64,000 nt of DNA, from IMG/VR virus record IMGVR_UViG_3300045988_052780. One strand, written 5' to 3'. Shown one piece after another: positions 1-64,000 of the stretch. The position numbers and the translations under genes were made by a program. Source of the DNA: a virus. A model generated the notes under the pieces. It was given only the letters and a program-made list of their open reading frames with translations, searched no databases and was not told the DNA's origin. Positions within the stretch are counted from its first letter, which is position 1. Each line of letters starts with the position of its first letter.

Positions 1-97
1 ATAATTATATTAAATTGCCAAATTTCAAGTTGGAATATATAATTATATTAAATTGGAATATAACTTACAATCTATAGATCTTATTAATTGCAGGCTA

Positions 98-110
98 GCC
101 CCGCAGGGGC
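98..110. other. Short GC hairpin gcccc-gca-ggggc inside a GC island (91-135) within the AT-rich region
   Basis: 5-bp GC stem with a 3-nt loop, seen directly. It has the same architecture as the hairpin at 30281-30294. Confidence 0.4.
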
Positions 111-241
111 GCAGACTGCCACTACGCCTACTACAGTTTCGAGTTGGCAATATAATATTATGGTAATTATAAATTATATTATATAATATATAATATATAT
201 TAAATATAATAATATTATTAGGTATATTAATAATATATAGC

Positions 242-249
242 TAACTTTG
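242..249 (+). promoter_or_regulatory. Bacteroidota-type -7 promoter box TAacTTTG upstream of the first early gene
   Basis: Matches TAnnTTTG about 70 nt upstream of the ATG at 323. No clear -33 TTTG. Confidence 0.3.
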
Positions 250-322
250 TAACATCAAATTAAATAATAATAAATATGTGAATTTTAATCACATTAAGTA
301 ACTAATTAAAATTTATTAAAGC

Positions 323-598
323 ATGGCTAAAGAAATTAAAGAATCTAAAGTTAAAGAAGAACCTAAAGTAGAAATTACAAGTTCGCGCGTAGAAGCAGAT
401 GATACTATTGGATTTACTACAATAGCATCAGAAAATGAGTTTAAAAGTGCTGTGATAAGTAATCCTTATCAAGATTTAGCTGATAAGAAAGTAGTTCTTG
501 AAATACTCATTTTAGATAAGATAGCAGAAGGAATTACTAATAAGGCTAATATTGAATATATTGCCCAACTAGCTAATGTATATTCATTTATCAAGTAA
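323..598 (+). CDS. Hypothetical small acidic early protein (91 aa)
   Basis: ORF that directly follows the AT-rich region and is tightly packed with the next ORFs. Strongly acidic composition (E/D-rich). Confidence 0.5.
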   Translation: MAKEIKESKVKEEPKVEITSSRVEADDTIGFTTIASENEFKSAVISNPYQDLADKKVVLEILILDKIAEGITNKANIEYIAQLANVYSFIK

Positions 599-1000
599 AT
601 GAGACAAATTGATAGAATTAATAAAGAATTCGCATTAAAAGAAGCGCAGTTGTTACATAATAAAGCAATTGCACTTGCGAATCTCTTAACGGATGAAGAA
701 TATGAATTAATGATTACTAAGCATCCAGATATATTTGCGGTTGCTTCCCACCCCGAGAAGGGAGACTTATATCTGAGCGATAAAAGTAATCTATTAATTA
801 TAATAGATATTATAAATAAGCATCTAAAACATCAACATTTAAGTCAAGATGAATTTAAAGTAATGACTTTGGATGAGATTAAAGAATATATGCAATCAGT
901 AATATCGGATATAACTTCATTCTCTCCAGATGAATTATACGATACTATTATTATATTAGAAGATATAGCAGCTAATTCTCATTATGATAATGTAAATTAA
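599..1000 (+). CDS. Hypothetical protein (133 aa)
   Basis: ORF abutting the previous stop (TAA-ATG). Confidence 0.5.
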   Translation: MRQIDRINKEFALKEAQLLHNKAIALANLLTDEEYELMITKHPDIFAVASHPEKGDLYLSDKSNLLIIIDIINKHLKHQHLSQDEFKVMTLDEIKEYMQSVISDITSFSPDELYDTIIILEDIAANSHYDNVN

Positions 1001-1071
1001 ATGAGAACTTACATGCAAGAAATAGAATTGGTAGAAGAGGCATTATTTAGAGATGCATATGTATATGATGG

Positions 1072-1332
1072 TTGGTACTATTACCTACCTATGATAATGA
1101 CAATGTATTTATGAGTGAGGTTATAATGGTATTAGAAGAGCCCTGGTATAATACACTTACCGAGCAAATGTTTGAACAAGTTATTGAGGAAATTCAACCA
1201 GAACCATTTATAGTTAGTTCTGAGCTTGATAATGAAATTAATAAGGCAGTTCTGGATTTACTTCACAATCCACATGAAGGCGTTGGGTTAGTTGAAATTA
1301 CAAACCGATATAAAAATGATAAGAGTAACTGA
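1072..1332 (+). CDS. Hypothetical very acidic protein (86 aa)
   Basis: ORF. High D/E content. Confidence 0.45.
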   Translation: MVLLPTYDNDNVFMSEVIMVLEEPWYNTLTEQMFEQVIEEIQPEPFIVSSELDNEINKAVLDLLHNPHEGVGLVEITNRYKNDKSN

Positions 1333-1513
1333 TAATAAAGAAGTAAAGGAAACAGTCCTAGCAGGATTAAAGCATAATAAAGATAAGTATGGTAAAAGAT
1401 ATTGTCCCTGCTCATTAATAAGAGATGAAGATACAGTATGTATGTGTAAAGAGTTTAGAGAAATGGAAGAAGGAACTTGCCATTGTCAACTCTATGTTAA
1501 AACTAAAGAATGA
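1292..1513 (+). CDS. Small Cys-rich protein with a CPC-x10-CMC-x11-CHC pattern, like the ferredoxin-thioredoxin reductase catalytic subunit. The start is probably the ATG at 1316.
   Basis: Sequence RYCPCSLIRDEDTVCMCKEFREMEEGTCHCQLY. The three CxC pairs and CHCxL(Y/F) resemble the FTR catalytic chain (CPC...CPC...CHC). Confidence 0.4.
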   Translation: MKLQTDIKMIRVTDNKEVKETVLAGLKHNKDKYGKRYCPCSLIRDEDTVCMCKEFREMEEGTCHCQLYVKTKE

Positions 1514-1755
1514 TTATGATAATACTTAGTGGAAACTATCCTAGACATTATAATGCTATAATGTTAGAACTTACAGACTTTGATGATAATAAGATTTCCT
1601 ATCTAGCTAGAATATCTAGAGGACATCATGTTGACACTCTATTAGTCCCTAGGGAATATAAAGATACATTTAAATCTACGGAACTATATGAAATATTACT
1701 GCCTAATATTAGTATAGGTGATGTGCAATTTGCTAAAATATACTATTATGATTGA
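1510..1755 (+). CDS. Hypothetical protein (81 aa)
   Basis: ORF overlapping the previous stop (ATGA). Confidence 0.45.
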   Translation: MIMIILSGNYPRHYNAIMLELTDFDDNKISYLARISRGHHVDTLLVPREYKDTFKSTELYEILLPNISIGDVQFAKIYYYD

Positions 1756-1942
1756 CGTTAGAAGAACATTAGAGAACTTACATCAAATACTTCCAGACTT
1801 AACCTTAGAAGAATTATTTAAAGTTCTTGACAATATAGTAGAAGTTCCGCAATTTAACTTAGGACAGACAACTATACGTAGAGATGCTAGTAATTGGAAC
1901 CCATATGACTCTGGCACATTTATATCTAGTGCCAGTAAATAA
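1718..1942 (+). CDS. Hypothetical protein (74 aa; the start may be the internal ATG at about 1748)
   Basis: ORF ending just before a bidirectional terminator. Confidence 0.4.
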   Translation: MMCNLLKYTIMIDVRRTLENLHQILPDLTLEELFKVLDNIVEVPQFNLGQTTIRRDASNWNPYDSGTFISSASK

Positions 1943-1986
1943 TTGTATGTAACATTCTCAATAAACATAGCAATAATTATAACAAT

Positions 1987-2029
1987 AAAAGCCCAACTTA
2001 GCTTAATTGCTAGGCTGGGCTTTTATTTT
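1987..2029. terminator. Bidirectional rho-independent terminator between the + strand early genes and the end of the minus-strand block
   Basis: Imperfect 12-14 bp stem (aagcccaacttagc / gctaggctgggctt) with loop ttaatt, flanked by A-run upstream and T-run ttttatttt downstream. It therefore reads as a terminator on both strands. Confidence 0.6.
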
Positions 2030-2035
2030 ATAAAT

Positions 2036-2266
2036 TTACTTAGGCTTATCTATCTTCTTCCATATACTAGTAATACTGTCAATTCCGAGTAATCCCATAA
2101 TACACCATAAAACCGTATCTATCATTAATGGAGCTTGGATTACATTAACTGCACAGTATATCAGTACTCCCAAGCAGACGAACCACCCAACCACTCCGCA
2201 GAGTCTCTTAGATGATACACCCGAGTGGGATGTGAACACTTGCTTTAAGAATGCTATAAATGTCAT
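2036..2266 (-). CDS. Small membrane protein, holin-like (76 aa, two or three predicted TM helices, charged C-terminus WKKIDKPK)
   Basis: Hydrophobic segments LCGVVGWFVCLGVLIYCAVNVI and VLWCIMGLLGI. Last gene of the minus-strand block that contains a peptidoglycan hydrolase domain. Confidence 0.4.
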   Translation of the reverse strand: MTFIAFLKQVFTSHSGVSSKRLCGVVGWFVCLGVLIYCAVNVIQAPLMIDTVLWCIMGLLGIDSITSIWKKIDKPK

Positions 2267-2295
2267 CTGCTAATTCTGATATTAATAATTATTTA

Positions 2296-2303
2296 TATCT
2301 TTG
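2296..2303 (+). promoter_or_regulatory. Bacteroidota-type -7 box TAtcTTTG upstream of the + ORF at 2331
   Basis: TAnnTTTG match 28 nt upstream of the ATG. Confidence 0.3.
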
Positions 2304-2330
2304 TAGTTATTAATTCTAATATCTAAAATT

Positions 2331-2543
2331 ATGGCCGATAGAAAGTTATTTAAAGGAGATATGGTATATATCAGTGAAGACAATAATGTTCACAAATTAG
2401 AAGAAGCTGTTTACATAGGAGGTAAGCTAAAACGAGCAGTAGTCTATATGTATGATGCAGAAACTGGCATCTCTAGACTTAAAGTCGTAAATCCTATTGG
2501 TGTTAAGCTTGCTCCTTCTAGCCAAATTATTGATGAGACTTAA
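2331..2543 (+). CDS. Hypothetical protein (70 aa). A lone + strand gene embedded in the minus block.
   Basis: ORF with an upstream -7 box. Confidence 0.4.
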   Translation: MADRKLFKGDMVYISEDNNVHKLEEAVYIGGKLKRAVVYMYDAETGISRLKVVNPIGVKLAPSSQIIDET

Positions 2544-2737
2544 TTACTAGTAAGTTTGCCATATTGGAAGACCCAATCCATAGGTATATGAATTATGTCT
2601 TCCTCTATTCCTTTATTGATTGCCAATTGTATCTCTTTAGCATTTAAATTCACCAAATATCCTATAGTAGATATTACGTCATTCACATTACCATCTTTCC
2701 ACCAGTGTACAATTAGTTTATCAGACTTATTATCCAT
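2540..2737 (-). CDS. Hypothetical protein (65 aa)
   Basis: ORF collinear with the minus-strand operon. Preferred over the overlapping + ORF 2595-2966. Confidence 0.35.
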   Translation of the reverse strand: MDNKSDKLIVHWWKDGNVNDVISTIGYLVNLNAKEIQLAINKGIEEDIIHIPMDWVFQYGKLTSN

Positions 2738-2743
2738 ATTAAT

Positions 2744-2947
2744 TCATTTAATGTTGAATTCTCGTTTTATTTCTTCAATCTCCTCAATAGTCTTCTCTGG
2801 CAAGTTACGTTTGGGTGGGCCAGAGAATACAACGCCTTCTACCTTATTTAATTCTGCGTATACTTCCTCTGCTGTCATTTCCCCTGCCTTAAATTTGGCA
2901 AATAAATCTCCACTAAAGTTGGTATATTCTTTATTTGTCATTATCAT
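2744..2947 (-). CDS. Hypothetical protein (67 aa)
   Basis: ORF whose start overlaps the end of the giant minus-strand gene by 17 nt (operon-like). Confidence 0.4.
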   Translation of the reverse strand: MIMTNKEYTNFSGDLFAKFKAGEMTAEEVYAELNKVEGVVFSGPPKRNLPEKTIEEIEEIKREFNIK

Positions 2948-5900
2948 TGTTTGCTCCTCCTATTAATGTTGTACCTACTGCTGTAGGATATATAAAGTAT
3001 CTACCAGTTAACGCATCCCACACTCGTTTAGGATGCCTCATATTTAAATAGCTAGGCATATGAGAATGTTCATTGCCAGATTCGGAGAACTCCTTAAGCA
3101 TTTGTTCCAAAGCCTTTCTTCCTGGATATTCTTGTCCTGGTTTTAATCCCAATCTCTTACCTAGTTCCATTGTATTAGCTGCTGCTTCTCCTTCTTCAAA
3201 TAAGTAATTATAAGTTGTTAAATCTGGAGCTTCATTCTCTGGAACTAATAACTTCTTGGTCTTAAAGCTGTAGAAGTCTCTAGTGTCAGTTTTGCGCCCA
3301 ATATGTTCAAACAAGTTACCTCCTATTGGCATTTTATCCCTACTAATCATGCCGTAAAGGCCGCGGTGTAAAGTTTCATGGAATGATGTAGGATGTAAAT
3401 TATAGAAGACATTATAACTTAGTATGTCCTCAGCTGGATTGGAGTTAAGTGTTACCTTGCCAGCGTCACCACTATTAGGATAACTTATCTTATCATAATC
3501 GGGCACTACTTCAACCCTAGCTCTTTCCGCTCCCTTAGAATAAGGAGTGAAATGTTTATATCCCAACCTTTGTGCTAGTTTCTTATTATATAAATCAGTC
3601 TCCTTCTTAATATCCGATTCCAAGAAATCTATAGCTTCCTTAGTTCCCCTTGCTACATCCCTATGTACTTTATCTACATTCAGACTTCTGTCTGGATTAT
3701 AGTTAACTGCCATATCATAAGGAGGGTATTTATTAGAGGCTAGCGTATTAGCTTCTTTCTTAAACAGCCTACCATTCTTCAAGTTATCTCTAAAGCTGAA
3801 GATTACTTGGTTATTGGAATATCCATTATCATATACATTATTAAATATTACACCATCTGCATTCATCTTATCTGCTGCTCGTTCTAATGCTGCTCTATTA
3901 GGTACATCACCTACAGTAACTATTGGTCTCTCTAATTCTAAGTCACCTTCTACTCTATAAGGTCTCTTGGCAAATCTCTCTCTAGCCTTAGCTGCTTTCT
4001 CTGCCTTACCTGGAATAGAATGATTAGCTGCTGTTCTTGGATTGCCGAATTTACCTTGATACCATATACCAGCTTCGGGAGCTCCTTCATAAACAGCATC
4101 CCATCTCTCTGGATAGTATAGTTTTGGAAATCTAGCACTATTCTTATCATGTACTACATGTATGGACTGCCTAGGCCCCCAACCTACATTATTAGGTAAT
4201 GGTTCAACTGAAGGAGTTCCTTTGTTTATAGCCTTACTAATTACTCTAGCTCTAGCCCATTTGTTACCACTAGCTGCTAAATCCTCCACTGGTTTAAGTC
4301 TAGGCCCAAACTTATTAAAACCATGCAGTCCTATATATGAACCAGGATTAGTAAATTCTGCAAGGACGGGATTCATTCCAGCATTAGTCATCATGTCTCC
4401 CCATGTATTATATTTACCTTTACTAAGTTCCCTAGTAGCTTCATCAACTGTTGTACTACCTATAGCTTCACTCAATACTGGAAGAGGCCCAAACATTGTA
4501 CCTGCTAATAATGTACTAATATAAGGTGCAGCTTCTCTCCTACCTCTATCTACAGCACCAGCTAGATTAATATTTCTAGGAGTAACTGTTACTTCTGGCA
4601 GAGTTACATTATTCATACCATTCTCATTAGTAACTGGCAATACCATATTACCTCTCTTATCATAACCTCCCATATACTTAATAGGTTGAGCTGGATTTTG
4701 ATATTTAATAATTCCACCACTTCTATAACTATTATATACCTTCTTCAATGTATCAGCATAATTCCTAGCTTCTGCATATCTTCTCTTACCTTTATTAGAA
4801 CCAGTAAGCTTAGCTACAAACTTATTAATATCATCGTTCTCCTCAAAGTCATATAGTCTCTTTAAGAACTGTACCTTATCTGCTGCATACTCATCCATAG
4901 AGTTATAAGACCTAAATTTCTGCTTAATGGCTTCACCTTTAGCATTCTTATCATTACCAGTTACATAATCACCTTTCCATTTAGCTCCAGTAGTCAGATT
5001 ACCGAAATTGAATTTACCTTGTGCAGAACGTCCCCAAGCACTTTCTAAAGCATCTTGTGATACCAGCATTCTAATTGCATTATCATTAGTAATGCCTGCT
5101 CTCTTATAAGCATTGGTAAGGTCAGCCATCCATTTACTTCTGTCCTTATAAGGACTACTCCAAGTTGAGTTGGCAGTATTATCAACTACTACTTTACTAG
5201 CTACTGGCTTATTGACTACTAGCTCTGCTATAGGCTTACTAGCTACTGCTGGAGTTTCTTCTACTGTATCAGACTTGCTGTCTTCTCTTTCTGGTACTAC
5301 TAATGCCTGCTCTGTATTATATGTAGTAGGTATGTAATACTCACTGAATGGATTGATAGGATTAGTAATGTCAGTGTAATCTATTGTAGGATTGTTTACT
5401 GGAACATAACTAACGAATCTCATTCCCACTTGTCCTTTACGAATACGTCTCTTGTAAGTAGGTCTACTAGACTTAATAAACTTCTTACGCATATCTCGTT
5501 TACCATTAAGTTTCTCTGCATCTTTGACTGCTGGAGATTTCTTAAATGTAAATTTACCTCCTACTTTCATAGCCTGTCTAACAGATCTACCTTCAATCCA
5601 TATAGGATTAGATTGCTGTAATATAAATGGAGTTCCTACCTTATCCATTAAAGCTGCTTGTTTAGTAAGCCTTACTTGATCCGGAGCATTTGGAGATTCA
5701 TTCCATCTCTTAGCATAATCAGCAGGATTGAATTTCCACATGTCTTGAGAAGTCTGCTTTAGTTTGCCCTTATCCATTTGAAGTTTAATCACATGACCAC
5801 CTACATCATCTATAGGTCCTACATAATTAGTTCCAGGATTTCTGAAGACCATAAACTCGGTATCTCCTGTACGCATTATCATGTCTCCTTCTTTACCTAT

Positions 5901-6911
5901 AACTTTACCTACAGGGTTATTTCCGGCGTATTCTGCAAATTCAGAGCTACTAAATTTAAGAGGTCGTCCTTGTGGTACTACAGAGCGCATTTCATATCGT
6001 CTGTTATATATTCCAGGGTATAACTGCTCATATCTATCACCATGACTAAATCCTCTCTTAGCTTCATTATTACTAATAGGTTTAATATTACTGGTAGCTT
6101 TATTAAAGAATACTCTCTTAATAATTGGATTCTCTCCGAATATGTACTGAGCTACTAAGTTTCTGCCCTCTAAATTACCTCCACCAAGTATAGAAGCTCC
6201 AGCATAATCAGATGGGTTACCTTTAATTTCTGACAAAGTAACGGAAGCATTTCCTTTAGTTCTCTTAGCTGTCTTATATGCGGCAACTTTAAGAGGGAGT
6301 TTCTCCACACCTTGTAGAAATGGAGCCAATCTATTAGTAACAGCCATACCTATATTACTTGCAGTTCTGGCTTCTTTATTAAATATCCAATGATTCTTAT
6401 TAATAGGATTCCAAGCTAAATCAGCATCTCCCTTAATAAACTTGGACAATAAATTCTTTTGATCTAATCTATAACCTGCTGCACCTCCTATAATAGCACC
6501 TGGATTTGTATACTGAGCAATTTCTGATGGAATACCAGTAGTTCTTTCTACCATATTACCCCATCCCCCAGTTAACTTATCAATACCAAATCCATAACCA
6601 GCACCCTTAGCTAAAGCTATTGGAGTGGTTACTAGTGCTGCACCAGCTGCTGAAGGAAGTATTGTTCGCTCTATACCTACTAAGGGATTAGTCTCATTAC
6701 TCATGGAAGCTTTGAATCTTTCTTTAGCTCCTTTAATAGGATGTAGATAATCTTTATTTCTCTCAGCGGGAGTTCTAGTATCATTAGACGGAGTACCACC
6801 AAGGTCGACAAGTTCGTATTTCCTAGGTGTTACCCTAAGTCTTTCAAATACCTTTGGCTTAACTACTGCCGTATTGTCAACCTTGGCGGTATCCTCTTTT
6901 ACCTTAGACAT
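2931..6911 (-). CDS. Giant multidomain protein (1326 aa) containing a GH73 glucosaminidase (FlgJ/mannosyl-glycoprotein endo-beta-N-acetylglucosaminidase-like) peptidoglycan hydrolase domain
   Basis: Uninterrupted 3.98-kb ORF. The internal segment NAIRMLVSQDALESAWGRSAQGKFNFGNLT...FRSYNSMDEYAADKVQFLKRLY matches the glucosaminidase family signature (AQAALESGWGxS ... NxFGI ... FRxYxS). The rest has no recognisable motifs. Confidence 0.75.
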   Translation of the reverse strand: MSKVKEDTAKVDNTAVVKPKVFERLRVTPRKYELVDLGGTPSNDTRTPAERNKDYLHPIKGAKERFKASMSNETNPLVGIERTILPSAAGAALVTTPIALAKGAGYGFGIDKLTGGWGNMVERTTGIPSEIAQYTNPGAIIGGAAGYRLDQKNLLSKFIKGDADLAWNPINKNHWIFNKEARTASNIGMAVTNRLAPFLQGVEKLPLKVAAYKTAKRTKGNASVTLSEIKGNPSDYAGASILGGGNLEGRNLVAQYIFGENPIIKRVFFNKATSNIKPISNNEAKRGFSHGDRYEQLYPGIYNRRYEMRSVVPQGRPLKFSSSEFAEYAGNNPVGKVIGKEGDMIMRTGDTEFMVFRNPGTNYVGPIDDVGGHVIKLQMDKGKLKQTSQDMWKFNPADYAKRWNESPNAPDQVRLTKQAALMDKVGTPFILQQSNPIWIEGRSVRQAMKVGGKFTFKKSPAVKDAEKLNGKRDMRKKFIKSSRPTYKRRIRKGQVGMRFVSYVPVNNPTIDYTDITNPINPFSEYYIPTTYNTEQALVVPEREDSKSDTVEETPAVASKPIAELVVNKPVASKVVVDNTANSTWSSPYKDRSKWMADLTNAYKRAGITNDNAIRMLVSQDALESAWGRSAQGKFNFGNLTTGAKWKGDYVTGNDKNAKGEAIKQKFRSYNSMDEYAADKVQFLKRLYDFEENDDINKFVAKLTGSNKGKRRYAEARNYADTLKKVYNSYRSGGIIKYQNPAQPIKYMGGYDKRGNMVLPVTNENGMNNVTLPEVTVTPRNINLAGAVDRGRREAAPYISTLLAGTMFGPLPVLSEAIGSTTVDEATRELSKGKYNTWGDMMTNAGMNPVLAEFTNPGSYIGLHGFNKFGPRLKPVEDLAASGNKWARARVISKAINKGTPSVEPLPNNVGWGPRQSIHVVHDKNSARFPKLYYPERWDAVYEGAPEAGIWYQGKFGNPRTAANHSIPGKAEKAAKARERFAKRPYRVEGDLELERPIVTVGDVPNRAALERAADKMNADGVIFNNVYDNGYSNNQVIFSFRDNLKNGRLFKKEANTLASNKYPPYDMAVNYNPDRSLNVDKVHRDVARGTKEAIDFLESDIKKETDLYNKKLAQRLGYKHFTPYSKGAERARVEVVPDYDKISYPNSGDAGKVTLNSNPAEDILSYNVFYNLHPTSFHETLHRGLYGMISRDKMPIGGNLFEHIGRKTDTRDFYSFKTKKLLVPENEAPDLTTYNYLFEEGEAAANTMELGKRLGLKPGQEYPGRKALEQMLKEFSESGNEHSHMPSYLNMRHPKRVWDALTGRYFIYPTAVGTTLIGGANNDNDK
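4790..5115 (-). other. GH73 glucosaminidase domain within the 1326-aa protein
   Basis: Reverse-complement translation of 5040-5100 gives ...NDNAIRMLVSQDALESAWGRSAQGKFNFG. Reverse-complement of 4861-4920 gives KFRSYNSMDEYAADKVQFLK. Confidence 0.65.
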
Positions 6912-6929
6912 AAATACAATCTTTAATAA

Positions 6930-7307
6930 TTATAAGTAATTAATCCATCTATATTGAAACACCTTTCTGTTGTAATTAGGATCAGCCCCTGCTGCTCTAG
7001 ATTCTTTCTCAAAAGATATAGCTCTATAAGCTTTATGACTATCAGCCATAATTAGCAGTCTAATTAACCACTCAATCACATACCATAAATAATAGAATAT
7101 GATTCCCATCTCAATAATTTGTTTAGTGTGAGTTACTTCATGTCGTACCGTTGAATCAGTCATTCTATCTATTGCTGATTCATTTCTAGTAAATAGAATA
7201 CCACAGATATTCATATACTGATATCCTTTTACTGGAAGTAACGGATTTATGAAGAACAATAGTTTCCTTTGCTTATCGTACTTAAATTTCATAACTAGTG
7301 CTTCCAT
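6930..7307 (-). CDS. Small membrane-associated protein with an HExxH motif (HEVTH), a putative zinc-metallopeptidase-like protein (125 aa)
   Basis: ORF with HEVTHTKQ followed by a hydrophobic helix (IIFYYLWYVIEWLIRLLIM). Immediately upstream of the giant gene in the same operon. Confidence 0.4.
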   Translation of the reverse strand: MEALVMKFKYDKQRKLLFFINPLLPVKGYQYMNICGILFTRNESAIDRMTDSTVRHEVTHTKQIIEMGIIFYYLWYVIEWLIRLLIMADSHKAYRAISFEKESRAAGADPNYNRKVFQYRWINYL

Positions 7308-7594
7308 TTAGCTGCATTGCGTGCGAAGTTGGCCCTCTTCTTTTGTAAAGGAGTAGCATTAGGATTATTAAGTACAGAACGTGCATGTTCTTGTACACTT
7401 TGTCCAGCTCTCTTAGCTGATGCTGTAAATTTACCTCTATTCTTCTTCTTAATATGTATCTTATTACCTTTCTTATCTTTGTTGACTAGCTTATTACCAC
7501 TAGCAAACATAGGGATTCTATCTAAGTCTGCATTAATAAATTTGTCCCTTAGAGAATCACCCAATAGTCTTAATTGCTCTGCGTTGAATTCCAT
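7295..7594 (-). CDS. Small highly basic protein (99 aa, K/R-rich), the first gene of the minus-strand operon
   Basis: ORF starting next to the divergent promoter region. Preferred over the overlapping + ORF 7317-7637. Confidence 0.45.
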   Translation of the reverse strand: MEFNAEQLRLLGDSLRDKFINADLDRIPMFASGNKLVNKDKKGNKIHIKKKNRGKFTASAKRAGQSVQEHARSVLNNPNATPLQKKRANFARNAAKWKH

Positions 7595-7617
7595 AATTAA
7601 ATTACACTTTAAATCAC

Positions 7618-7648
7618 TTTGTTGTGTACAAATTTAGGGCTATATTTG
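7618..7648 (+). promoter_or_regulatory. Bacteroidota-type promoter TTTG-N19-TAtaTTTG driving the + strand block (gene at 7755)
   Basis: TTTG at 7618-7621 and TATATTTG at 7641-7648 with a 19-nt spacer. This matches the Bacteroides sigma-A -33/-7 consensus. Confidence 0.5.
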
Positions 7649-7660
7649 CAAATAATCAAA
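7629..7660 (-). promoter_or_regulatory. Bacteroidota-type promoter on the minus strand (TTTG-N20-TAaaTTTG) driving the minus operon. It overlaps the + strand promoter.
   Basis: Plus-strand CAAATTTA at 7629-7636 and CAAA at 7657-7660 correspond, on the minus strand, to TTTG then a 20-nt spacer then TAAATTTG. Start codon at 7594. Confidence 0.45.
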
Positions 7661-7754
7661 TGAATTAGATGAATTAATGATTAGTAGGGTTAATGTTAAT
7701 AAGTACTAAGGAATTTAATGAATTATTAACTATCAACTTCTAATTGGCAGATTA

Positions 7755-8513
7755 ATGTTATTGGGCAAGCTTAAACTGTTGTATGAGTGGATAGATAAGC
7801 TTAATACTAATGTTAAAACTATCATAATAATTGGTTTGGCGTTCGTATTACTGCAAATACATATATCTAACCACACAAAAGCTATTCTAGAAGATTATAC
7901 TAAAGTAGAGGCTTATGATAAAGCAGCTGCTGAAGAATACACTAAGATGATTACTCCAATCATTAATGATTATGTGGATGCAATTCTGAAAGGAGACAAA
8001 GATGCATCTAATGTATTATTACTAAATTATCATAATACGCTAAGTAGCACTCATGGCTTGTCTTATCGTTATTTAACTGCCTTGACAGAAAGAAGAAGAG
8101 GTTATGATACTAAAGCTCGTATTAAATTATGGACTGATTTGGAGTATATGAACTACGGTGAGGAGATAGAGCTTATAAATGATAATCAGTTCTTACGTAT
8201 GGATAGTATTCAATCCTACTTTAGAACCTTTCCCAATTTGTGTACTTTATTAGAGGAATGTGATGCTAAATCAGCAGCCCTCTATCCACTGATGGGATTA
8301 AAGGACCCTAAAGGAATGATAGTTATACTGTATAAGAATAAGAAGCAATATCACTTGGGATATTATAATTCAGTTATAGCTCCTTATGCACAACGCATAT
8401 CTATCTTACTAGATTATAACTCAGTTAAGGAGAAATTTAAAGAGTATTATGGAAGTGGACAAAAGGAATGGTCAGGTGTGCTTCAACAACTTAACCCACA
8501 CCTATTGGAATGA
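7755..8513 (+). CDS. Hypothetical protein with an N-terminal membrane anchor (252 aa)
   Basis: ORF. N-terminal hydrophobic segment IIIIGLAFVLLQI. Confidence 0.5.
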   Translation: MLLGKLKLLYEWIDKLNTNVKTIIIIGLAFVLLQIHISNHTKAILEDYTKVEAYDKAAAEEYTKMITPIINDYVDAILKGDKDASNVLLLNYHNTLSSTHGLSYRYLTALTERRRGYDTKARIKLWTDLEYMNYGEEIELINDNQFLRMDSIQSYFRTFPNLCTLLEECDAKSAALYPLMGLKDPKGMIVILYKNKKQYHLGYYNSVIAPYAQRISILLDYNSVKEKFKEYYGSGQKEWSGVLQQLNPHLLE

Positions 8514-9351
8514 GAATGATGGTAGAAGACATACTTCAGTAACAACATTGATTGGTCAGTATTGTCAAGAGTTTAACTCAGATTTCTGGTCACAGTATAA
8601 AGCATTGCAGAAACTATTAAGTCCTGCGCAGTTCTCTATGGAGAAGAAACATCTACTGGATACTAAGAAATTCGATAAGAAGTATTTTATAGATACATAT
8701 GATTTAGACGAAACAGAATTTAATTCTGTACAGCAAGACATACTGGATGAATGGCAAAGAACCAATAAAGCATCAACTGATAGAGGTACTTCTATTCATT
8801 CTGATTTAGAGCATATGTATACAGGTAAAAAGAAATGTACAGTTAAACAGTATGGAGTGGGAGGTGAATTTCAAGTTAGTGCAGATTATTATGAATTAGA
8901 TATTGAAAGAGGCGTTTATCCAGAGTATCTAATTTATTACAAATCTGACGATGGAGTAGTACGATTGGCAGGACAAATTGATTTATTAATTAAGGATGGT
9001 AATGATATCTATATCGTAGATTATAAGACCAACAAGAAACTGGATGAGAGGTCATTCTTCGATACTAAAACTAAGAAGAGCCAAATGATGAAGTATCCTA
9101 TCAATAATCTAATGGATTGTAATAAAGTACATTATACTTTACAATTATCTTTATATGCATGGATGCTTCAGCAAATAAATCCAGACTTTGTAGTTAAGAA
9201 ACTTATATTAGTACATTATGATCATTCAGGCAATGTTACTGAACACGAAGTAGAGTATTTAAAGGATGATGTTGAAAGACTCCTTAAATATCACAGAAAG
9301 CGGTGTGTATTAGAGGAACTTAGGGATAAAAGGAAGCCTATAGAGTTCTAA
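8449..9351 (+). CDS. PD-(D/E)XK superfamily nuclease (RecB/Cas4/phage-exonuclease-like), 300 aa
   Basis: Motif GQIDLLIKDGNDIYIVDYKTNKK (D ... D/E-x-K) plus a conserved N-terminal HTY/SVT region. Overlaps the upstream gene by 65 nt. Confidence 0.5.
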   Translation: MEVDKRNGQVCFNNLTHTYWNENDGRRHTSVTTLIGQYCQEFNSDFWSQYKALQKLLSPAQFSMEKKHLLDTKKFDKKYFIDTYDLDETEFNSVQQDILDEWQRTNKASTDRGTSIHSDLEHMYTGKKKCTVKQYGVGGEFQVSADYYELDIERGVYPEYLIYYKSDDGVVRLAGQIDLLIKDGNDIYIVDYKTNKKLDERSFFDTKTKKSQMMKYPINNLMDCNKVHYTLQLSLYAWMLQQINPDFVVKKLILVHYDHSGNVTEHEVEYLKDDVERLLKYHRKRCVLEELRDKRKPIEF

Positions 9352-9436
9352 TGAGTTAATGTAATTTAGAGTATCCTTCAGACTGAGTTCTGAGATATTA
9401 AATAGTAGAAGACCATATTTAAACTCATTAGAATCT

Positions 9437-9706
9437 ATGGGATTAGCTAATATTGTTAATGGACATTTAAATGAGCTACTAGGAAATAATGCTGATATAG
9501 CTAGAGCTCGAATGAGAATTTGTAAAGAATGTCCTATTAGAAAGGATTCATTTTTAGGATACTTATGTAGTAGTAAGTTATGGCTGAATCCTAAAACTGG
9601 AGATGTATCAACTGAAGAGAAAGATGGTTATAAACGTGGATGCGGATGCAGACTCAGTGCTAAAGTTAGAGACTTAGATTCTGTATGCCCCGCAGGTAAA
9701 TGGTAA
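9437..9706 (+). CDS. Small Cys-rich putative zinc-ribbon protein (89 aa)
   Basis: CKECP ... C ... CGC ... CPAGKW cysteine pattern. Confidence 0.4.
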   Translation: MGLANIVNGHLNELLGNNADIARARMRICKECPIRKDSFLGYLCSSKLWLNPKTGDVSTEEKDGYKRGCGCRLSAKVRDLDSVCPAGKW

Positions 9707-9716
9707 TGATTTAATT

Positions 9717-10265
9717 ATGAGTAACAACGGAACAATGGATTTAATGTTTGGTGGCAAAGGAATTAGCTTTGCTGGTGCAGATGGATTTGAAGATTTAAAG
9801 AAGGAAGCTGCTGTGGAAGCACATAATAAGGCAGTAGATGCTTACACTAAAGCTTTAAATGAGAATATTAAAGACGAGCTTGCTAAAGCTGAGGAAGTTA
9901 CAGAGAAGATGAATTCAATGGAAATTATGCCTATTAATTCATACATCTTAGTAAAACCTTATGCTAAAAATCCATATCAGAAGATTGAAGTAACTAAAGG
10001 TGGGCTTATTATTCCAGAATATGATGGAGCATTTAAGAATCCAGATACTGGAGAGAAGGATACAGAATATCAATTATCAGTAGTTGCTAATGTAATAGAA
10101 GTAAGTCCTTTATGTAAGTTTGTTAAGCCGGGTGATGATATTTATTACAGACGTTCATCTGGAGTACCTGTACCATTCTTCAGACAGGGATTTGAAGTAG
10201 TAGCTGAACAGCAAGTTCAAGTGGTTATTAATGAGGGATTAAAGGAGAGATTTAGTAAATTGTAA
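9717..10265 (+). CDS. GroES/Cpn10-like co-chaperonin (T4 gp31-like) with an N-terminal coiled-coil extension (182 aa)
   Basis: C-terminal about 110 aa: IMPINSYILVKP...KGGLIIPE...VKPGDDIYY...VVAEQQVQVVINE. This aligns by eye with GroES (IRPLHDRVIVKR...AGGIVLP...VKVGDIVIF...ILAIVE). Confidence 0.5.
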   Translation: MSNNGTMDLMFGGKGISFAGADGFEDLKKEAAVEAHNKAVDAYTKALNENIKDELAKAEEVTEKMNSMEIMPINSYILVKPYAKNPYQKIEVTKGGLIIPEYDGAFKNPDTGEKDTEYQLSVVANVIEVSPLCKFVKPGDDIYYRRSSGVPVPFFRQGFEVVAEQQVQVVINEGLKERFSKL

Positions 10266-10267
10266 TT

Positions 10268-10495
10268 ATGGAAGAGAAAGTGTTTTATTTACCAGGAGAG
10301 GTGGTAACTCTTAGGCAGGATATTCCTTATAAGCCTAAGATGATTGTAGTTAAAAAGGAAACTATGACGTTTAGACCATCCAAAGATGAGAAGAGAGATG
10401 ATTACTTTATAGGTATTAGATGCAGATGGTTCTCCACTGAAGGTGTTCTTCAAGAGGCTGTCTTTAATACCAAAGACTTATTAAAAGTAGAATAA
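10268..10495 (+). CDS. Hypothetical protein (75 aa)
   Basis: ORF tightly packed between neighbours. Confidence 0.4.
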   Translation: MEEKVFYLPGEVVTLRQDIPYKPKMIVVKKETMTFRPSKDEKRDDYFIGIRCRWFSTEGVLQEAVFNTKDLLKVE

Positions 10496-10497
10496 CA

Positions 10498-11346
10498 ATG
10501 TCAGTCAATAATAAAGAGAGGGTTCTTAGCCCTCTCTTTTACAAAGACGGAGGTACTTTAAATAAGGATGGTAAAGAATTTGCTTCTTATTTATATGCTA
10601 TCTCTGGAGCTAAGAACGATGAAGAGTTGCAGAAGTTCTTATTAGATACTGGTATGGAAGAGATTAATAAATTATATACGGATTGGAAGAGTAATAAATC
10701 TAAAGTAATGGAAGCTAAAGACGGAGCTAGAATAGACTACATTAAGAGACTTCAAGGTAGATGTCCAGAAGGATATGAGGTTGAGAAATACATGGCTGGA
10801 GGTTGTGTTAAGTGTAGAAAGAAGGCTATGGCTGAAAGTAATAAAGTAATTGACGTATTCAAAGATAAATGCGGAGGAAAGGCTAAGAAGAGAATTAAGA
10901 AGAATGAGGATGGTAATACCATCACTAAGAATGATACAATTCATACTAAGAAGGGAATTTACAACCTAAGTAACAAGAAGACTCCTTATAAGAAGATGAC
11001 TCCATCTGATTATAGGAAATTGTCACCTTCTGAACAAACTAGAGTGGATATGAAAGACCAGGGTAGTGGAAGGGCACAATCTGAAGCAGCAGCTGCACGT
11101 AGTAATAAAATAGGTAAAAAGTTAAATGGAGGCACATTAGTCGCATTCAAGTGTGGTGGTAAAGCTAAGAAACGTATTAAGAAGAATATGGGCGGTACAG
11201 TTAGCAATAAATGGAGTATTCCATCAAATGCTAAAGGTGACGCCATTCGTCATATAAACGGAGGTCCTGGCTCAGCAGATAGTACAAGAGAGATGAAGTT
11301 TAATGGATTTCAGAAGAAAGCCTTAGCTGGCAAATCGTATAAATAA
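10498..11346 (+). CDS. Lys-rich basic protein with an internal duplicated motif CGGKAKKRIKKN (x2). Possible nucleic-acid-binding or internal protein (282 aa).
   Basis: The ORF (282 aa) contains (D/F)KCGGKAKKRIKKN twice, encoded by different codons. Confidence 0.45.
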   Translation: MSVNNKERVLSPLFYKDGGTLNKDGKEFASYLYAISGAKNDEELQKFLLDTGMEEINKLYTDWKSNKSKVMEAKDGARIDYIKRLQGRCPEGYEVEKYMAGGCVKCRKKAMAESNKVIDVFKDKCGGKAKKRIKKNEDGNTITKNDTIHTKKGIYNLSNKKTPYKKMTPSDYRKLSPSEQTRVDMKDQGSGRAQSEAAAARSNKIGKKLNGGTLVAFKCGGKAKKRIKKNMGGTVSNKWSIPSNAKGDAIRHINGGPGSADSTREMKFNGFQKKALAGKSYK

Positions 11347-11349
11347 TTT

Positions 11350-11928
11350 ATGAAGGTATTCCTATTTGATAATGCTAATAATAAAGTGATTATAAATGAG
11401 CCAGAGGTTCTTCTTATTAAGGAATTCGCTGCTCTATGGACTAATGAGAGGAATAAGACCAAAGAAGACCCTAAAGGCATTTATAAATCTAGAGCTTATA
11501 GAGAGCTTACTTACATATGGCTAATGATAGACTGGGCGTCCCCCTATTCTGATTATGCAGAACAAGACAGACACCAAGCCTGTTTACAAGATGCTAATTT
11601 AAGTGAAGATGAATGGGCAGACCCAGTCTTCAGAGCTGCATGTAGGAAATATAGAGATATGCAAAATGAATCCAGAGCACTTAAACTTATCAAAGCCGCT
11701 CAAGGAGTAGTTGATAAAATTACTGATTATTTCGATACTATAGATTTAAGTGAAAGAGATCCTATTACTGGAAGACCTATTTGGAAGACTAATGATGTGA
11801 TGAAGGAGATGCAATCGGTTTCTAAAGTGGTGGATGAACTCAAGTCACTAGAATACATGTATAAGAAAGAACAGGAAGAGGAAACTGGAGTCAGAGGTGA
11901 AGGTGATATAGGGCATTTCGATAGATAA
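11350..11928 (+). CDS. Hypothetical protein, a candidate small terminase subunit by position (192 aa)
   Basis: Immediately upstream of and translationally coupled to the large terminase. No diagnostic motif. Confidence 0.3.
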   Translation: MKVFLFDNANNKVIINEPEVLLIKEFAALWTNERNKTKEDPKGIYKSRAYRELTYIWLMIDWASPYSDYAEQDRHQACLQDANLSEDEWADPVFRAACRKYRDMQNESRALKLIKAAQGVVDKITDYFDTIDLSERDPITGRPIWKTNDVMKEMQSVSKVVDELKSLEYMYKKEQEEETGVRGEGDIGHFDR

Positions 11929-11930
11929 TT

Positions 11931-14189
11931 ATGGCTGGACGTGGAAGACCTAAGAAGAAAGTAGAAGTTCCAGAAACAGTTCAAGAATTGATAAATAGAG
12001 TAGAACCCGAATTAGTAGAGGCTATACCTTACGTAGAACCAATTAATAAGGAATCAACAGTTAAAACTAAGTTTGAATGGGATGTTACTGCTAACGAGGA
12101 GATTACATATTTCGATCCTACTTTATCTTATGAACTGACTGGTTACCGACCAGTAGACGAGGAGAGAGGGTTAGACTTTGATCCTGCATGGTTTACTGAA
12201 GCTAGAGAGATTAAATTAAGAGATGGTAAGTATTGTTCCTATCCTAAGGGATCTAAGAAGTATAATGACTTTTGGGTAGAGGAATTTAGAAGGTGTAATC
12301 AAGGATATGAATCACATGGATATAGGATTACAGGTGATAATTACTTCTTCTTAAACTATTACAGACTTAAGAATACTGACGTGTCTCAAGCCGGTTCTGG
12401 TCGTGAAACCACATTTCCAGCATTCTTTAGTAAGCAATATGAATACTTCCATTACATAGAATTATGTGAGAAGTTAAGTAAGGATGTGTGTGCCCTTAAA
12501 GCTCGTGGAGTCGGATTTTCAGAGATTGCAGCATCACTTGGAGTTAGACTATATACTACCGTTAGGGGTTCTCATACTGTATATGTAGCGTTTACAGAGA
12601 AATTCGTTACTGACGTGCTCCGTAAATGTTGGGAACAGCTTGAGTATTTGAATGCAGATACTGAAGGTGGTATGAGACATTTAAGACAGAAATATAATTC
12701 TGACATGCATAAGAAGGCTTCCCTTCTTACTAAAGATAGAGAAGAATTTGGATTCATGTCAGATATTGTAGGATTTGTAGTAGATGTTCCTCGTAAGCTT
12801 CGTGGAGACCGTGTAGATAGACTATTCTTTGAAGAATCTGGTTCTAATCCAATCTTAGTAAAGACCTACTTACAGAGCACAGCTCTTGTGGAGATTCTGG
12901 GTAATAAATTCGGAACTAGATTCGTATGGGGAACTGGTGGCGATCAGGGTCCAGCATTAGATGGACTTAGTAAGATGTTTTATAATCCTGGAGGTTACAA
13001 TTTCCTACCATATAAGCATAACCATACTAAAGATGGTTCTTATGCTCTGACTTCTTTCTTTATTCCTGCATATACATTCGTAGCTAGAGATGGGTATGTA
13101 GATAATAGAGGAGTTACTAATACTGAGAAGGCTAAGAAATTTTATCTAGAACAGAGAGAGTCTCTATTAGCTAATCCTAAAGAACACTTAATAGCATGTG
13201 CTGAGTTCTGTTTCACTCCAGATGATGCATTGGCTCTAGAAGGAGATAATCAGTTCAACACAGTATTATTATCAGAACAATTAGCTAATATTAAGCTTCA
13301 TAAAATGGGACCACATATTGACGTAGGTCAATTGGAATATAACTTTACTAATAATCAACATACTGAAGAAGCTATAGATAGCGTTAGGTTTGTTAGTAAT
13401 TCAAATGGTAAAGTTAAAATACTTGAGCATCCTATTAGAGGAGAACATGGATCGGTTCCTAGAAATTTATACGTAGCTGGTATTGACGGTATTGATATGG
13501 GTGGTGAAGATACTTCTGATAAGACTCAAGACCCGTCCGATTTCTGTGTAGTAGTTATGAAGAGAGCTTATGGTCTTGACGAGCCTAAAATTGTATGCTA
13601 TTATAGAGATAGACCTAGAACCCTTAGAGAAGCTCATATGACATGCTTAAAGATATTGCAATACTATGACTGTCAAGCAGTACTGGAATCTACAAGAATG
13701 TCGACCCTGCAATTCTTCAGAGAGAAACATAAGGAGAATAGACATTTGATGAGGCGTCCTAGAGCTACACAGTCTGATATACAAGGGGGACGTAGTAAAC
13801 AGTTTGGAGCACCTGCCACTGAAGTAGTTATTAGGCATCAATTGGATTTAATTGCACAGCATATTGAAGATTACTGCCATAATATATGGTTTGAAGAAAT
13901 ACTAGAAGAAGCTATTAAATATAGTTACGAGAATAAACGTAAGTTCGATATTATAGCAGCTTGGGGAATGTGTATGTTAGGAGATGAAGAACTAATGGGA
14001 GTAGTTCCCAGGGAAGTTGACAGCCCTAATAATAAACTACGACCATTTGGGTATTGGGTAGATGAAAGAGGTATTAGGCATAAAGGAGTAATTCCTGAAA
14101 GAGAAGCTATAGTACCTAAGTTTAACTTATGGCCAACACAGTACGATGACCCTACAAGGATTAGAAGTAGCAATCAAAGATTTATTTAG
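11931..14189 (+). CDS. terL: Terminase large subunit (752 aa)
   Basis: Size, position before the portal, and a C-terminal RNase-H-like nuclease signature LYVAGIDGIDMGGEDTSDKTQDPSDFCVVVMKR. This fits the hhhGhD.G motif of terminase nuclease domains. The N-terminal ATPase-like region is less clear. Confidence 0.65.
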   Translation: MAGRGRPKKKVEVPETVQELINRVEPELVEAIPYVEPINKESTVKTKFEWDVTANEEITYFDPTLSYELTGYRPVDEERGLDFDPAWFTEAREIKLRDGKYCSYPKGSKKYNDFWVEEFRRCNQGYESHGYRITGDNYFFLNYYRLKNTDVSQAGSGRETTFPAFFSKQYEYFHYIELCEKLSKDVCALKARGVGFSEIAASLGVRLYTTVRGSHTVYVAFTEKFVTDVLRKCWEQLEYLNADTEGGMRHLRQKYNSDMHKKASLLTKDREEFGFMSDIVGFVVDVPRKLRGDRVDRLFFEESGSNPILVKTYLQSTALVEILGNKFGTRFVWGTGGDQGPALDGLSKMFYNPGGYNFLPYKHNHTKDGSYALTSFFIPAYTFVARDGYVDNRGVTNTEKAKKFYLEQRESLLANPKEHLIACAEFCFTPDDALALEGDNQFNTVLLSEQLANIKLHKMGPHIDVGQLEYNFTNNQHTEEAIDSVRFVSNSNGKVKILEHPIRGEHGSVPRNLYVAGIDGIDMGGEDTSDKTQDPSDFCVVVMKRAYGLDEPKIVCYYRDRPRTLREAHMTCLKILQYYDCQAVLESTRMSTLQFFREKHKENRHLMRRPRATQSDIQGGRSKQFGAPATEVVIRHQLDLIAQHIEDYCHNIWFEEILEEAIKYSYENKRKFDIIAAWGMCMLGDEELMGVVPREVDSPNNKLRPFGYWVDERGIRHKGVIPEREAIVPKFNLWPTQYDDPTRIRSSNQRFI

Positions 14190-14451
14190 AGAAGTATACT
14201 GTAAGGAATATGTTGGAAAGTTAAAACTAGAAGAGTTATTAACTACTGAAGGTACACATAGAGGATATAAACTTACTCTTGGAATGAACAATGTAGATAA
14301 GCCTATTATTATATCATTTGAAGGTGATTCTAAATCATACCTTAAATTCCTTAAACAAGAACTTAGAGATAGACGACTAGGAGACACGTTATACTTCTTA
14401 GGATATAAACAATATAATAAATTAGAAAGTTGTAATGAGTGTACACAATAG
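14146..14451 (+). CDS. Small hypothetical ORF between terL and portal (101 aa; overlaps both). Uncertain.
   Basis: ORF only. Confidence 0.25.
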   Translation: MTLQGLEVAIKDLFREVYCKEYVGKLKLEELLTTEGTHRGYKLTLGMNNVDKPIIISFEGDSKSYLKFLKQELRDRRLGDTLYFLGYKQYNKLESCNECTQ

Positions 14452-16636
14452 AGGTGATGAATACTTAATGGAGCATATTGATAAGGCAGTATCCGAATTA
14501 GTATATCCTAAGTATAAATTACAGAAAGCATACAATTACTATAATGGATATAGGGATGCTGAGCAGTACAGATACCTAGAGGAGAATTTTGGAATAGGTA
14601 ATCCTACTTCTATTGAATTTACACCTCTTATCAGAAAGCATGTAGATGCTTTACTAAATGAATATCTAGGTACACCACTACTCCCTAAAGTATCATGCAA
14701 GGATAAAGAAACTATATCTAAGATAACTAGAGATAAAGAGTTGAAGATAACTGAAGAAGTATATGGATATTTACAAAGACATTTAAATAACCAAATTCTT
14801 AGGTTTCTTAACGGTCAGGATATAACTGATAAAGCAGTAGAACAGCAAATAAACAAACTAGTTGAAGAAATCAATAATAATTTTATTAGTGACTATGAAA
14901 TAGCTGCGCAAAATGTTATTGAATATATAATTCAGTCTAGAGATATTAATCTGCTTACTAAACTTAAGAATTTACTTTTAGATCTATTGGTAGCAGGAAT
15001 GTCTTTCTATCAAGTACGTCCCACTAAGGAGCGTAATAATGTAGAGATAGAAGCATTAGATCCCCGTAATGTCTTTGTAGATAGAAATCCAGATTCAGTA
15101 TACGTTAAGGATAGTTATAGAGTTGTAATTAGAAGATGGCTTACTAAGCAACAGATATTGAATAAATATGGTAGTAAACTGGATGACTCTAGTATAAACG
15201 AACTAGAGGAAATGTTCGAAGGTTATTATGATAGCAGTTATATATATGTTCGTGCTATGAATAATGCCACAACTGGAGCACCTATTACTGACGGATTAGA
15301 GGCTGGAAAGGAAGTTATACCCGGATTTCCTACTGACTATTACGAGACATATAACTATAAGTTAATTCCTGTATTTGAAGTAGAATGGATTGATGTTGAT
15401 AAGGAAGGTGATGATTTCATAGAGAATAGATATGAAGGTGTTAAAATTGGACAATCTATATACATATTAACAGGCAAATCTCCTGATGTTATTAGAACTA
15501 AAGATAATCCTTCTAAATGTGGATTATCAGTAAATGGGTTATTCTTTGTTAATAGAAGCAATGAACCATATTCTCTTGTTTTGGCATGTTCACATCTTCA
15601 AGATAAATACGACTTGATTACATTCTTCAAGGATAACATAATAGCTAACAGTGGAACTGCTGGAGATTGGATCGACTTTAGTATGCTTCCTACAGCTTTA
15701 GGTGATGATTTAACAGAGAGACTTCAGAAGTTCATTGCTTATAAGAAGACTGGTATAGCTCCTATAGACACCAGTCAGGAAGGCAGAGCATTTAATAACA
15801 ATACTTCATTTGCTGGCTTTGATGATTCATTAAAAGCTGATACTATTCAAGCTTTTGAACTTGCTCTTGATAGAATTGAGAACACTTGCTCTTCAATTAC
15901 TGGAGTATTTAGAGAAAGGTTAGACGGTATTGAAACTAGAGCTGCTGTTAATAATGTTAAAGTAGGAATGAGAAACTCATACATTATTACTAAAGGATAC
16001 TATCAACAGATGGATACTCTATCTGAAGATATATTGATAGATTCTCTAAATATAGCTAAGAAGGTATGGAAGCGTAAACCTCTTACAGGAATTCTAATAC
16101 TAGGAGATAAATTACAGAAGGTGTTTACTGCGCTACCTGAACATTTTACTTTTACTGATTATGATGTTCATGTTACTAGTAGTTCTAAGATAATGGAAGA
16201 GATAGATAAGATTCAGCAAGTAATGATGGAGTTCATTAAGGCTGGTCAGCTAGATCCTGACATTGCTATGGAATGTATGACTGCCAGAAGCATGACAGAG
16301 TTAAAATCTAAACTGAGTGTAGCATTTCAAAAGAGGAGAGATGAAGTACAGAATACTCAACAGTTACAGCAGCAACTTGAAGAGTTACAGAAGCAACTTG
16401 ATAGAGCTAGTCAAGAGAAGGAGAAGTTGATGAACAAGATTGAGTCTCTTAATGAAGCTAAACTTGCTCTCGATAAACAGAAGATTGAGTATGATTATGA
16501 GATTGGAATTATTAAGGCTCAAGCTGACAGAGATTATAAACAGAGTACTTCTGAAAATGACACCAAACGTACAGATATAGAAGTAGCCCAACAATATGAT
16601 GGGAATCAGCGAAATAACGAAATAAAGAATATATAA
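14435..16636 (+). CDS. Portal protein (733 aa) with a C-terminal coiled-coil tail
   Basis: Large ORF directly after TerL. A Q/E/K-rich coiled coil (QQLQQQLEELQKQLDRASQEKEKL...) is common at portal C-termini. No specific motif recognised. Confidence 0.5.
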   Translation: MSVHNRGDEYLMEHIDKAVSELVYPKYKLQKAYNYYNGYRDAEQYRYLEENFGIGNPTSIEFTPLIRKHVDALLNEYLGTPLLPKVSCKDKETISKITRDKELKITEEVYGYLQRHLNNQILRFLNGQDITDKAVEQQINKLVEEINNNFISDYEIAAQNVIEYIIQSRDINLLTKLKNLLLDLLVAGMSFYQVRPTKERNNVEIEALDPRNVFVDRNPDSVYVKDSYRVVIRRWLTKQQILNKYGSKLDDSSINELEEMFEGYYDSSYIYVRAMNNATTGAPITDGLEAGKEVIPGFPTDYYETYNYKLIPVFEVEWIDVDKEGDDFIENRYEGVKIGQSIYILTGKSPDVIRTKDNPSKCGLSVNGLFFVNRSNEPYSLVLACSHLQDKYDLITFFKDNIIANSGTAGDWIDFSMLPTALGDDLTERLQKFIAYKKTGIAPIDTSQEGRAFNNNTSFAGFDDSLKADTIQAFELALDRIENTCSSITGVFRERLDGIETRAAVNNVKVGMRNSYIITKGYYQQMDTLSEDILIDSLNIAKKVWKRKPLTGILILGDKLQKVFTALPEHFTFTDYDVHVTSSSKIMEEIDKIQQVMMEFIKAGQLDPDIAMECMTARSMTELKSKLSVAFQKRRDEVQNTQQLQQQLEELQKQLDRASQEKEKLMNKIESLNEAKLALDKQKIEYDYEIGIIKAQADRDYKQSTSENDTKRTDIEVAQQYDGNQRNNEIKNI

Positions 16637-17388
16637 TGGACTTACATATTAAAGTTTGTACTAACGATAACTGTAAGGTAATCATATTGGACGAAACGGC
16701 AGTAGGAGACAAAGGTTATCTTTCCGAGTCTTCTACTTCGACTATTAAGTACAGATTCAAATACTCTGATACAGTGTCAATTGATGTCTTACAACATAAC
16801 AAAGTAGATAATCCTGAAATTCAATTGCCAGTATTTACATTACACGATGATGCTAATAAGTCGGTAACACTACCAGTTGGATTTGATGGATGGTTTAATG
16901 TATATCATATTGTATTGCCAACTAAGGAATGGTTTGATAGAGAGTTAGCCAAACCTGTAGGCTCGGCAATTAATATGTATAAAACTGTATACTATTCAGA
17001 TGGAATATACATTTATAAGTACTTCAATGAAGCTATTAGCACTGTTACAGTAGACGAGATAGTAGAGAGAAACATAGACGACACTACTATCTCTAGAACT
17101 TACAATAACTACGTGTCTATTTGCTTCCTTAATAAATGTTATCTATCTTTGTGCCAGCAGATATTTAATAATAGGGGATTTAGTAAATGTTGGAGTAAGG
17201 ACACCACAATTGCTGAATTAGCTTATAAAAGAGATTTAGTCTGGATGGCTATTAACGTAATTAAGTATATGGTTCAATTTAATCAGTTAGCTGAGGCAGA
17301 GAGAATCATAGAACAAATAGGAGGATGTAATGGACTGTGTAAATCCGAGTTTAGAAAGTGGCCAGAAAGAGGTTGTGGATGCTCTTAA
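16636..17388 (+). CDS. Hypothetical protein (250 aa)
   Basis: ORF, stop-start coupled. Confidence 0.45.
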   Translation: MDLHIKVCTNDNCKVIILDETAVGDKGYLSESSTSTIKYRFKYSDTVSIDVLQHNKVDNPEIQLPVFTLHDDANKSVTLPVGFDGWFNVYHIVLPTKEWFDRELAKPVGSAINMYKTVYYSDGIYIYKYFNEAISTVTVDEIVERNIDDTTISRTYNNYVSICFLNKCYLSLCQQIFNNRGFSKCWSKDTTIAELAYKRDLVWMAINVIKYMVQFNQLAEAERIIEQIGGCNGLCKSEFRKWPERGCGCS

Positions 17389-17572
17389 GAAGAAAGTCAT
17401 TTGTGAGTATACCGACTTACTCAGATATATTGAAAGGGGCCACAGATATGATTATCAGCTAATTCTAGAGCAGATTAGCTTAATAGGACTGCTAGAAGAT
17501 AACGAACTTAGTAGGTCTGAATTTGTAGAACAATTTTATCTTAATCATAAATGGCAGATAACACTATTTTAG
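17330..17572 (+). CDS. Hypothetical protein (80 aa)
   Basis: ORF. Confidence 0.35.
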   Translation: MDCVNPSLESGQKEVVDALKKKVICEYTDLLRYIERGHRYDYQLILEQISLIGLLEDNELSRSEFVEQFYLNHKWQITLF

Positions 17573-19332
17573 TACCAGGTAGTTCTGGAAGTGAGTGTGC
17601 TAATCCAACAAACGAGGTTATAGACACATCACAATTTTTAACTATAGATGGGCATCTGGGGGAATTTAAAACAGAGTCGGATAAAGATATAGCTAGGATA
17701 AATATACGTGCAGTAGGCGTAGACGACGTATATGACAAGGCATCGGCTGACAATAGAATACAGCAAGCTGTCAAACAGTCAATGGATACCCACTTAGCTA
17801 CAGACGATCCGCATAATATTCTTCCTCAGATAGAAGGTAAATTTGAGGGATTGGTAAAGCAGGATGGAACTACGCCATTTACTGCACCTCAAACTGGTGT
17901 TAATCCAGTAAGTGACTTTCATTTAACTACTAAGAGATTTGTGACTGATTTATTGAACAGTCATTTAGCTAAAACAGACCCGCATAATATAATTCCTTTA
18001 GTAGAAGAAATACTTAAGGTATATGTTACTGTTGACCAGATATATAAGAAGGCTGAATTGTACACTAAAAGTGAAGTTGACAAATTAGTTAACAATTGCA
18101 TAAAGAGTGATGGCAGCGTAGCTTTCTTAAGACCTCAATTAGGAGTTACACCTAAAGCTGATAACCATTTATCTACTAAGAAATATGTAGATGATGTAAT
18201 GTTTAACCATTTGGTTGATGCTGATCCACATGGATTCTTAAGCTTACTAAATCAGAGACTTAATAATTACTTCAAGAAATCAGAAACTTATTCTAGAGCT
18301 GAAACATATTCTAGAAATCAAATTGATGCAATTATTAATCAATTAGTAGCAGATGCTGCTAAAGGGGCTATAGAAGAGCATGTAAATCAATACGATCCTC
18401 ATGGTACTCTTAAAGAGATTTACAGCAAGCATTATGTACAGCGTGATGGCACAGTTCCGTTTACTGCACCTCAGAAAGGTGTTGAAGGAACAGAAGAGGA
18501 CGACCTAGTAGTTATGAGTCAGCTGAATAAGCTGAAAGAAGAAATAGGAGAATCAGTAGATAAACTACAACCTATTTGGATTACTAGTGGTCCAGTGCAA
18601 ACTACTGTAGGATTTGTAGAAGATGAAACTGAATTATCAAGAGAAGTAACATTCCAAGAAATTATGGATGCAATATTCTATGGTCAAGCAGTAGATGTTA
18701 AATCTCCTCCTACATGTATCATGGGTGATACAGTAAAAGTGGAAATGTATATTCGTGGACTTCTTACTATTCAGTATGCTGAACTTTATCAAAATGGAGA
18801 ATTAATTGGAACCTTTACTTCGGATGATTTTGAAACCGGAATGCATGTAGTTAATTCGTTACCAATTTACGAAGATACTGAATTTAAATTTGTAGTAACA
18901 CTATTAAATGGAGTTCAGTACGAAGCATCTTCTATTACTAAAGTTAGCTTGCATGTGTTTGTAGGATTGTTACCTAAATGGTATGTAGCCTCTAACGTAA
19001 CCTTTGAATATCTTCAGGAATTAGTTAATGACGACCCTATTAACAATAAGTTTGAATCCTTTGGAGACGATGTTACAGAAATCAAACACAAGTATGAATT
19101 CTCATCACCTAAAGAACTCAAACATTTATTTGTTGCAATACCTAAAGATTACAACGATTTAATTGGGGTTGTTACTCCTGCTCAAGAATTTGGAATTGAA
19201 GCATTTGATGTTATCAGTGATATTCCATTTAAAGTTCCAGGAGCTCCAGAAGATGTTATATATAAACTCTATGTATATAGAGAAGCGTTAGCAATGTTAA
19301 ACTCAGAAGTAACATTTAAATTCGAAGAATAA
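17551..19332 (+). CDS. Tail fiber protein with T4-type tail-fibre repeats (593 aa)
   Basis: Repeated units DDPHNILP ... DGTTPFTAPQTGV ... HLTTKRFV / DGSVAFLRPQLGV ... HLSTKKYV / DGTVPFTAPQKGV. This motif is typical of T-even long and short tail fibres. Confidence 0.6.
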   Translation: MADNTILVPGSSGSECANPTNEVIDTSQFLTIDGHLGEFKTESDKDIARINIRAVGVDDVYDKASADNRIQQAVKQSMDTHLATDDPHNILPQIEGKFEGLVKQDGTTPFTAPQTGVNPVSDFHLTTKRFVTDLLNSHLAKTDPHNIIPLVEEILKVYVTVDQIYKKAELYTKSEVDKLVNNCIKSDGSVAFLRPQLGVTPKADNHLSTKKYVDDVMFNHLVDADPHGFLSLLNQRLNNYFKKSETYSRAETYSRNQIDAIINQLVADAAKGAIEEHVNQYDPHGTLKEIYSKHYVQRDGTVPFTAPQKGVEGTEEDDLVVMSQLNKLKEEIGESVDKLQPIWITSGPVQTTVGFVEDETELSREVTFQEIMDAIFYGQAVDVKSPPTCIMGDTVKVEMYIRGLLTIQYAELYQNGELIGTFTSDDFETGMHVVNSLPIYEDTEFKFVVTLLNGVQYEASSITKVSLHVFVGLLPKWYVASNVTFEYLQELVNDDPINNKFESFGDDVTEIKHKYEFSSPKELKHLFVAIPKDYNDLIGVVTPAQEFGIEAFDVISDIPFKVPGAPEDVIYKLYVYREALAMLNSEVTFKFEE

Positions 19333-22300
19333 TGGGAAAGTATTCCGAACTAATTGGTAGCTTCAAACGTATGGGTAGTTTCCCTATGGAAGCCAACTTC
19401 ATATTTGAGAATGAAACTGCCCTAAAGGACTTTTACAGCTCCCCAGAAGAAGCTGCAACTCTTCATAAGGGATTGCTTAAACTAGTAGCTGACTCAGCCA
19501 CAGGAGAGCAATCCCTGTGGTGGGTTACTAAGAAGCAGACGAATGATGAGTTAGAATTTACTAAACTTATTGATTCTACTTCAGTAGAAAGTCTAGAGGA
19601 GCTAGCAGAGAAGTTAGAGAAAGAGATTTATGACAGACAAGTAGCTGATGATGCAATTTATGGAAGTTCTGACCATACAGTTGTTCCGGAAGATCTTAAT
19701 AGCTTACTTAAAATAGCAGAAGCAATTGCTGAGTTAAGAGAGGCTATAGAAGAAGATGGAGGTAAGGTAGACACTATTAAAGAAGAACTTAAAGCTACGG
19801 TAGGTACTGAACTTGATGACATTAGAGAGTATCTGAAGACTCTTGATTATCAGTCACTTACAGCTGTTTCAAAAGAATTACATAGATTCTTAGCAACTAG
19901 AGAACCTGATACTGATTCTATTGACACATTTCCAGAATTACTTGATTTCTTAGCTGGATTCAAGGATACTGATGTGTTGCAAGATGTACTAGATACACTG
20001 GTTGCAGATATAATGGGAGATCCTCTTCCAACTGAACCTTTTAGAACTCTTAGAGGAATAGAGGACTTTGTTAGAGAATTTAAAGCACAATCTGAGAATA
20101 CAGATGCTAATTTACAAACTGAACTAGACCAGACACAAGTTGGTGTGGGACTTAGTGGTGATGGAGCATATAATCCTGATAAGGAAACTTATTATTTGAA
20201 AGATGCTACATCAGTAATGAATGCACTTAAAATTCTCGACAGTCTTATTAACGAAGCTATTAATAACTGCAACTTAGAAGTAGAAGATACTAACACAGTT
20301 GATTTAACTATTAATAAGCAGACTACTAAAACTGTATTATCAGCTGACGTTAAAATCTCTACTAACGATGGTAATGGTATTCAAGCTAAGAATGACGGAC
20401 TATTCTACAAATTAGAAACTGAATATGAGAATGGAATCTTAACTGTAAAGGTTAATGATAACATTATTAGTAGACATACTATAGGATTATCTACTATTGT
20501 AGAAAGTGCTAAATACGACCCAGACCAGGAAGCTATTATAATGGTGTTTAAACTCCTTGATGGAAGTAAACAAGAATTAGTAATTCCTGTAGGAACACTT
20601 ATTAGGGAATGGGAAGTTGATAACAGCCATCCTACTAAGGTTGTAGTTCTTGAAAAGGAAGATGTATTAGGAGGAGGTACTGACAAACTATCAGCAGACG
20701 TTAGATTGTATGTTGATAAGTATCAAATACTTGAGAAGAGGGATAACACTCTCTATGTAAAGGGTACTACAGATAACCTAACTCATAATGATGAAGCCCT
20801 TGATGTAGTTATTGATAGAATTATATCTAGTGGTTCTGATACAAATGACGCATTACAGGCTGAAATTGACAGAGCTAAAGCAGCTGAACAAGCATTAGAT
20901 AATAAAATTACTGCTGAAACTACTAGAGCTGATAAAGTTGAAACTCAACTTAGAAACGATTTAGATGCAGAGATTAAGCGTGCCACTGGAGTGGAAACTG
21001 ATTTGCAGAAGCAAATTGATAATCTTCAAGATTCAACTAGTACAGATATTTCTGAATTAGAAGCTGCACTTAAAGCGGAAGTAGAAAGATCTACTGAGAA
21101 GGATGCAGCTCATGATACTGCGATATCTGAAGAGGTAGCAAGAGCTACAGAAGCAGAGAATCAGCTAAGAAGAGACTTAACTACAACTAATGAGAAGGTT
21201 ACTGCTAACACTGCTAATATAGAGAAGAATGCAGATGCTATAGCTAAGGAAACTGAACGTGCTACAGCAGCAGAATCTAGCTTATCAGACGGACTTAGAG
21301 CTGAAATAGAAAGAGCAACTACTAAGGAAACTGAACTAGAAGGTGCAATAACTACTCATATTAACGATACTAACAACCCACATAATGTAACTAAAGAGCA
21401 AGTAGGTTTAGGGAAAGTAGACAATACTACAGATTTAGAGAAACCTGTCTCAGTAGCAACACAGGCTGCTTTAGATACTAAAGCGGATAAAACTTATGTT
21501 GATGCACAATTAGATACTAAAGCTCCTATTGATTCTCCAGTATTTAAGGGCAATCCTCAAGTAGAGAATCCTCCAGCACCAAATGATAGCTCTAATAGAA
21601 TCCCATCTACAGCATGGGTGAATGAAACTATTAAAAATTCAGTCAGTGATGGTCTGGAGGCACATATAAAAGATTTTAATAATCCACACAAAGTAACAGC
21701 AGAACAAACTGGTGCATATACTAAGGAGCAAGTTGATGGACTTCTTGATACTAAAGCGGACTTAGTAGATGGCAAGATACCAGCAGATCAGCTTCCCGAT
21801 GATGTTAAGGATTCTGTTCACTATGATGGAACATGGGATGCTGCTACCAACTCACCTGCATTAGTTCCCGGAGATAAAGATTCTACTGGTAAATATTACC
21901 TAGTTACATCTAATGGTGTCTTTGACGGAATACAATACAATAAGGGAGACCTCATTATTAATGCAGATGGTCAATGGATTAAAATAGACAACACTGACTT
22001 AGTAACCTCTGTCAATGGTAAAATAGGTGATGTAGTAATCAGAATAGCTGATATTGAAAACCTACAGAATATCTTAGATAGTAAGGCTAATAGTAGTGAT
22101 GTTTATACTAAGCAGGAAATTGATAATAAGCTCGCTGATTTATTAAATCAACATACTCAAGATATTGAGAATGTTCAACAGAGTATTACTAATATTGAAG
22201 GGGATATTACTAACCTTACTAACAATAAGGCGGATTTAATAGATGGTAAGATTCCTACTAATCAGCTTCCAGACTCTATCATTGGAGGAATGAAGTATAT

Positions 22301-25010
22301 GGGTACCTGGAGTGCTAAAGATAATGACCCACAACTTAACAATGGAGATCCAACTCAAGACGGCTGGTATTACATAGTATCAGAAGCTGGTGAGAGATTT
22401 GGAGAGGTCTTTGACGTTAAAGATTGGGTTGTTAACTCTAAAGGTACTTGGGGTAAAATTGACAATGTAGATTCTGTAGTTTCAGTAAATGGCAAGAAGG
22501 GAATAGTAATCATAGAAATAGGTGACATTCCCGGATTGAAGGATGCAATAGACAAGGGAGGTACAGGATTAGAAGACCATATAACTGATTACAATAATCC
22601 TCATAGAGTTACTGCTGAACAGGTAGGGTCTTATACTAAAGAGGAAACAAATAATCTGTTAAGTAATAAGGCGGATTTAGTAAATGGTATTATACCTGAA
22701 AACCAGATTCCAACTAACATTAGAGAGTCAGTCCATTATGAAGGTACTTGGGATGCAGAGACTAATGCACCAGCTCTTAAACCTCAACAACCTGAAGCTA
22801 ACGGATTCTACTACTTAGTAACTGTTGCTGGTAGATTCAACGGAGTTGATTATGAGCCAGGAGACTTAATTTTAAATGCGGGTGGTCAGTGGGTAAAGAT
22901 TGATAATTCTGATTTAGTTACTTCAGTTAATGGAATGATAGGAGATGTTATTATTAACATACAAGACATTCCAGGACTTGAAGATAAATTGAATGGAGCT
23001 GAAGGAGACTTTAGTGAAATCAATAAAGCCATAGAAGAAATCAGAAATAATATTATTAATCTTACTAATAATAAAGCTGATCTAGAAGATGGCGTAGTTC
23101 CTGAGAATCAATTGCCAGAAACAATCAAAGGTTGTCTTAAATATCATGGTTCATGGAATGCTGCTGATAATGATCCTATGTTATCCAACGATGATGTTGA
23201 TAAAGAAGGATGGTATTATATAGTATCTAGTGCTGGAACTAGATTTAACAACTCGTTTGCTGTAGGTGACTGGGTAGTTAATTCCGGAGGTACTTGGACT
23301 AGAGTTAATAATGCTGATGCAGTAATTTCTGTAAACGGACAATCTGGAATTGTTAATATTGAAATTGATGATATTCCTGGATTAAAGGATGCTCTTGATA
23401 GTACTGATAAACTTATAGATGATCACATTAGGGACTTTAACAATCCTCATAAGGTTACTAAAGACCAGATAGGATTAGGCAAAGTAGAGAATTATTCTCC
23501 CGCTGAAATGCCTATTAGTAATGCAGTCCAAACTGAGATTACTAGAATTGATAAAGAACTCTTAGGTGCAGCTACTGATTTAACAGCACATATTAAGGAT
23601 ACAAATAATCCTCATCAGACTACCAAAGAACAGGTTGGACTTGGCAAGGTAGATAATACAAGTGACTTAGAGAAGCCGATTTCAGTACCACAGCAAAATG
23701 AATTTAATAGAGTGGACAGAGAGCTTGATAAGAAAGCCTTACAAACTGACTTAGCAGCGCATGTCTCTGATTTCAATAATCCACATCATGTTACTAAGGA
23801 ACAAGTTGGATTAGGTAAAGTGGATAACACTTCAGACCTTGAGAAACCAATCTCTATTGCAGTTCAAGAAGCTCTTAATAATATTAAGATTGATGCTACT
23901 GGATATGCTACTAAAGAGGAACTTACTAATCACATTAATGATAAGAATAATCCTCATAATGTAACTAAGGAGCAAATAGGACTTGGTAATGTAGATAACA
24001 CGTCAGATATGAATAAGCCTATTTCTACAGCTACTCAAATGGCTTTAGATAAGAAAGCAGATGTTCATCACAGTCATACAATGACTGATATTACTGACTT
24101 AGAAAATCTACCTATTATTAAGGGATTTGTAACTGTGTTATCTGAACTTCCCGAATCTGCAACTGGAGGTGATAAATACATTATGTCTACACAGGTAGGT
24201 TCTGGCAGCACTAGATACACTCTACTTGAATTTGATGGAGCTACAGGAACCTGGAAACAGAAGTTATTAACCACAGGAGGAATTGCAGCTGTAATTGATG
24301 GAGATGTATGGGAGCTTACTAGTAAAGGTATTAAGAGAGTACTCGATGCTGACGACTATAAGTATTTCTATGATAAAGTATGGGGAGAAACTAAAGACTT
24401 AGTTCAATCTATAGAATGGGACGATACTGTTAGTAATAAGATAAGATTAAAGGTTACTACCAAGAAATCTTATGCAGATCCTAATACTGATGAAGCTACT
24501 AAACCAACAGTTACTCCTAAAGTAACATATATTGATATTGAGAAGGAAAGATTTATGTCTTCTGCCTACTCAAGACCTGCTACTCAGGAGGATGTTAATA
24601 ATGGTTATGCTAGTAAAGTTGGCGTTCCAGTTCTTGTGATTGAGCTTACTACTGGTGATGAGATAGTTATCGACTTAACTGATACGATGAACATCTATGA
24701 CCCGATAGATACATCTTCTATTAATATGGAAGTATCTAATTGGACTGGTACTGCTGCTACATCATATAAAATCTCTGCAACTCTTAAAATTGCTGAGAAC
24801 TCTGATGCAGTCAAACTAGTAGATAATGGTACTTCTGGTGTATATGCTAGACTAGATAAGAAGAATACAAACTCAATTCAAATGGTTGATGATGGTTCTT
24901 TATCTGCTAATCTAGTAATTGATACTGCTAAGAATAATCTTTCTGACATATTATTAACTATAGGAGCTGCTGGATTATCCGCCCAATTTATAGTAGGAGA
25001 ATATGACTAA
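19332..25010 (+). CDS. Giant tail fiber or receptor-binding protein (1892 aa) with an N-terminal coiled coil, at least 7 copies of a short NNPHxVTxEQxGLGKVDNTSDLEKPIS motif and 4-5 copies of a roughly 100-aa domain
   Basis: Repeats read directly in the translation, for example HINDTNNPHNVTKEQVGLGKVDNTTDLEKPVS and DGKIP.DQLPD...Y.GTW.A..N.P.L...GWYY.V...G.RF......DWV.N..G.W.KIDN.D.V.SVNG..G.V.I.I.DIPGL. The motif resembles phage tail-fibre repeat families. Confidence 0.75.
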   Translation: MGKYSELIGSFKRMGSFPMEANFIFENETALKDFYSSPEEAATLHKGLLKLVADSATGEQSLWWVTKKQTNDELEFTKLIDSTSVESLEELAEKLEKEIYDRQVADDAIYGSSDHTVVPEDLNSLLKIAEAIAELREAIEEDGGKVDTIKEELKATVGTELDDIREYLKTLDYQSLTAVSKELHRFLATREPDTDSIDTFPELLDFLAGFKDTDVLQDVLDTLVADIMGDPLPTEPFRTLRGIEDFVREFKAQSENTDANLQTELDQTQVGVGLSGDGAYNPDKETYYLKDATSVMNALKILDSLINEAINNCNLEVEDTNTVDLTINKQTTKTVLSADVKISTNDGNGIQAKNDGLFYKLETEYENGILTVKVNDNIISRHTIGLSTIVESAKYDPDQEAIIMVFKLLDGSKQELVIPVGTLIREWEVDNSHPTKVVVLEKEDVLGGGTDKLSADVRLYVDKYQILEKRDNTLYVKGTTDNLTHNDEALDVVIDRIISSGSDTNDALQAEIDRAKAAEQALDNKITAETTRADKVETQLRNDLDAEIKRATGVETDLQKQIDNLQDSTSTDISELEAALKAEVERSTEKDAAHDTAISEEVARATEAENQLRRDLTTTNEKVTANTANIEKNADAIAKETERATAAESSLSDGLRAEIERATTKETELEGAITTHINDTNNPHNVTKEQVGLGKVDNTTDLEKPVSVATQAALDTKADKTYVDAQLDTKAPIDSPVFKGNPQVENPPAPNDSSNRIPSTAWVNETIKNSVSDGLEAHIKDFNNPHKVTAEQTGAYTKEQVDGLLDTKADLVDGKIPADQLPDDVKDSVHYDGTWDAATNSPALVPGDKDSTGKYYLVTSNGVFDGIQYNKGDLIINADGQWIKIDNTDLVTSVNGKIGDVVIRIADIENLQNILDSKANSSDVYTKQEIDNKLADLLNQHTQDIENVQQSITNIEGDITNLTNNKADLIDGKIPTNQLPDSIIGGMKYMGTWSAKDNDPQLNNGDPTQDGWYYIVSEAGERFGEVFDVKDWVVNSKGTWGKIDNVDSVVSVNGKKGIVIIEIGDIPGLKDAIDKGGTGLEDHITDYNNPHRVTAEQVGSYTKEETNNLLSNKADLVNGIIPENQIPTNIRESVHYEGTWDAETNAPALKPQQPEANGFYYLVTVAGRFNGVDYEPGDLILNAGGQWVKIDNSDLVTSVNGMIGDVIINIQDIPGLEDKLNGAEGDFSEINKAIEEIRNNIINLTNNKADLEDGVVPENQLPETIKGCLKYHGSWNAADNDPMLSNDDVDKEGWYYIVSSAGTRFNNSFAVGDWVVNSGGTWTRVNNADAVISVNGQSGIVNIEIDDIPGLKDALDSTDKLIDDHIRDFNNPHKVTKDQIGLGKVENYSPAEMPISNAVQTEITRIDKELLGAATDLTAHIKDTNNPHQTTKEQVGLGKVDNTSDLEKPISVPQQNEFNRVDRELDKKALQTDLAAHVSDFNNPHHVTKEQVGLGKVDNTSDLEKPISIAVQEALNNIKIDATGYATKEELTNHINDKNNPHNVTKEQIGLGNVDNTSDMNKPISTATQMALDKKADVHHSHTMTDITDLENLPIIKGFVTVLSELPESATGGDKYIMSTQVGSGSTRYTLLEFDGATGTWKQKLLTTGGIAAVIDGDVWELTSKGIKRVLDADDYKYFYDKVWGETKDLVQSIEWDDTVSNKIRLKVTTKKSYADPNTDEATKPTVTPKVTYIDIEKERFMSSAYSRPATQEDVNNGYASKVGVPVLVIELTTGDEIVIDLTDTMNIYDPIDTSSINMEVSNWTGTAATSYKISATLKIAENSDAVKLVDNGTSGVYARLDKKNTNSIQMVDDGSLSANLVIDTAKNNLSDILLTIGAAGLSAQFIVGEYD
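21750..23400 (+). repeat. Tandem array of about 100-aa (about 300-bp) domain repeats inside the 1892-aa fiber gene
   Basis: Four to five consecutive divergent copies beginning near 21770, 22240, 22690 and 23080. Confidence 0.6.
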
Positions 25011-26388
25011 ACCATTGAAACAAGCACCAAGACCACAGAATATGAGCCAATTAGATTATTTATGGACCTATTTTGGCTCATATGAAGTGTCTGATTCCTT
25101 GGATACTCCAAACTCTATACCAACTTCAGAAGCCGTTAAACAATTTGTGACGGCTTCTGAGGTAGGCATAGTAGAATTAGGCACTGAGGAGTTAAGTAAT
25201 AATAAAATCAAGATATTTGGTTTAGATGCTAATGGACAAGAACTAACATCTGTTCAGATAGATAAAGATGTTAAAGTTGTTGGATTCACTAGACATAAAC
25301 TAACACAAGAAAATGTAGATAATGGAATTCCTGGAATTGTAGGAGAAGAATGGTTAAAGCTTACAAATTCTGATGGTTCTGAATTCTTCGTAAGCTTAGA
25401 ATCCTTTAATATAAAGGGTCATGAGACTGATACTACTATTACTGAGGTGATAGATAGTGTAGTAAGTTCTACAGTTAAGATTAATAATCCTACTCTTACC
25501 AGAACAGTAGATATTAAAACTACTCCTCATGGTATATACGCTGATCTAGTTATTAATCCTGACACCAAGTCAAAGGTCTTAGTAGTTAAGGGTAAGAACG
25601 GAATTGAATGTCAGTTTAACTGGCAGGATACTAATACAGCTGTAGGTCTTCAAGCACTTACGTTTGCTGCTTATCAACTCATAACTCCAGACCCTGGTAC
25701 CATTTACTTCATCACTGATGAGAAGGCTATCTATTTCCAAGGAGCGAAATATTCTGCTGTAGGATTGGACCCTAATCAATATGCTACTAAGGATGACTTA
25801 AAGTTTGCTGTTAAGGAAGAAACTGATAGAGCAGAAGCCGCTGAGGAAGCTTTAGAAGAGAAGATTGAAACTATTGAACTGGGATTGTCTAAGATGGTTA
25901 AGTGGATAGATATCAAGACTGAAGAGAATCCTAATAGAAAGGCTATAGTATTGGGTAATCATGATACTTTATTAGGAACTACTACAGACGGTAATACTTA
26001 TAATTTAGCTATGATTTCTAAATGGAATATAGCTGATTTTGGTACTACTAAACTTCCACTTAATTTTAATGGACTTAATAAGAGACCTACATACAATGAT
26101 AAATATGTAATCCCAGTATTAGATAACGTACCTACAACAGAATTACCTAGTCGTAAAGCCCTTACACTAGAGAATGGAGACATGATTATAGGTAAGAATA
26201 CCAAAGGTGGTTCTGGCAATCTTATTATGGTTAACAGGTGGGATGTAGTTGATATAGGTACCCCTTCTATGCCACTAAATTTAAATACCCCAATAGATAA
26301 AAGACCTACAGTTCAAACCAGTGGACAATCTGGTGAACAAGCTAATGAGATTGCATATTTGAGTGATTTAAGTTGGACAGACGTATAA
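25003..26388 (+). CDS. Tail fiber-associated protein with an internal duplicated C-terminal domain (461 aa)
   Basis: Two similar segments: NPNRKAIVLGNHDTLLGTTTDGNTYNLAMISKWNIADFGTTKLPLNFNGLNKRPT and SRKALTLENGDMIIGKNTKGGSGNLIMVNRWDVVDIGTPSMPLNLNTPIDKRPT. Sits within the fiber cluster. Confidence 0.5.
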   Translation: MTKPLKQAPRPQNMSQLDYLWTYFGSYEVSDSLDTPNSIPTSEAVKQFVTASEVGIVELGTEELSNNKIKIFGLDANGQELTSVQIDKDVKVVGFTRHKLTQENVDNGIPGIVGEEWLKLTNSDGSEFFVSLESFNIKGHETDTTITEVIDSVVSSTVKINNPTLTRTVDIKTTPHGIYADLVINPDTKSKVLVVKGKNGIECQFNWQDTNTAVGLQALTFAAYQLITPDPGTIYFITDEKAIYFQGAKYSAVGLDPNQYATKDDLKFAVKEETDRAEAAEEALEEKIETIELGLSKMVKWIDIKTEENPNRKAIVLGNHDTLLGTTTDGNTYNLAMISKWNIADFGTTKLPLNFNGLNKRPTYNDKYVIPVLDNVPTTELPSRKALTLENGDMIIGKNTKGGSGNLIMVNRWDVVDIGTPSMPLNLNTPIDKRPTVQTSGQSGEQANEIAYLSDLSWTDV

Positions 26389-26390
26389 TT

Positions 26391-27608
26391 ATGGCTAAAT
26401 TCTTCTTTAGAGGTTTAAAAGAAAAGTACAGTGCAGAATTGCACGCTAACGGATTCTATGTAGCTACTGATACACATGAGCTTATTGCTGGTGGTGTAAC
26501 TGTAGGCATTAATCCAGAACAGATGCAAGCTATTTTAGATTTCATGGCTAGTAAAGGCCAACCTAATGGACTAGCTACTCTTGACGAGAATGGTAAAGTA
26601 CCAGTATCTCAATTAAATGGAGAACTTGCTAGAGTAGTAGGTTTAGAATCTTTCGTAGCTAATAGAGCAGCCCTAGATAGTATTGAAGCAGAAGTGGGAG
26701 ATAAATATTATACTGAAGCAGAGAAGAAGATTTACACTAAGACAGTAGATGGTTGGGATGAAGGTCAAGAGCCTCATAGTGATACTATCTACAATCACAG
26801 ACTTCCGGACTCAGAAGGTAGAACTAATGTAATCTATAGATGGGATGGTCAGACGATGGTAGAAATTTCTGCTTCTATTGCTCTAGGTGAAGTAGAAGGA
26901 ACTGCTTATGAAGGTAGTAAAGGTAAAGCTAATGCTGATAAAATTACTAAACTGCAATCTGACCTAACTTATGTAGCTAATACATTAATTCCTGAAATGA
27001 ATACTAATACGGCTAAAGCTTTAGCTCAAAAAGTAGACTGGGATGCAGCTAAGAAAGTAATTAGTTTACCAGCAGACGGTTCTATTTCAGCATTAAGACC
27101 GGGTCAAGAAGGTGTAGAGAGTCCTGAAGGTGGAGTTCTTGTTGCCCAAAGACAATATGATTCTGATGTAGTTACAGAGATTGGTACTACTAAGAATAAG
27201 TTAACTCTTAATTCGATTGACGGTAAAGTTAAGGTTGATTATCCTGGTGGTTCTAAGACCGTAGCATATGCAGAAGATGTTGCTACTAATGAAGCATTTG
27301 ATGAACTAAACACAAAGGTTGGAGATCCAGGTAATGGTAGTACAGTTCCTCCCACTGGAATCTTTAAACTGATTCATGATGATGAGGTTACTGTAGCTGA
27401 AGCTCTTAATGATTTGAATGAAAGAGTTGGAGAAACTCCAGTAGTGGATCAAATTCAAACGGCAGTTGACGCTCTGAAAGGCGGAGTATCTACCGAATAT
27501 GATACATTAAAGAAGATTGAAGACCTACTTAAACAAGGAGATACTGATACTTTAGCAGCAGCTAAAGAGTATACAGATGCTTCATTTGAGTGGTTTGATG
27601 TAGAGTAA
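26391..27608 (+). CDS. Tail fiber protein (about 405 aa; the ORF track offers 26373 as an alternative start)
   Basis: N-terminus MAKFFFRGLKEKY...GFYVATDT resembles the N-termini of the fibers at 27657 and 31210. Coiled-coil-rich. Confidence 0.5.
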   Translation: MAKFFFRGLKEKYSAELHANGFYVATDTHELIAGGVTVGINPEQMQAILDFMASKGQPNGLATLDENGKVPVSQLNGELARVVGLESFVANRAALDSIEAEVGDKYYTEAEKKIYTKTVDGWDEGQEPHSDTIYNHRLPDSEGRTNVIYRWDGQTMVEISASIALGEVEGTAYEGSKGKANADKITKLQSDLTYVANTLIPEMNTNTAKALAQKVDWDAAKKVISLPADGSISALRPGQEGVESPEGGVLVAQRQYDSDVVTEIGTTKNKLTLNSIDGKVKVDYPGGSKTVAYAEDVATNEAFDELNTKVGDPGNGSTVPPTGIFKLIHDDEVTVAEALNDLNERVGETPVVDQIQTAVDALKGGVSTEYDTLKKIEDLLKQGDTDTLAAAKEYTDASFEWFDVE

Positions 27609-27611
27609 AAT

Positions 27612-27640
27612 AATAAAGGAGGAGCTGAATACTTCTCCTT
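27612..27640 (+). terminator. Hairpin aaaggag...ctccttt after the fiber gene
   Basis: 7-bp inverted repeat with a 12-nt loop, seen in the sequence. No strong T-run. Confidence 0.3.
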
Positions 27641-27656
27641 TATATAATCTAGTGAT

Positions 27657-30257
27657 ATGGCAATTAATAAGAAGTTAATTCACTTTAAGAATAAAGAAGC
27701 TTTTGATAGAGAGCTTCAAGCTGGAAACATAATGGACACTTCTATCTGTTGGATTCCAGACGCCAAATTTATTTACACCAGAGGAACTTATTGGTATTGC
27801 TCATCTAAATCTGATGCTGAAATTCAGCAATTGATATCTGACATAGAGACTCAGCTTAGCAATAAAGTTGATAAGGTAGAAGGTAAAGGACTTTCTACTA
27901 ATGACTTTACTGATGATTTATTAAATCTACTAAAGAAAGTAAGTAAGCCTCTTAACTATAAAGGTTCAGTTCCTACATATAATGACTTGCCCACTGAAGG
28001 TAATTTGGAAGGAGATGTATGGAATGTTACTAAAACAGATGTTAATTATGCATGGAATGGTACTGACTGGGATCCATTTGGTTCGTCAGCAGTGAATATT
28101 GTAGATGACCTTACTACTGGAGGAGCGACTGCTGCTCTATCTGCTGAACAGGGTAAAGTACTCAAAGGATTAGTTGATACTAAAGTAGACAAAGTATCTG
28201 GTAAACAACTCTCAACTAATGATTATACCACTGCTGAAAAGAATAAACTAGCAGGATTATCTAATTACAATGATGCAGACTTAAAAGCAAGCATTAAACT
28301 TAATTCCGATAACATAGCATCTATGGATGCAGCTTATAAGGCTGCTGATGAAGTTCTTCAGGATAATATAGATGCAGAGAAAGTTGCTCGTACTGCTGCT
28401 GACAGTAAATTACAGAACGATATTAGTGCAGAAGAGACTAGGGCTGTGTTAGCTGAATCTGAGAATTTGGCTGTTATTAAGGCAGAGACAGAAAGAGCTA
28501 AAGCAGCAGAAGACGAAATCAGAGCTGTTGCTGGAGGCAGTAGTACTGCCGATGGTGGGGATATTCCTATCTGTCCTTTATATAGACAAGCTAATGTAAT
28601 GTATACTAAAGTACCAGAAAATATCAAAGATACAGCTACTCTTGCAGCATACATTATGTGTTATAACAAGCCTTACATAGGCAAGCCTATCAATAGAATT
28701 AAAATGATGCTTGCCACTCCAGGTAGATGTAGAATCTCCATCTTCAATGAACATATCTTTGATGCTAATCCTACTTTAGAAGCTTCATTAGTTAAAGATT
28801 TAGTGAATGTCGTATGTACATCCACTGGTTATAAATATTGGGATTTAGATGAAGATGTAGTAGTAGAAGAGGGGCAATTCATTGGTGCTTGGTACACAGC
28901 TGATTGTGCTAGATATACTTACAATAATGATTTAACCTACCAGACTGCATATCCTTCTGGATGGGTTGGGAGAACCAACTTAACAACAGAAGCGATACCT
29001 AAAGAAGATTGGGAGAATAGACGTTCTTTAGGATATTTAAATGTAGGATTGTATCGTAGAGGTGATGGTTCAGACTTTGAATGGGGCAAGCTAGATGAAT
29101 CAGCAAATACTCGAAGCCGTGTTGATAATGCTTATTATCCCAGGGGACAGGAAAAGTTAGTAGGTAAAACCATCTACAAACTAAGATTGAAGGTTTTAAC
29201 AGTAGGCTATTTGACTATTAACCTAATTAATAACTACGGTAAAGCTAATGCTAAAGTTCTTAAATCTTGGAAATTGTACATTAGGCAATTAGGAGTCCAG
29301 ACAGTGAGACTTCCAGAGGACATTACTTTAGAAGCCGGGCAGGGTATCGGAGTGTATGCAGAAGGTGATACCTGTGCTTTTGCTTATGGAGGAACGCCAT
29401 TCGGAACTAAATACGCATTAAATGGATGGTACCAATATACAGCACATAATTATGCTACAACTCCTGGAGGAAACACTAACCAGCCTTTAGGAATTGCTCT
29501 TATCGAAAGAGGTAGTAAACTATCATCCTTAGAAGATAAAACTATATCTATTCAAGGAGACTCAATTAGCACATTTGCAGGAACTATTACTGATGGTAAT
29601 GCAACTTACTACAGTGCATCTCACAAGTTTGTTAATAGTATTGATGCTACATGGTGGGGATTACTTATTAATGAGTGCAGAATGAGACTTATCAGAAACG
29701 ATGCATGGTCTGGCTCTAGAATCAGTGGTACTGGAGATAATGCTATGTGTAGTGTAGCCAGATGTTCCAATATAAAGCATATTAATTCGACAGTGGATAC
29801 ATATCAATATGGAGCTCCTGAAATCATAGTCGTAATGGCTGGAACTAATGACGTGTCTGGTAATGTAGAAATGGGAACAGCTGATGGAGCCGTTACTACC
29901 TATATGGGAGCATTTAAAACTATGCTTGCTAATCTAAAATCGCAATGCAGAAATGCCAAAATAGTAGTATTCCAATTGTATAGAGGTAATGTTTTAGACT
30001 ATGCTAATAGTGGTGGTAAGCACCAATATGAATATCAAGAAGCTATGGCAAATTTATGTAGAAGATATGGAGTTTACTATATAGGCCCGGAACATTTTGA
30101 CTTAAGCTTTCCAAACCTACAGTATTATACTTGTGATAACAGTTTAAGTGATTATGGACCTCTTACTTACACTAGTGCAGATTATCTACATCCTAACATG
30201 CAAGGTATGGAAAGAGTTTATGCTGGAGTTAGGGCTTATTTAGAGAGTTTATATTAA
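27657..30257 (+). CDS. Tail fiber or receptor-binding protein with a C-terminal SGNH/GDSL hydrolase (esterase) domain (866 aa)
   Basis: N-terminus homologous to other fibers (IHFKNKEAF...IPDAKFIYTRGTYW). C-terminal blocks GDSIS (I), AGTNDV (III) and DYLHPN (V) of the SGNH hydrolase family. Confidence 0.65.
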   Translation: MAINKKLIHFKNKEAFDRELQAGNIMDTSICWIPDAKFIYTRGTYWYCSSKSDAEIQQLISDIETQLSNKVDKVEGKGLSTNDFTDDLLNLLKKVSKPLNYKGSVPTYNDLPTEGNLEGDVWNVTKTDVNYAWNGTDWDPFGSSAVNIVDDLTTGGATAALSAEQGKVLKGLVDTKVDKVSGKQLSTNDYTTAEKNKLAGLSNYNDADLKASIKLNSDNIASMDAAYKAADEVLQDNIDAEKVARTAADSKLQNDISAEETRAVLAESENLAVIKAETERAKAAEDEIRAVAGGSSTADGGDIPICPLYRQANVMYTKVPENIKDTATLAAYIMCYNKPYIGKPINRIKMMLATPGRCRISIFNEHIFDANPTLEASLVKDLVNVVCTSTGYKYWDLDEDVVVEEGQFIGAWYTADCARYTYNNDLTYQTAYPSGWVGRTNLTTEAIPKEDWENRRSLGYLNVGLYRRGDGSDFEWGKLDESANTRSRVDNAYYPRGQEKLVGKTIYKLRLKVLTVGYLTINLINNYGKANAKVLKSWKLYIRQLGVQTVRLPEDITLEAGQGIGVYAEGDTCAFAYGGTPFGTKYALNGWYQYTAHNYATTPGGNTNQPLGIALIERGSKLSSLEDKTISIQGDSISTFAGTITDGNATYYSASHKFVNSIDATWWGLLINECRMRLIRNDAWSGSRISGTGDNAMCSVARCSNIKHINSTVDTYQYGAPEIIVVMAGTNDVSGNVEMGTADGAVTTYMGAFKTMLANLKSQCRNAKIVVFQLYRGNVLDYANSGGKHQYEYQEAMANLCRRYGVYYIGPEHFDLSFPNLQYYTCDNSLSDYGPLTYTSADYLHPNMQGMERVYAGVRAYLESLY
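29540..30257 (+). other. SGNH/GDSL esterase domain
   Basis: GDS at 29566-29574. GTND near 29841-29855. DxxH (DYLHPN) near 30181-30200. Confidence 0.6.
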
Positions 30258-30274
30258 TAAATATGTTATAAATA

Positions 30275-30285
30275 GGGGGGGGGGG
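30275..30285. repeat. Homopolymeric G11 tract, part of the hairpin ggggc-att-gcccc (30281-30294), 35 nt upstream of the ATG at 30320
   Basis: Counted directly: aatag + 11 G + cattgcccc. Extremely unusual for this AT-rich genome. Confidence 0.9.
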
Positions 30286-30319
30286 CATTGCCCCTTCCTC
30301 CTGTAATTACTAAGTAATT

Positions 30320-30733
30320 ATGGGACAAATAACTGGTAAAGACAATAATAGAGTTCCTACCGTGAAAGAATGTAATGATGCTTATGGTGGCAATTATATG
30401 ACAGAAAGTCAGGTAGCTGAAGCAATAAGTGATGCAACAGCTAATTTTTTGACCTCATCCGATTTCCAAATGTCATTCGGTGCTGCCAGTGGATATATTA
30501 AGTTCCCAAATGGATTTATGATACAGGCAGGTCACGGTGGAAGACAAACTACAGGCAGACAAAGTTTGAGTTTTTATACTCCATTTCCAACCAAATGTGT
30601 TGCTGTAGTAGTATCAGGAGAACGAAGTGGGGATGGAGCTAATGGTTATAACTATGTATATAATGTAACCAGATACGGTTTTGAAGTTTCCTTTGATAAA
30701 TCACCTGGTTATTATATAGCAATTGGATATTAA
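30320..30733 (+). CDS. Small fiber-tip-like protein, paralog A (137 aa)
   Basis: ORF. N-terminus MGQITGKDNNRVPTVKECNDAYGG is paralogous to the N-terminus of the next gene. Confidence 0.5.
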   Translation: MGQITGKDNNRVPTVKECNDAYGGNYMTESQVAEAISDATANFLTSSDFQMSFGAASGYIKFPNGFMIQAGHGGRQTTGRQSLSFYTPFPTKCVAVVVSGERSGDGANGYNYVYNVTRYGFEVSFDKSPGYYIAIGY

Positions 30734-30736
30734 AAT

Positions 30737-31157
30737 ATGGGATATATTACTAATTTGAGTTCAAATAGAACCCCCACAGTCCAAGCTTGTAATGAAGCAT
30801 ATGGTTTCGATGCAGGTTCTATATCGGGGGGGGATTACTTTAGGACCACATGATTCTAATAGGTTCATGATTAATGTGTATTATACTACACCAGTAGATT
30901 TGAGAACAATTTTAAAAGATACAGACCCAATTAATTGTGTATATGCATTTATAATTGTTGCTGAAGAAGTTTATCATACTGTCTGGCTGTATAGAGGGTC
31001 AGATGGTAAGTTTAAGCCTAATGGCTCTTGTTATAAAGATAACGATGGATATAGATTACATCTGCATATACAATGGCACAGCGATGGTACAGCAAGTTAC
31101 GAACATATATATTTGCAGCCTGACGGCTATACTATTGAGGCAAATTGGGTAGAATAA
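30737..31157 (+). pseudogene. Small fiber-tip-like protein, paralog B, split by a frameshift at a G8 tract. G7 would restore a single protein of about 140 aa. Candidate phase-variable gene or homopolymer sequencing error.
   Basis: The N-terminal 38 codons (30737-30853, MGYITNLSSNRTPTVQACNEAYGFDAGSISGGDYFRTT*) are paralogous to gene A. They continue in the -1 frame as the ORF 30792-31157. I translated across the tract by hand. Confidence 0.55.
30826..30833 (+). repeat. Homopolymeric G8 tract at the frameshift point of paralog B
   Basis: Counted directly (atatc + 8 G + attac). Confidence 0.9.
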
Positions 31158-31209
31158 GACACTAGTACTTCCATGGTGTCTATAATTAATAACTTAAACA
31201 TTTATAACT

Positions 31210-33150
31210 ATGGCGGCAGAAGACCCTAGGTTTCTATTGCATTTCAAGACTTTAGCTAAGTTTAATGAGAAACTAGCTGATGGTACAGTGAGTGCAGACA
31301 AGCATCTAGTATTTATTAAGGATGCTAAGCAAGTATGGTTCAAAGGAACATATTATGCAGATAATGTTAAGATGGATGGTATTACTGACTTCTATAATGG
31401 CTGGAGTATCACTCAGAGCAGTGCTACTACTCTAACTATAACTCTTACTGGCAAGAGATGGAATGCTAACACAAGAGCGTGGGGGGCTATTAGTAAACCT
31501 CTATCTGTTAACTCTGTTACTCAGTCTGTAGCAGGACTTATGAGTGCAGCAGATAAAGTTAAATTGGATGGATTGAATATTAATAACGTTAGTAATATAT
31601 CATTCTCATCAAATGCAGCTAAAGTAACAGCAACTATCAGCAAAGATAATGGTAATGCGGCTGATACTTCTACAACTGTGAATTTACCAGTAGCATCCTC
31701 TACTAGTGCAGGTTCTATGAGTGCTACTGACAAGATAGAATTAGATAGAATTAGTACTGCTAACTTTGCTCTTGGAGCAGTAACTCCTACTACATCTACT
31801 GTGGGAATAGCTGCTAGTAAGACTACTATCTCTAGTGGAGCTAGTGCAGCCAACAACATTACTCTTCCAGCAGCTACTCAGTCAGTGGCAGGTGTAATGA
31901 CAGCAGCAGATAAAGTTAAATTGGATGTTACACTTCCCAATTTAATCGATAGCAACAAAACTAATATAGATAATTACACTGTTAACGGCTTTAAAATTTC
32001 TACTAACCCTGTATTAGATGGAGCTGATATCAAAATAACTGGATACACCAAACCTTCTACTACTGGAGCTTTAGCGGCCGCTGATAGTGTCAATGGTGCT
32101 CTTGGTAAGTTAGAGAAGAAATTGGATGATGAAGTAACTAGCAGAACTAATGCTGTTTCAAATCTTACCAATACAGTAAATAGTAATAAGAGTACTATTG
32201 ACAATTATACTATTAACGGTGCTAAAATCTCTACTAACCCTAAAATAACTGTAACAGTAGGAGGATCTGGTAATGCTGTAACTACAGCTTCATTTAGTGG
32301 GACTGTGCTGACTCTTACTAAGGGAGCTACGTACAATAACTACTCTCATCCAGCTGGTTCTGGGGCTAGTAAATCTACTGGCTTGTATAAATTTAGTACA
32401 GATAGTACTAGTCATATCAGTGGTGTTACAGCAGTAACTAAATCTGATATAACTGCCTTAGGTATTCCTAGCTCTGATACTAATACTACTTACAGTTTCT
32501 CAAGTGGAAATGGTGGCTTTACTGTAACTCCTAGTGGAGGTTCCTCACAGACAGTATCAATAGGTAAGCCTTCTACAGCAGGTACAGCAGACAAAGTAGC
32601 TAATACATTAACCTTTACTGGTTATCAATCTAAATCGTATAATGGATCTGCTGCTGTAAGTGTAGCTATTCCTAGTAAAGTCAGTGACCTAACTAATGAT
32701 AGTGGGTATATTACTAGTTACACAGATACTAAGAATACTGCTGGCTCAACTAACAGTTCGAGTAAATTATATTTAATTGGAGCTACATCCCAAGCTTCTA
32801 GTCCTGTTACTTATTCTAATTCAGGAGTATATACACAAAGTGGTGCTGTTTATGCATCTGCTGGGTTCTATGATACTTCAGACATGAGAGTAAAGGATAA
32901 CATAGAATCCATAGATGTATCTAAAGCTGATAAAATACGATTAGTAGAATTTGATAGAACAGACAGAGAACATCATGGCTATGGAGTTATAGCTCAAGAA
33001 CTTGAAACCGTATACCCATCAATGGTTAATACCGATGAGAATGGCTTTAAGACAGTTAACTATAGTGAAATATATGCAGTTAAAATAAAGTATCTTGAAG
33101 ATAAAATTGCAGCTTTAGAAGCCGTAGTCGATAAATTAATAAGTAAATAA
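31210..33150 (+). CDS. Tail fiber protein with a C-terminal intramolecular-chaperone auto-processing domain (Peptidase S74-like), 646 aa
   Basis: C-terminus YDTS|DMRVKDNIESIDV...GYGVIAQELETVYPSMV matches the S|DxRxKxNI autocleavage signature of endosialidase and T5 L-shaped fibre chaperone domains. N-terminus paralogous to the other fibers. Ser/Thr-rich shaft. Confidence 0.7.
   Translation: MAAEDPRFLLHFKTLAKFNEKLADGTVSADKHLVFIKDAKQVWFKGTYYADNVKMDGITDFYNGWSITQSSATTLTITLTGKRWNANTRAWGAISKPLSVNSVTQSVAGLMSAADKVKLDGLNINNVSNISFSSNAAKVTATISKDNGNAADTSTTVNLPVASSTSAGSMSATDKIELDRISTANFALGAVTPTTSTVGIAASKTTISSGASAANNITLPAATQSVAGVMTAADKVKLDVTLPNLIDSNKTNIDNYTVNGFKISTNPVLDGADIKITGYTKPSTTGALAAADSVNGALGKLEKKLDDEVTSRTNAVSNLTNTVNSNKSTIDNYTINGAKISTNPKITVTVGGSGNAVTTASFSGTVLTLTKGATYNNYSHPAGSGASKSTGLYKFSTDSTSHISGVTAVTKSDITALGIPSSDTNTTYSFSSGNGGFTVTPSGGSSQTVSIGKPSTAGTADKVANTLTFTGYQSKSYNGSAAVSVAIPSKVSDLTNDSGYITSYTDTKNTAGSTNSSSKLYLIGATSQASSPVTYSNSGVYTQSGAVYASAGFYDTSDMRVKDNIESIDVSKADKIRLVEFDRTDREHHGYGVIAQELETVYPSMVNTDENGFKTVNYSEIYAVKIKYLEDKIAALEAVVDKLISK
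32881..33150 (+). other. C-terminal intramolecular chaperone domain. Predicted autocleavage between S (32878-32880) and D (32881-32883).
   Basis: SDMRVKDNI motif. Confidence 0.6.
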
Positions 33151-33152
33151 TT

Positions 33153-34859
33153 ATGGCAAATAAAGTAGCATCTAAACGATGGATTTATTCAAACTTCTCT
33201 GTAGGAAGCTCTAGTAATGAATGTGCTACTAAAACTGAAATTCTGGGATTTGGATTGTATATAACTAATGATTCTAGTTATGCATCTAATCAACTAGTAA
33301 GGGAGGAAGATATTTACCTTCCAGCTTGGACATATTCTTTCTCAGTTTCTAATTGGGATAAAAATGTTGGAGAATCTGGTGGAACTACTTCCTCTATTAG
33401 TATATCTTCAAGCAAATCCAGACTAGGAACAACTGAAAGTGTAGGATGGAGTATAGATTCTTCTACAGTACCTAGCTGGATTACTTGGAATTCGTCAAGT
33501 ATGACGTTTACAGTAGCATCAAATAGTAGTACCTCGTCCAGAACTGCTAATATCTATTTCGAGCAGGATGAATCCGGTAAGAGAGATTACGCTAGAGTTA
33601 CTCAGGCTGGACATACTCAAGTTACTACCTATAATTATGTCTTTTGGACATCAACTAGTGGTGGTACATCAACTAGTGGTTCATTTGGACAATCTGGAAG
33701 TAGTATTCAGCCCCAAATTTATAGCTACAGAGAAACAATAGTAGATGGTACAGTAACTTCACGTGATGCAATAAGTTTTAGCTATACTGACAAACCTAGT
33801 TGGATTACTGGAGAAGCTGTTAGTACAGGTTATAATCCTCCTAACTCCCCTACGTATTATGCTAAAATGACAGCATCAGAGAATACTTCAGTAGATGCTA
33901 GAAGTTATGATGTAGTTATAACTCAGAGTGGTTCTGATAAGGAAATTACTATCTCAGTAAGCCAGCCTGGTAAAGCTAATGAGTACACGTTTGAAATTAG
34001 GAAATCTGATGAGGAATATACTGGTAAAACAAGTATTACATTTGATGTTCCTGCAAGCACTGTTGGTTGGTCTGGAAACTATGCATATAGATCTAGGAAG
34101 AATGGAGAACAATTTGCTAATGTAAGCTTCTCATCTAGTGCGAGCTGGCTTCACGTTGAAAGTAGTGGTGCATACACTGTAGATCATAATACAGGTAGCT
34201 CATCTAGATCCGGTACTATTACATTAACTCAAGCTGAGTCTGGATTAAAATGTTATGTTTATATTAATCAAAGCGGTTATACTCCTACATATACGTTTAA
34301 TGTATCTCCAACAAATTTAAGTGTGACTGCGGCGGAAACTAATGAGACTCTTACAGTGAATTCTTATAAGACTGTACTTGAAAGCGACGGTAGTGAAACT
34401 ACAGAATCTCTAGATTACGAATTCTCGTCAGATGCAAGTTGGGTTAATGCTGCGAGAACTACAACCAACACTACGTATATAACTATAGCAGAAAACTTAA
34501 CAATTGTCAAGAGAAATGCTAAGATTACTTTAACCCAAGCAGAGAGTGGCGCTCAAGCATTTACCAATGTTACCCAAGCTGGGAAAGTACAATCTGATAA
34601 TAAGTTAACTATTACAAGTGTAACTTATGAAGATGCATACCTATTTCCACCAGGAATAACACCAGTTGTAGGTTCTGAAGTATACTTAAAGGTCATACTT
34701 CCGAATACATTTACTTGGAAAACTTCTTCTGGATTGGCTATGAACAGAGGAACAGCTTATGCTGGAGATATATGTAATATTTATGTATTTGAAAATAGTA
34801 GATATAAGTTAGTTAAATCCTTTAAGTTACAAACTGGAAAACAAACTGTTAACATATAA
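33153..34859 (+). CDS. Ser/Thr-rich tail-associated protein with three BACON-like (Ig-like carbohydrate-binding) repeats (568 aa)
   Basis: Three repeats ending SRTANIYFEQDESGKRDYARVTQAG, SRSGTITLTQAESGLKCYVYINQSG and RNAKITLTQAESGAQAFTNVTQAG. Each has a conserved W about 40-50 aa upstream. This is reminiscent of BACON domains known from Bacteroides and crAssphage proteins. Confidence 0.5.
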   Translation: MANKVASKRWIYSNFSVGSSSNECATKTEILGFGLYITNDSSYASNQLVREEDIYLPAWTYSFSVSNWDKNVGESGGTTSSISISSSKSRLGTTESVGWSIDSSTVPSWITWNSSSMTFTVASNSSTSSRTANIYFEQDESGKRDYARVTQAGHTQVTTYNYVFWTSTSGGTSTSGSFGQSGSSIQPQIYSYRETIVDGTVTSRDAISFSYTDKPSWITGEAVSTGYNPPNSPTYYAKMTASENTSVDARSYDVVITQSGSDKEITISVSQPGKANEYTFEIRKSDEEYTGKTSITFDVPASTVGWSGNYAYRSRKNGEQFANVSFSSSASWLHVESSGAYTVDHNTGSSSRSGTITLTQAESGLKCYVYINQSGYTPTYTFNVSPTNLSVTAAETNETLTVNSYKTVLESDGSETTESLDYEFSSDASWVNAARTTTNTTYITIAENLTIVKRNAKITLTQAESGAQAFTNVTQAGKVQSDNKLTITSVTYEDAYLFPPGITPVVGSEVYLKVILPNTFTWKTSSGLAMNRGTAYAGDICNIYVFENSRYKLVKSFKLQTGKQTVNI

Positions 34860-34892
34860 AGATTAATATAAGTTAGATAAGAGTAATAGCGG

Positions 34893-34930
34893 ATTCCTTA
34901 CTTTAGGGGTTCGCTATTATCATTTACAGG
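34893..34930 (+). terminator. Stem-loop (8-bp stem taatagcg/cgctatta, 20-nt loop) immediately after the BACON gene
   Basis: Inverted repeat seen. Lacks a T-run, so it could equally be a regulatory RNA hairpin. Confidence 0.3.
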
Positions 34931-34990
34931 TATGCAATAAATTTTATGTTAATGAGTGTTAAATAATTAGGATATATCAGATATTTAACG

Positions 34991-34998
34991 TACCTTTG
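34991..34998 (+). promoter_or_regulatory. Bacteroidota-type -7 box TAccTTTG upstream of the gene at 35062
   Basis: TAnnTTTG match. Confidence 0.35.
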
Positions 34999-35061
34999 CA
35001 TTATCGAATTAGAAAGTATAGTAAGCATCATAGGGATGCTCAACAGATGTAGTATTTAATT

Positions 35062-35958
35062 ATGGCAGAATTTTTAACAATGGCCGAAGCCGAAGATAAG
35101 TTCGGTAAGAAAGGTCGTACTAATGCTGCACTCACACTTGGTATTATCGGAACAGCACTTGGTGCATTCGCAGGTAATAACGGAGGTTGTGGATGTAGTA
35201 ATGGTGGCGGACTGTTAGGTAATCTCTTCGGAGGTAACAACAATTGCTGCGCAATGCAGGCAGCTGAAAATGCTAAGACTTTAGCTATGGCTCAAGGTCA
35301 GCAAGCTGATAACCTATCATGGGCAAATAGAGTGCAGTCGCTACAAGATGATGTAGACCTATATACTTACATTAATAGCAGGGTACTTGCTACTAATGAA
35401 AGAATAGGTAACGAAAGTCAAGTCCTAACAAATCAAATTTGGAAGGGCAGAGTAGAAGATTTACAAGAGAAGAGTGGAATGTATGTTGATTTGATTACTC
35501 GCGATAACGCACAGAATCAAAGACTTTGCGATGAACTCTATAAAAGGAGAGAACAAGATGTGCAGGAGAAAGCTGACCTGTTCGCTAGACTAGGTTCTAG
35601 AATTTCTGAGTTAGAGAAGAAAGAAGCTGCTACAGCCGCTGCTCTTCCTTTAATGTTTGAGCTTAATAAAGTTAATGCTGAGAGATATGCAGACAATTGC
35701 TGCTGCAAGACTGAAAAGGCTATTATGGCTGTAGATGCAGGATTGCAGAGACAACTAGACCACAAGATTGACGGACAGCTGAAATATGCTTATAGTGACT
35801 TGTGTGCTCCGGTTCCAAGCATTGCTCCACTATACTGTAGCCCATTCACAAGTTATGGTACTGGTATGTATGCTGGAACTGCCGCTGCTAACTTTAATGC
35901 TGTAAATACAGCTATTAATACAGTTGCTGACAGATGTCCTTCTTGTACAGCCCAATAA
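35062..35958 (+). CDS. Gly/Cys-rich protein with an N-terminal TM anchor and a long coiled-coil region (298 aa)
   Basis: TM segment AALTLGIIGTALGAFAG. Unusual Cys clusters GGCGCSNGG, NNNCC, NCCCK, CPSC. Heptad-rich middle. Has its own promoter box and terminator. Confidence 0.5.
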   Translation: MAEFLTMAEAEDKFGKKGRTNAALTLGIIGTALGAFAGNNGGCGCSNGGGLLGNLFGGNNNCCAMQAAENAKTLAMAQGQQADNLSWANRVQSLQDDVDLYTYINSRVLATNERIGNESQVLTNQIWKGRVEDLQEKSGMYVDLITRDNAQNQRLCDELYKRREQDVQEKADLFARLGSRISELEKKEAATAAALPLMFELNKVNAERYADNCCCKTEKAIMAVDAGLQRQLDHKIDGQLKYAYSDLCAPVPSIAPLYCSPFTSYGTGMYAGTAAANFNAVNTAINTVADRCPSCTAQ

Positions 35959-35975
35959 CTTAAGATATCCTACAA

Positions 35976-36012
35976 GGGAGGCTACGTTAATTCGTGACCT
36001 CCCTTTATTTAT
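35976..36012 (+). terminator. Rho-independent terminator (agggagg...cctccct stem followed by TTTATTTATTT)
   Basis: Inverted repeat plus a T-rich run, seen directly. Confidence 0.5.
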
Positions 36013-36076
36013 TTAACCCTTATTTAATTATCGTACGAAAGTTAAAATTACACCAACAGGAGAAAGTGCTCAAGTA

Positions 36077-36487
36077 ATGGAATTTAATGTATCGTTACCA
36101 GGAGGAGCTAATGCATCAGTAGCTCCTGTGTCTACATTAACAGTTACTCAAAGATGGGCAAAGGTCGTTAATGTTTCAACTACTGGAACAGAATACGTAC
36201 AAGTTACCAAATTTGATGTCATTCACAATTTACAGTACACTGATTGTAAAGGAAACGTTAGAGTAGCTACTGAATCTACTTCTACTATTATGGAAACTTC
36301 AGCTACTAGTGAAACTATTACTACATTAGTTCCAACAGTAACTAAAGTAATAGATGTTATTATACCTAATGGAGTTAGTATTATTAATCAGCAGATTTTG
36401 GATGAACTGCCAACTTCTCTTCCAGTTAAGGAACATTGTGCATATTCAGTATTCGATGTTAGAATAACACCAACTCCTGCACCATAA
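36077..36487 (+). CDS. Hypothetical protein (136 aa)
   Basis: ORF. Confidence 0.45.
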   Translation: MEFNVSLPGGANASVAPVSTLTVTQRWAKVVNVSTTGTEYVQVTKFDVIHNLQYTDCKGNVRVATESTSTIMETSATSETITTLVPTVTKVIDVIIPNGVSIINQQILDELPTSLPVKEHCAYSVFDVRITPTPAP

Positions 36488-36499
36488 AACTAGTGATTT

Positions 36500-36940
36500 A
36501 TGTTTGGACAACCATTCGGTAGCAATTATGCCGATTTACAGAACCAATACATGCAACAATTACAAGCTATGCAACAAGCACAGCAAGCACAACAGAAGAC
36601 CCAGCCTATCTTAGATGAAATAAACAGAGAGGTTGGGTCTCTGTCTTTAGACGAACAGAAAGTTCTAGCAACTATGCAAGAATACCAAATGGCTAAAAGT
36701 ACTTACGAAGCAGGGTTCATGGCATTTCTAGGTAATAAATTTAGTCAAGAATATGTTGCATCTCCAGATGGTAAAATAGCTGCTGATAACTTATTAGCTA
36801 CTATTAGAAAGAGCAAAGAGCATATACATGCTCAGCTTAAAGCTAAGGAAGATAAAGTAAATACATTATTAGAACTAGTTGAACAAGATCCTGAAATTAA
36901 GAAGAGATTAGACGAAGTAATGTTAAATAAGAATAAGTAA
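36500..36940 (+). CDS. Hypothetical Q-rich coiled-coil protein (146 aa)
   Basis: ORF. QQLQAMQQAQQAQQ stretch. Confidence 0.45.
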   Translation: MFGQPFGSNYADLQNQYMQQLQAMQQAQQAQQKTQPILDEINREVGSLSLDEQKVLATMQEYQMAKSTYEAGFMAFLGNKFSQEYVASPDGKIAADNLLATIRKSKEHIHAQLKAKEDKVNTLLELVEQDPEIKKRLDEVMLNKNK

Positions 36941-37272
36941 TGAGTGATAAAGAAATTTTATTTCAGGCATTTAACAAGTATGCTAAAGATTTAGCTTCTA
37001 ATTTATTTCATTTAAACAGTGTAGCTAGTCAAGCGGTAATTACGTATGTAGTTAAGAATATGGAAGATAAATATGGTAAATATTTAGAGATATTTACTGA
37101 TGTAAACGGCAATATTAATGTAGATTTGTTAGGTAACGCAGCTAAAGCAGAAATGAAAGATAAATACCCAGATGGATACGTTACTAATATATTTGGTAAG
37201 CCAGTTAAGTTTAATGATGAGGATATAACTCAATTACTTAATCTATTTAAACAATTTAAACAAAATAAATAA
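36940..37272 (+). CDS. Hypothetical protein (110 aa)
   Basis: ORF overlapping the previous stop by 1 nt (TAATG). Confidence 0.45.
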   Translation: MSDKEILFQAFNKYAKDLASNLFHLNSVASQAVITYVVKNMEDKYGKYLEIFTDVNGNINVDLLGNAAKAEMKDKYPDGYVTNIFGKPVKFNDEDITQLLNLFKQFKQNK

Positions 37273-37286
37273 ATCTAATTCGAGCC

Positions 37287-37739
37287 ATGATTAAATTACA
37301 ATTAAAGCGCATATTCAAAGGAAGTACTTATACAATAGGTAAATTATATGTAAATGGAGAGTACTTCTGTGATACTTTAGAAGATACTGATAGAGGATTA
37401 ACATCTGAAATGCCTATTAGTAAAATAAAAGATATTAAAATATATGGTAAGACTGCAATCCCTACCGGAACATACAAGATAGTTATGAATGTGGTAAGCG
37501 AAACATTTAAGAACAGATCTTGGGCTAAGCCTTATGGAGGTAAACTTCCTAGATTAGTAAATGTTCCTGGTTATGAAGGAGTTCTTATTCATGTAGGTAA
37601 TACTGCTGACGATACATCTGGATGCTTATTAGTTGGAAGAAATAAAGTTGTTGGAAAGGTTACTGAAAGCACTGCTACGTTTGTGGAATTAATGAACATA
37701 TTAAGAGATGATTCTAATATAGAGATAACAATAGAGTAA
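37287..37739 (+). CDS. Small protein with a His...SGC motif like the catalytic core of YkuD/L,D-transpeptidase-fold enzymes (150 aa)
   Basis: GVLIHVGNTADDTSGCLLVG resembles the H-x-G ... (S/T)xGC(I/V/L) active-site arrangement of L,D-transpeptidase-like domains. Lies in the structural block. Confidence 0.35.
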   Translation: MIKLQLKRIFKGSTYTIGKLYVNGEYFCDTLEDTDRGLTSEMPISKIKDIKIYGKTAIPTGTYKIVMNVVSETFKNRSWAKPYGGKLPRLVNVPGYEGVLIHVGNTADDTSGCLLVGRNKVVGKVTESTATFVELMNILRDDSNIEITIE

Positions 37740-37741
37740 AT

Positions 37742-39955
37742 ATGGAAACTTTGTTTGGAAGGACTTATGATCATATAGGAAGTACCGATTCCGATTTTAT
37801 TATTAAAACTAGAGGCCAAGTTAAGATCCAATGGGGTAAAGTGTTTATTGATCTTATAAAAGATGGAAAGATAAACGTCAACTCTGATATATTTAATATA
37901 GTAGATACTGTAAGTGACGTAAAAGGGGCTGATGGAATTTACTATGTAAAAGAAGATGGCTCAGTTTACATTCTCATTGACGGCAATGTAATAAATATTG
38001 CTGGGGAATTAGGAACTACTTATGTTTCTTTTAAGGGACCTCAAGAGACTACTGGAGACGAGAAGTATACAGCCTTAGCAAATATAGGATTCATATATAA
38101 GACCTTAAAAGAGGCACAAGATTCAGGTATTCCTAATAGTATGTTGTATGTAGAAGAAACTGGGTTGTTATATTATATAAGGAATGGAGAGCTAATAGAA
38201 TTTACTACTAGTATTCCTAATCCATATACTGAACAATTTGTAGTTAGTAAGGTAGATCAATCTTCTGAAGGAGCTATAGTCGTACAAGGGTCAGGTAAAG
38301 AGAATAGCCTAATTGTAGGTAATATGTATCTTTACCAGAATGAACAAAGATCTATAATTTATAGTCCTAATAATATAGTTTTAAATGCCGGAAATACTGA
38401 TATAGTAGAAGTAACACCCCAAGAAATGAAAGTTAACTATCCTGCTAATTTTAAGAGGGAAGTTACTTCTAACATGTTTATGTCTCCTGGAGCTACTGAG
38501 AAACTTGGATTTAGACTTTACTTAGAAAGAGGTGAGTCTACCCTAGAGGTTGATAATATAGTAGTTAGGAAGGGAATTCCTGGATATATAGAAACTACTC
38601 ATAAGGAATTATTACAGTTAATAGAAGATAGGGGTTTAGGACTTTTACAGAAATACTGTATTATGGATTTCCAGAACGAATGGGAGTTAACTACCGAAGA
38701 TGATACAATTGAAAATGAGGGTGAAGTAGAGGATGAAGATTCTGACGATTCTAAGGAATCAACTGAGGCATATAATACAAGACCGATAATAGTTACAGCC
38801 GCAGGACCTAACAGCATTACTAGGACTGGTTATTTCAGAGATAAGCCCGAATGGATTATAGAGTACGATATTAACTATCAAGATAGAATATTAGTTCCTA
38901 CTATGGATGAGAACGGAGCTATAACAAGGACTCCAGTAGAAGCTAAGGGAAGAATTACCAAACTTACAGATGAAAACGGAAATAGCTGTAATTATGATTT
39001 TAAACATCTGACATTCTTAATAAATGATAATCTATATTATACTTTCGGAGGAACTACTGATTTAAGTTCTACAGATTCATTTAAGAATGTTAGATTAAAT
39101 TTAACTAATCCAGCTAGATATGGTAATAATGGTATTGATTCTATAAGCGTAAATAAAGGTAATAATATAGTTCTTAGCGGAACTTATAATAATGTACAGT
39201 TAGGTACTATAAACAATTCATTTACTTTCGATGGTACTATGAGCAATGTCAAAGTTATAGGATCATTATCTAATGTAATATTTGATAAGAATTCTGGATC
39301 TACAGTGGTTAATAATTGCATGATAGACAACCTATCAGAAATTACATTCAGAGGTCCTATAGAGTATTGTACATTTCATAATACATTATCTGGATATGAT
39401 TTTACTAAGGAGAAATATCCATTACTATATGACAGCTCTAAAGTTAAGGATATATATTTAAACAACTCTAAAGTAAACATAATCTGTATTCCGGATATAG
39501 TATTCCCGGGAATGATAGTAATGTATAATGGGCAGGCTCCTATACCAACTGGCTGGCATATCTGCGATGGAACTGGAGGTACTCCCAATTTAGTAGGAAG
39601 CTTTATTAAGGCTGGCATATCTGCTGGAGAAACTGGAGGTAAGGAAGAGATTGAACTAAAGATAGAGAATCTGCCTCCACATACTCATAAGTTCTCACAA
39701 TCTTCAGTAACAACCTCTGAAAGTGGGGAACATTCTCACATATATAGAGCACCAGTACCAGGTGATAGTGATAATGCTAACGATAGAACAGTACAAAGAG
39801 GTTCTACAGACGCATTAACTTCTCCAGCCGGAAATCATACACACACAATAGACTTATCTTCAGCTGCGCTTGAGGAAGTAGGAGAGGGAGTTCCATTAAA
39901 ATGGGAACCAAAGTATTATTCGTTAATATTTATTATGAAAGTAGATGCTATGTAA
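37742..39955 (+). CDS. Tail fiber protein with a C-terminal phage tail-collar domain (737 aa)
   Basis: C-terminal FPGMIVMYNGQAPIPTGWHICDGTGGTPNLVGSFIKAG fits the Collar domain consensus (P.GW..CDG). Acidic insertion EGEVEDEDSDDSKE. Confidence 0.6.
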   Translation: METLFGRTYDHIGSTDSDFIIKTRGQVKIQWGKVFIDLIKDGKINVNSDIFNIVDTVSDVKGADGIYYVKEDGSVYILIDGNVINIAGELGTTYVSFKGPQETTGDEKYTALANIGFIYKTLKEAQDSGIPNSMLYVEETGLLYYIRNGELIEFTTSIPNPYTEQFVVSKVDQSSEGAIVVQGSGKENSLIVGNMYLYQNEQRSIIYSPNNIVLNAGNTDIVEVTPQEMKVNYPANFKREVTSNMFMSPGATEKLGFRLYLERGESTLEVDNIVVRKGIPGYIETTHKELLQLIEDRGLGLLQKYCIMDFQNEWELTTEDDTIENEGEVEDEDSDDSKESTEAYNTRPIIVTAAGPNSITRTGYFRDKPEWIIEYDINYQDRILVPTMDENGAITRTPVEAKGRITKLTDENGNSCNYDFKHLTFLINDNLYYTFGGTTDLSSTDSFKNVRLNLTNPARYGNNGIDSISVNKGNNIVLSGTYNNVQLGTINNSFTFDGTMSNVKVIGSLSNVIFDKNSGSTVVNNCMIDNLSEITFRGPIEYCTFHNTLSGYDFTKEKYPLLYDSSKVKDIYLNNSKVNIICIPDIVFPGMIVMYNGQAPIPTGWHICDGTGGTPNLVGSFIKAGISAGETGGKEEIELKIENLPPHTHKFSQSSVTTSESGEHSHIYRAPVPGDSDNANDRTVQRGSTDALTSPAGNHTHTIDLSSAALEEVGEGVPLKWEPKYYSLIFIMKVDAM

Positions 39956-39966
39956 TATATATTACA
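39951..39966. other. Perfect 16-bp palindrome tgtaatatatattaca overlapping the stop codon of the collar-fiber gene
   Basis: Seen directly. Confidence 0.5.
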
Positions 39967-40036
39967 AATAAAAGTATGCAATAAGTTAGTAATTAAGATA
40001 AATTACCAATCAGTTTTAAGGTTCAAAATTTATGCT

Positions 40037-40044
40037 TAAATTTG
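40037..40044 (+). promoter_or_regulatory. Bacteroidota-type -7 box TAaaTTTG 25 nt upstream of the ATG at 40069
   Basis: TAnnTTTG match. Confidence 0.35.
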
Positions 40045-40068
40045 CAAATAACTTTAAAGGGAATTAAT

Positions 40069-41163
40069 ATGGAAATGGAATTAGCGGAATTAGGATTTGA
40101 CGACGAAGACATCTTAGGTGAAGAAGGTCAAGTACATACTGGAGACCCAGATGATGATGTCAAACGATGGATGGAAGGAGATGTGCCAGAAGGTGACTAT
40201 CTGGACAATAACTCCGATAACAATCCTGATAATAATCCAGACGAAGAAGACGACTTACTTACTAGTGTACTAAAAGCCAAAGGAATTAATCCAGAAGCTA
40301 TTAAGGTACGTAATGACGAGGGGGAGATTGAAGAAATACCTTTCACTAGTCTTACTAAGGAGGAACAATTAGATTTACTCAATTACAGTCCAGCCGAGGA
40401 CGAATACGGTCTAGAACCTGAAGAGATAAATCTGATTAACGAACTCAGACAGAATAATCTAAGTGTACAAGATTATTTAGAGGCACACAGACAACAAGCT
40501 ATCCAAGACTATCTCGATGGATTAGAAGAACAGCCGCAGTATCAAGTAGATGATTTGTCAGATGAACAACTATTCTTAGCAGATTTGAAAGCAAACGTCC
40601 CAGACCTCACAGACGAAGAAGCTCAAGCCCAGTTGGATTTAGAGAAACAGAATGAAGCTCTGTTTACTAAGAAGATGGCGGGCCTTCGTAATGTCTATAA
40701 AGAAAGAGAGGATGCTCTTATTCAGCAGACTCAGCAGGACTACGAAGAGAAACAAAGACAAGCTGATGAAGCTTATGAGAACTCTATTTTAGAGGCTATT
40801 CGTGATAATGAGACTATAGATTTCGGGGAGTCTGAACTTACCCTATCAGAGGACGATATGAATGAAATTGCTTCCTTTATCTTAGATTCAGATGCTGCTG
40901 GAGTCAGATATCTTGCTAGGGCTATACAGGACCCACAAATGCTAGTACAAATGGCATGGTTTGCCCTTAAAGGACCTGAAGCATTACGTCAGATTTCAGA
41001 ATATTATAAACATCAGATAACTGAGCAATCTCGTACCAATTATAAGAAAGGGTATGAAGATGCTAAGGCTGGTAGAACCTCTAATCCTACTAAGACTGTA
41101 GTTAAGCGTCCAGAACCTAGGACGGTACCTACTAAAGGAATGAATATTAACGATTTAGATTAA
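40069..41163 (+). CDS. Highly acidic, helical protein, a candidate scaffolding protein (364 aa from the ATG at 40069; the ORF track extends it to a TTG at 40042)
   Basis: D/E-rich (DNNSDNNPDNNPDEEDD, EEQLDL...). Predicted coiled coil. Immediately upstream of the putative major capsid protein. Confidence 0.4.
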   Translation: MEMELAELGFDDEDILGEEGQVHTGDPDDDVKRWMEGDVPEGDYLDNNSDNNPDNNPDEEDDLLTSVLKAKGINPEAIKVRNDEGEIEEIPFTSLTKEEQLDLLNYSPAEDEYGLEPEEINLINELRQNNLSVQDYLEAHRQQAIQDYLDGLEEQPQYQVDDLSDEQLFLADLKANVPDLTDEEAQAQLDLEKQNEALFTKKMAGLRNVYKEREDALIQQTQQDYEEKQRQADEAYENSILEAIRDNETIDFGESELTLSEDDMNEIASFILDSDAAGVRYLARAIQDPQMLVQMAWFALKGPEALRQISEYYKHQITEQSRTNYKKGYEDAKAGRTSNPTKTVVKRPEPRTVPTKGMNINDLD

Positions 41164-41179
41164 ATCTAATTAAATAACT

Positions 41180-42601
41180 ATGATAGTAGCAAATTTCGTA
41201 ACCAATCGCGCCACTATGGGCGACACTAGAACTTATGAGGATTTCTATAAGTTCCTAGGCACTAAACCAACTAGACTTGGTGTAGTATCAAGACTCTACC
41301 CAGAGTTAACTGCCTCCTACTTAACTGAATCTTTGAGAAATATCTTCTACATGGATTCTAAATCAAATAATAAGTACAGAAGCATTGATAGCATGTACTT
41401 TGAATGGGAAGTAGAAACCAATTACATTAAGAGAGTTGAGTTCGCAGATGTACCAACTGAAACTGGAGAGAACGGAACTGAGATTGTAATGGCTTTCAAA
41501 GAGAACTATTACCAGAAGTACGATATCTTCAAGATTGACAAAACAATGCAGCAATGCTTCGTTACTCAGAGACCAGTTCGTAAAGCCGATAATTACTGGG
41601 AAGTAACTGTTAGATTGATTGATAATGATTATTCAAGTGTTCTTGATCTTAGCGGTTGCCAAATTGGTGATACTACAAGATTCCAATCCAATGCTATGCC
41701 TGAAGCACATGAAGAAGGATATGTAAAATATCAATCTAATATTGAACGTCATAGAGGATACATTACTACTCACAGATGTGATGATAGTTATACTGCTCTA
41801 TATGCTGCTCAAGAAGATGTTCTTATCAAGATTGGAGAAGGTAAGGATAAGGGAAGTATGTCTGAAACCATGTATAGAATGGATAAGACCCAATCCAACT
41901 TGCTGAAGAACTTCTTGTATGTAAGAAATAATGGTCTGCTGTTCAATAAGACTAATGTTGATAAGAATGGTAAACCGACACTGTTCGATCCAGATACTGG
42001 TCGTCCTATCTATATTGGTGATGGTATCATCCCACAAGTTGAGAGATTTGCATCTAAATATGCATATAACAAACTTACAGTTGAAGCATTCACTACAGCT
42101 ATTGCTATGATGAATGAGAAGAGTGAGAACCCAACTGGTAACAAGTACGTGCTTATCTGTAACGAGAAGGCATGGGGAGATGTACAAACTTGTCTGTCAG
42201 AGTGGCTTGCTAGATTCAAAACTTGCGGAACTTATCTGTGGTCTAAGAAAGCTAACGGTTATGTTGACGTAGGTGCTACATTCCAATCTTATGAAATCGG
42301 TGGTAATACAATTTCATTCAAGGTTGATAGAACATTCTCTCGTGAATGGGGTAGCGATAAGGGCTTCATGTTGATGCTTGACTTGACTGCTGATAAAGTA
42401 AGTGGTGAACCTGCTATTCAAATGTTTACGTTGAAGGGTGGAGACTTTATTTCTAACAAGTATCCGGGTGTTGGTGGTCTTGACGGACTGAGCTCTGGAG
42501 TTGTTTCAAGTCCTGTAGCTGCTTCTAAGCTTATCAACTGGGGTTACTCTGGTGTAGGTGTATTCTCACCTTACAGAAGCTTCATTATGAAAGAAGTGTA
42601 A
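41180..42601 (+). CDS. Putative major capsid protein (473 aa)
   Basis: Size and position after the scaffold-like gene. Followed by a strong terminator, which implies high expression. No motif verifiable by eye. Confidence 0.45.
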   Translation: MIVANFVTNRATMGDTRTYEDFYKFLGTKPTRLGVVSRLYPELTASYLTESLRNIFYMDSKSNNKYRSIDSMYFEWEVETNYIKRVEFADVPTETGENGTEIVMAFKENYYQKYDIFKIDKTMQQCFVTQRPVRKADNYWEVTVRLIDNDYSSVLDLSGCQIGDTTRFQSNAMPEAHEEGYVKYQSNIERHRGYITTHRCDDSYTALYAAQEDVLIKIGEGKDKGSMSETMYRMDKTQSNLLKNFLYVRNNGLLFNKTNVDKNGKPTLFDPDTGRPIYIGDGIIPQVERFASKYAYNKLTVEAFTTAIAMMNEKSENPTGNKYVLICNEKAWGDVQTCLSEWLARFKTCGTYLWSKKANGYVDVGATFQSYEIGGNTISFKVDRTFSREWGSDKGFMLMLDLTADKVSGEPAIQMFTLKGGDFISNKYPGVGGLDGLSSGVVSSPVAASKLINWGYSGVGVFSPYRSFIMKEV

Positions 42602-42617
42602 TAAGTTTATAATAGAT

Positions 42618-42650
42618 AATGTGGGGAAGGCATAAGACCTTCCTCACACT
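42618..42650 (+). terminator. Rho-independent terminator after the putative MCP gene
   Basis: About 11-bp stem tgtggggaagg/ccttcctcaca (1 mismatch) with loop cataaga, then a T-rich ctatttt. Confidence 0.55.
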
Positions 42651-42695
42651 ATTTTAACAAGATATTAATAATATAATTAAAATGATAGAATTAAT

Positions 42696-43511
42696 ATGGC
42701 TGATGTATTAGACAACGTAATTGTCTTAAGAAGTGTATTCGGTAAAGTGGGACAGAAGTATTTCTTAAATCCAGTAAGAGACCCTCAAACTGGCAGATAT
42801 CCAGACTGTGTGAGACCTGTAGATAGTAAGGGTGATATAATCTTTCAATCTGAAGCTGATAAAGGGAAACCGCTTATTGCGGAGAATAGAGTATTTATTA
42901 TAGAAGACGGAAAGACATTTAACCTAAATGATCCTTGGCAAGCCGCTGAGTGGTATTCTATTCAACACTGTCCGATGATTGCTATGTCACGTGATCAACG
43001 TGATAAGAACGGAAACTTAGTAATTGATGGAGACTCTAAAAGGTATGGTAGTGCAGAACTCTATGTAGAGAGACCAGGCTACGAAACTAATAAACGTGTT
43101 AATAAGAGAAGACTTATTCATGACGCGGAAGAATACATTATTAGAGACCCACAAGGTGCTGATGGTAGACTTAAAATGGCTAAGTTGCTTGGACGTAACA
43201 TGCGTAATGCTCCAGATGCCGATGTAGAAGACTTCTTGATGAATATTGCATCTAAAGAACCAGAGAAGATTATTAATCTTTATCGTGGTGATGATATTGC
43301 ACTTAGACTGCTATTTATTGATGCTAAGGACAAACGTGTCATTTATGTGAAGAATAAAGTTTATCTATATAGTGAGAATCAAATTGTACTTGGAGCAACT
43401 GACGACGCGGTAATTTCTTGGATGAAGAATCCTACTAATGCTAAAGTACTTGAACTCATTAAGAGAGATGTTTATCCTGAGTTCTATGATGACAAAGGAG
43501 CAAAGAAATAA
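42696..43511 (+). CDS. Hypothetical structural-module protein (271 aa)
   Basis: ORF. Confidence 0.5.
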   Translation: MADVLDNVIVLRSVFGKVGQKYFLNPVRDPQTGRYPDCVRPVDSKGDIIFQSEADKGKPLIAENRVFIIEDGKTFNLNDPWQAAEWYSIQHCPMIAMSRDQRDKNGNLVIDGDSKRYGSAELYVERPGYETNKRVNKRRLIHDAEEYIIRDPQGADGRLKMAKLLGRNMRNAPDADVEDFLMNIASKEPEKIINLYRGDDIALRLLFIDAKDKRVIYVKNKVYLYSENQIVLGATDDAVISWMKNPTNAKVLELIKRDVYPEFYDDKGAKK

Positions 43512-43530
43512 ATAACGTAAACTACTAAGA

Positions 43531-44505
43531 ATGACAGCTAGACAGGTCTATGAAGGAGTTCTGATAGAACTTAATAAGGTAGAGGCTCCCAGTTTACTTT
43601 TAGAAGATTTTAATTACCTATTTAACAAAGCCGTCTATCAATACATTAACACTCGCTATAATATCTATGATATTAATCAGCAAACTACAGATGATGTACG
43701 TGTATTGAAAGCTACAGCAATTTTACCAGTAAAGCTGGCTGCTGATGCATATACTGACGATGATGTTACTGGCAATGGTGTTACTGCTTCTAATGCACTT
43801 TATGGAGCCACTTATGAGGTAATACTTCCTTCAGATTACTTACATATTCTTAACTGCGTATGTAATTATAAAGTTAAGAAGCAGTTTAAATGCTATAATC
43901 CTGATTCTTTTGTACAATTCTCTGCTAGAAGATTGACATCTGACTTATGGTCTCAGATTATTAACAACTTCTACATGAGACCTATGTACAAGAGACCGTA
44001 TTTCTACATTCATAATGTAAATACAAATGTAGCTAATCCCACTAATCCTTACCAAGCTTCCGCTAATAGTGGTACTGATATTACATCAGCAACCACCTCA
44101 GACGGAACTACTACTGTTACAGGAGGACTACCCAAAACTATTAAAATCGGTAATAATGCTGTAGACGCTGTAGAAAGGTCTGGACAAATTAGATTTGGTA
44201 ACACTTCTCAAGTTAGAATGGAGATTAGATACGGTAAAGACACATCACTATTTGAACTAGTTAATGTGTACATTGATTATCTGAAAACTCCTCAGAATAT
44301 CAGACTTACACAGGAGCAATTAGACTTAACAGAAGATACATCTCAAATGATGGAATTCCCAGATTATGTGTGCCAAGAGATTATAAATGTGCTGGTTAAA
44401 TTAGTCATGGAGAACTCTAGTGACCCAAGACTTCAAACTCATATTCCAGTTAATACGACTATTGCTAATCCAGCTCAAGCACAGTCACAACCTAATAAAA
44501 AGTAA
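43531..44505 (+). CDS. Hypothetical structural-module protein (324 aa)
   Basis: ORF. Confidence 0.5.
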   Translation: MTARQVYEGVLIELNKVEAPSLLLEDFNYLFNKAVYQYINTRYNIYDINQQTTDDVRVLKATAILPVKLAADAYTDDDVTGNGVTASNALYGATYEVILPSDYLHILNCVCNYKVKKQFKCYNPDSFVQFSARRLTSDLWSQIINNFYMRPMYKRPYFYIHNVNTNVANPTNPYQASANSGTDITSATTSDGTTTVTGGLPKTIKIGNNAVDAVERSGQIRFGNTSQVRMEIRYGKDTSLFELVNVYIDYLKTPQNIRLTQEQLDLTEDTSQMMEFPDYVCQEIINVLVKLVMENSSDPRLQTHIPVNTTIANPAQAQSQPNKK

Positions 44506-44511
44506 TAAATT

Positions 44512-45414
44512 ATGTTTAAATGGACTAACACACTGATTGTTAATTCTAATTTAGATTCTAGCGGTAAAGCTAAATGGTCTGCACAACCAGAGGATACAGG
44601 TAGTGGTGTTGTAGGCAGCTTTGAATTTAAAAGAGTAAACAAATTCCTCAAACCTAATGTAGTACATATTTATAAAAGAGCTGCATCAGACCCAGTACTT
44701 GGTAAAGTAACATTTACTATGGATAACCAGGGTGTAGGTAACTATAGAGTAGCTCTCTACATTAGATTGTCAGGGAGTCAGAATTCTTACTACTCTAATG
44801 ACTTTGTATTTAAGGGTAAACCTCTTATGTACGAATTTGCTGTTAAGGATGCTTCTGCTACGGCAGCTGATATTGCTAAAGAGGCAGCTAGAGTAATTGA
44901 GAAGATTCAGACCATTTATGGAGACCACTGGATTAAAGCTAGTGCTAATGGTAACAATTTAGTTATTGAAGGAATGGATGAATATCAGCTATTTACTAAA
45001 GCCGAAATTCAGAAATTTGATCCAACTCTCAACACAGCTCTTGTAGGTGGAGAGTTTGTAACTATTGCAACAGCACTTCCTGCTGATGATCCAGACTACG
45101 ATGGAGTTAATACCATTGTTAAATCTAAAGAAGGATTCGGTACTTACTGGATGATTCTTAAAGACCTTAGACTGCCGACTTTGGAAGCTAGACGCTTTGC
45201 TGCTCTTAATGAAGAGGAGCTTCCAGTAGCTGGAGCTAAGTACAACCAATATACTATCTACTACTGCAAGGAAAGAGGTATTATGGGTGGTGATGCTGTA
45301 GGAGAAGTTACTAAGTCTATGACTACTCACGTATTCTACGTTAAAGAAGACTTGGCAGCTGATTTTGAAGCAGCTTTAGGTAACATCGGTACTGTAGAAG
45401 CTATTACAGACTAA
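44512..45414 (+). CDS. Hypothetical abundant virion protein (300 aa), terminator-flanked
   Basis: ORF followed by a strong hairpin terminator. Confidence 0.5.
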   Translation: MFKWTNTLIVNSNLDSSGKAKWSAQPEDTGSGVVGSFEFKRVNKFLKPNVVHIYKRAASDPVLGKVTFTMDNQGVGNYRVALYIRLSGSQNSYYSNDFVFKGKPLMYEFAVKDASATAADIAKEAARVIEKIQTIYGDHWIKASANGNNLVIEGMDEYQLFTKAEIQKFDPTLNTALVGGEFVTIATALPADDPDYDGVNTIVKSKEGFGTYWMILKDLRLPTLEARRFAALNEEELPVAGAKYNQYTIYYCKERGIMGGDAVGEVTKSMTTHVFYVKEDLAADFEAALGNIGTVEAITD

Positions 45415-45427
45415 ACAATCTAAATTA

Positions 45428-45462
45428 AAATAGGCAGTAGCACACCAATGCTGCTGCCTATT
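45428..45462 (+). terminator. Rho-independent terminator (about 14-bp stem aaataggcagtagca/tgctgctgcctattt, then ctatttt)
   Basis: Inverted repeat with one mismatch plus a T-run. Confidence 0.55.
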
Positions 45463-45476
45463 TCTATTTTATACCT

Positions 45477-46154
45477 ATGGGATATTACGAGAAATTAGCA
45501 TCGGCTATATATAATGATATTATGAGTGGACTTAGAGGCTATAGTTCTAATCCATCTATGTCATTAGAGCAGTTAGAAGATGATATCATAGACGAAAGAC
45601 TCCAAATTATTAAGGAGTATTTTATTAAAGGCCTAGTTCCTAAAAAGGACTTATTAATGACAATTCCATGTATTCAAGTAGACTGTAAAAGTATTGATAG
45701 ATGTAGATGCAATGCTAGTGTATGTGACCAGGAAATAGCTCATTTTGAATTGCCTCAATTATTAACAGAGTTTGGAGACGATGGTATAGAATATATAGGT
45801 ACTACTGATATGACATACCCATTTATATATTATACTAATCCTACATTAATGACTTATCATAAATACAGAAGGAGAGGCAAACGTAAGCCTTATGTATGGA
45901 TAGATACTACTCCTAATGAGAATAATATGTATGATGGGTTTATATTTAATGCCCCGCTTATCAAGCAATTAACAGTAGTGGCTATACCTAAAGACCCTAG
46001 ACAACTTGATTACTATGGATGTTGTTCACCAGTAGACATTAATAATATGACCTTTATTGATGCAGAAATTAAGAAGAGACTAACTGAGAAGAAGATAAGA
46101 TATTATAGAAGCTTACAGGCCCCGATAGTTCCTAATGATCAAATAGCAAGATAA
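45477..46154 (+). CDS. Hypothetical protein (225 aa)
   Basis: ORF. Confidence 0.5.
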   Translation: MGYYEKLASAIYNDIMSGLRGYSSNPSMSLEQLEDDIIDERLQIIKEYFIKGLVPKKDLLMTIPCIQVDCKSIDRCRCNASVCDQEIAHFELPQLLTEFGDDGIEYIGTTDMTYPFIYYTNPTLMTYHKYRRRGKRKPYVWIDTTPNENNMYDGFIFNAPLIKQLTVVAIPKDPRQLDYYGCCSPVDINNMTFIDAEIKKRLTEKKIRYYRSLQAPIVPNDQIAR

Positions 46155-46208
46155 TTAGGATATAATATATAAATGCATGTCTCTTAAAAGAGATATTAAC
46201 TTACACGT

Positions 46209-46901
46209 ATGTTAGAGAATTTTAATGCAGCATATTATACTGCTAATCTATTATATAATCTGGAACTAAAGCCAGAGGAATTTGAAGAAATTGGTCTAAT
46301 TGCATGGAATAAAATAGGCAACAGAAGGACTAGACTATATAGATATACTACTAGCATTCAATGTCCTGATAATACTGTAGAACTACCATGTAATTGTGAT
46401 ATAATAGAAGCAGTTACATATAATTTTGAAGAATGGAACTACGTTACTAATGACACAGTTAACGGAGATTATGCTTCACAGTTTATTGAGAATTACATAG
46501 AGACTAGAAAGATGTATAGTGATCCACTCTATACAAGTGGTAAATATGCCAAATATGAAAGAGTAGGAGATACTTTATACTTTGACAAGAACTATGGTCA
46601 AGTCAATATCTTATATAAAGGCATAATATTAGATGAGGAAGGTCTTCCAGAGATTAATGAGAAAGAGAAAGAAGCTATAGCTTGCTACTGTGCAGTTACT
46701 AAGAGGTTTAAAGAAGGTTGGAAGAATCACAATCAGAACATGTTGCAAGAGGCACAATTATTAGAACAAAGATGGCTCAAATTGTGTGATGCAGCTAGAG
46801 TTTCTATCTACATTAATCAAAATGAAATGAATACCATATTAGATGCTAAAACTAGTTGGAATAGAAAGATATTTAATAAATCATATAAACCAATGAAGTG
46901 A
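46209..46901 (+). CDS. Hypothetical protein (230 aa)
   Basis: ORF. Confidence 0.5.
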   Translation: MLENFNAAYYTANLLYNLELKPEEFEEIGLIAWNKIGNRRTRLYRYTTSIQCPDNTVELPCNCDIIEAVTYNFEEWNYVTNDTVNGDYASQFIENYIETRKMYSDPLYTSGKYAKYERVGDTLYFDKNYGQVNILYKGIILDEEGLPEINEKEKEAIACYCAVTKRFKEGWKNHNQNMLQEAQLLEQRWLKLCDAARVSIYINQNEMNTILDAKTSWNRKIFNKSYKPMK

Positions 46902-47344
46902 TAATGAATTATGCTTTAGGGTATGCCTTCAATATTCATGATATGTTTGCTAACTTTGATACTAGTAAACTTGATTTAGAAACTAAGAAGTGCGAGGAAT
47001 TAATAGGAAATAGACATAAAGAAGTAATTGCTAAGAAAGTATTTAAGTATGCAGTTAAATTAGTAATAGATGATGTTATTAATAATAGTGCTAGATTTGA
47101 ACTGCCAACTGGAGGTAAGAAGTCATTTATAGCTATGAAGAAATTTAGTGGAGATGATTTCAAGAATGCTAGAAGGCATGGTAAATGGAAGGATATAGAT
47201 TTCTTAAATTCTAATTTCTCAGCATATTCTATGATATTTAACTATCAGAATCATGGCATATTTAAAGAGAAATTAGTATACTTGGACAATATTAATAAAG
47301 ACATCATAACTGAGAATACAAATGCCGGAAAGCAGTATTATTAA
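46898..47344 (+). CDS. Hypothetical protein (148 aa) in an unusually AT-rich island
   Basis: ORF. Local GC content is visibly lower than in flanking genes. Confidence 0.45.
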   Translation: MIMNYALGYAFNIHDMFANFDTSKLDLETKKCEELIGNRHKEVIAKKVFKYAVKLVIDDVINNSARFELPTGGKKSFIAMKKFSGDDFKNARRHGKWKDIDFLNSNFSAYSMIFNYQNHGIFKEKLVYLDNINKDIITENTNAGKQYY

Positions 47345-47918
47345 GAAGTATACAGACTATATAGAAGCCGTTAAGAAAGAGTTTCCGTATCTTAGTAATG
47401 CTGATATTAGAAGGATTCTTAAGTATGGATGGAGACAAATATATATTATTAATGTATCTGGAGGCGATACTTTAATTAATAGTCATAAATATAAATATTG
47501 GTTCTATATAGGAGAACTAACACGTAATTCTATAAAGCATTTTAGATATTACAGAAAGAAGATGCGAACTAAAGTAAGAATGATGTATAAGAGAAAGAAT
47601 ATTCAGTGGGATGGATATTATTATATAGCTATTACAGATAAAGAATATGAAGACTTTATGGCATCAAAGAATAAAAGAGGGCGCAAGAAGAAATATTACA
47701 TATTCGAGAACAAGTTCATATATAAAATTCTAGACGAATGTAAGTTAACGTTCTCCGGCAATAAATACTTTCTTAAATTTAAAATGCCTATAGATTTAGG
47801 ATACTTTTATAAGAAGGATAAACTTAGATGTGAATCTCCAGAGATTGCATTTACAAGAGATAGGGCTGCTAAGTTTGAAGATATCTTAGTAAGCAATAAT
47901 AACTACGAATATTTATAA
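47322..47918 (+). CDS. Hypothetical very basic K/R/Y-rich protein (198 aa) in the AT-rich island
   Basis: ORF. Composition differs from neighbours. Confidence 0.45.
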   Translation: MPESSIIKKYTDYIEAVKKEFPYLSNADIRRILKYGWRQIYIINVSGGDTLINSHKYKYWFYIGELTRNSIKHFRYYRKKMRTKVRMMYKRKNIQWDGYYYIAITDKEYEDFMASKNKRGRKKKYYIFENKFIYKILDECKLTFSGNKYFLKFKMPIDLGYFYKKDKLRCESPEIAFTRDRAAKFEDILVSNNNYEYL

Positions 47919-47919
47919 T

Positions 47920-50900
47920 ATGAAGAAAGAAGCAATTAATACATTTGGGGAAGGAATAATAATGGATTTAAATCCATTGACTACTCCTAGTAATGTGCTT
48001 ACTAATGCTCTCAATGCTACTATAATAACATATAATGGCAATGAGTTTGTACTTCAAAATGATATGGGTAATGGTAGAGTAGAGACTGCTTACTTACCTG
48101 CTGGTTATGTTCCTGTTGGAATTAAAGAGTATGGAGGGATTATATATGTTGCATCTTATAACCCCCTTACTAATAAAGGACAGATAGGTTCATTTCCTTC
48201 CCCTGAACGAAACATTAGTAGTCAAGAATTAGAAAGAGCTAAAGTAATTATATCTCCAAGTAACTTTAAATATTTAAACGGAATTTTAGATCAAACTATA
48301 GTAAAGGTTGAAATATTCCCCAAAGATACTATTTTACGCTCTGGAGATAAGTTTACTATACTTCTAGACTCTGCAAATGTTAATAGCTTAAAGCTATTTA
48401 TATCAAATTTCTTAAATGCGTCCGGAAGTAAGGCAACATCTCCGAAGAATAAACTACTAACTCTGTCTGTAGCAGTATTAGACTCTAATAATAATCTTAG
48501 AGACATTACTAGCCAATTAAAACGATTTGATGCTAATAATAAAGTTATAACATTTGATGCATCAGCATCTCCAATATTGAAGTTTAATTCTGGATACTTT
48601 ATTCAGACTATGAGTAATTCTGAAAGTACAGATGTAGACGAATTTAGAAAGAAACATGCAGTAAATACCTATAATAATAAAGTATTTGGGAATTTATACT
48701 TAGTAGCTAGTTTAAATGTTATAGACTCTATAGGAGTTTCTACATTCGGATACAGAAACACTACAGATGCAGATGTAAGTTATGATGATATAGAGGTAAC
48801 TGTTCCGGCTAAAAATGCGGCTGTTATCTTTGAAGTGGAGTATAAATACAATTGTCCAGACGGAATTTATGGTTCTCCGGACAGTAGCATAGTTACAAAC
48901 ATTGCTGATGTAAATACATCTTATAATTCCTATTACGGTAACTCTTCTGAATATTCTCCCAGCAATGTTATTCTAGGGACTCAGTTCAGTACTTCCAGGG
49001 ATTCTAGCAAAGCTACTTATACATTGCCATTTCATACAAATCCTGCTTCTGACAAATCATGGCCTATATACGACTTAAATACTGGTTTATATGACAGAAA
49101 GGTTAGAGGACAACTCAATTTGTCAATAAAGGAGGACGTAGAGAATGATACTTTAGTGTATAGTGCTATTCCGTGTATGGAGTATACTAAGTTACCTGGA
49201 TTAGAAATTAATGGGTCTATTAACTTAGCAAAGCTAGGTAGTGGTGATATAAGTATGAAAGTTTGGAGATATTATTGTAATCCAGATTCTATGACACTTA
49301 CTTGGGGGCTTGAAGCTTATCCTAGACACGGTACAGCTATAGAATCTGTAATATTTGAATTTTATGATATATTCACTGCTTCAAAGGTAATGACATATAC
49401 AGCTCCAAGAAGAAGAAGTTACAATGGTTCATTTACCGAAACTTTTAATTTTGGAGTTCTACAACCAAGAAGACTGTATCTAGTTAGAATAGCTTATAAA
49501 TTAAATACTGACAATAAAGACTACTACACTACAGTAGGATATAGATGGATGTTTACAACTACTCTATATAATGCCCAGTATTTTAGAACCGATGAATCAT
49601 TCGTAGATGACTTTGCTAATTTAGATGTAGATACTCTTAACAAGTTAGTATTTAATATAGAGGATGCACTTAAATTACTAAGTAGACTTCCTAGTGCTCC
49701 TATTATTAGCGACGAGTCTTATATGACTAATGAAGCTAAAGAATATAACACTTATAAGAACTCTAAAACTGAATTTGTATATTCAGTAAATCCAGTGCAT
49801 GAACTTGAAGGAGCTGAAAAGTATCCATTTAAAGTAAATGAAGCTAGTATTGAAACAGAAATAGAGGTATCTAGAGATAATGAAGAAACTAAGCCTAAAA
49901 TGACAATTCCTGAAATTACTCTAATAGGCACTACCAAACCAGGCAATATTAATGGATATAAGGAGTATAAATTCCAAATAGATAAAACTTCTACCTGGGA
50001 TGAGTCTAAGGATGATGTTGACGATAGTAAATTCTTCGATGCTAGTAACAACCTTATAGGACAACAATTTAAATTCGATTGGGATGATACTGCTAATAGA
50101 CTAAGGTTAACTGTGATTACTTTATCTAGACTATACACTAATACAGTTAGTACATCTATAACTCTAACAAACCCATATGTACCGTTTATTACTAAAGATA
50201 CTATTCCAGATGTATTTGGATTTAATCCGGTAGAGGATTTAGATGGAAGACTTATCAATACTAAAGAAATTGGATTTAGAACTAGGGACAGAGGTCGTGT
50301 TGAGAGAGAAATAATAGACTACTTCTGGAGAGATTCTACTAATGCCAAGAGTAGACCCAATTACTATGGAGGAATGGGAGATACTGGTGTATGGCAGATA
50401 AAGGAGAAGGACGATTTGCATGTTAGAGATTTTAGAGATAAAGTAAAAGAGGTTATTCAAAAGGTTATTGCTGAAAGACCTATATGTGTAATTGTCGGAA
50501 ATCCAGGAGCATACAATCATTCTAACGTATTTGATGATAGCTCTAACACCTATGAACATATAAAGAGTAAAAGTGATAAATTCTTAGGAGGGCGCTCTAA
50601 CCAAATATTGCTATGGTACGATGGTAACGATTATGTATGGGTAGAAGACTTCTGTTATGGTAATTCCTCATATCCTACCTTGGAAATGACTGAAATAGTG
50701 TACAGAACATTTAAAAATGTACTTATTCAAAAGGGGACAGCAGTAGCTCATACATTCTTCTCTTTGAATAAGAAACACTATGCATACAACGCTGAGTATG
50801 ATGCTTCAGTAGAAGGTAATCTTACTTGTTCTTCTACATATAGTGACGAGGTTTTAATTTCAGAGGATGGTTCCTTTATATATACTAGCGACTCTATTAA

Positions 50901-51441
50901 GGAACAAGTTAATAAGGTGCTAGAACAAGTGGATGCTATCATTAGCGGAGAAGAGCAGGCTAAGGAGGAGGATGTTACAGAAATAGTTAAGCTAGCAACA
51001 TTTAATCATGTAGACAATGAAGATTTTAACATCCCAGTTGAAGTTACAGTAGAGGCTCCAGGAATGGAGGACGTGTATAATGCGGCTGTTGGAGTAGCAG
51101 ATGGTAGTACATTCGGAACTGTTGCAGTATTGTACGACAATACAGTTGTACCTCTTGACTATAATGATAAACCATTTATATCAGGTACTATATATTATGC
51201 AGAAGAGAACAAAGATGTTAAATTGGCAACTATATCCTCTGGGGCAAATGTAGTTAGAAACCTAAAAGTAAAAGACGGTACTCTCATGGTTAAACAAGCT
51301 ACTAAAGTAACTAAACAGTTCGAGATAGTCGCAGGTGGAGAGGCTACCTGGTATTTCGACGGCTTGCCAGTAACAGATATAGAATTTAAAGATAGTAGAG
51401 CAGTAGGAACCAATTGGGGTAAATTAAGCGTATACGAGTAA
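47920..51441 (+). CDS. Giant virion protein (1173 aa); tail or ejected-protein candidate
   Basis: Uninterrupted 3.5-kb ORF, stop-start coupled to the next giant gene. No motif recognised. Confidence 0.6.
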   Translation: MKKEAINTFGEGIIMDLNPLTTPSNVLTNALNATIITYNGNEFVLQNDMGNGRVETAYLPAGYVPVGIKEYGGIIYVASYNPLTNKGQIGSFPSPERNISSQELERAKVIISPSNFKYLNGILDQTIVKVEIFPKDTILRSGDKFTILLDSANVNSLKLFISNFLNASGSKATSPKNKLLTLSVAVLDSNNNLRDITSQLKRFDANNKVITFDASASPILKFNSGYFIQTMSNSESTDVDEFRKKHAVNTYNNKVFGNLYLVASLNVIDSIGVSTFGYRNTTDADVSYDDIEVTVPAKNAAVIFEVEYKYNCPDGIYGSPDSSIVTNIADVNTSYNSYYGNSSEYSPSNVILGTQFSTSRDSSKATYTLPFHTNPASDKSWPIYDLNTGLYDRKVRGQLNLSIKEDVENDTLVYSAIPCMEYTKLPGLEINGSINLAKLGSGDISMKVWRYYCNPDSMTLTWGLEAYPRHGTAIESVIFEFYDIFTASKVMTYTAPRRRSYNGSFTETFNFGVLQPRRLYLVRIAYKLNTDNKDYYTTVGYRWMFTTTLYNAQYFRTDESFVDDFANLDVDTLNKLVFNIEDALKLLSRLPSAPIISDESYMTNEAKEYNTYKNSKTEFVYSVNPVHELEGAEKYPFKVNEASIETEIEVSRDNEETKPKMTIPEITLIGTTKPGNINGYKEYKFQIDKTSTWDESKDDVDDSKFFDASNNLIGQQFKFDWDDTANRLRLTVITLSRLYTNTVSTSITLTNPYVPFITKDTIPDVFGFNPVEDLDGRLINTKEIGFRTRDRGRVEREIIDYFWRDSTNAKSRPNYYGGMGDTGVWQIKEKDDLHVRDFRDKVKEVIQKVIAERPICVIVGNPGAYNHSNVFDDSSNTYEHIKSKSDKFLGGRSNQILLWYDGNDYVWVEDFCYGNSSYPTLEMTEIVYRTFKNVLIQKGTAVAHTFFSLNKKHYAYNAEYDASVEGNLTCSSTYSDEVLISEDGSFIYTSDSIKEQVNKVLEQVDAIISGEEQAKEEDVTEIVKLATFNHVDNEDFNIPVEVTVEAPGMEDVYNAAVGVADGSTFGTVAVLYDNTVVPLDYNDKPFISGTIYYAEENKDVKLATISSGANVVRNLKVKDGTLMVKQATKVTKQFEIVAGGEATWYFDGLPVTDIEFKDSRAVGTNWGKLSVYE

Positions 51442-54400
51442 TGGTACAATTATCCGAGGGCAGTTTTACAATTAGCAATTTAAACTTCCAAACCCTAAGC
51501 ATATCTTATTACCTAAGCCAGATAAAGCCTGAAGGTAAGATTGTATATGAATACAATCCATTGCGCAACTTTAGACTGTCTGAGGATATAGATAATGAGG
51601 GTAGACATCCAGGCGATGTAGGCTTTAATAGCGATGAGGTCATTGAGGCTGGAAGTATAATAGACTTAGATACAGAGTTATTAGGATTTAGTTTAAATAA
51701 TCCTGTAGATATAGTTACTCAGTCTTCCTACGATGGCTCAGTTAACCTTATTATTAATGACAATAGAAACATACCAAGATTAATAAACACTAGATTCTCT
51801 GTACTTCAAAATAATACTTATGAAGTAGTAGATAGAATCGGAAATAACGACACTAATCTATATGACGAGAATCAATTCGATTTAGATACATCTCTTTATA
51901 AAAGAGTTAATACAATTCCCTCATTAACATTCAATGGAGTTTTACATCATGGAAATTTAAGTGTAGGAAACTATGTATTATACTTTAAATATGCAGATGC
52001 TGATGATAACGAAACTGATTTCGTAGCAGAATCAGGTATTATATCATGCTTTATAGGAAATGATGGTGATCCATTCTCTATCAATGGAGGATTTATTGAT
52101 CAAAATAGTCATAAATCTATCAACTTCTTAGTGTCAGACATTGATGGAAGTTATGATTATTTAAAAGTTTACTATACTAGAAGCACATCAGATGTTAGCC
52201 AGAATAGAGTTGTAACTGCATTTAAAATAGAGAAGAAATATCCAGTAAGAAATGGTATATGTAATATAATCATTACTGGAGATGAAAATGCAGTTGAGAT
52301 TCCTATATCAGATATAAATATGCAATATTTGATTGCTGATAAAGTTAAAGCCCAGGCAGTATGTCAGAACATGCTGTTCTTGGGTAACTTTAATAAGCCA
52401 GATCAAATGTATCAGGATTTAACTGATATAAGCTTAAGAATTCTCCCATATATTGATGTAAAGAAATCTGAGGATCTTATAGGATATGTAGATAATACCT
52501 ACACAGACATAAGTGTTTCGAATACCCCTGGAGAGTATTATAATACTAAGAACATCTATAATTATGTTGGATATTGGAATGAAGAGTTTTATAGGCTTGC
52601 CATAGTATGGGTAATGACTGACGGAACTCTATCTCCAGCATACAATATCAGAGGTAAGAATAAAATTCCAACCAGAGATAATTTATTTGGAGTTGATGGA
52701 TATACTCTAGATGGGCTTACCGACTTGTTTGATAGTGAGGGTAAACGAACATATATAGCAGTTGATGAAGAAACTTACGAGATAGAAGATTCACAGAATT
52801 ATGAGAATGCTAAGGGTGTTATTAAAATAGATTATACTCCAGATTCAGGAGACTTTACAGTATGTGGAATTGGAGTATTCATTCCTACAGAGGTTGCAGA
52901 ATACTTGAAAGATAAAGTTAAAGGATTCTTTATAGTAAGACAGAAGAGAATTCCTACAATTTTAGCACAAGCATATGTATTACCTAGAGACATAAATTCT
53001 GAAGTACCAGCAATACCAACTGCTCAAGAATATAAAATTGAAAGGTTCTTGGATGATGATAGAATCCTAAATCAGAATTATTCTGAAAGATTAATGAGCA
53101 TTGATTCAAACTCGTCGGAGTTAGGAGCTAGAGCAGCAATATGTCCAGAATACTCCACCAATCAGGGATATTTTAATTCATTATTCACTGGAACACAATA
53201 TCTTACTAAGAACTCTAGAGTGCAGCCTACATCTAAGTATCTTGATATTGATGTATATAATGAGAGAAACTACTTCGTACCAGGATATAAGGCTAACTCA
53301 GATGATAACTTAGTAAATGCTAAAATAGTGGGAGTTGGTGACAATGTGCCATTAATTGCTATTGAAGATACTTCATTTAGAGGTAGAGCAGGAGAGGCTG
53401 AAGAAGCTTTTAGATTTAGGTATGTTAAATCAGACAATAAGACTAAAGATGCTTCTAATTTAGTAAGAGGTATTTACTCTCCGTATCTCGGAATCATAGG
53501 AAATACTACCATAGGTAATATAATAAACATATATACTCCGGGATATGGTACGTCAGCATATAAACAATATTTCACTACTAGATATGATGATACATCTCCT
53601 TATTATGCTATAGGAGATAGAGTCAGTATAGAGGATGTAATCAGTAAGTATGAATTAACTACAGTAGGAGATGTTTCTGGCTATGTTAAGACTTATTATA
53701 GAGGAGATTGTTATATATGCAACTATACTCATAGACTTAATAGAAACTTCCAAGACCCGTCAGCTCCTATAAATGATGAGATAGTAGACGATAATACTTG
53801 GAAAGATAACTATGATAATGAGAATAAAGAGAAGAATGAGAAGATAAATAGAGGAGACGTTAATGCAATTAGACTTGGAAGTTGGATTACCGTTAAATAC
53901 TACACCTCTAGAAATCTATCTATAAGATCTCTTGATTATAGTTATCCTAGTGAGGAAGGACTTACTGGACTTAAAAGAGGATTCTATCCCTTACAAGAAA
54001 TGAGTACAGACGGTAATTATAAAATTCCAGAATCGTCTGTAGTAAATGAAGGATTTGCAAGTACAGTTGGAGAGAAAGTCTCATACACATTACCTGAAGT
54101 GCCTTATATAAAGAATAGATTTGATACTAGGATATTGTACTCTGATTTAGCTATTAATGATGCTTTCAAGAATGGACTTAGAGTATTCCAGTTTACTCAT
54201 TATAGGGATTATCCTAGAATTTATGGAGGATTAATGAAGATGGTTGAATGGTTCGGTAATCTACTTTGCATATTTGAACATGGAGTAGCTCTTATTCCAG
54301 TCAATGAACGTGCAGTTGCTGGAGAAGGTTCGGGTGGAAATGTCTTCATAAACACTTCTAACGTGCTGCCAGAGAATCCAATGATGTTGTCAGATACATT

Positions 54401-56222
54401 CGGTACTCAATGGCCAGAAAGTGTCATCAAGACTCCCTATTACGTCTATGGAGTGGATACAGTAGGAAGAAAGATATGGAGAACTAACGGCAAACAGTTT
54501 GAAGTTATTTCAGATTTTAAGATACAGGAATTTCTGAATGAGAACATTAGTCTAACTGAGCGTGAGCTGACTCCAATAATAGGAGTTAGGAATGTTAAGA
54601 GTCATTATAATAGATTCAAGCAAGACGTAATGTTCACATTCTATGATAATCTATACGGATTTGAAGAGAAAGTTTGGAATATATGTTATAATGAGGTTTT
54701 AGGTAAATGGATTACATTCTATTCTTGGGTTCCGTCTTACTCAGAGAATATTGATAATGTATATTTTAGCTTCGATAGGGATACTTCTAAATGGATAAGT
54801 AAATTGGGTTCTTCCCAGAAAGGTTCTACATCACAAGATGGAGTTATTCTATCTAACGTTGTTATTGATGAATGGGGTACTTATGGCGGGTTGAAATCTA
54901 CGGAATTAGATTTAGTAAATAGAGCTGTTCCTAACGATGATAAAACTGGAGTTACTTATGAGAAGACTTTTAGTATCGTTAGAGACAATTTTGGATTTTA
55001 CAAGCATTTCGACATTAGAGGAGGTAATCACTTAGTAATGCTTTCTGAACCAGATTGGAAGTATCCTGTAGTTCAATTAAATATTCAATGTGATATTACC
55101 GCTAGATACAAGTCTGGAACAGTTCCCACAGATATTAATGAATATTTAACTGGATGGAAAGATTATCTATCATATAATTTAGGATTATATCAATCTAGTA
55201 TTGCTATTACTACTAAAGAAATTCTAGAGAACGGAGTGAATGACGGCTTGAATCTTACTACGGACTTCTGGAAACATGGTCAGGCAGGAATCATAGATAT
55301 AAAAGATCCAATTAAACCCTGTTTCTGGTACGGTAAACAACATCCGTTTGAGTATGAATTTGTAGTAGTTGACAATCCATCAGTTCATAAGATATTTAAT
55401 AATTTGCATATTATTAGTAATAAAGCTAAACCAGATTCATTCCATTACGAAATTGTAGGTGAGGTTTACGACTTCCATGACGATAAGAAGAATATGTATA
55501 TAAGACAAGAAGCTACTAAAGACTTTTATCAATATAATGGTTCTGACATCTTATATAATAGAAATTTCTTAAATTTAAGAGGTTCCCAAAGACCTATATC
55601 TAGAAATGGAATAGCAACAGGAGCTATGGATAAATCTACTATATTCCCTCTGTATTATGCTAGAGTAGATACTTTTAATGAAGTAGAGGATTACTATAGA
55701 TTGAAAACTGCCCCTAATAAAGATTATGTTAACTTATCTGGAACTGAAATAGTATACAATGAGAAGTTAAATGAATTTAGAGTATGGACTCATGCTAAAG
55801 CAGTAGATATTAAAGACCCTACAGCTGGACGTCTAAGAGGTAATATGAATTATCAGGAAGATGTTTGGGATGTACAGATTAATTCTATTACCTTTGTGCA
55901 GAAGAATGAGCCAACTTGGAATAAATCTAATGTAAATGGAGAAGTAATTAATAAGGTTCCTATATCTGTAGGTAATTCTCCAATACCTAATGACCTTAAA
56001 GGTTTTGATATTTCTGAAAGTACACCAGTTGAGAATTTTATGCCTAGTGATTTAAGAACATTAGGATATAATATAGATGATATAGATGTATCTGATTGGT
56101 GGAGTGGTAGGAAAGAAACTAGGTTAAGAGATAAGTACATTAAGATTAGAGTCAGATATACTGGTGAAGAGCTGGCTATAATTACTGCATTAAAGACATT
56201 ATTTACAATAAGCTATGCATAA
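51441..56222 (+). CDS. Giant virion protein (1593 aa); tail or ejected-protein candidate
   Basis: Uninterrupted 4.8-kb ORF. No DxDGD RNAP motif found. Confidence 0.6.
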   Translation: MVQLSEGSFTISNLNFQTLSISYYLSQIKPEGKIVYEYNPLRNFRLSEDIDNEGRHPGDVGFNSDEVIEAGSIIDLDTELLGFSLNNPVDIVTQSSYDGSVNLIINDNRNIPRLINTRFSVLQNNTYEVVDRIGNNDTNLYDENQFDLDTSLYKRVNTIPSLTFNGVLHHGNLSVGNYVLYFKYADADDNETDFVAESGIISCFIGNDGDPFSINGGFIDQNSHKSINFLVSDIDGSYDYLKVYYTRSTSDVSQNRVVTAFKIEKKYPVRNGICNIIITGDENAVEIPISDINMQYLIADKVKAQAVCQNMLFLGNFNKPDQMYQDLTDISLRILPYIDVKKSEDLIGYVDNTYTDISVSNTPGEYYNTKNIYNYVGYWNEEFYRLAIVWVMTDGTLSPAYNIRGKNKIPTRDNLFGVDGYTLDGLTDLFDSEGKRTYIAVDEETYEIEDSQNYENAKGVIKIDYTPDSGDFTVCGIGVFIPTEVAEYLKDKVKGFFIVRQKRIPTILAQAYVLPRDINSEVPAIPTAQEYKIERFLDDDRILNQNYSERLMSIDSNSSELGARAAICPEYSTNQGYFNSLFTGTQYLTKNSRVQPTSKYLDIDVYNERNYFVPGYKANSDDNLVNAKIVGVGDNVPLIAIEDTSFRGRAGEAEEAFRFRYVKSDNKTKDASNLVRGIYSPYLGIIGNTTIGNIINIYTPGYGTSAYKQYFTTRYDDTSPYYAIGDRVSIEDVISKYELTTVGDVSGYVKTYYRGDCYICNYTHRLNRNFQDPSAPINDEIVDDNTWKDNYDNENKEKNEKINRGDVNAIRLGSWITVKYYTSRNLSIRSLDYSYPSEEGLTGLKRGFYPLQEMSTDGNYKIPESSVVNEGFASTVGEKVSYTLPEVPYIKNRFDTRILYSDLAINDAFKNGLRVFQFTHYRDYPRIYGGLMKMVEWFGNLLCIFEHGVALIPVNERAVAGEGSGGNVFINTSNVLPENPMMLSDTFGTQWPESVIKTPYYVYGVDTVGRKIWRTNGKQFEVISDFKIQEFLNENISLTERELTPIIGVRNVKSHYNRFKQDVMFTFYDNLYGFEEKVWNICYNEVLGKWITFYSWVPSYSENIDNVYFSFDRDTSKWISKLGSSQKGSTSQDGVILSNVVIDEWGTYGGLKSTELDLVNRAVPNDDKTGVTYEKTFSIVRDNFGFYKHFDIRGGNHLVMLSEPDWKYPVVQLNIQCDITARYKSGTVPTDINEYLTGWKDYLSYNLGLYQSSIAITTKEILENGVNDGLNLTTDFWKHGQAGIIDIKDPIKPCFWYGKQHPFEYEFVVVDNPSVHKIFNNLHIISNKAKPDSFHYEIVGEVYDFHDDKKNMYIRQEATKDFYQYNGSDILYNRNFLNLRGSQRPISRNGIATGAMDKSTIFPLYYARVDTFNEVEDYYRLKTAPNKDYVNLSGTEIVYNEKLNEFRVWTHAKAVDIKDPTAGRLRGNMNYQEDVWDVQINSITFVQKNEPTWNKSNVNGEVINKVPISVGNSPIPNDLKGFDISESTPVENFMPSDLRTLGYNIDDIDVSDWWSGRKETRLRDKYIKIRVRYTGEELAIITALKTLFTISYA

Positions 56223-57393
56223 CACTTATAAAAGAAGAATTCTGAAGGGGCAGGCAGGTTTGCTTGCTCCTATACAGAATGGAGGTTCTAGTTTCAGTCC
56301 ATTACCACCGATGCCTCCTATTAATACGTTAAATCCTTCTGGAGGAAGATCTAGAAATGGCATCTTTAGTAAGTCCAATATAGGTAGTACCGTAAATGTT
56401 GCTAGTCAAGTAGCTGACGTAGTAAGATCATTTATGCCTGAGAATAATGTTTATCAAGGTCCTAAAGGATCTATTACTAGAGGTATAGATAATGCATATG
56501 ACGCTGCTGCTAACATGGCTATGCAAATTAATCCTGTGATAGGAGGAGCAATGAAAGTTGGAGGTTTAGTATCAGATGGAATTAATGCCATTACTGGTGG
56601 TACTGATGGAATGACAACTCAAGATTCTATATTTAGTTCTACATTAGGTAATTTAACCGGATTAGGCATTATAAATAGTGCCTTTGGTAAAAGAGCTAAT
56701 ACTATTAATAAAGATAATGAGACTTGGGAACAGCAAGGTTCTGCTTACGGAGGGTCTTTAGCTAAGGTAGACGATGCTCTTACTAAGAGTGGTAAGAAGT
56801 ATGGATTATTTAGTAATAGAGCCAGAAAGAAAGCCAATGCTCAAATATCTGAAGCTAAGAGACAGCAGAATTTAGTTGCCGATATTAATGAAGAAGCACA
56901 AGATGCATTTGCAGCATCTAACTACAGTGGCATAGGACTTAGAAATCAAATAGCTTTAAATGGCGGATATAGAAGTATGGCTATAGGTAGAAACGGAATA
57001 AAGATTTTGGATAAAGAATTACAATGGGCTAACTCTATCCTTAATAAAACTAAAGCCTCTGTTCCAGAATTTAAATCTGGTGGTAAAGTTAATGTAATTC
57101 CGGAGGGAGCATTACACAAGAATAAGCATCATTTAGAAGATGTAAATCCAGAATTTAAAGATGTAACTAATAAAGGCATACCAGTAGTTAGTAAGGAAGA
57201 TGGTGGCGAGTTAGTACAACATGCAGAGATTGAACGTAATGAGATTATATTTAACCTAGATGTAACTAATAAGCTTGAAGAGCTAATGAAGAAGGGCGAT
57301 GATGAGTCCGCTATTGAGGCAGGTAAGTTGTTAGTACATGAGATACTTAATAATACTATCGACAATACCGGAATATTAAAAGAAATTCAATGA
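56215..57393 (+). CDS. Gly-rich hypothetical protein (392 aa)
   Basis: ORF overlapping neighbours by a few nt on both sides. Confidence 0.5.
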   Translation: MHNTYKRRILKGQAGLLAPIQNGGSSFSPLPPMPPINTLNPSGGRSRNGIFSKSNIGSTVNVASQVADVVRSFMPENNVYQGPKGSITRGIDNAYDAAANMAMQINPVIGGAMKVGGLVSDGINAITGGTDGMTTQDSIFSSTLGNLTGLGIINSAFGKRANTINKDNETWEQQGSAYGGSLAKVDDALTKSGKKYGLFSNRARKKANAQISEAKRQQNLVADINEEAQDAFAASNYSGIGLRNQIALNGGYRSMAIGRNGIKILDKELQWANSILNKTKASVPEFKSGGKVNVIPEGALHKNKHHLEDVNPEFKDVTNKGIPVVSKEDGGELVQHAEIERNEIIFNLDVTNKLEELMKKGDDESAIEAGKLLVHEILNNTIDNTGILKEIQ

Positions 57394-57902
57394 GAAGAAT
57401 TGCTTTATTAATTATCATGCTCTTCTTAGCTGTGGGGTGTAATAATAGACCTACTAATACAGAATCTTTACTATATTTTGAGAATAAATATACAGAAGCT
57501 TGTAACATACCTGTAGTTAAGAGCCAAGTAGGTAATCAAACTGCTTATTTTATAATAGATACTGGTGCTAACACATCACTTATAGATTCAGATTATTATA
57601 GAACACACCAAGAACTGTTTGTATTTAGTCATACAGTAGATGTACAATATCATGGAATAGGTGGTTCTACTGAGGAAATGACAGTAGATGTAGTTATAGG
57701 CGAACTATCTATAGGAGATGTAATATTTATGGAATCTGATTTATCATCAGTAAGAAGGCAGCTTCAAATAGAGGGATATAATATTATAGGCATTATAGGT
57801 TCTGATTTCTTTGAGAGGACTTTGTCTATTATAGACTACGGAAATAGAGCACTATACTTTGCAAGTTTGGATTTAGACTCACTAAACATTGGTAACAAAT
57901 GA
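57390..57902 (+). CDS. Predicted lipoprotein with a retropepsin-like (clan AA) aspartic protease domain (170 aa)
   Basis: Signal peptide MRRIALLIIMLFLAVGC (lipobox-like, Cys17). Catalytic-type motif YFIIDTGANTSLI (D-T-G-A). Confidence 0.5.
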   Translation: MRRIALLIIMLFLAVGCNNRPTNTESLLYFENKYTEACNIPVVKSQVGNQTAYFIIDTGANTSLIDSDYYRTHQELFVFSHTVDVQYHGIGGSTEEMTVDVVIGELSIGDVIFMESDLSSVRRQLQIEGYNIIGIIGSDFFERTLSIIDYGNRALYFASLDLDSLNIGNK

Positions 57903-58462
57903 GAATAGAGATAGGTGATAGAACATATAATGTTAAAGTAGCCGAATCAGAAGAAGATAAAATTAAGGGATTACAAGGCAGAAAGTCCTTAGCTGAAGAT
58001 GAGGGTATGCTGTTTGTTTACGATGAACCTCAGACTGTAGGATTTTGGATGAAAGATACTGTTATTCCTCTTGACATTATCTTTATAGATGAGGATTTAG
58101 AAGTGATCTCAATATATCAGGGCAACCCAAACGATGACACTATAGCTGAAGAGGATAATGTACTATTAGTACTAGAAGTTAGTCAAGGCTCTGGAATAAG
58201 TGAGGGGGACGAACTTGATATAGAAGATGATGATGAAGTACCTACTATGAAAGTAATCGCTCCTGATGGTTCTACTCAAATGGAACTAGAAGGAGGAGAG
58301 AGAATCTTCAGTAGAAAGAACACTAAGACTCTGATTCGGATGGCTAAAAGAGCTAGTAAAAGTAAGTCAGATAAAGATTATAAGGCACTTGGTAAGAAGA
58401 TGTTTGAATATTTAAAGCAACAAGACCAACGTGAACCTGAATATGTGGAAAAGAAAGATTAA
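57899..58462 (+). CDS. DUF192-family protein (COG1430-like) with an acidic C-terminal tail (187 aa)
   Basis: KGLQGRKSLAEDEGMLFVYDEPQTVGFWMKDTVIPLDIIFIDEDLEVISI matches the DUF192 signature (GLMxR ... GMLF ... FWMKNTxIPLDIIF). The start overlaps the protease gene stop by 4 nt. Confidence 0.55.
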   Translation: MRIEIGDRTYNVKVAESEEDKIKGLQGRKSLAEDEGMLFVYDEPQTVGFWMKDTVIPLDIIFIDEDLEVISIYQGNPNDDTIAEEDNVLLVLEVSQGSGISEGDELDIEDDDEVPTMKVIAPDGSTQMELEGGERIFSRKNTKTLIRMAKRASKSKSDKDYKALGKKMFEYLKQQDQREPEYVEKKD

Positions 58463-58486
58463 CTTGTTAGTTCCATTAACTATAAC

Positions 58487-58494
58487 TACCTTTG
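58487..58494 (+). promoter_or_regulatory. Bacteroidota-type -7 box TAccTTTG upstream of the small gene at 58533
   Basis: TAnnTTTG match. Confidence 0.35.
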
Positions 58495-58503
58495 TAGGAC
58501 AGT

Positions 58504-58517
58504 TAAGGTTTAACGTT
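58504..58517. promoter_or_regulatory. Perfect 14-bp palindrome gtttaacgttaaac between the promoter box and the start codon. Operator-like.
   Basis: Seen directly. Confidence 0.4.
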
Positions 58518-58532
58518 AAACAGTAATTTAAC

Positions 58533-58847
58533 ATGAGAATTCAAAGTAAATCAATTAAATTTATGCAACAAGGTGGCCCAGCTCCTGCACCTCAAGATGC
58601 ACCAGCAGCTGCACCAGCAGAAGGAGCACCGGTAGAAGGTGGAGCACCAGAAGGTGGAGCTCAAGACCCAATGCAACAGATTCTTCAAGTAGCAGCTCAA
58701 GCTGTACAGACACAGAATTGTGAAGCTGCAATGGCTGTATGTCAAGCACTAGTTCAAGCAATGCAAGGCGGAATGGGGCCTGGAGAAGCTCCTCAAGAGG
58801 AACCAACATTCGCTAGAAATGGTTCTAAACTTAGAAGAGTTAGATAA
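58533..58847 (+). CDS. Small Pro/Ala/Gln/Gly-rich low-complexity protein (104 aa), GC-rich relative to the genome, with its own promoter box and terminator
   Basis: ORF. Repeats GAPVEGGAPEGGAQ. Short DNA tandem repeats ggagcacc(ggta/a)gaaggt. The overlapping antisense ORFs are judged to be artefacts of the GC-rich repeat. Confidence 0.45.
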   Translation: MRIQSKSIKFMQQGGPAPAPQDAPAAAPAEGAPVEGGAPEGGAQDPMQQILQVAAQAVQTQNCEAAMAVCQALVQAMQGGMGPGEAPQEEPTFARNGSKLRRVR

Positions 58848-58862
58848 TCATTTACAAAGTTA

Positions 58863-58898
58863 GAAAGGAGCATATATAATTAAGTATATGTTCCTTTC
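58863..58898 (+). terminator. Hairpin (14-bp stem gaaaggagcatata/tatatgttcctttc, 1 mismatch; loop taattaag) followed by a T-rich sequence
   Basis: Inverted repeat seen directly. Sits 15 nt upstream of the ATG of the 1596-aa gene. Confidence 0.5.
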
Positions 58899-58913
58899 TT
58901 AGTTTATATAAGT

Positions 58914-61900
58914 ATGTCACAAGTAATTAGAAAGTATAACAGTGGCGGTAAATCTCCAGAAGAACCAGAATTATTTGAATGGAAAGATGTAGGTAAGTAT
59001 AATAAGTCAGATCTGATATCTGGATTATATAGAAATGTAGATACTTACATTACAAATAACAACCTTTCTGGAAAGAAGGCTGATGCATTCAGAACAGCCA
59101 CTTCTAGACTTATTGACGGAATCAAGAACGGAACTGTTACATTAAATGGAGACGGTACATTCAACGTTTCTGATAAGTCATTAAGTAGTACAGGACGATT
59201 TGATAAGAATTTCCTGGGAGGAGAGAAGAATACCGATAATAATGCTAATAATAGAGCTGGGGACTATGTTCTAGACTATATTAAAAGCATGAATACATAT
59301 AAGAAGCCTACAGTAGTAACTCCTAAGAAAGAGAAGTTTGATTTTAATAAGTACTTCACTGGAGAAGTATCTAGGAGATGGTACGGAGGCAATGACATAG
59401 ATAATGATAATTTCTTTAATCGTAGAAGCGAGGAAGATAGATTGAAATTAATGGCAGACATAGCTGGTGGTATAACTCCAGAAATGTTGAGTGGTTATGA
59501 TCTAGAAGGTACTATTGGTGCTGATGAAATTCTCAATAGATCTAAACGCTTTGTAGAGGCTATTAATAATGGAACTTTAGACAACAATGATTATAATGCA
59601 TTTGCAGAACTGGGCGGTGGAGGTCTAGATAGGTGGTTAAAGCCACAAGAAGAACAAACTGCTACAGTCGATGTAAGAGGCGATTTGAGAAAGCAATGGG
59701 AAGCTGAGGCTAGACAGAAAGGATATACTGATGAGGCAATTCAAGCTTATATTGATAATAAACAAAAAGCACTAGATGAAGCTTCTCAGAAAGAAGTGGA
59801 TGCTAGGAATACTGCTCAAGAAGAGAAATTACATGCTGATGCTAAAGCTGCTGAAGAGGAACGTATAAGACAGTTAGGAGCTTCCAATATAGGAAACTAT
59901 AACACAATTTCTACTCTACCTGAAGTAACTCCATATAATTTCGAAGGTGTATACAAATCCAGATATGATAATCCATGGTCTTTAAGTTTTAGTGCCTATG
60001 ATTTAAATCCTGATAAAAGTACACAAACTGTTCCTCTTCATAGAGAAGATGGTTCTGGATATTATGACTCTGTAAATATTGGTAAAACAGTCCCAGGAAC
60101 TACAGCAGCTCAAAGACTGGCTAATGACTTGGATTATTACATAAGAGCTGCTGACTTACGTGCCCAGAAGGAGGGTAATGATTCATACAGGCTAGAACAG
60201 TTAGGTTCGGGAGAATATGTAATTCCTGATAGTTACAATCCGAGCACAGGGCTTATTAGAGTTTATAACCCTAAAACTAGACAACTTAGATGGGTAGAAG
60301 CTCTTACTACTCAGACTGGTAAGGATCGTGTTGAATATCTATATAATATAGCTAATTCTCCCAAATATAAAGCAGAAGGTGGGATTTTAAAAGCACAGCA
60401 AGGTAATGTAATTGATTGGAATGCCTTAAACAAGCGTGCTAATGAAGAAATGTATGAGAGAAATCGTCAAGCTGATCAGAGGTATTTTAAATCAATAGAA
60501 GAAACTAAGGCTAAAGAAGCCAAAACTAAGGCTAAAGAATCTGGTAAATCTGAAGAACAGGCTACTAATGACTCTAAACCTCATACTCAATGGTCTAAAG
60601 CAGATATAACTAGAATGGGGGCATTAGCAGGTGATGTAGCTAGTCTACTAGCTAGTTTTACTGGAGTGGGCTCAGTTGCGTCAGCTGGTATAGGGGCTGC
60701 ATCTACAGCTGCTAATCAAGCTGCTGATATGATGGAGGGACAGAGCTTTGGGCAAGCACTATGGAATAATGCAGGAAGTTATGTTTTAGATGCAATATCT
60801 CTTATCCCATTTGCTAAAGCAGCTAAGGTTCCTAGAATGATTAAGAATGTCGGCAGATTTGCCCCATTAATGACAACAGCATTAGCAACTTATCAAGGAT
60901 TGTCTAATGGCAGGGAATATCTTGATAGCTGGAATAAAGCTAAGAATGGAGAGTCTTTGACTGTAGGAGATTGGAGAAATATACTAAGTTCATTGCAACT
61001 AGTATTAGGCGGGACTGCTGCTACACACAGAGCATCTAAAGCAAAATCTCATGTAGAAGCTGCTGTCACTGGTGATGAGTGGGTTAAAACCAATCAAGGT
61101 TACAGACGTGTCTCTGCTGATAAAATGAAAGCAATTAGAAAGGCGAAAACATTAGAAGAACAAAATAAGATACTAGAAGGAACTGGTATAGTTTTACCAG
61201 AAGCTAAAACATGGACAGGTAAAGGAAAGGGGGTTGCGAAGATACCAGATACTGATAAAGCTAATATGGTATATGATTTTAGCAAACCAGTAACTACATA
61301 TTCTGGAGATTTGCCTTTACAGCATAAGTTTGGGCCTGGAGAAAGATGGTTAGGTACTGCACAGTTCCCCGACTTTCATCTTCCTGGTGTCAGAGATGCT
61401 TATAACAGAATTATACATCCCCAAGCTTATAAAAGGGCTAGAGGTAAGAACCAAAGTGTAGCTAAATCTTCTGAGCTATTAGCACTACCTGCTCCTAATC
61501 AAGTAACCCCAGGTGTTAGAGGTTCATTCGGATATAATGCAACTACTGGGGACAGAAACAGACGTAATGAAATTATTAGAAGTGAAAGGCTCACTCAGCA
61601 AGCTGAAGCTAGAGAAGTTCAGAAGGCTAAAAATGAGGCGTTAGTTGCATGGGCTGTTAATCAACCATTCCCTAAACAGCCATTAGCTGGAGCTGCTAGA
61701 ATTAGTAAGGAGAAGTCTTACAGAAACATATTCCAACCAGTAACTGAACGTGAGTACAATAAAGTATGGGATGAAGCAGTTAAGAATAGGAAGGACTTCG
61801 GATATGAGGATGTAACTCCCAGAAGGAATATATATACTGCTCCGATTCCAACTGAAATTACTGTTACTCCTAATTCCATTACAGACAAGAATGCTAGATA

Positions 61901-63704
61901 CTTGTGGGAGCTTGTTAACCCTCCTAAACGTAGTACTGCTCACATTAAGAGAGAACTTCCTAAGAAGCAGACTAAGCCTAAGACTAAAAAGAAATCTAAG
62001 GATGATAGAGTTACCAAGAAGGCAGATGGTGGATTGTTAATTCCTAAATTTCAATCTCCTGCTGCTCCAATACAACGTCGTAACGTTAGGTCCGTAGATG
62101 ATTTAAGTTGGAATAATGATATACTTAATAGTTTAGGACTTAAAAATACTCTAGGTAATATAACTCCTGCTAATGCTAGTAAGTATAATAATATGCAGGG
62201 AGATTATGCTAAATTAGGATTTGGTACCTCTAAACCTGGTGACACATCTCTTACATATGATCCTAATGCAGCTGCTTATCAAACTACATTTAATAATCTT
62301 ACTTCTGTTAATCAAGATACCATGTCTGATTTAGTAAGAAGAGGACGTATTACTGGTAGAGGTGGCAGCTCGGATAAAGGGACACAGTGGACAGCAGATG
62401 GACTTAAGGGAGATCAAACGTTCTTAAGACATTTAGGTACGGCAGCTACTACTAAGAAGGGAATGGATGTATTGAAATCCCTAGTTCCTGATGATATAGA
62501 TGTTATTAAGAATTTAAATCAAGGTATGGTAAATTTTATGCCTAAACTAAAGATGGCTGGTATTACTGATGGTAAAGGATTTAATATTCCTAATACTCCA
62601 ATTGCAACTACAGGGTTATTAGACGAAACAGTTCCTGACGTAGAAGCTACTCCTCAAGATATTAAAACTACAAATAATTCAGGTAGTTATAAATTAAATA
62701 CTAAGGGTAGAGCAGTTACTAATGTACTGTCTGGTTTAAGAACACTACCAGAAGATATTATTGCTTTAGGTAGAATGGTTGGAGGATTAAGAGCTAATCG
62801 TAGAGCCGCAGACAAATATAAAGAAGGATTAAAGCCACTATTAGTAGATACCTATGAGAATGTAGTACCTATTACTGGTAACTATCTTGCTAAAGTATCA
62901 GCTGATAAGCAGGCTTCTAATCTCACCTCGTTAGCTGCTAGACCTAGAACTTCCGATGGTTCTTTACAGTTAGCTGGAGAGTTAGAAGCTGGTAACAGAG
63001 CTGCCCAGATGAGATTCCAAGGAGATATAGCGGATGCAGATATGTTTAATAGAACTAGAACATTAGCACAACAAGAATCTGACGCTGCTAAGGCTAGAAG
63101 AACTGATGTTGCCAATAGAAACAGAGCTTCAATGTTACAAATTAATGCGGCTAAGAAACAAATTGATTCTGCCAGAATTACTAATAACTATGAAAGAGTA
63201 ATTTCTCCTTACTTAGCAGGCATTGAAGGAAGATTTAGACAGAATAAGGCAGCTAGTAAGCAGTTCGATTTAGAACAGGCTAGACTAGCTAGTGCTACTA
63301 AATATAGACCTCAATTACAAGCATTACAAGATAGATATCTTGAAGCTCAAAAGAACAATGATCAAGAGGGAATGAAAGCTGCTATGAATGATTATTATCG
63401 ATTAGTTGATGCCCAGAATCAGGAAATGTTAGCTCAAAGAAAGAAACTAACTCAGATGCCTTGGTTGTTTGAGCAAGTAAATCCAGTTCAAGCTAAAATA
63501 CCTTATAATAAATCTGGAGCTAAAATGAATTCAGCTGACAGAATAATAATGCAAAGAGCAAGAGACTTTAATAAGAGAATGCTAGAAGATAATAAACAAC
63601 TCCATAAGAATATTAACGAATCTAAAAAGCAACAAGCAGATTTAATTAAGCATATGTCTTCTTTAACTGCTGAGCTGATTAAGAAAGGAATGTCATGGAA
63701 ATAA
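58914..63704 (+). CDS. Giant virion protein (1596 aa) with hydrophobic Gly/Ala-rich segments and a long C-terminal coiled-coil/Arg-rich region. Tape-measure-like or ejected cargo protein candidate.
   Basis: Uninterrupted 4.8-kb ORF. Segment GALAGDVASLLASFTGVGSVASAGIGAASTAANQAADMM and C-terminal heptad-rich sequence. Confidence 0.6.
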   Translation: MSQVIRKYNSGGKSPEEPELFEWKDVGKYNKSDLISGLYRNVDTYITNNNLSGKKADAFRTATSRLIDGIKNGTVTLNGDGTFNVSDKSLSSTGRFDKNFLGGEKNTDNNANNRAGDYVLDYIKSMNTYKKPTVVTPKKEKFDFNKYFTGEVSRRWYGGNDIDNDNFFNRRSEEDRLKLMADIAGGITPEMLSGYDLEGTIGADEILNRSKRFVEAINNGTLDNNDYNAFAELGGGGLDRWLKPQEEQTATVDVRGDLRKQWEAEARQKGYTDEAIQAYIDNKQKALDEASQKEVDARNTAQEEKLHADAKAAEEERIRQLGASNIGNYNTISTLPEVTPYNFEGVYKSRYDNPWSLSFSAYDLNPDKSTQTVPLHREDGSGYYDSVNIGKTVPGTTAAQRLANDLDYYIRAADLRAQKEGNDSYRLEQLGSGEYVIPDSYNPSTGLIRVYNPKTRQLRWVEALTTQTGKDRVEYLYNIANSPKYKAEGGILKAQQGNVIDWNALNKRANEEMYERNRQADQRYFKSIEETKAKEAKTKAKESGKSEEQATNDSKPHTQWSKADITRMGALAGDVASLLASFTGVGSVASAGIGAASTAANQAADMMEGQSFGQALWNNAGSYVLDAISLIPFAKAAKVPRMIKNVGRFAPLMTTALATYQGLSNGREYLDSWNKAKNGESLTVGDWRNILSSLQLVLGGTAATHRASKAKSHVEAAVTGDEWVKTNQGYRRVSADKMKAIRKAKTLEEQNKILEGTGIVLPEAKTWTGKGKGVAKIPDTDKANMVYDFSKPVTTYSGDLPLQHKFGPGERWLGTAQFPDFHLPGVRDAYNRIIHPQAYKRARGKNQSVAKSSELLALPAPNQVTPGVRGSFGYNATTGDRNRRNEIIRSERLTQQAEAREVQKAKNEALVAWAVNQPFPKQPLAGAARISKEKSYRNIFQPVTEREYNKVWDEAVKNRKDFGYEDVTPRRNIYTAPIPTEITVTPNSITDKNARYLWELVNPPKRSTAHIKRELPKKQTKPKTKKKSKDDRVTKKADGGLLIPKFQSPAAPIQRRNVRSVDDLSWNNDILNSLGLKNTLGNITPANASKYNNMQGDYAKLGFGTSKPGDTSLTYDPNAAAYQTTFNNLTSVNQDTMSDLVRRGRITGRGGSSDKGTQWTADGLKGDQTFLRHLGTAATTKKGMDVLKSLVPDDIDVIKNLNQGMVNFMPKLKMAGITDGKGFNIPNTPIATTGLLDETVPDVEATPQDIKTTNNSGSYKLNTKGRAVTNVLSGLRTLPEDIIALGRMVGGLRANRRAADKYKEGLKPLLVDTYENVVPITGNYLAKVSADKQASNLTSLAARPRTSDGSLQLAGELEAGNRAAQMRFQGDIADADMFNRTRTLAQQESDAAKARRTDVANRNRASMLQINAAKKQIDSARITNNYERVISPYLAGIEGRFRQNKAASKQFDLEQARLASATKYRPQLQALQDRYLEAQKNNDQEGMKAAMNDYYRLVDAQNQEMLAQRKKLTQMPWLFEQVNPVQAKIPYNKSGAKMNSADRIIMQRARDFNKRMLEDNKQLHKNINESKKQQADLIKHMSSLTAELIKKGMSWK

Positions 63705-64000
63705 TTAATAAAGTTAAGAAGCTACAAGGCGGGGGTATTCCCGCCTTCGTTGGCTACACTAATGTTCCACAACCAATGCCTAGTGCTCCATATACAGAAG
63801 GCTCTAATAATGTGGAGAGTACTAAAGATAAGGCAGAAGGTATAGATAAGAGCCTATTACAAGCTCTATACAAAGAAGGCCTCATTAGTGACGTAGATGC
63901 TGTGGCTTCCGAAGTAAGTAATTTGTTTGCTAATAGGAATAATCCGTTAGATCCAAATTCTACTGCAACTGCTTATAGACGTACACTACAGTTAATGGCT
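63695..64000 (+). CDS. Start of the next gene (partial, at least 102 aa). Its ATG overlaps the stop of the 1596-aa gene.
   Basis: ORF MEIINKVKKLQGGGIPAFVGY... running off the window end. Confidence 0.4.
   Translation, partial: MEIINKVKKLQGGGIPAFVGYTNVPQPMPSAPYTEGSNNVESTKDKAEGIDKSLLQALYKEGLISDVDAVASEVSNLFANRNNPLDPNSTATAYRRTLQLMA

Follow-up and report, generated by a model that had tools for sequence, protein, structure and literature searches.

Length-variable poly-G tracts at a tandem array of fibre-tip-type genes in a probable crAss-related human gut phage: candidate phase-variable loci

Introduction

In the Fletchervirus phages of Campylobacter, Sorensen et al. reportedly found in 2021 that changes in the length of polyG tracts in receptor-binding-protein genes switch expression of these genes and give rise to mixed progeny. 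Bacterial contingency loci include the poly-G/C tracts of Campylobacter, Neisseria and Haemophilus, which are found within genes as well as in promoters or leaders. The hypermutable polyG tracts of Campylobacter phages (Sorensen 2021, Cell Rep 35:109214) are cited in a passage of PMC10877375, and PMC6321876 and PMC3025981 are examples of papers on the bacterial loci. Contingency loci have also been described in the coliphages T2 and T4 (Gomez, Barrick and Waters, 2025 preprint, PMC12633550), with tracts in agt and rIIA, among other genes; in the same work, simple-sequence repeats (SSRs) proved to be under-represented in coliphage tail fibres.

Here, a related arrangement was investigated in 64,000 nucleotides of a viral genome (IMG/VR record IMGVR_UViG_3300045988_052780; this whole stretch is hereafter termed the window), in which two poly-G tracts lie at two adjacent small genes, paralogs A and B. 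Inspection of the letters without database searches (the sequence-only reading) had proposed slipped-strand phase variation of alternative receptor-binding tips. Our favoured interpretation, to which a probability of about 0.62 was assigned, is that the G runs are contingency (phase-variable) loci, kept by selection at a variable tandem array of fibre-tip-type genes.

The locus resembles that of Fletchervirus in having poly-G runs in phage tail-fibre or receptor-binding genes, but it belongs to a different phage lineage with a host of a different phylum, and it is known from sequences alone. It also differs in that the tract is placed at the junction of a putative docking module and a C-terminal domain, encodes a glycine linker, recurs in tandem paralogs, is paired with a non-coding tract within a predicted leader hairpin, and also mediates deletions of cassettes. 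With T2 and T4 it shares simple-sequence repeats, the candidate mechanism of reversible frameshifting by polymerase slippage, and bet-hedging as proposed there; here, however, G runs in an SSR-poor genome are concentrated at one fibre-tip locus. ON and OFF frame classes, polymorphism between near-identical genomes and apparent purifying selection on the switched gene are features held in common with bacterial contingency loci, whereas this array is virus-encoded and coupled to cassette shuffling. The mechanism is already known; the present case stands out for the position of the tract at a junction and in a linker, for its tandem paralogs and for the loss of cassettes mediated by the tracts. 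The sequence-only reading had remarked that such a case was not known to have been described for Bacteroidota phages. Full-text searches of the literature turned up no account of homopolymer or polyG switching for crAss-like phages, and to this extent the remark stands, but the mechanism as such has precedents in Campylobacter phages and in T2/T4.

Genomic setting

The window encodes a terminase, a portal, a major head protein and a 1892-aa fibre, and the terminase is ~30% identical to Crassvirales terminases. Related contigs are 166–186 kb in length and were obtained from human gut metagenomes. The zeta group has the largest genomes among the crAss-like phages (PMC7886860, PMC12386605), and the size of these relatives fits that group; the phage is therefore probably a crAss-related, human-gut phage of roughly 175–185 kb belonging to the zeta group, and the host phylum is probably Bacteroidota. 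What the dedicated papers report for the epsilon and zeta groups is diversity-generating retroelements (DGRs) and recoding (PMC12386605, PMC11054128). No tRNAs were found in the window and its ORFs are long under the standard code, giving no sign of suppressor coding. Among GenBank phages, the locus gave no match by megablast and paralog B none by tblastn, while paralog A gave one weak match only.

Paralogs A and B are embedded in a tail-fibre cluster. A protein with four BACON domains comes after the second of the two neighbouring fibre genes, which are:

27657..30257, + strand: upstream neighbour, a tail-fibre protein of 866 aa that combines fibre repeats with an SGNH/GDSL esterase domain at its C-terminus (Pfam Phage_fiber_rpt and Lipase_GDSL_2; PHROG tail fibre families)
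31210..33150, + strand: downstream neighbour, a tail fibre of 646 aa whose C-terminal part is an S74 intramolecular chaperone (PHROG, Pfam)

Paralogs A and B

The two genes and the reading frames of paralog B are as follows:

30320..30733, + strand: paralog A, 137 aa (ORF listing, Pfam, PHROG, AF2 model)
30737..30853, + strand: paralog B, frame 1, 38 aa, consisting of the N-terminal module, a glycine linker and a premature stop, the G8 tract giving the OFF state (translation)
30792..31157, + strand: frame-2 ORF, 121 aa, with a start at an ATG within the N-module codons (ORF listing)
30834..31157, + strand: frame of the paralog B C-terminal domain, 107 codons and a stop, predicted to be a beta-rich orphan fold (AF2, selection analysis)

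A common N-terminus of the two proteins had been proposed from the letters, and the comparison agrees: the N-modules correspond to a 42-nt direct repeat with 74% identity, and the motif NRxPTVxxCNxAYG occurs in the window in A and B only. Paralog A is made up of the N-module (aa 1–24), a short helical neck and a Gp53-like_C domain (aa 61–137), a type of domain found at the C-terminus of tail fibres. It scored 46.5 bits with Pfam PF21882, for which the gathering cut-off is 24.9 (E 5.6e-12, aa 61–137), the same family is precomputed on at least 35 homologues, and A also matches tail-fibre PHROGs. Foldseek comparison of a predicted model of A (mean pLDDT 71) retrieved the R-pyocin fibres 6cl6, 6ct8, 6cxb and 6cl5, matching their C-terminal regions with E values of 8e-5 to 6e-4 and a probability of 1.00. 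On both counts, profile and model, paralog A resembles a tail-fibre tip. The likeness to R-pyocin fibre tips (PDB 6CL6, 6CT8, 6CXB, 6CL5) and PF21882 is confined to aa 61–137 of A, which differs in being a 137-aa mini-protein and not the end of a long fibre.

In paralog B the frame that continues beyond the internal tract is +1 relative to frame 1 and is open from 30792 to 31157. Translation demonstrated that changing G8 to G7 gives a B protein of 139 aa and that G10 gives one of 140 aa, in agreement with the earlier hand translation, in which G8 split the gene and G7 or G10 gave one protein of about 140 aa. Exactly these products are predicted for natural alleles with G7 (L015) and G10 (L001, L016), and a database protein of 139 aa (P0001) is 99% identical. 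The C-domain of the fused protein (aa 41–139) was modelled by AF2 as a confident beta-rich fold (pLDDT 80–92); the N-module and glycine linker were modelled with low confidence, and the linker segment is probably flexible.

The C-domain of B matched no Pfam or PHROG family, gave no significant fold match in PDB or BFVD, and showed no detectable resemblance, in sequence or in fold, to the domains of known fibre tips or adhesins. A profile search with B against 1.84 billion representatives yielded 11 matches, all from this lineage with the exception of one spurious repeat protein. The domain is a lineage-restricted orphan. The fold comparison proposed earlier thus had a divided outcome, with A resembling an R-pyocin fibre tip and B matching neither tip nor adhesin; correspondingly, the term alternative receptor-binding tips suits the fibre-tip-like A (PF21882, R-pyocin fold) but finds no such match in B. 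Given this, a tip role for B derives from its gene context and from the N-module common to A; B would be a receptor-binding protein by this argument, and the N-module a putative docking element.

The tracts against a homopolymer-poor background

The two tracts are:

30275..30285, + strand: upstream poly-G tract, G11, non-coding (G8–G11 in relatives; run census and relatives' loci)
30826..30833, + strand: internal poly-G tract, G8, at the junction of the N-module and the C-domain of B, encoding a linker of two to four glycines (run census, translation)

In a run-length census of the 64 kb, no other run of G or C reached a length of 7. The next-longest G run is a G6 at 31481–31486, which is not conserved in relatives, and no C runs of 6 or more are present in the window. 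The earlier statement that the genome has no other long G or C runs holds, and the background proved to be more extreme still. The window is 35% G+C, for which the expectation under independent bases is 0.12 runs of at least G8 and 0.001 of at least G11. Runs of A of 6 or more numbered 0 against ~77 expected, and those of T were limited to one T6 against ~31; runs of at least 6 bases number four in all across the window, or ~0.06 per kb. Runs are depleted in a graded manner from length 4 onward, which argues that the scarcity of homopolymers is not a truncation artefact. The same purge was seen over 100 kb of MT835470.1, whose terminase is 93% identical and which has no G or C run of 6 or more; in the typical crassvirus cr52_1 homopolymer depletion is milder. 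This lineage purges homopolymers. As to codon usage, GGG is the rarest glycine codon (5.6% of 1124), the pair GGG-GGG is used in 0 of the 86 Gly-Gly pairs in 29 window ORFs, and paralog A, which has no internal tract, writes the equivalent Gly-Gly as GGT GGC.

Tract length among relatives

The locus was compared with six IMG/VR contigs and seventeen metagenome loci, all located by protein-guided and DNA-pattern scans, and with five further loci obtained via protein look-up. A G run was present at the homologous positions in every locus covering the region (~28 loci from independent assemblies). In the first tally the upstream tract was G8 in six loci, G9 in five, G10 in four and G11 in four, to which the extra loci added G8 and G9. 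The internal tract was G6 in two, G7 in four, G8 in six, G9 in three, G10 in five and G11 in two, with G7, G10 and G11 among the extra loci. Database B proteins have linkers of GG, GGG or GGGG, corresponding to 139, 140 and 141 aa and implying G7, G10 and G13; the internal tract therefore ranges over G6–G11 in DNA loci, with G13 implied by the 141-aa protein.

By translation, paralog B is in frame (ON) in L001, L002, L015, L016 and L036 and out of frame (OFF) in the window and in ~14 other loci, with both OFF frame classes represented. Many gene calls in the protein collection cover the C-terminus of B only, and the proportion of full-length proteins was 37 of 43 protein clusters for A against ~19 of 58 for B in the same kinds of assemblies. 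Most pairs of loci diverged by no more than 1% differ at the tracts, and in such pairs small indels within ~6 kb were found only at the two tracts. The tracts are hypervariable in length, and the internal one toggles the frame of B between assemblies. This component of the slipped-strand architecture proposed earlier, namely natural length polymorphism together with ON and OFF alleles, was borne out across ~28 loci; slippage would be the cause of the length changes, which may be reversible.

Homopolymer sequencing or assembly error, in which case the true genome would have one fixed in-frame length, had been the alternative offered alongside that proposal. Long G runs are error-prone, some of the related contigs have a coverage of 1.6–8x, and L017 and L018, the latter at 1.6x, differ by 3 G and 2 substitutions only. 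Error is nevertheless insufficient to account for tracts that vary from 6 to 11 in ~28 independent assemblies, the short and reliable lengths G6–G8 included, one of the contigs (L015) being covered 273x. The absence of other small indels from the ~6 kb flanks, and the fact that paralog A is nearly always intact in the same assemblies, also make this explanation very improbable.

Paralog C and cassette dynamics

A further cassette, paralog C, is absent from the window and is located between A and B in L026, L031 and L032. It combines the shared N-module with a C-terminal module of its own, ~190 aa long. A G9 tract stands at the junction of the two modules in L026 and L032, and C is OFF by +1 in both. 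L032 represents a divergent lineage, in which the B C-domain is just 53% identical, yet all three tracts are kept.

Several loci have lost or fused cassettes. In L006 and L024 the upstream tract is fused to the part of B that follows B's own tract, with loss of A and of the B N-module. In L002 and P0021 the N-module of C is joined to the C-domain of B at the tract, and in L036, L037, L038 and the large cluster P0002 a crossover within the N-module repeat has left a single, chimeric cassette. These deletions, fusions and chimeras, together with paralog C, give a cassette copy number of 1–3. The tracts and N-module repeats act as recombination and deletion junctions. All cassettes lie on the same (+) strand. 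The range of one to three cassettes, the tract of paralog C, the deletion junctions and the published precedent in Campylobacter phages were not part of the sequence-only reading.

Two other routes to tail-fibre variation were considered and did not fit the observations. In phage Mu (G segment, Gin) and phage P1 (C segment, Cin) tail-fibre segments undergo site-specific inversion driven by a recombinase. As is proposed for this locus, a constant N-terminal part is combined with alternative C-terminal receptor-binding parts, varying host range within a population; here, in contrast, switching is proposed to occur by frameshift, and no inverted-repeat pair was seen around the cassettes, the short inverted repeats that were detected (at most 82% complementary) not flanking alternative cassettes. 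The second route is the DGR, which acts on tail-fibre genes in the crAss-like zeta and epsilon groups (PMC12386605, PMC11054128) and so provides a case of targeted diversification of tail-fibre tips within the same broad phage group. In the window (64 of ~180 kb), however, there was neither a template repeat of the B C-domain nor a reverse transcriptase motif, and the variation was not adenine-specific.

Selection on the tracts and on paralog B

An open C-domain frame of paralog B is retained by 11 OFF alleles. This frame shows a dN/dS of 0.15–0.2, OFF–OFF pairs at dS ~0.4 included, with a more variable loop at codons 67–90 of the domain (ratio 0.47). The substitution pattern indicates purifying selection on the C-domain frame, also when OFF alleles are compared with one another. 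Third-position changes in the B frame reach the tract, running through ITLGPHDSNRF, and this pattern suggests that translation enters the C-domain via the tract and not from an internal methionine. The tracts themselves look selectively retained.

These data have to be set against the possibility that B is a dispensable, decaying gene and the poly-G a mutational hot spot in a glycine linker, of no adaptive value. Most B alleles are OFF, and the ON share of ~5 in 20 DNA loci is near the 1/3 expected if the frame were unconstrained. Many database alleles carry additional deletions or frameshifts, among them C-domain lesions in L017, L018, L027 and L028, and these extra lesions weaken the argument that tract and gene are selected. 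Deletions of whole cassettes are tolerated (L006, L024), and B is an orphan limited to this lineage. Decay is nonetheless difficult to reconcile with the low dN/dS between OFF alleles and with their intact frames, or with the fact that all loci, paralog C and the divergent lineage have retained the tract despite the rarity of GGG and the avoidance of homopolymers. It is considered unlikely, while remaining the strongest of the alternatives.

Conservation of the downstream frame in OFF alleles would also be anticipated if full-length B were produced from OFF genomes, by RNA-polymerase slippage or by +1 ribosomal frameshifting. RNA polymerases are known to slip on long homopolymers, and the most frequent state is the +1 class (G8, G11 and equivalents), found also in paralog C of L026 and L032. 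The 0, +1 and +2 classes, however, all occur among close relatives, so that no single programmed configuration is conserved, and in-frame B alleles are common. Recoding as the explanation is improbable, although it could coexist with variation at the DNA level.

A somewhat less probable alternative again is that the C-domain is made alone from internal starts, either the frame-2 ATGs in the CNEAYG codons or the methionine of NRFMINV. Frame-2 ATGs precede the tract in the window (30792), in most +1 alleles and also in paralog C, and in the deletion variants L006 and L024 the C-domain ORF is intact although the N-module is gone. In L003, however, a stop separates the frame-2 ATGs from the tract, alleles of the +2 class lack a start of this kind, and conservation of the synonymous type runs upstream of the internal methionine as far as the tract. 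The ORF at 30792–31157 may, speculatively, give an N-module-less product in the +1 OFF state. Under the internal-start model, the tract would decide only whether the N-module is attached.

The leader of paralog A

The upstream tract is situated in the non-coding leader of paralog A, 34 nt ahead of the ATG, where the following elements were identified:

30258..30319, + strand: non-coding leader of A, 62 nt, near-invariant in 24 relatives apart from the G tract
30274..30302, + strand: predicted hairpin 1, A-G11-C / loop AUU / G-CCCCUUCCUCC-U, 13 pairs of G-C and G-U type (folding)
30303..30321, + strand: predicted hairpin 2, GUAAUUAC-UAA-GUAAUUAU, which abuts or overlaps the AUG of A (folding)

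Folding of 30250–30330 gave a minimum free energy of -29 kcal/mol (z -2.95). A GGGGC/GCCCC hairpin had been noted earlier; the predicted stem is in fact longer, with 13 pairs, as the whole G run can pair with CCCCUUCCUCC. The closing pair of hairpin 1 is C-G in the window, T-A in L002 and C/A in L001. The hairpin arms are invariant in 24 loci and so give these structures no support by covariation.

On refolding, the stem length of hairpin 1 depended on tract length. At G10 or shorter, the prediction has CCU paired with the GGG that follows the AUG, lengthening the start-codon hairpin, while at G11 or longer the G run is predicted to capture CCU. The natural lengths of 8–11 straddle this predicted 10/11 boundary, and the predicted energy differences between tract lengths are small. 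The upstream tract would form the 5' arm of the A-leader hairpin, its length of 8–11 shifting CCU pairing between the two hairpins, and may in this way tune paralog A rather than switch it; this is the weakest step of the interpretation. The leader was also compared with Rfam, which gave one sub-threshold chance match located elsewhere, and a known RNA family was rejected, as was a recurrent promoter or terminator motif, the leader elements being unique in the window.

Discussion

Interpretation of the G runs as contingency loci can be set out as follows. Each cassette would consist of a conserved N-terminal docking peptide of 25–30 aa and a different C-terminal domain, joined in B and C by a run of GGG codons encoding a flexible glycine linker. 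Polymerase slippage would alter the length of the G run: with G7, G10 or G13 the N-module would be fused to the C-domain by 2, 3 or 4 glycines (ON), and with other lengths translation would stop after ~35–39 aa (OFF). In-frame changes in length could be absorbed by the flexible linker. Slippage-driven ON and OFF states would make the progeny mixed for mountable tip domains, and such progeny may represent a bet-hedge against variable host surfaces. The tracts and repeated N-modules would, in addition, delete or fuse cassettes by recombination.

As in contingency loci, a homopolymer is found within a reading frame (G8 in the ORF of B) and in a leader (G11 ahead of A), its length is polymorphic in near-identical genomes, and ON and OFF alleles occur naturally; dN/dS, codon usage and conservation point to selection keeping both the switched gene and the tract. 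Reversible switching would then be expected within one population.

The contingency-locus interpretation can be extended to a dominant human gut phage lineage in which up to three independent poly-G switches, one in the leader hairpin and one at each junction, would select the tips that are mounted, the same tracts and the repeated docking modules also reshuffling the array. We place the odds of this combinatorial version slightly below even. Part of it is the argument that, with almost all other homopolymers purged, slippage appears to be strongly mutagenic and the retained tracts would be kept deliberately. If correct, such switches would be a phage-side counterpart of the phase variation of capsules and other surface structures in Bacteroidales hosts.

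A hypermutable fibre-tip switch, if real, would provide heritable bet-hedging on the side of the virus and would help to explain long-term coexistence of phage and host. Gene callers split or drop genes of this kind, and 'frameshifted' tip genes in metagenome-assembled phages should therefore not be dismissed as errors. The near-absence of other homopolymers is an independent puzzle concerning the fidelity of replication or transcription in this lineage. Tract lengths could be tested directly and at low cost in read sets that already exist.

Two minor observations concern the sequence around the tracts. The 10 nt preceding each of them are similar (GTTATAAATA and GTTCTATATC), the similarity being too short to interpret. 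A second, minor slippery site is also present in paralog B:

30771..30775, + strand: C5 run in the N-module of B (C4, C6 or C7 in some relatives)

Length variants of this C run were found in the proteins P0016, P0017 and P0036 and in the DNA of L021 and L027, and some B proteins shift frame at the C5 run and then back again at the G run.

Rearranged cassettes in related loci

Among the related DNA loci (L numbers) and the database proteins related to paralog B (P numbers), the cassettes of the fibre-tip-like paralog A (30320-30733) and of paralog B (30737-31157, split by an internal G8 tract at 30826-30833) occurred in altered forms:

L036 2501-2923, L038 2437-2860, proteins P0002, P0007 and P0024: single-cassette chimeras, in which the N-module of paralog A (the conserved N-terminus common to A and B) is joined to B
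L006 3997-4006, L024 47-56: alleles with a deletion that fuses the upstream G tract (G11 in the window, 30275-30285, non-coding leader of A) straight onto the sequence 3' of the tract of B
L026 2325-2997, L032 2783-3433, L031 ~2359: paralog C, a third cassette flanked by A and B, in some relatives only

In the chimeras the crossover was located within the 42-nt N-module repeat, and the largest protein cluster was that of the chimera P0002, with 512 member sequences. Both deletion alleles had lost paralog A and the N-module of B, leaving a C-domain ORF without an upstream start. The N-module of paralog C is MGLILNKDDNRCPTVKECNDAFGNNS, and this gene has a G9 tract of its own as well as an unrelated ~190-aa C-terminal module; in both L026 and L032 it was in the OFF (+1) state, with this module out of frame. 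The paralog C of L031 differs in the sequence following the N-module, and a G run of at least 6 was not detected there.

The 10 nt preceding each of the two tracts in the window are alike (GTTATAAATA vs GTTCTATATC, within 30265-30282 and 30816-30833). This could mean that the upstream tract is what remains of an earlier junction between modules, although the resemblance is too short for a judgement.

Variation within paralog B

Window 30771-30775: C5 run in the N-module of B; C4, C6 or C7 in relatives
Window 31035-31105: variable loop CYKDNDGYRLHLHIQWHSDG of the C-domain, B codons ~67-90

When a C4 or C7 run was combined with a +1-class G tract, the frame stayed open and its middle part was scrambled (P0016, P0017 and P0036). 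The C6 allele led to an early stop (L021 and L027). The pN/pS ratio was 0.47 in the variable loop vs 0.06-0.16 elsewhere in the domain, and in-frame deletions were numerous here among database alleles. The variation in the loop was not adenine-specific, and a search of the window for a template repeat gave none.

Homopolymer runs

Avoidance of A/T homopolymers was extreme across the whole genome, both in the window (1-64000) and in the relative MT835470.1 (1-100000; L033 and L034). The window contains no A run of at least 6 (~77 expected) and a single T6 (~31 expected for T runs of at least 6), the deficit being graded from length 4 upwards. Similarly, MT835470.1 contains three A runs of this length vs 52 expected and eight T runs vs 92, and no G or C run of at least 6 was present in its first 100000 nt. 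The depletion was milder in crassvirus cr52_1. Slippage-prone replication or transcription machinery may be the source of this avoidance.

A G6 run at 31481-31486, in the 646-aa fibre gene downstream of B, was missing in every relative examined and is probably a chance run outside the poly-G system.

Downstream fibre region

The spacer 3' of B (31158-31209), which contains an inverted repeat (AGACAC...GTGTCT, ~31158-31182), is near-invariant over its full length among relatives, as is the leader of A apart from its G tract; this near-invariance suggests that the spacer serves as conserved punctuation separating the fibre genes. Further downstream, a 301+8-bp indel within the 568-aa BACON-repeat protein distinguishes L001 (~6870-7180) from the window (~33600-33610) and L016, phages that are otherwise 99% identical, and looks like an altered copy number of repeat units.
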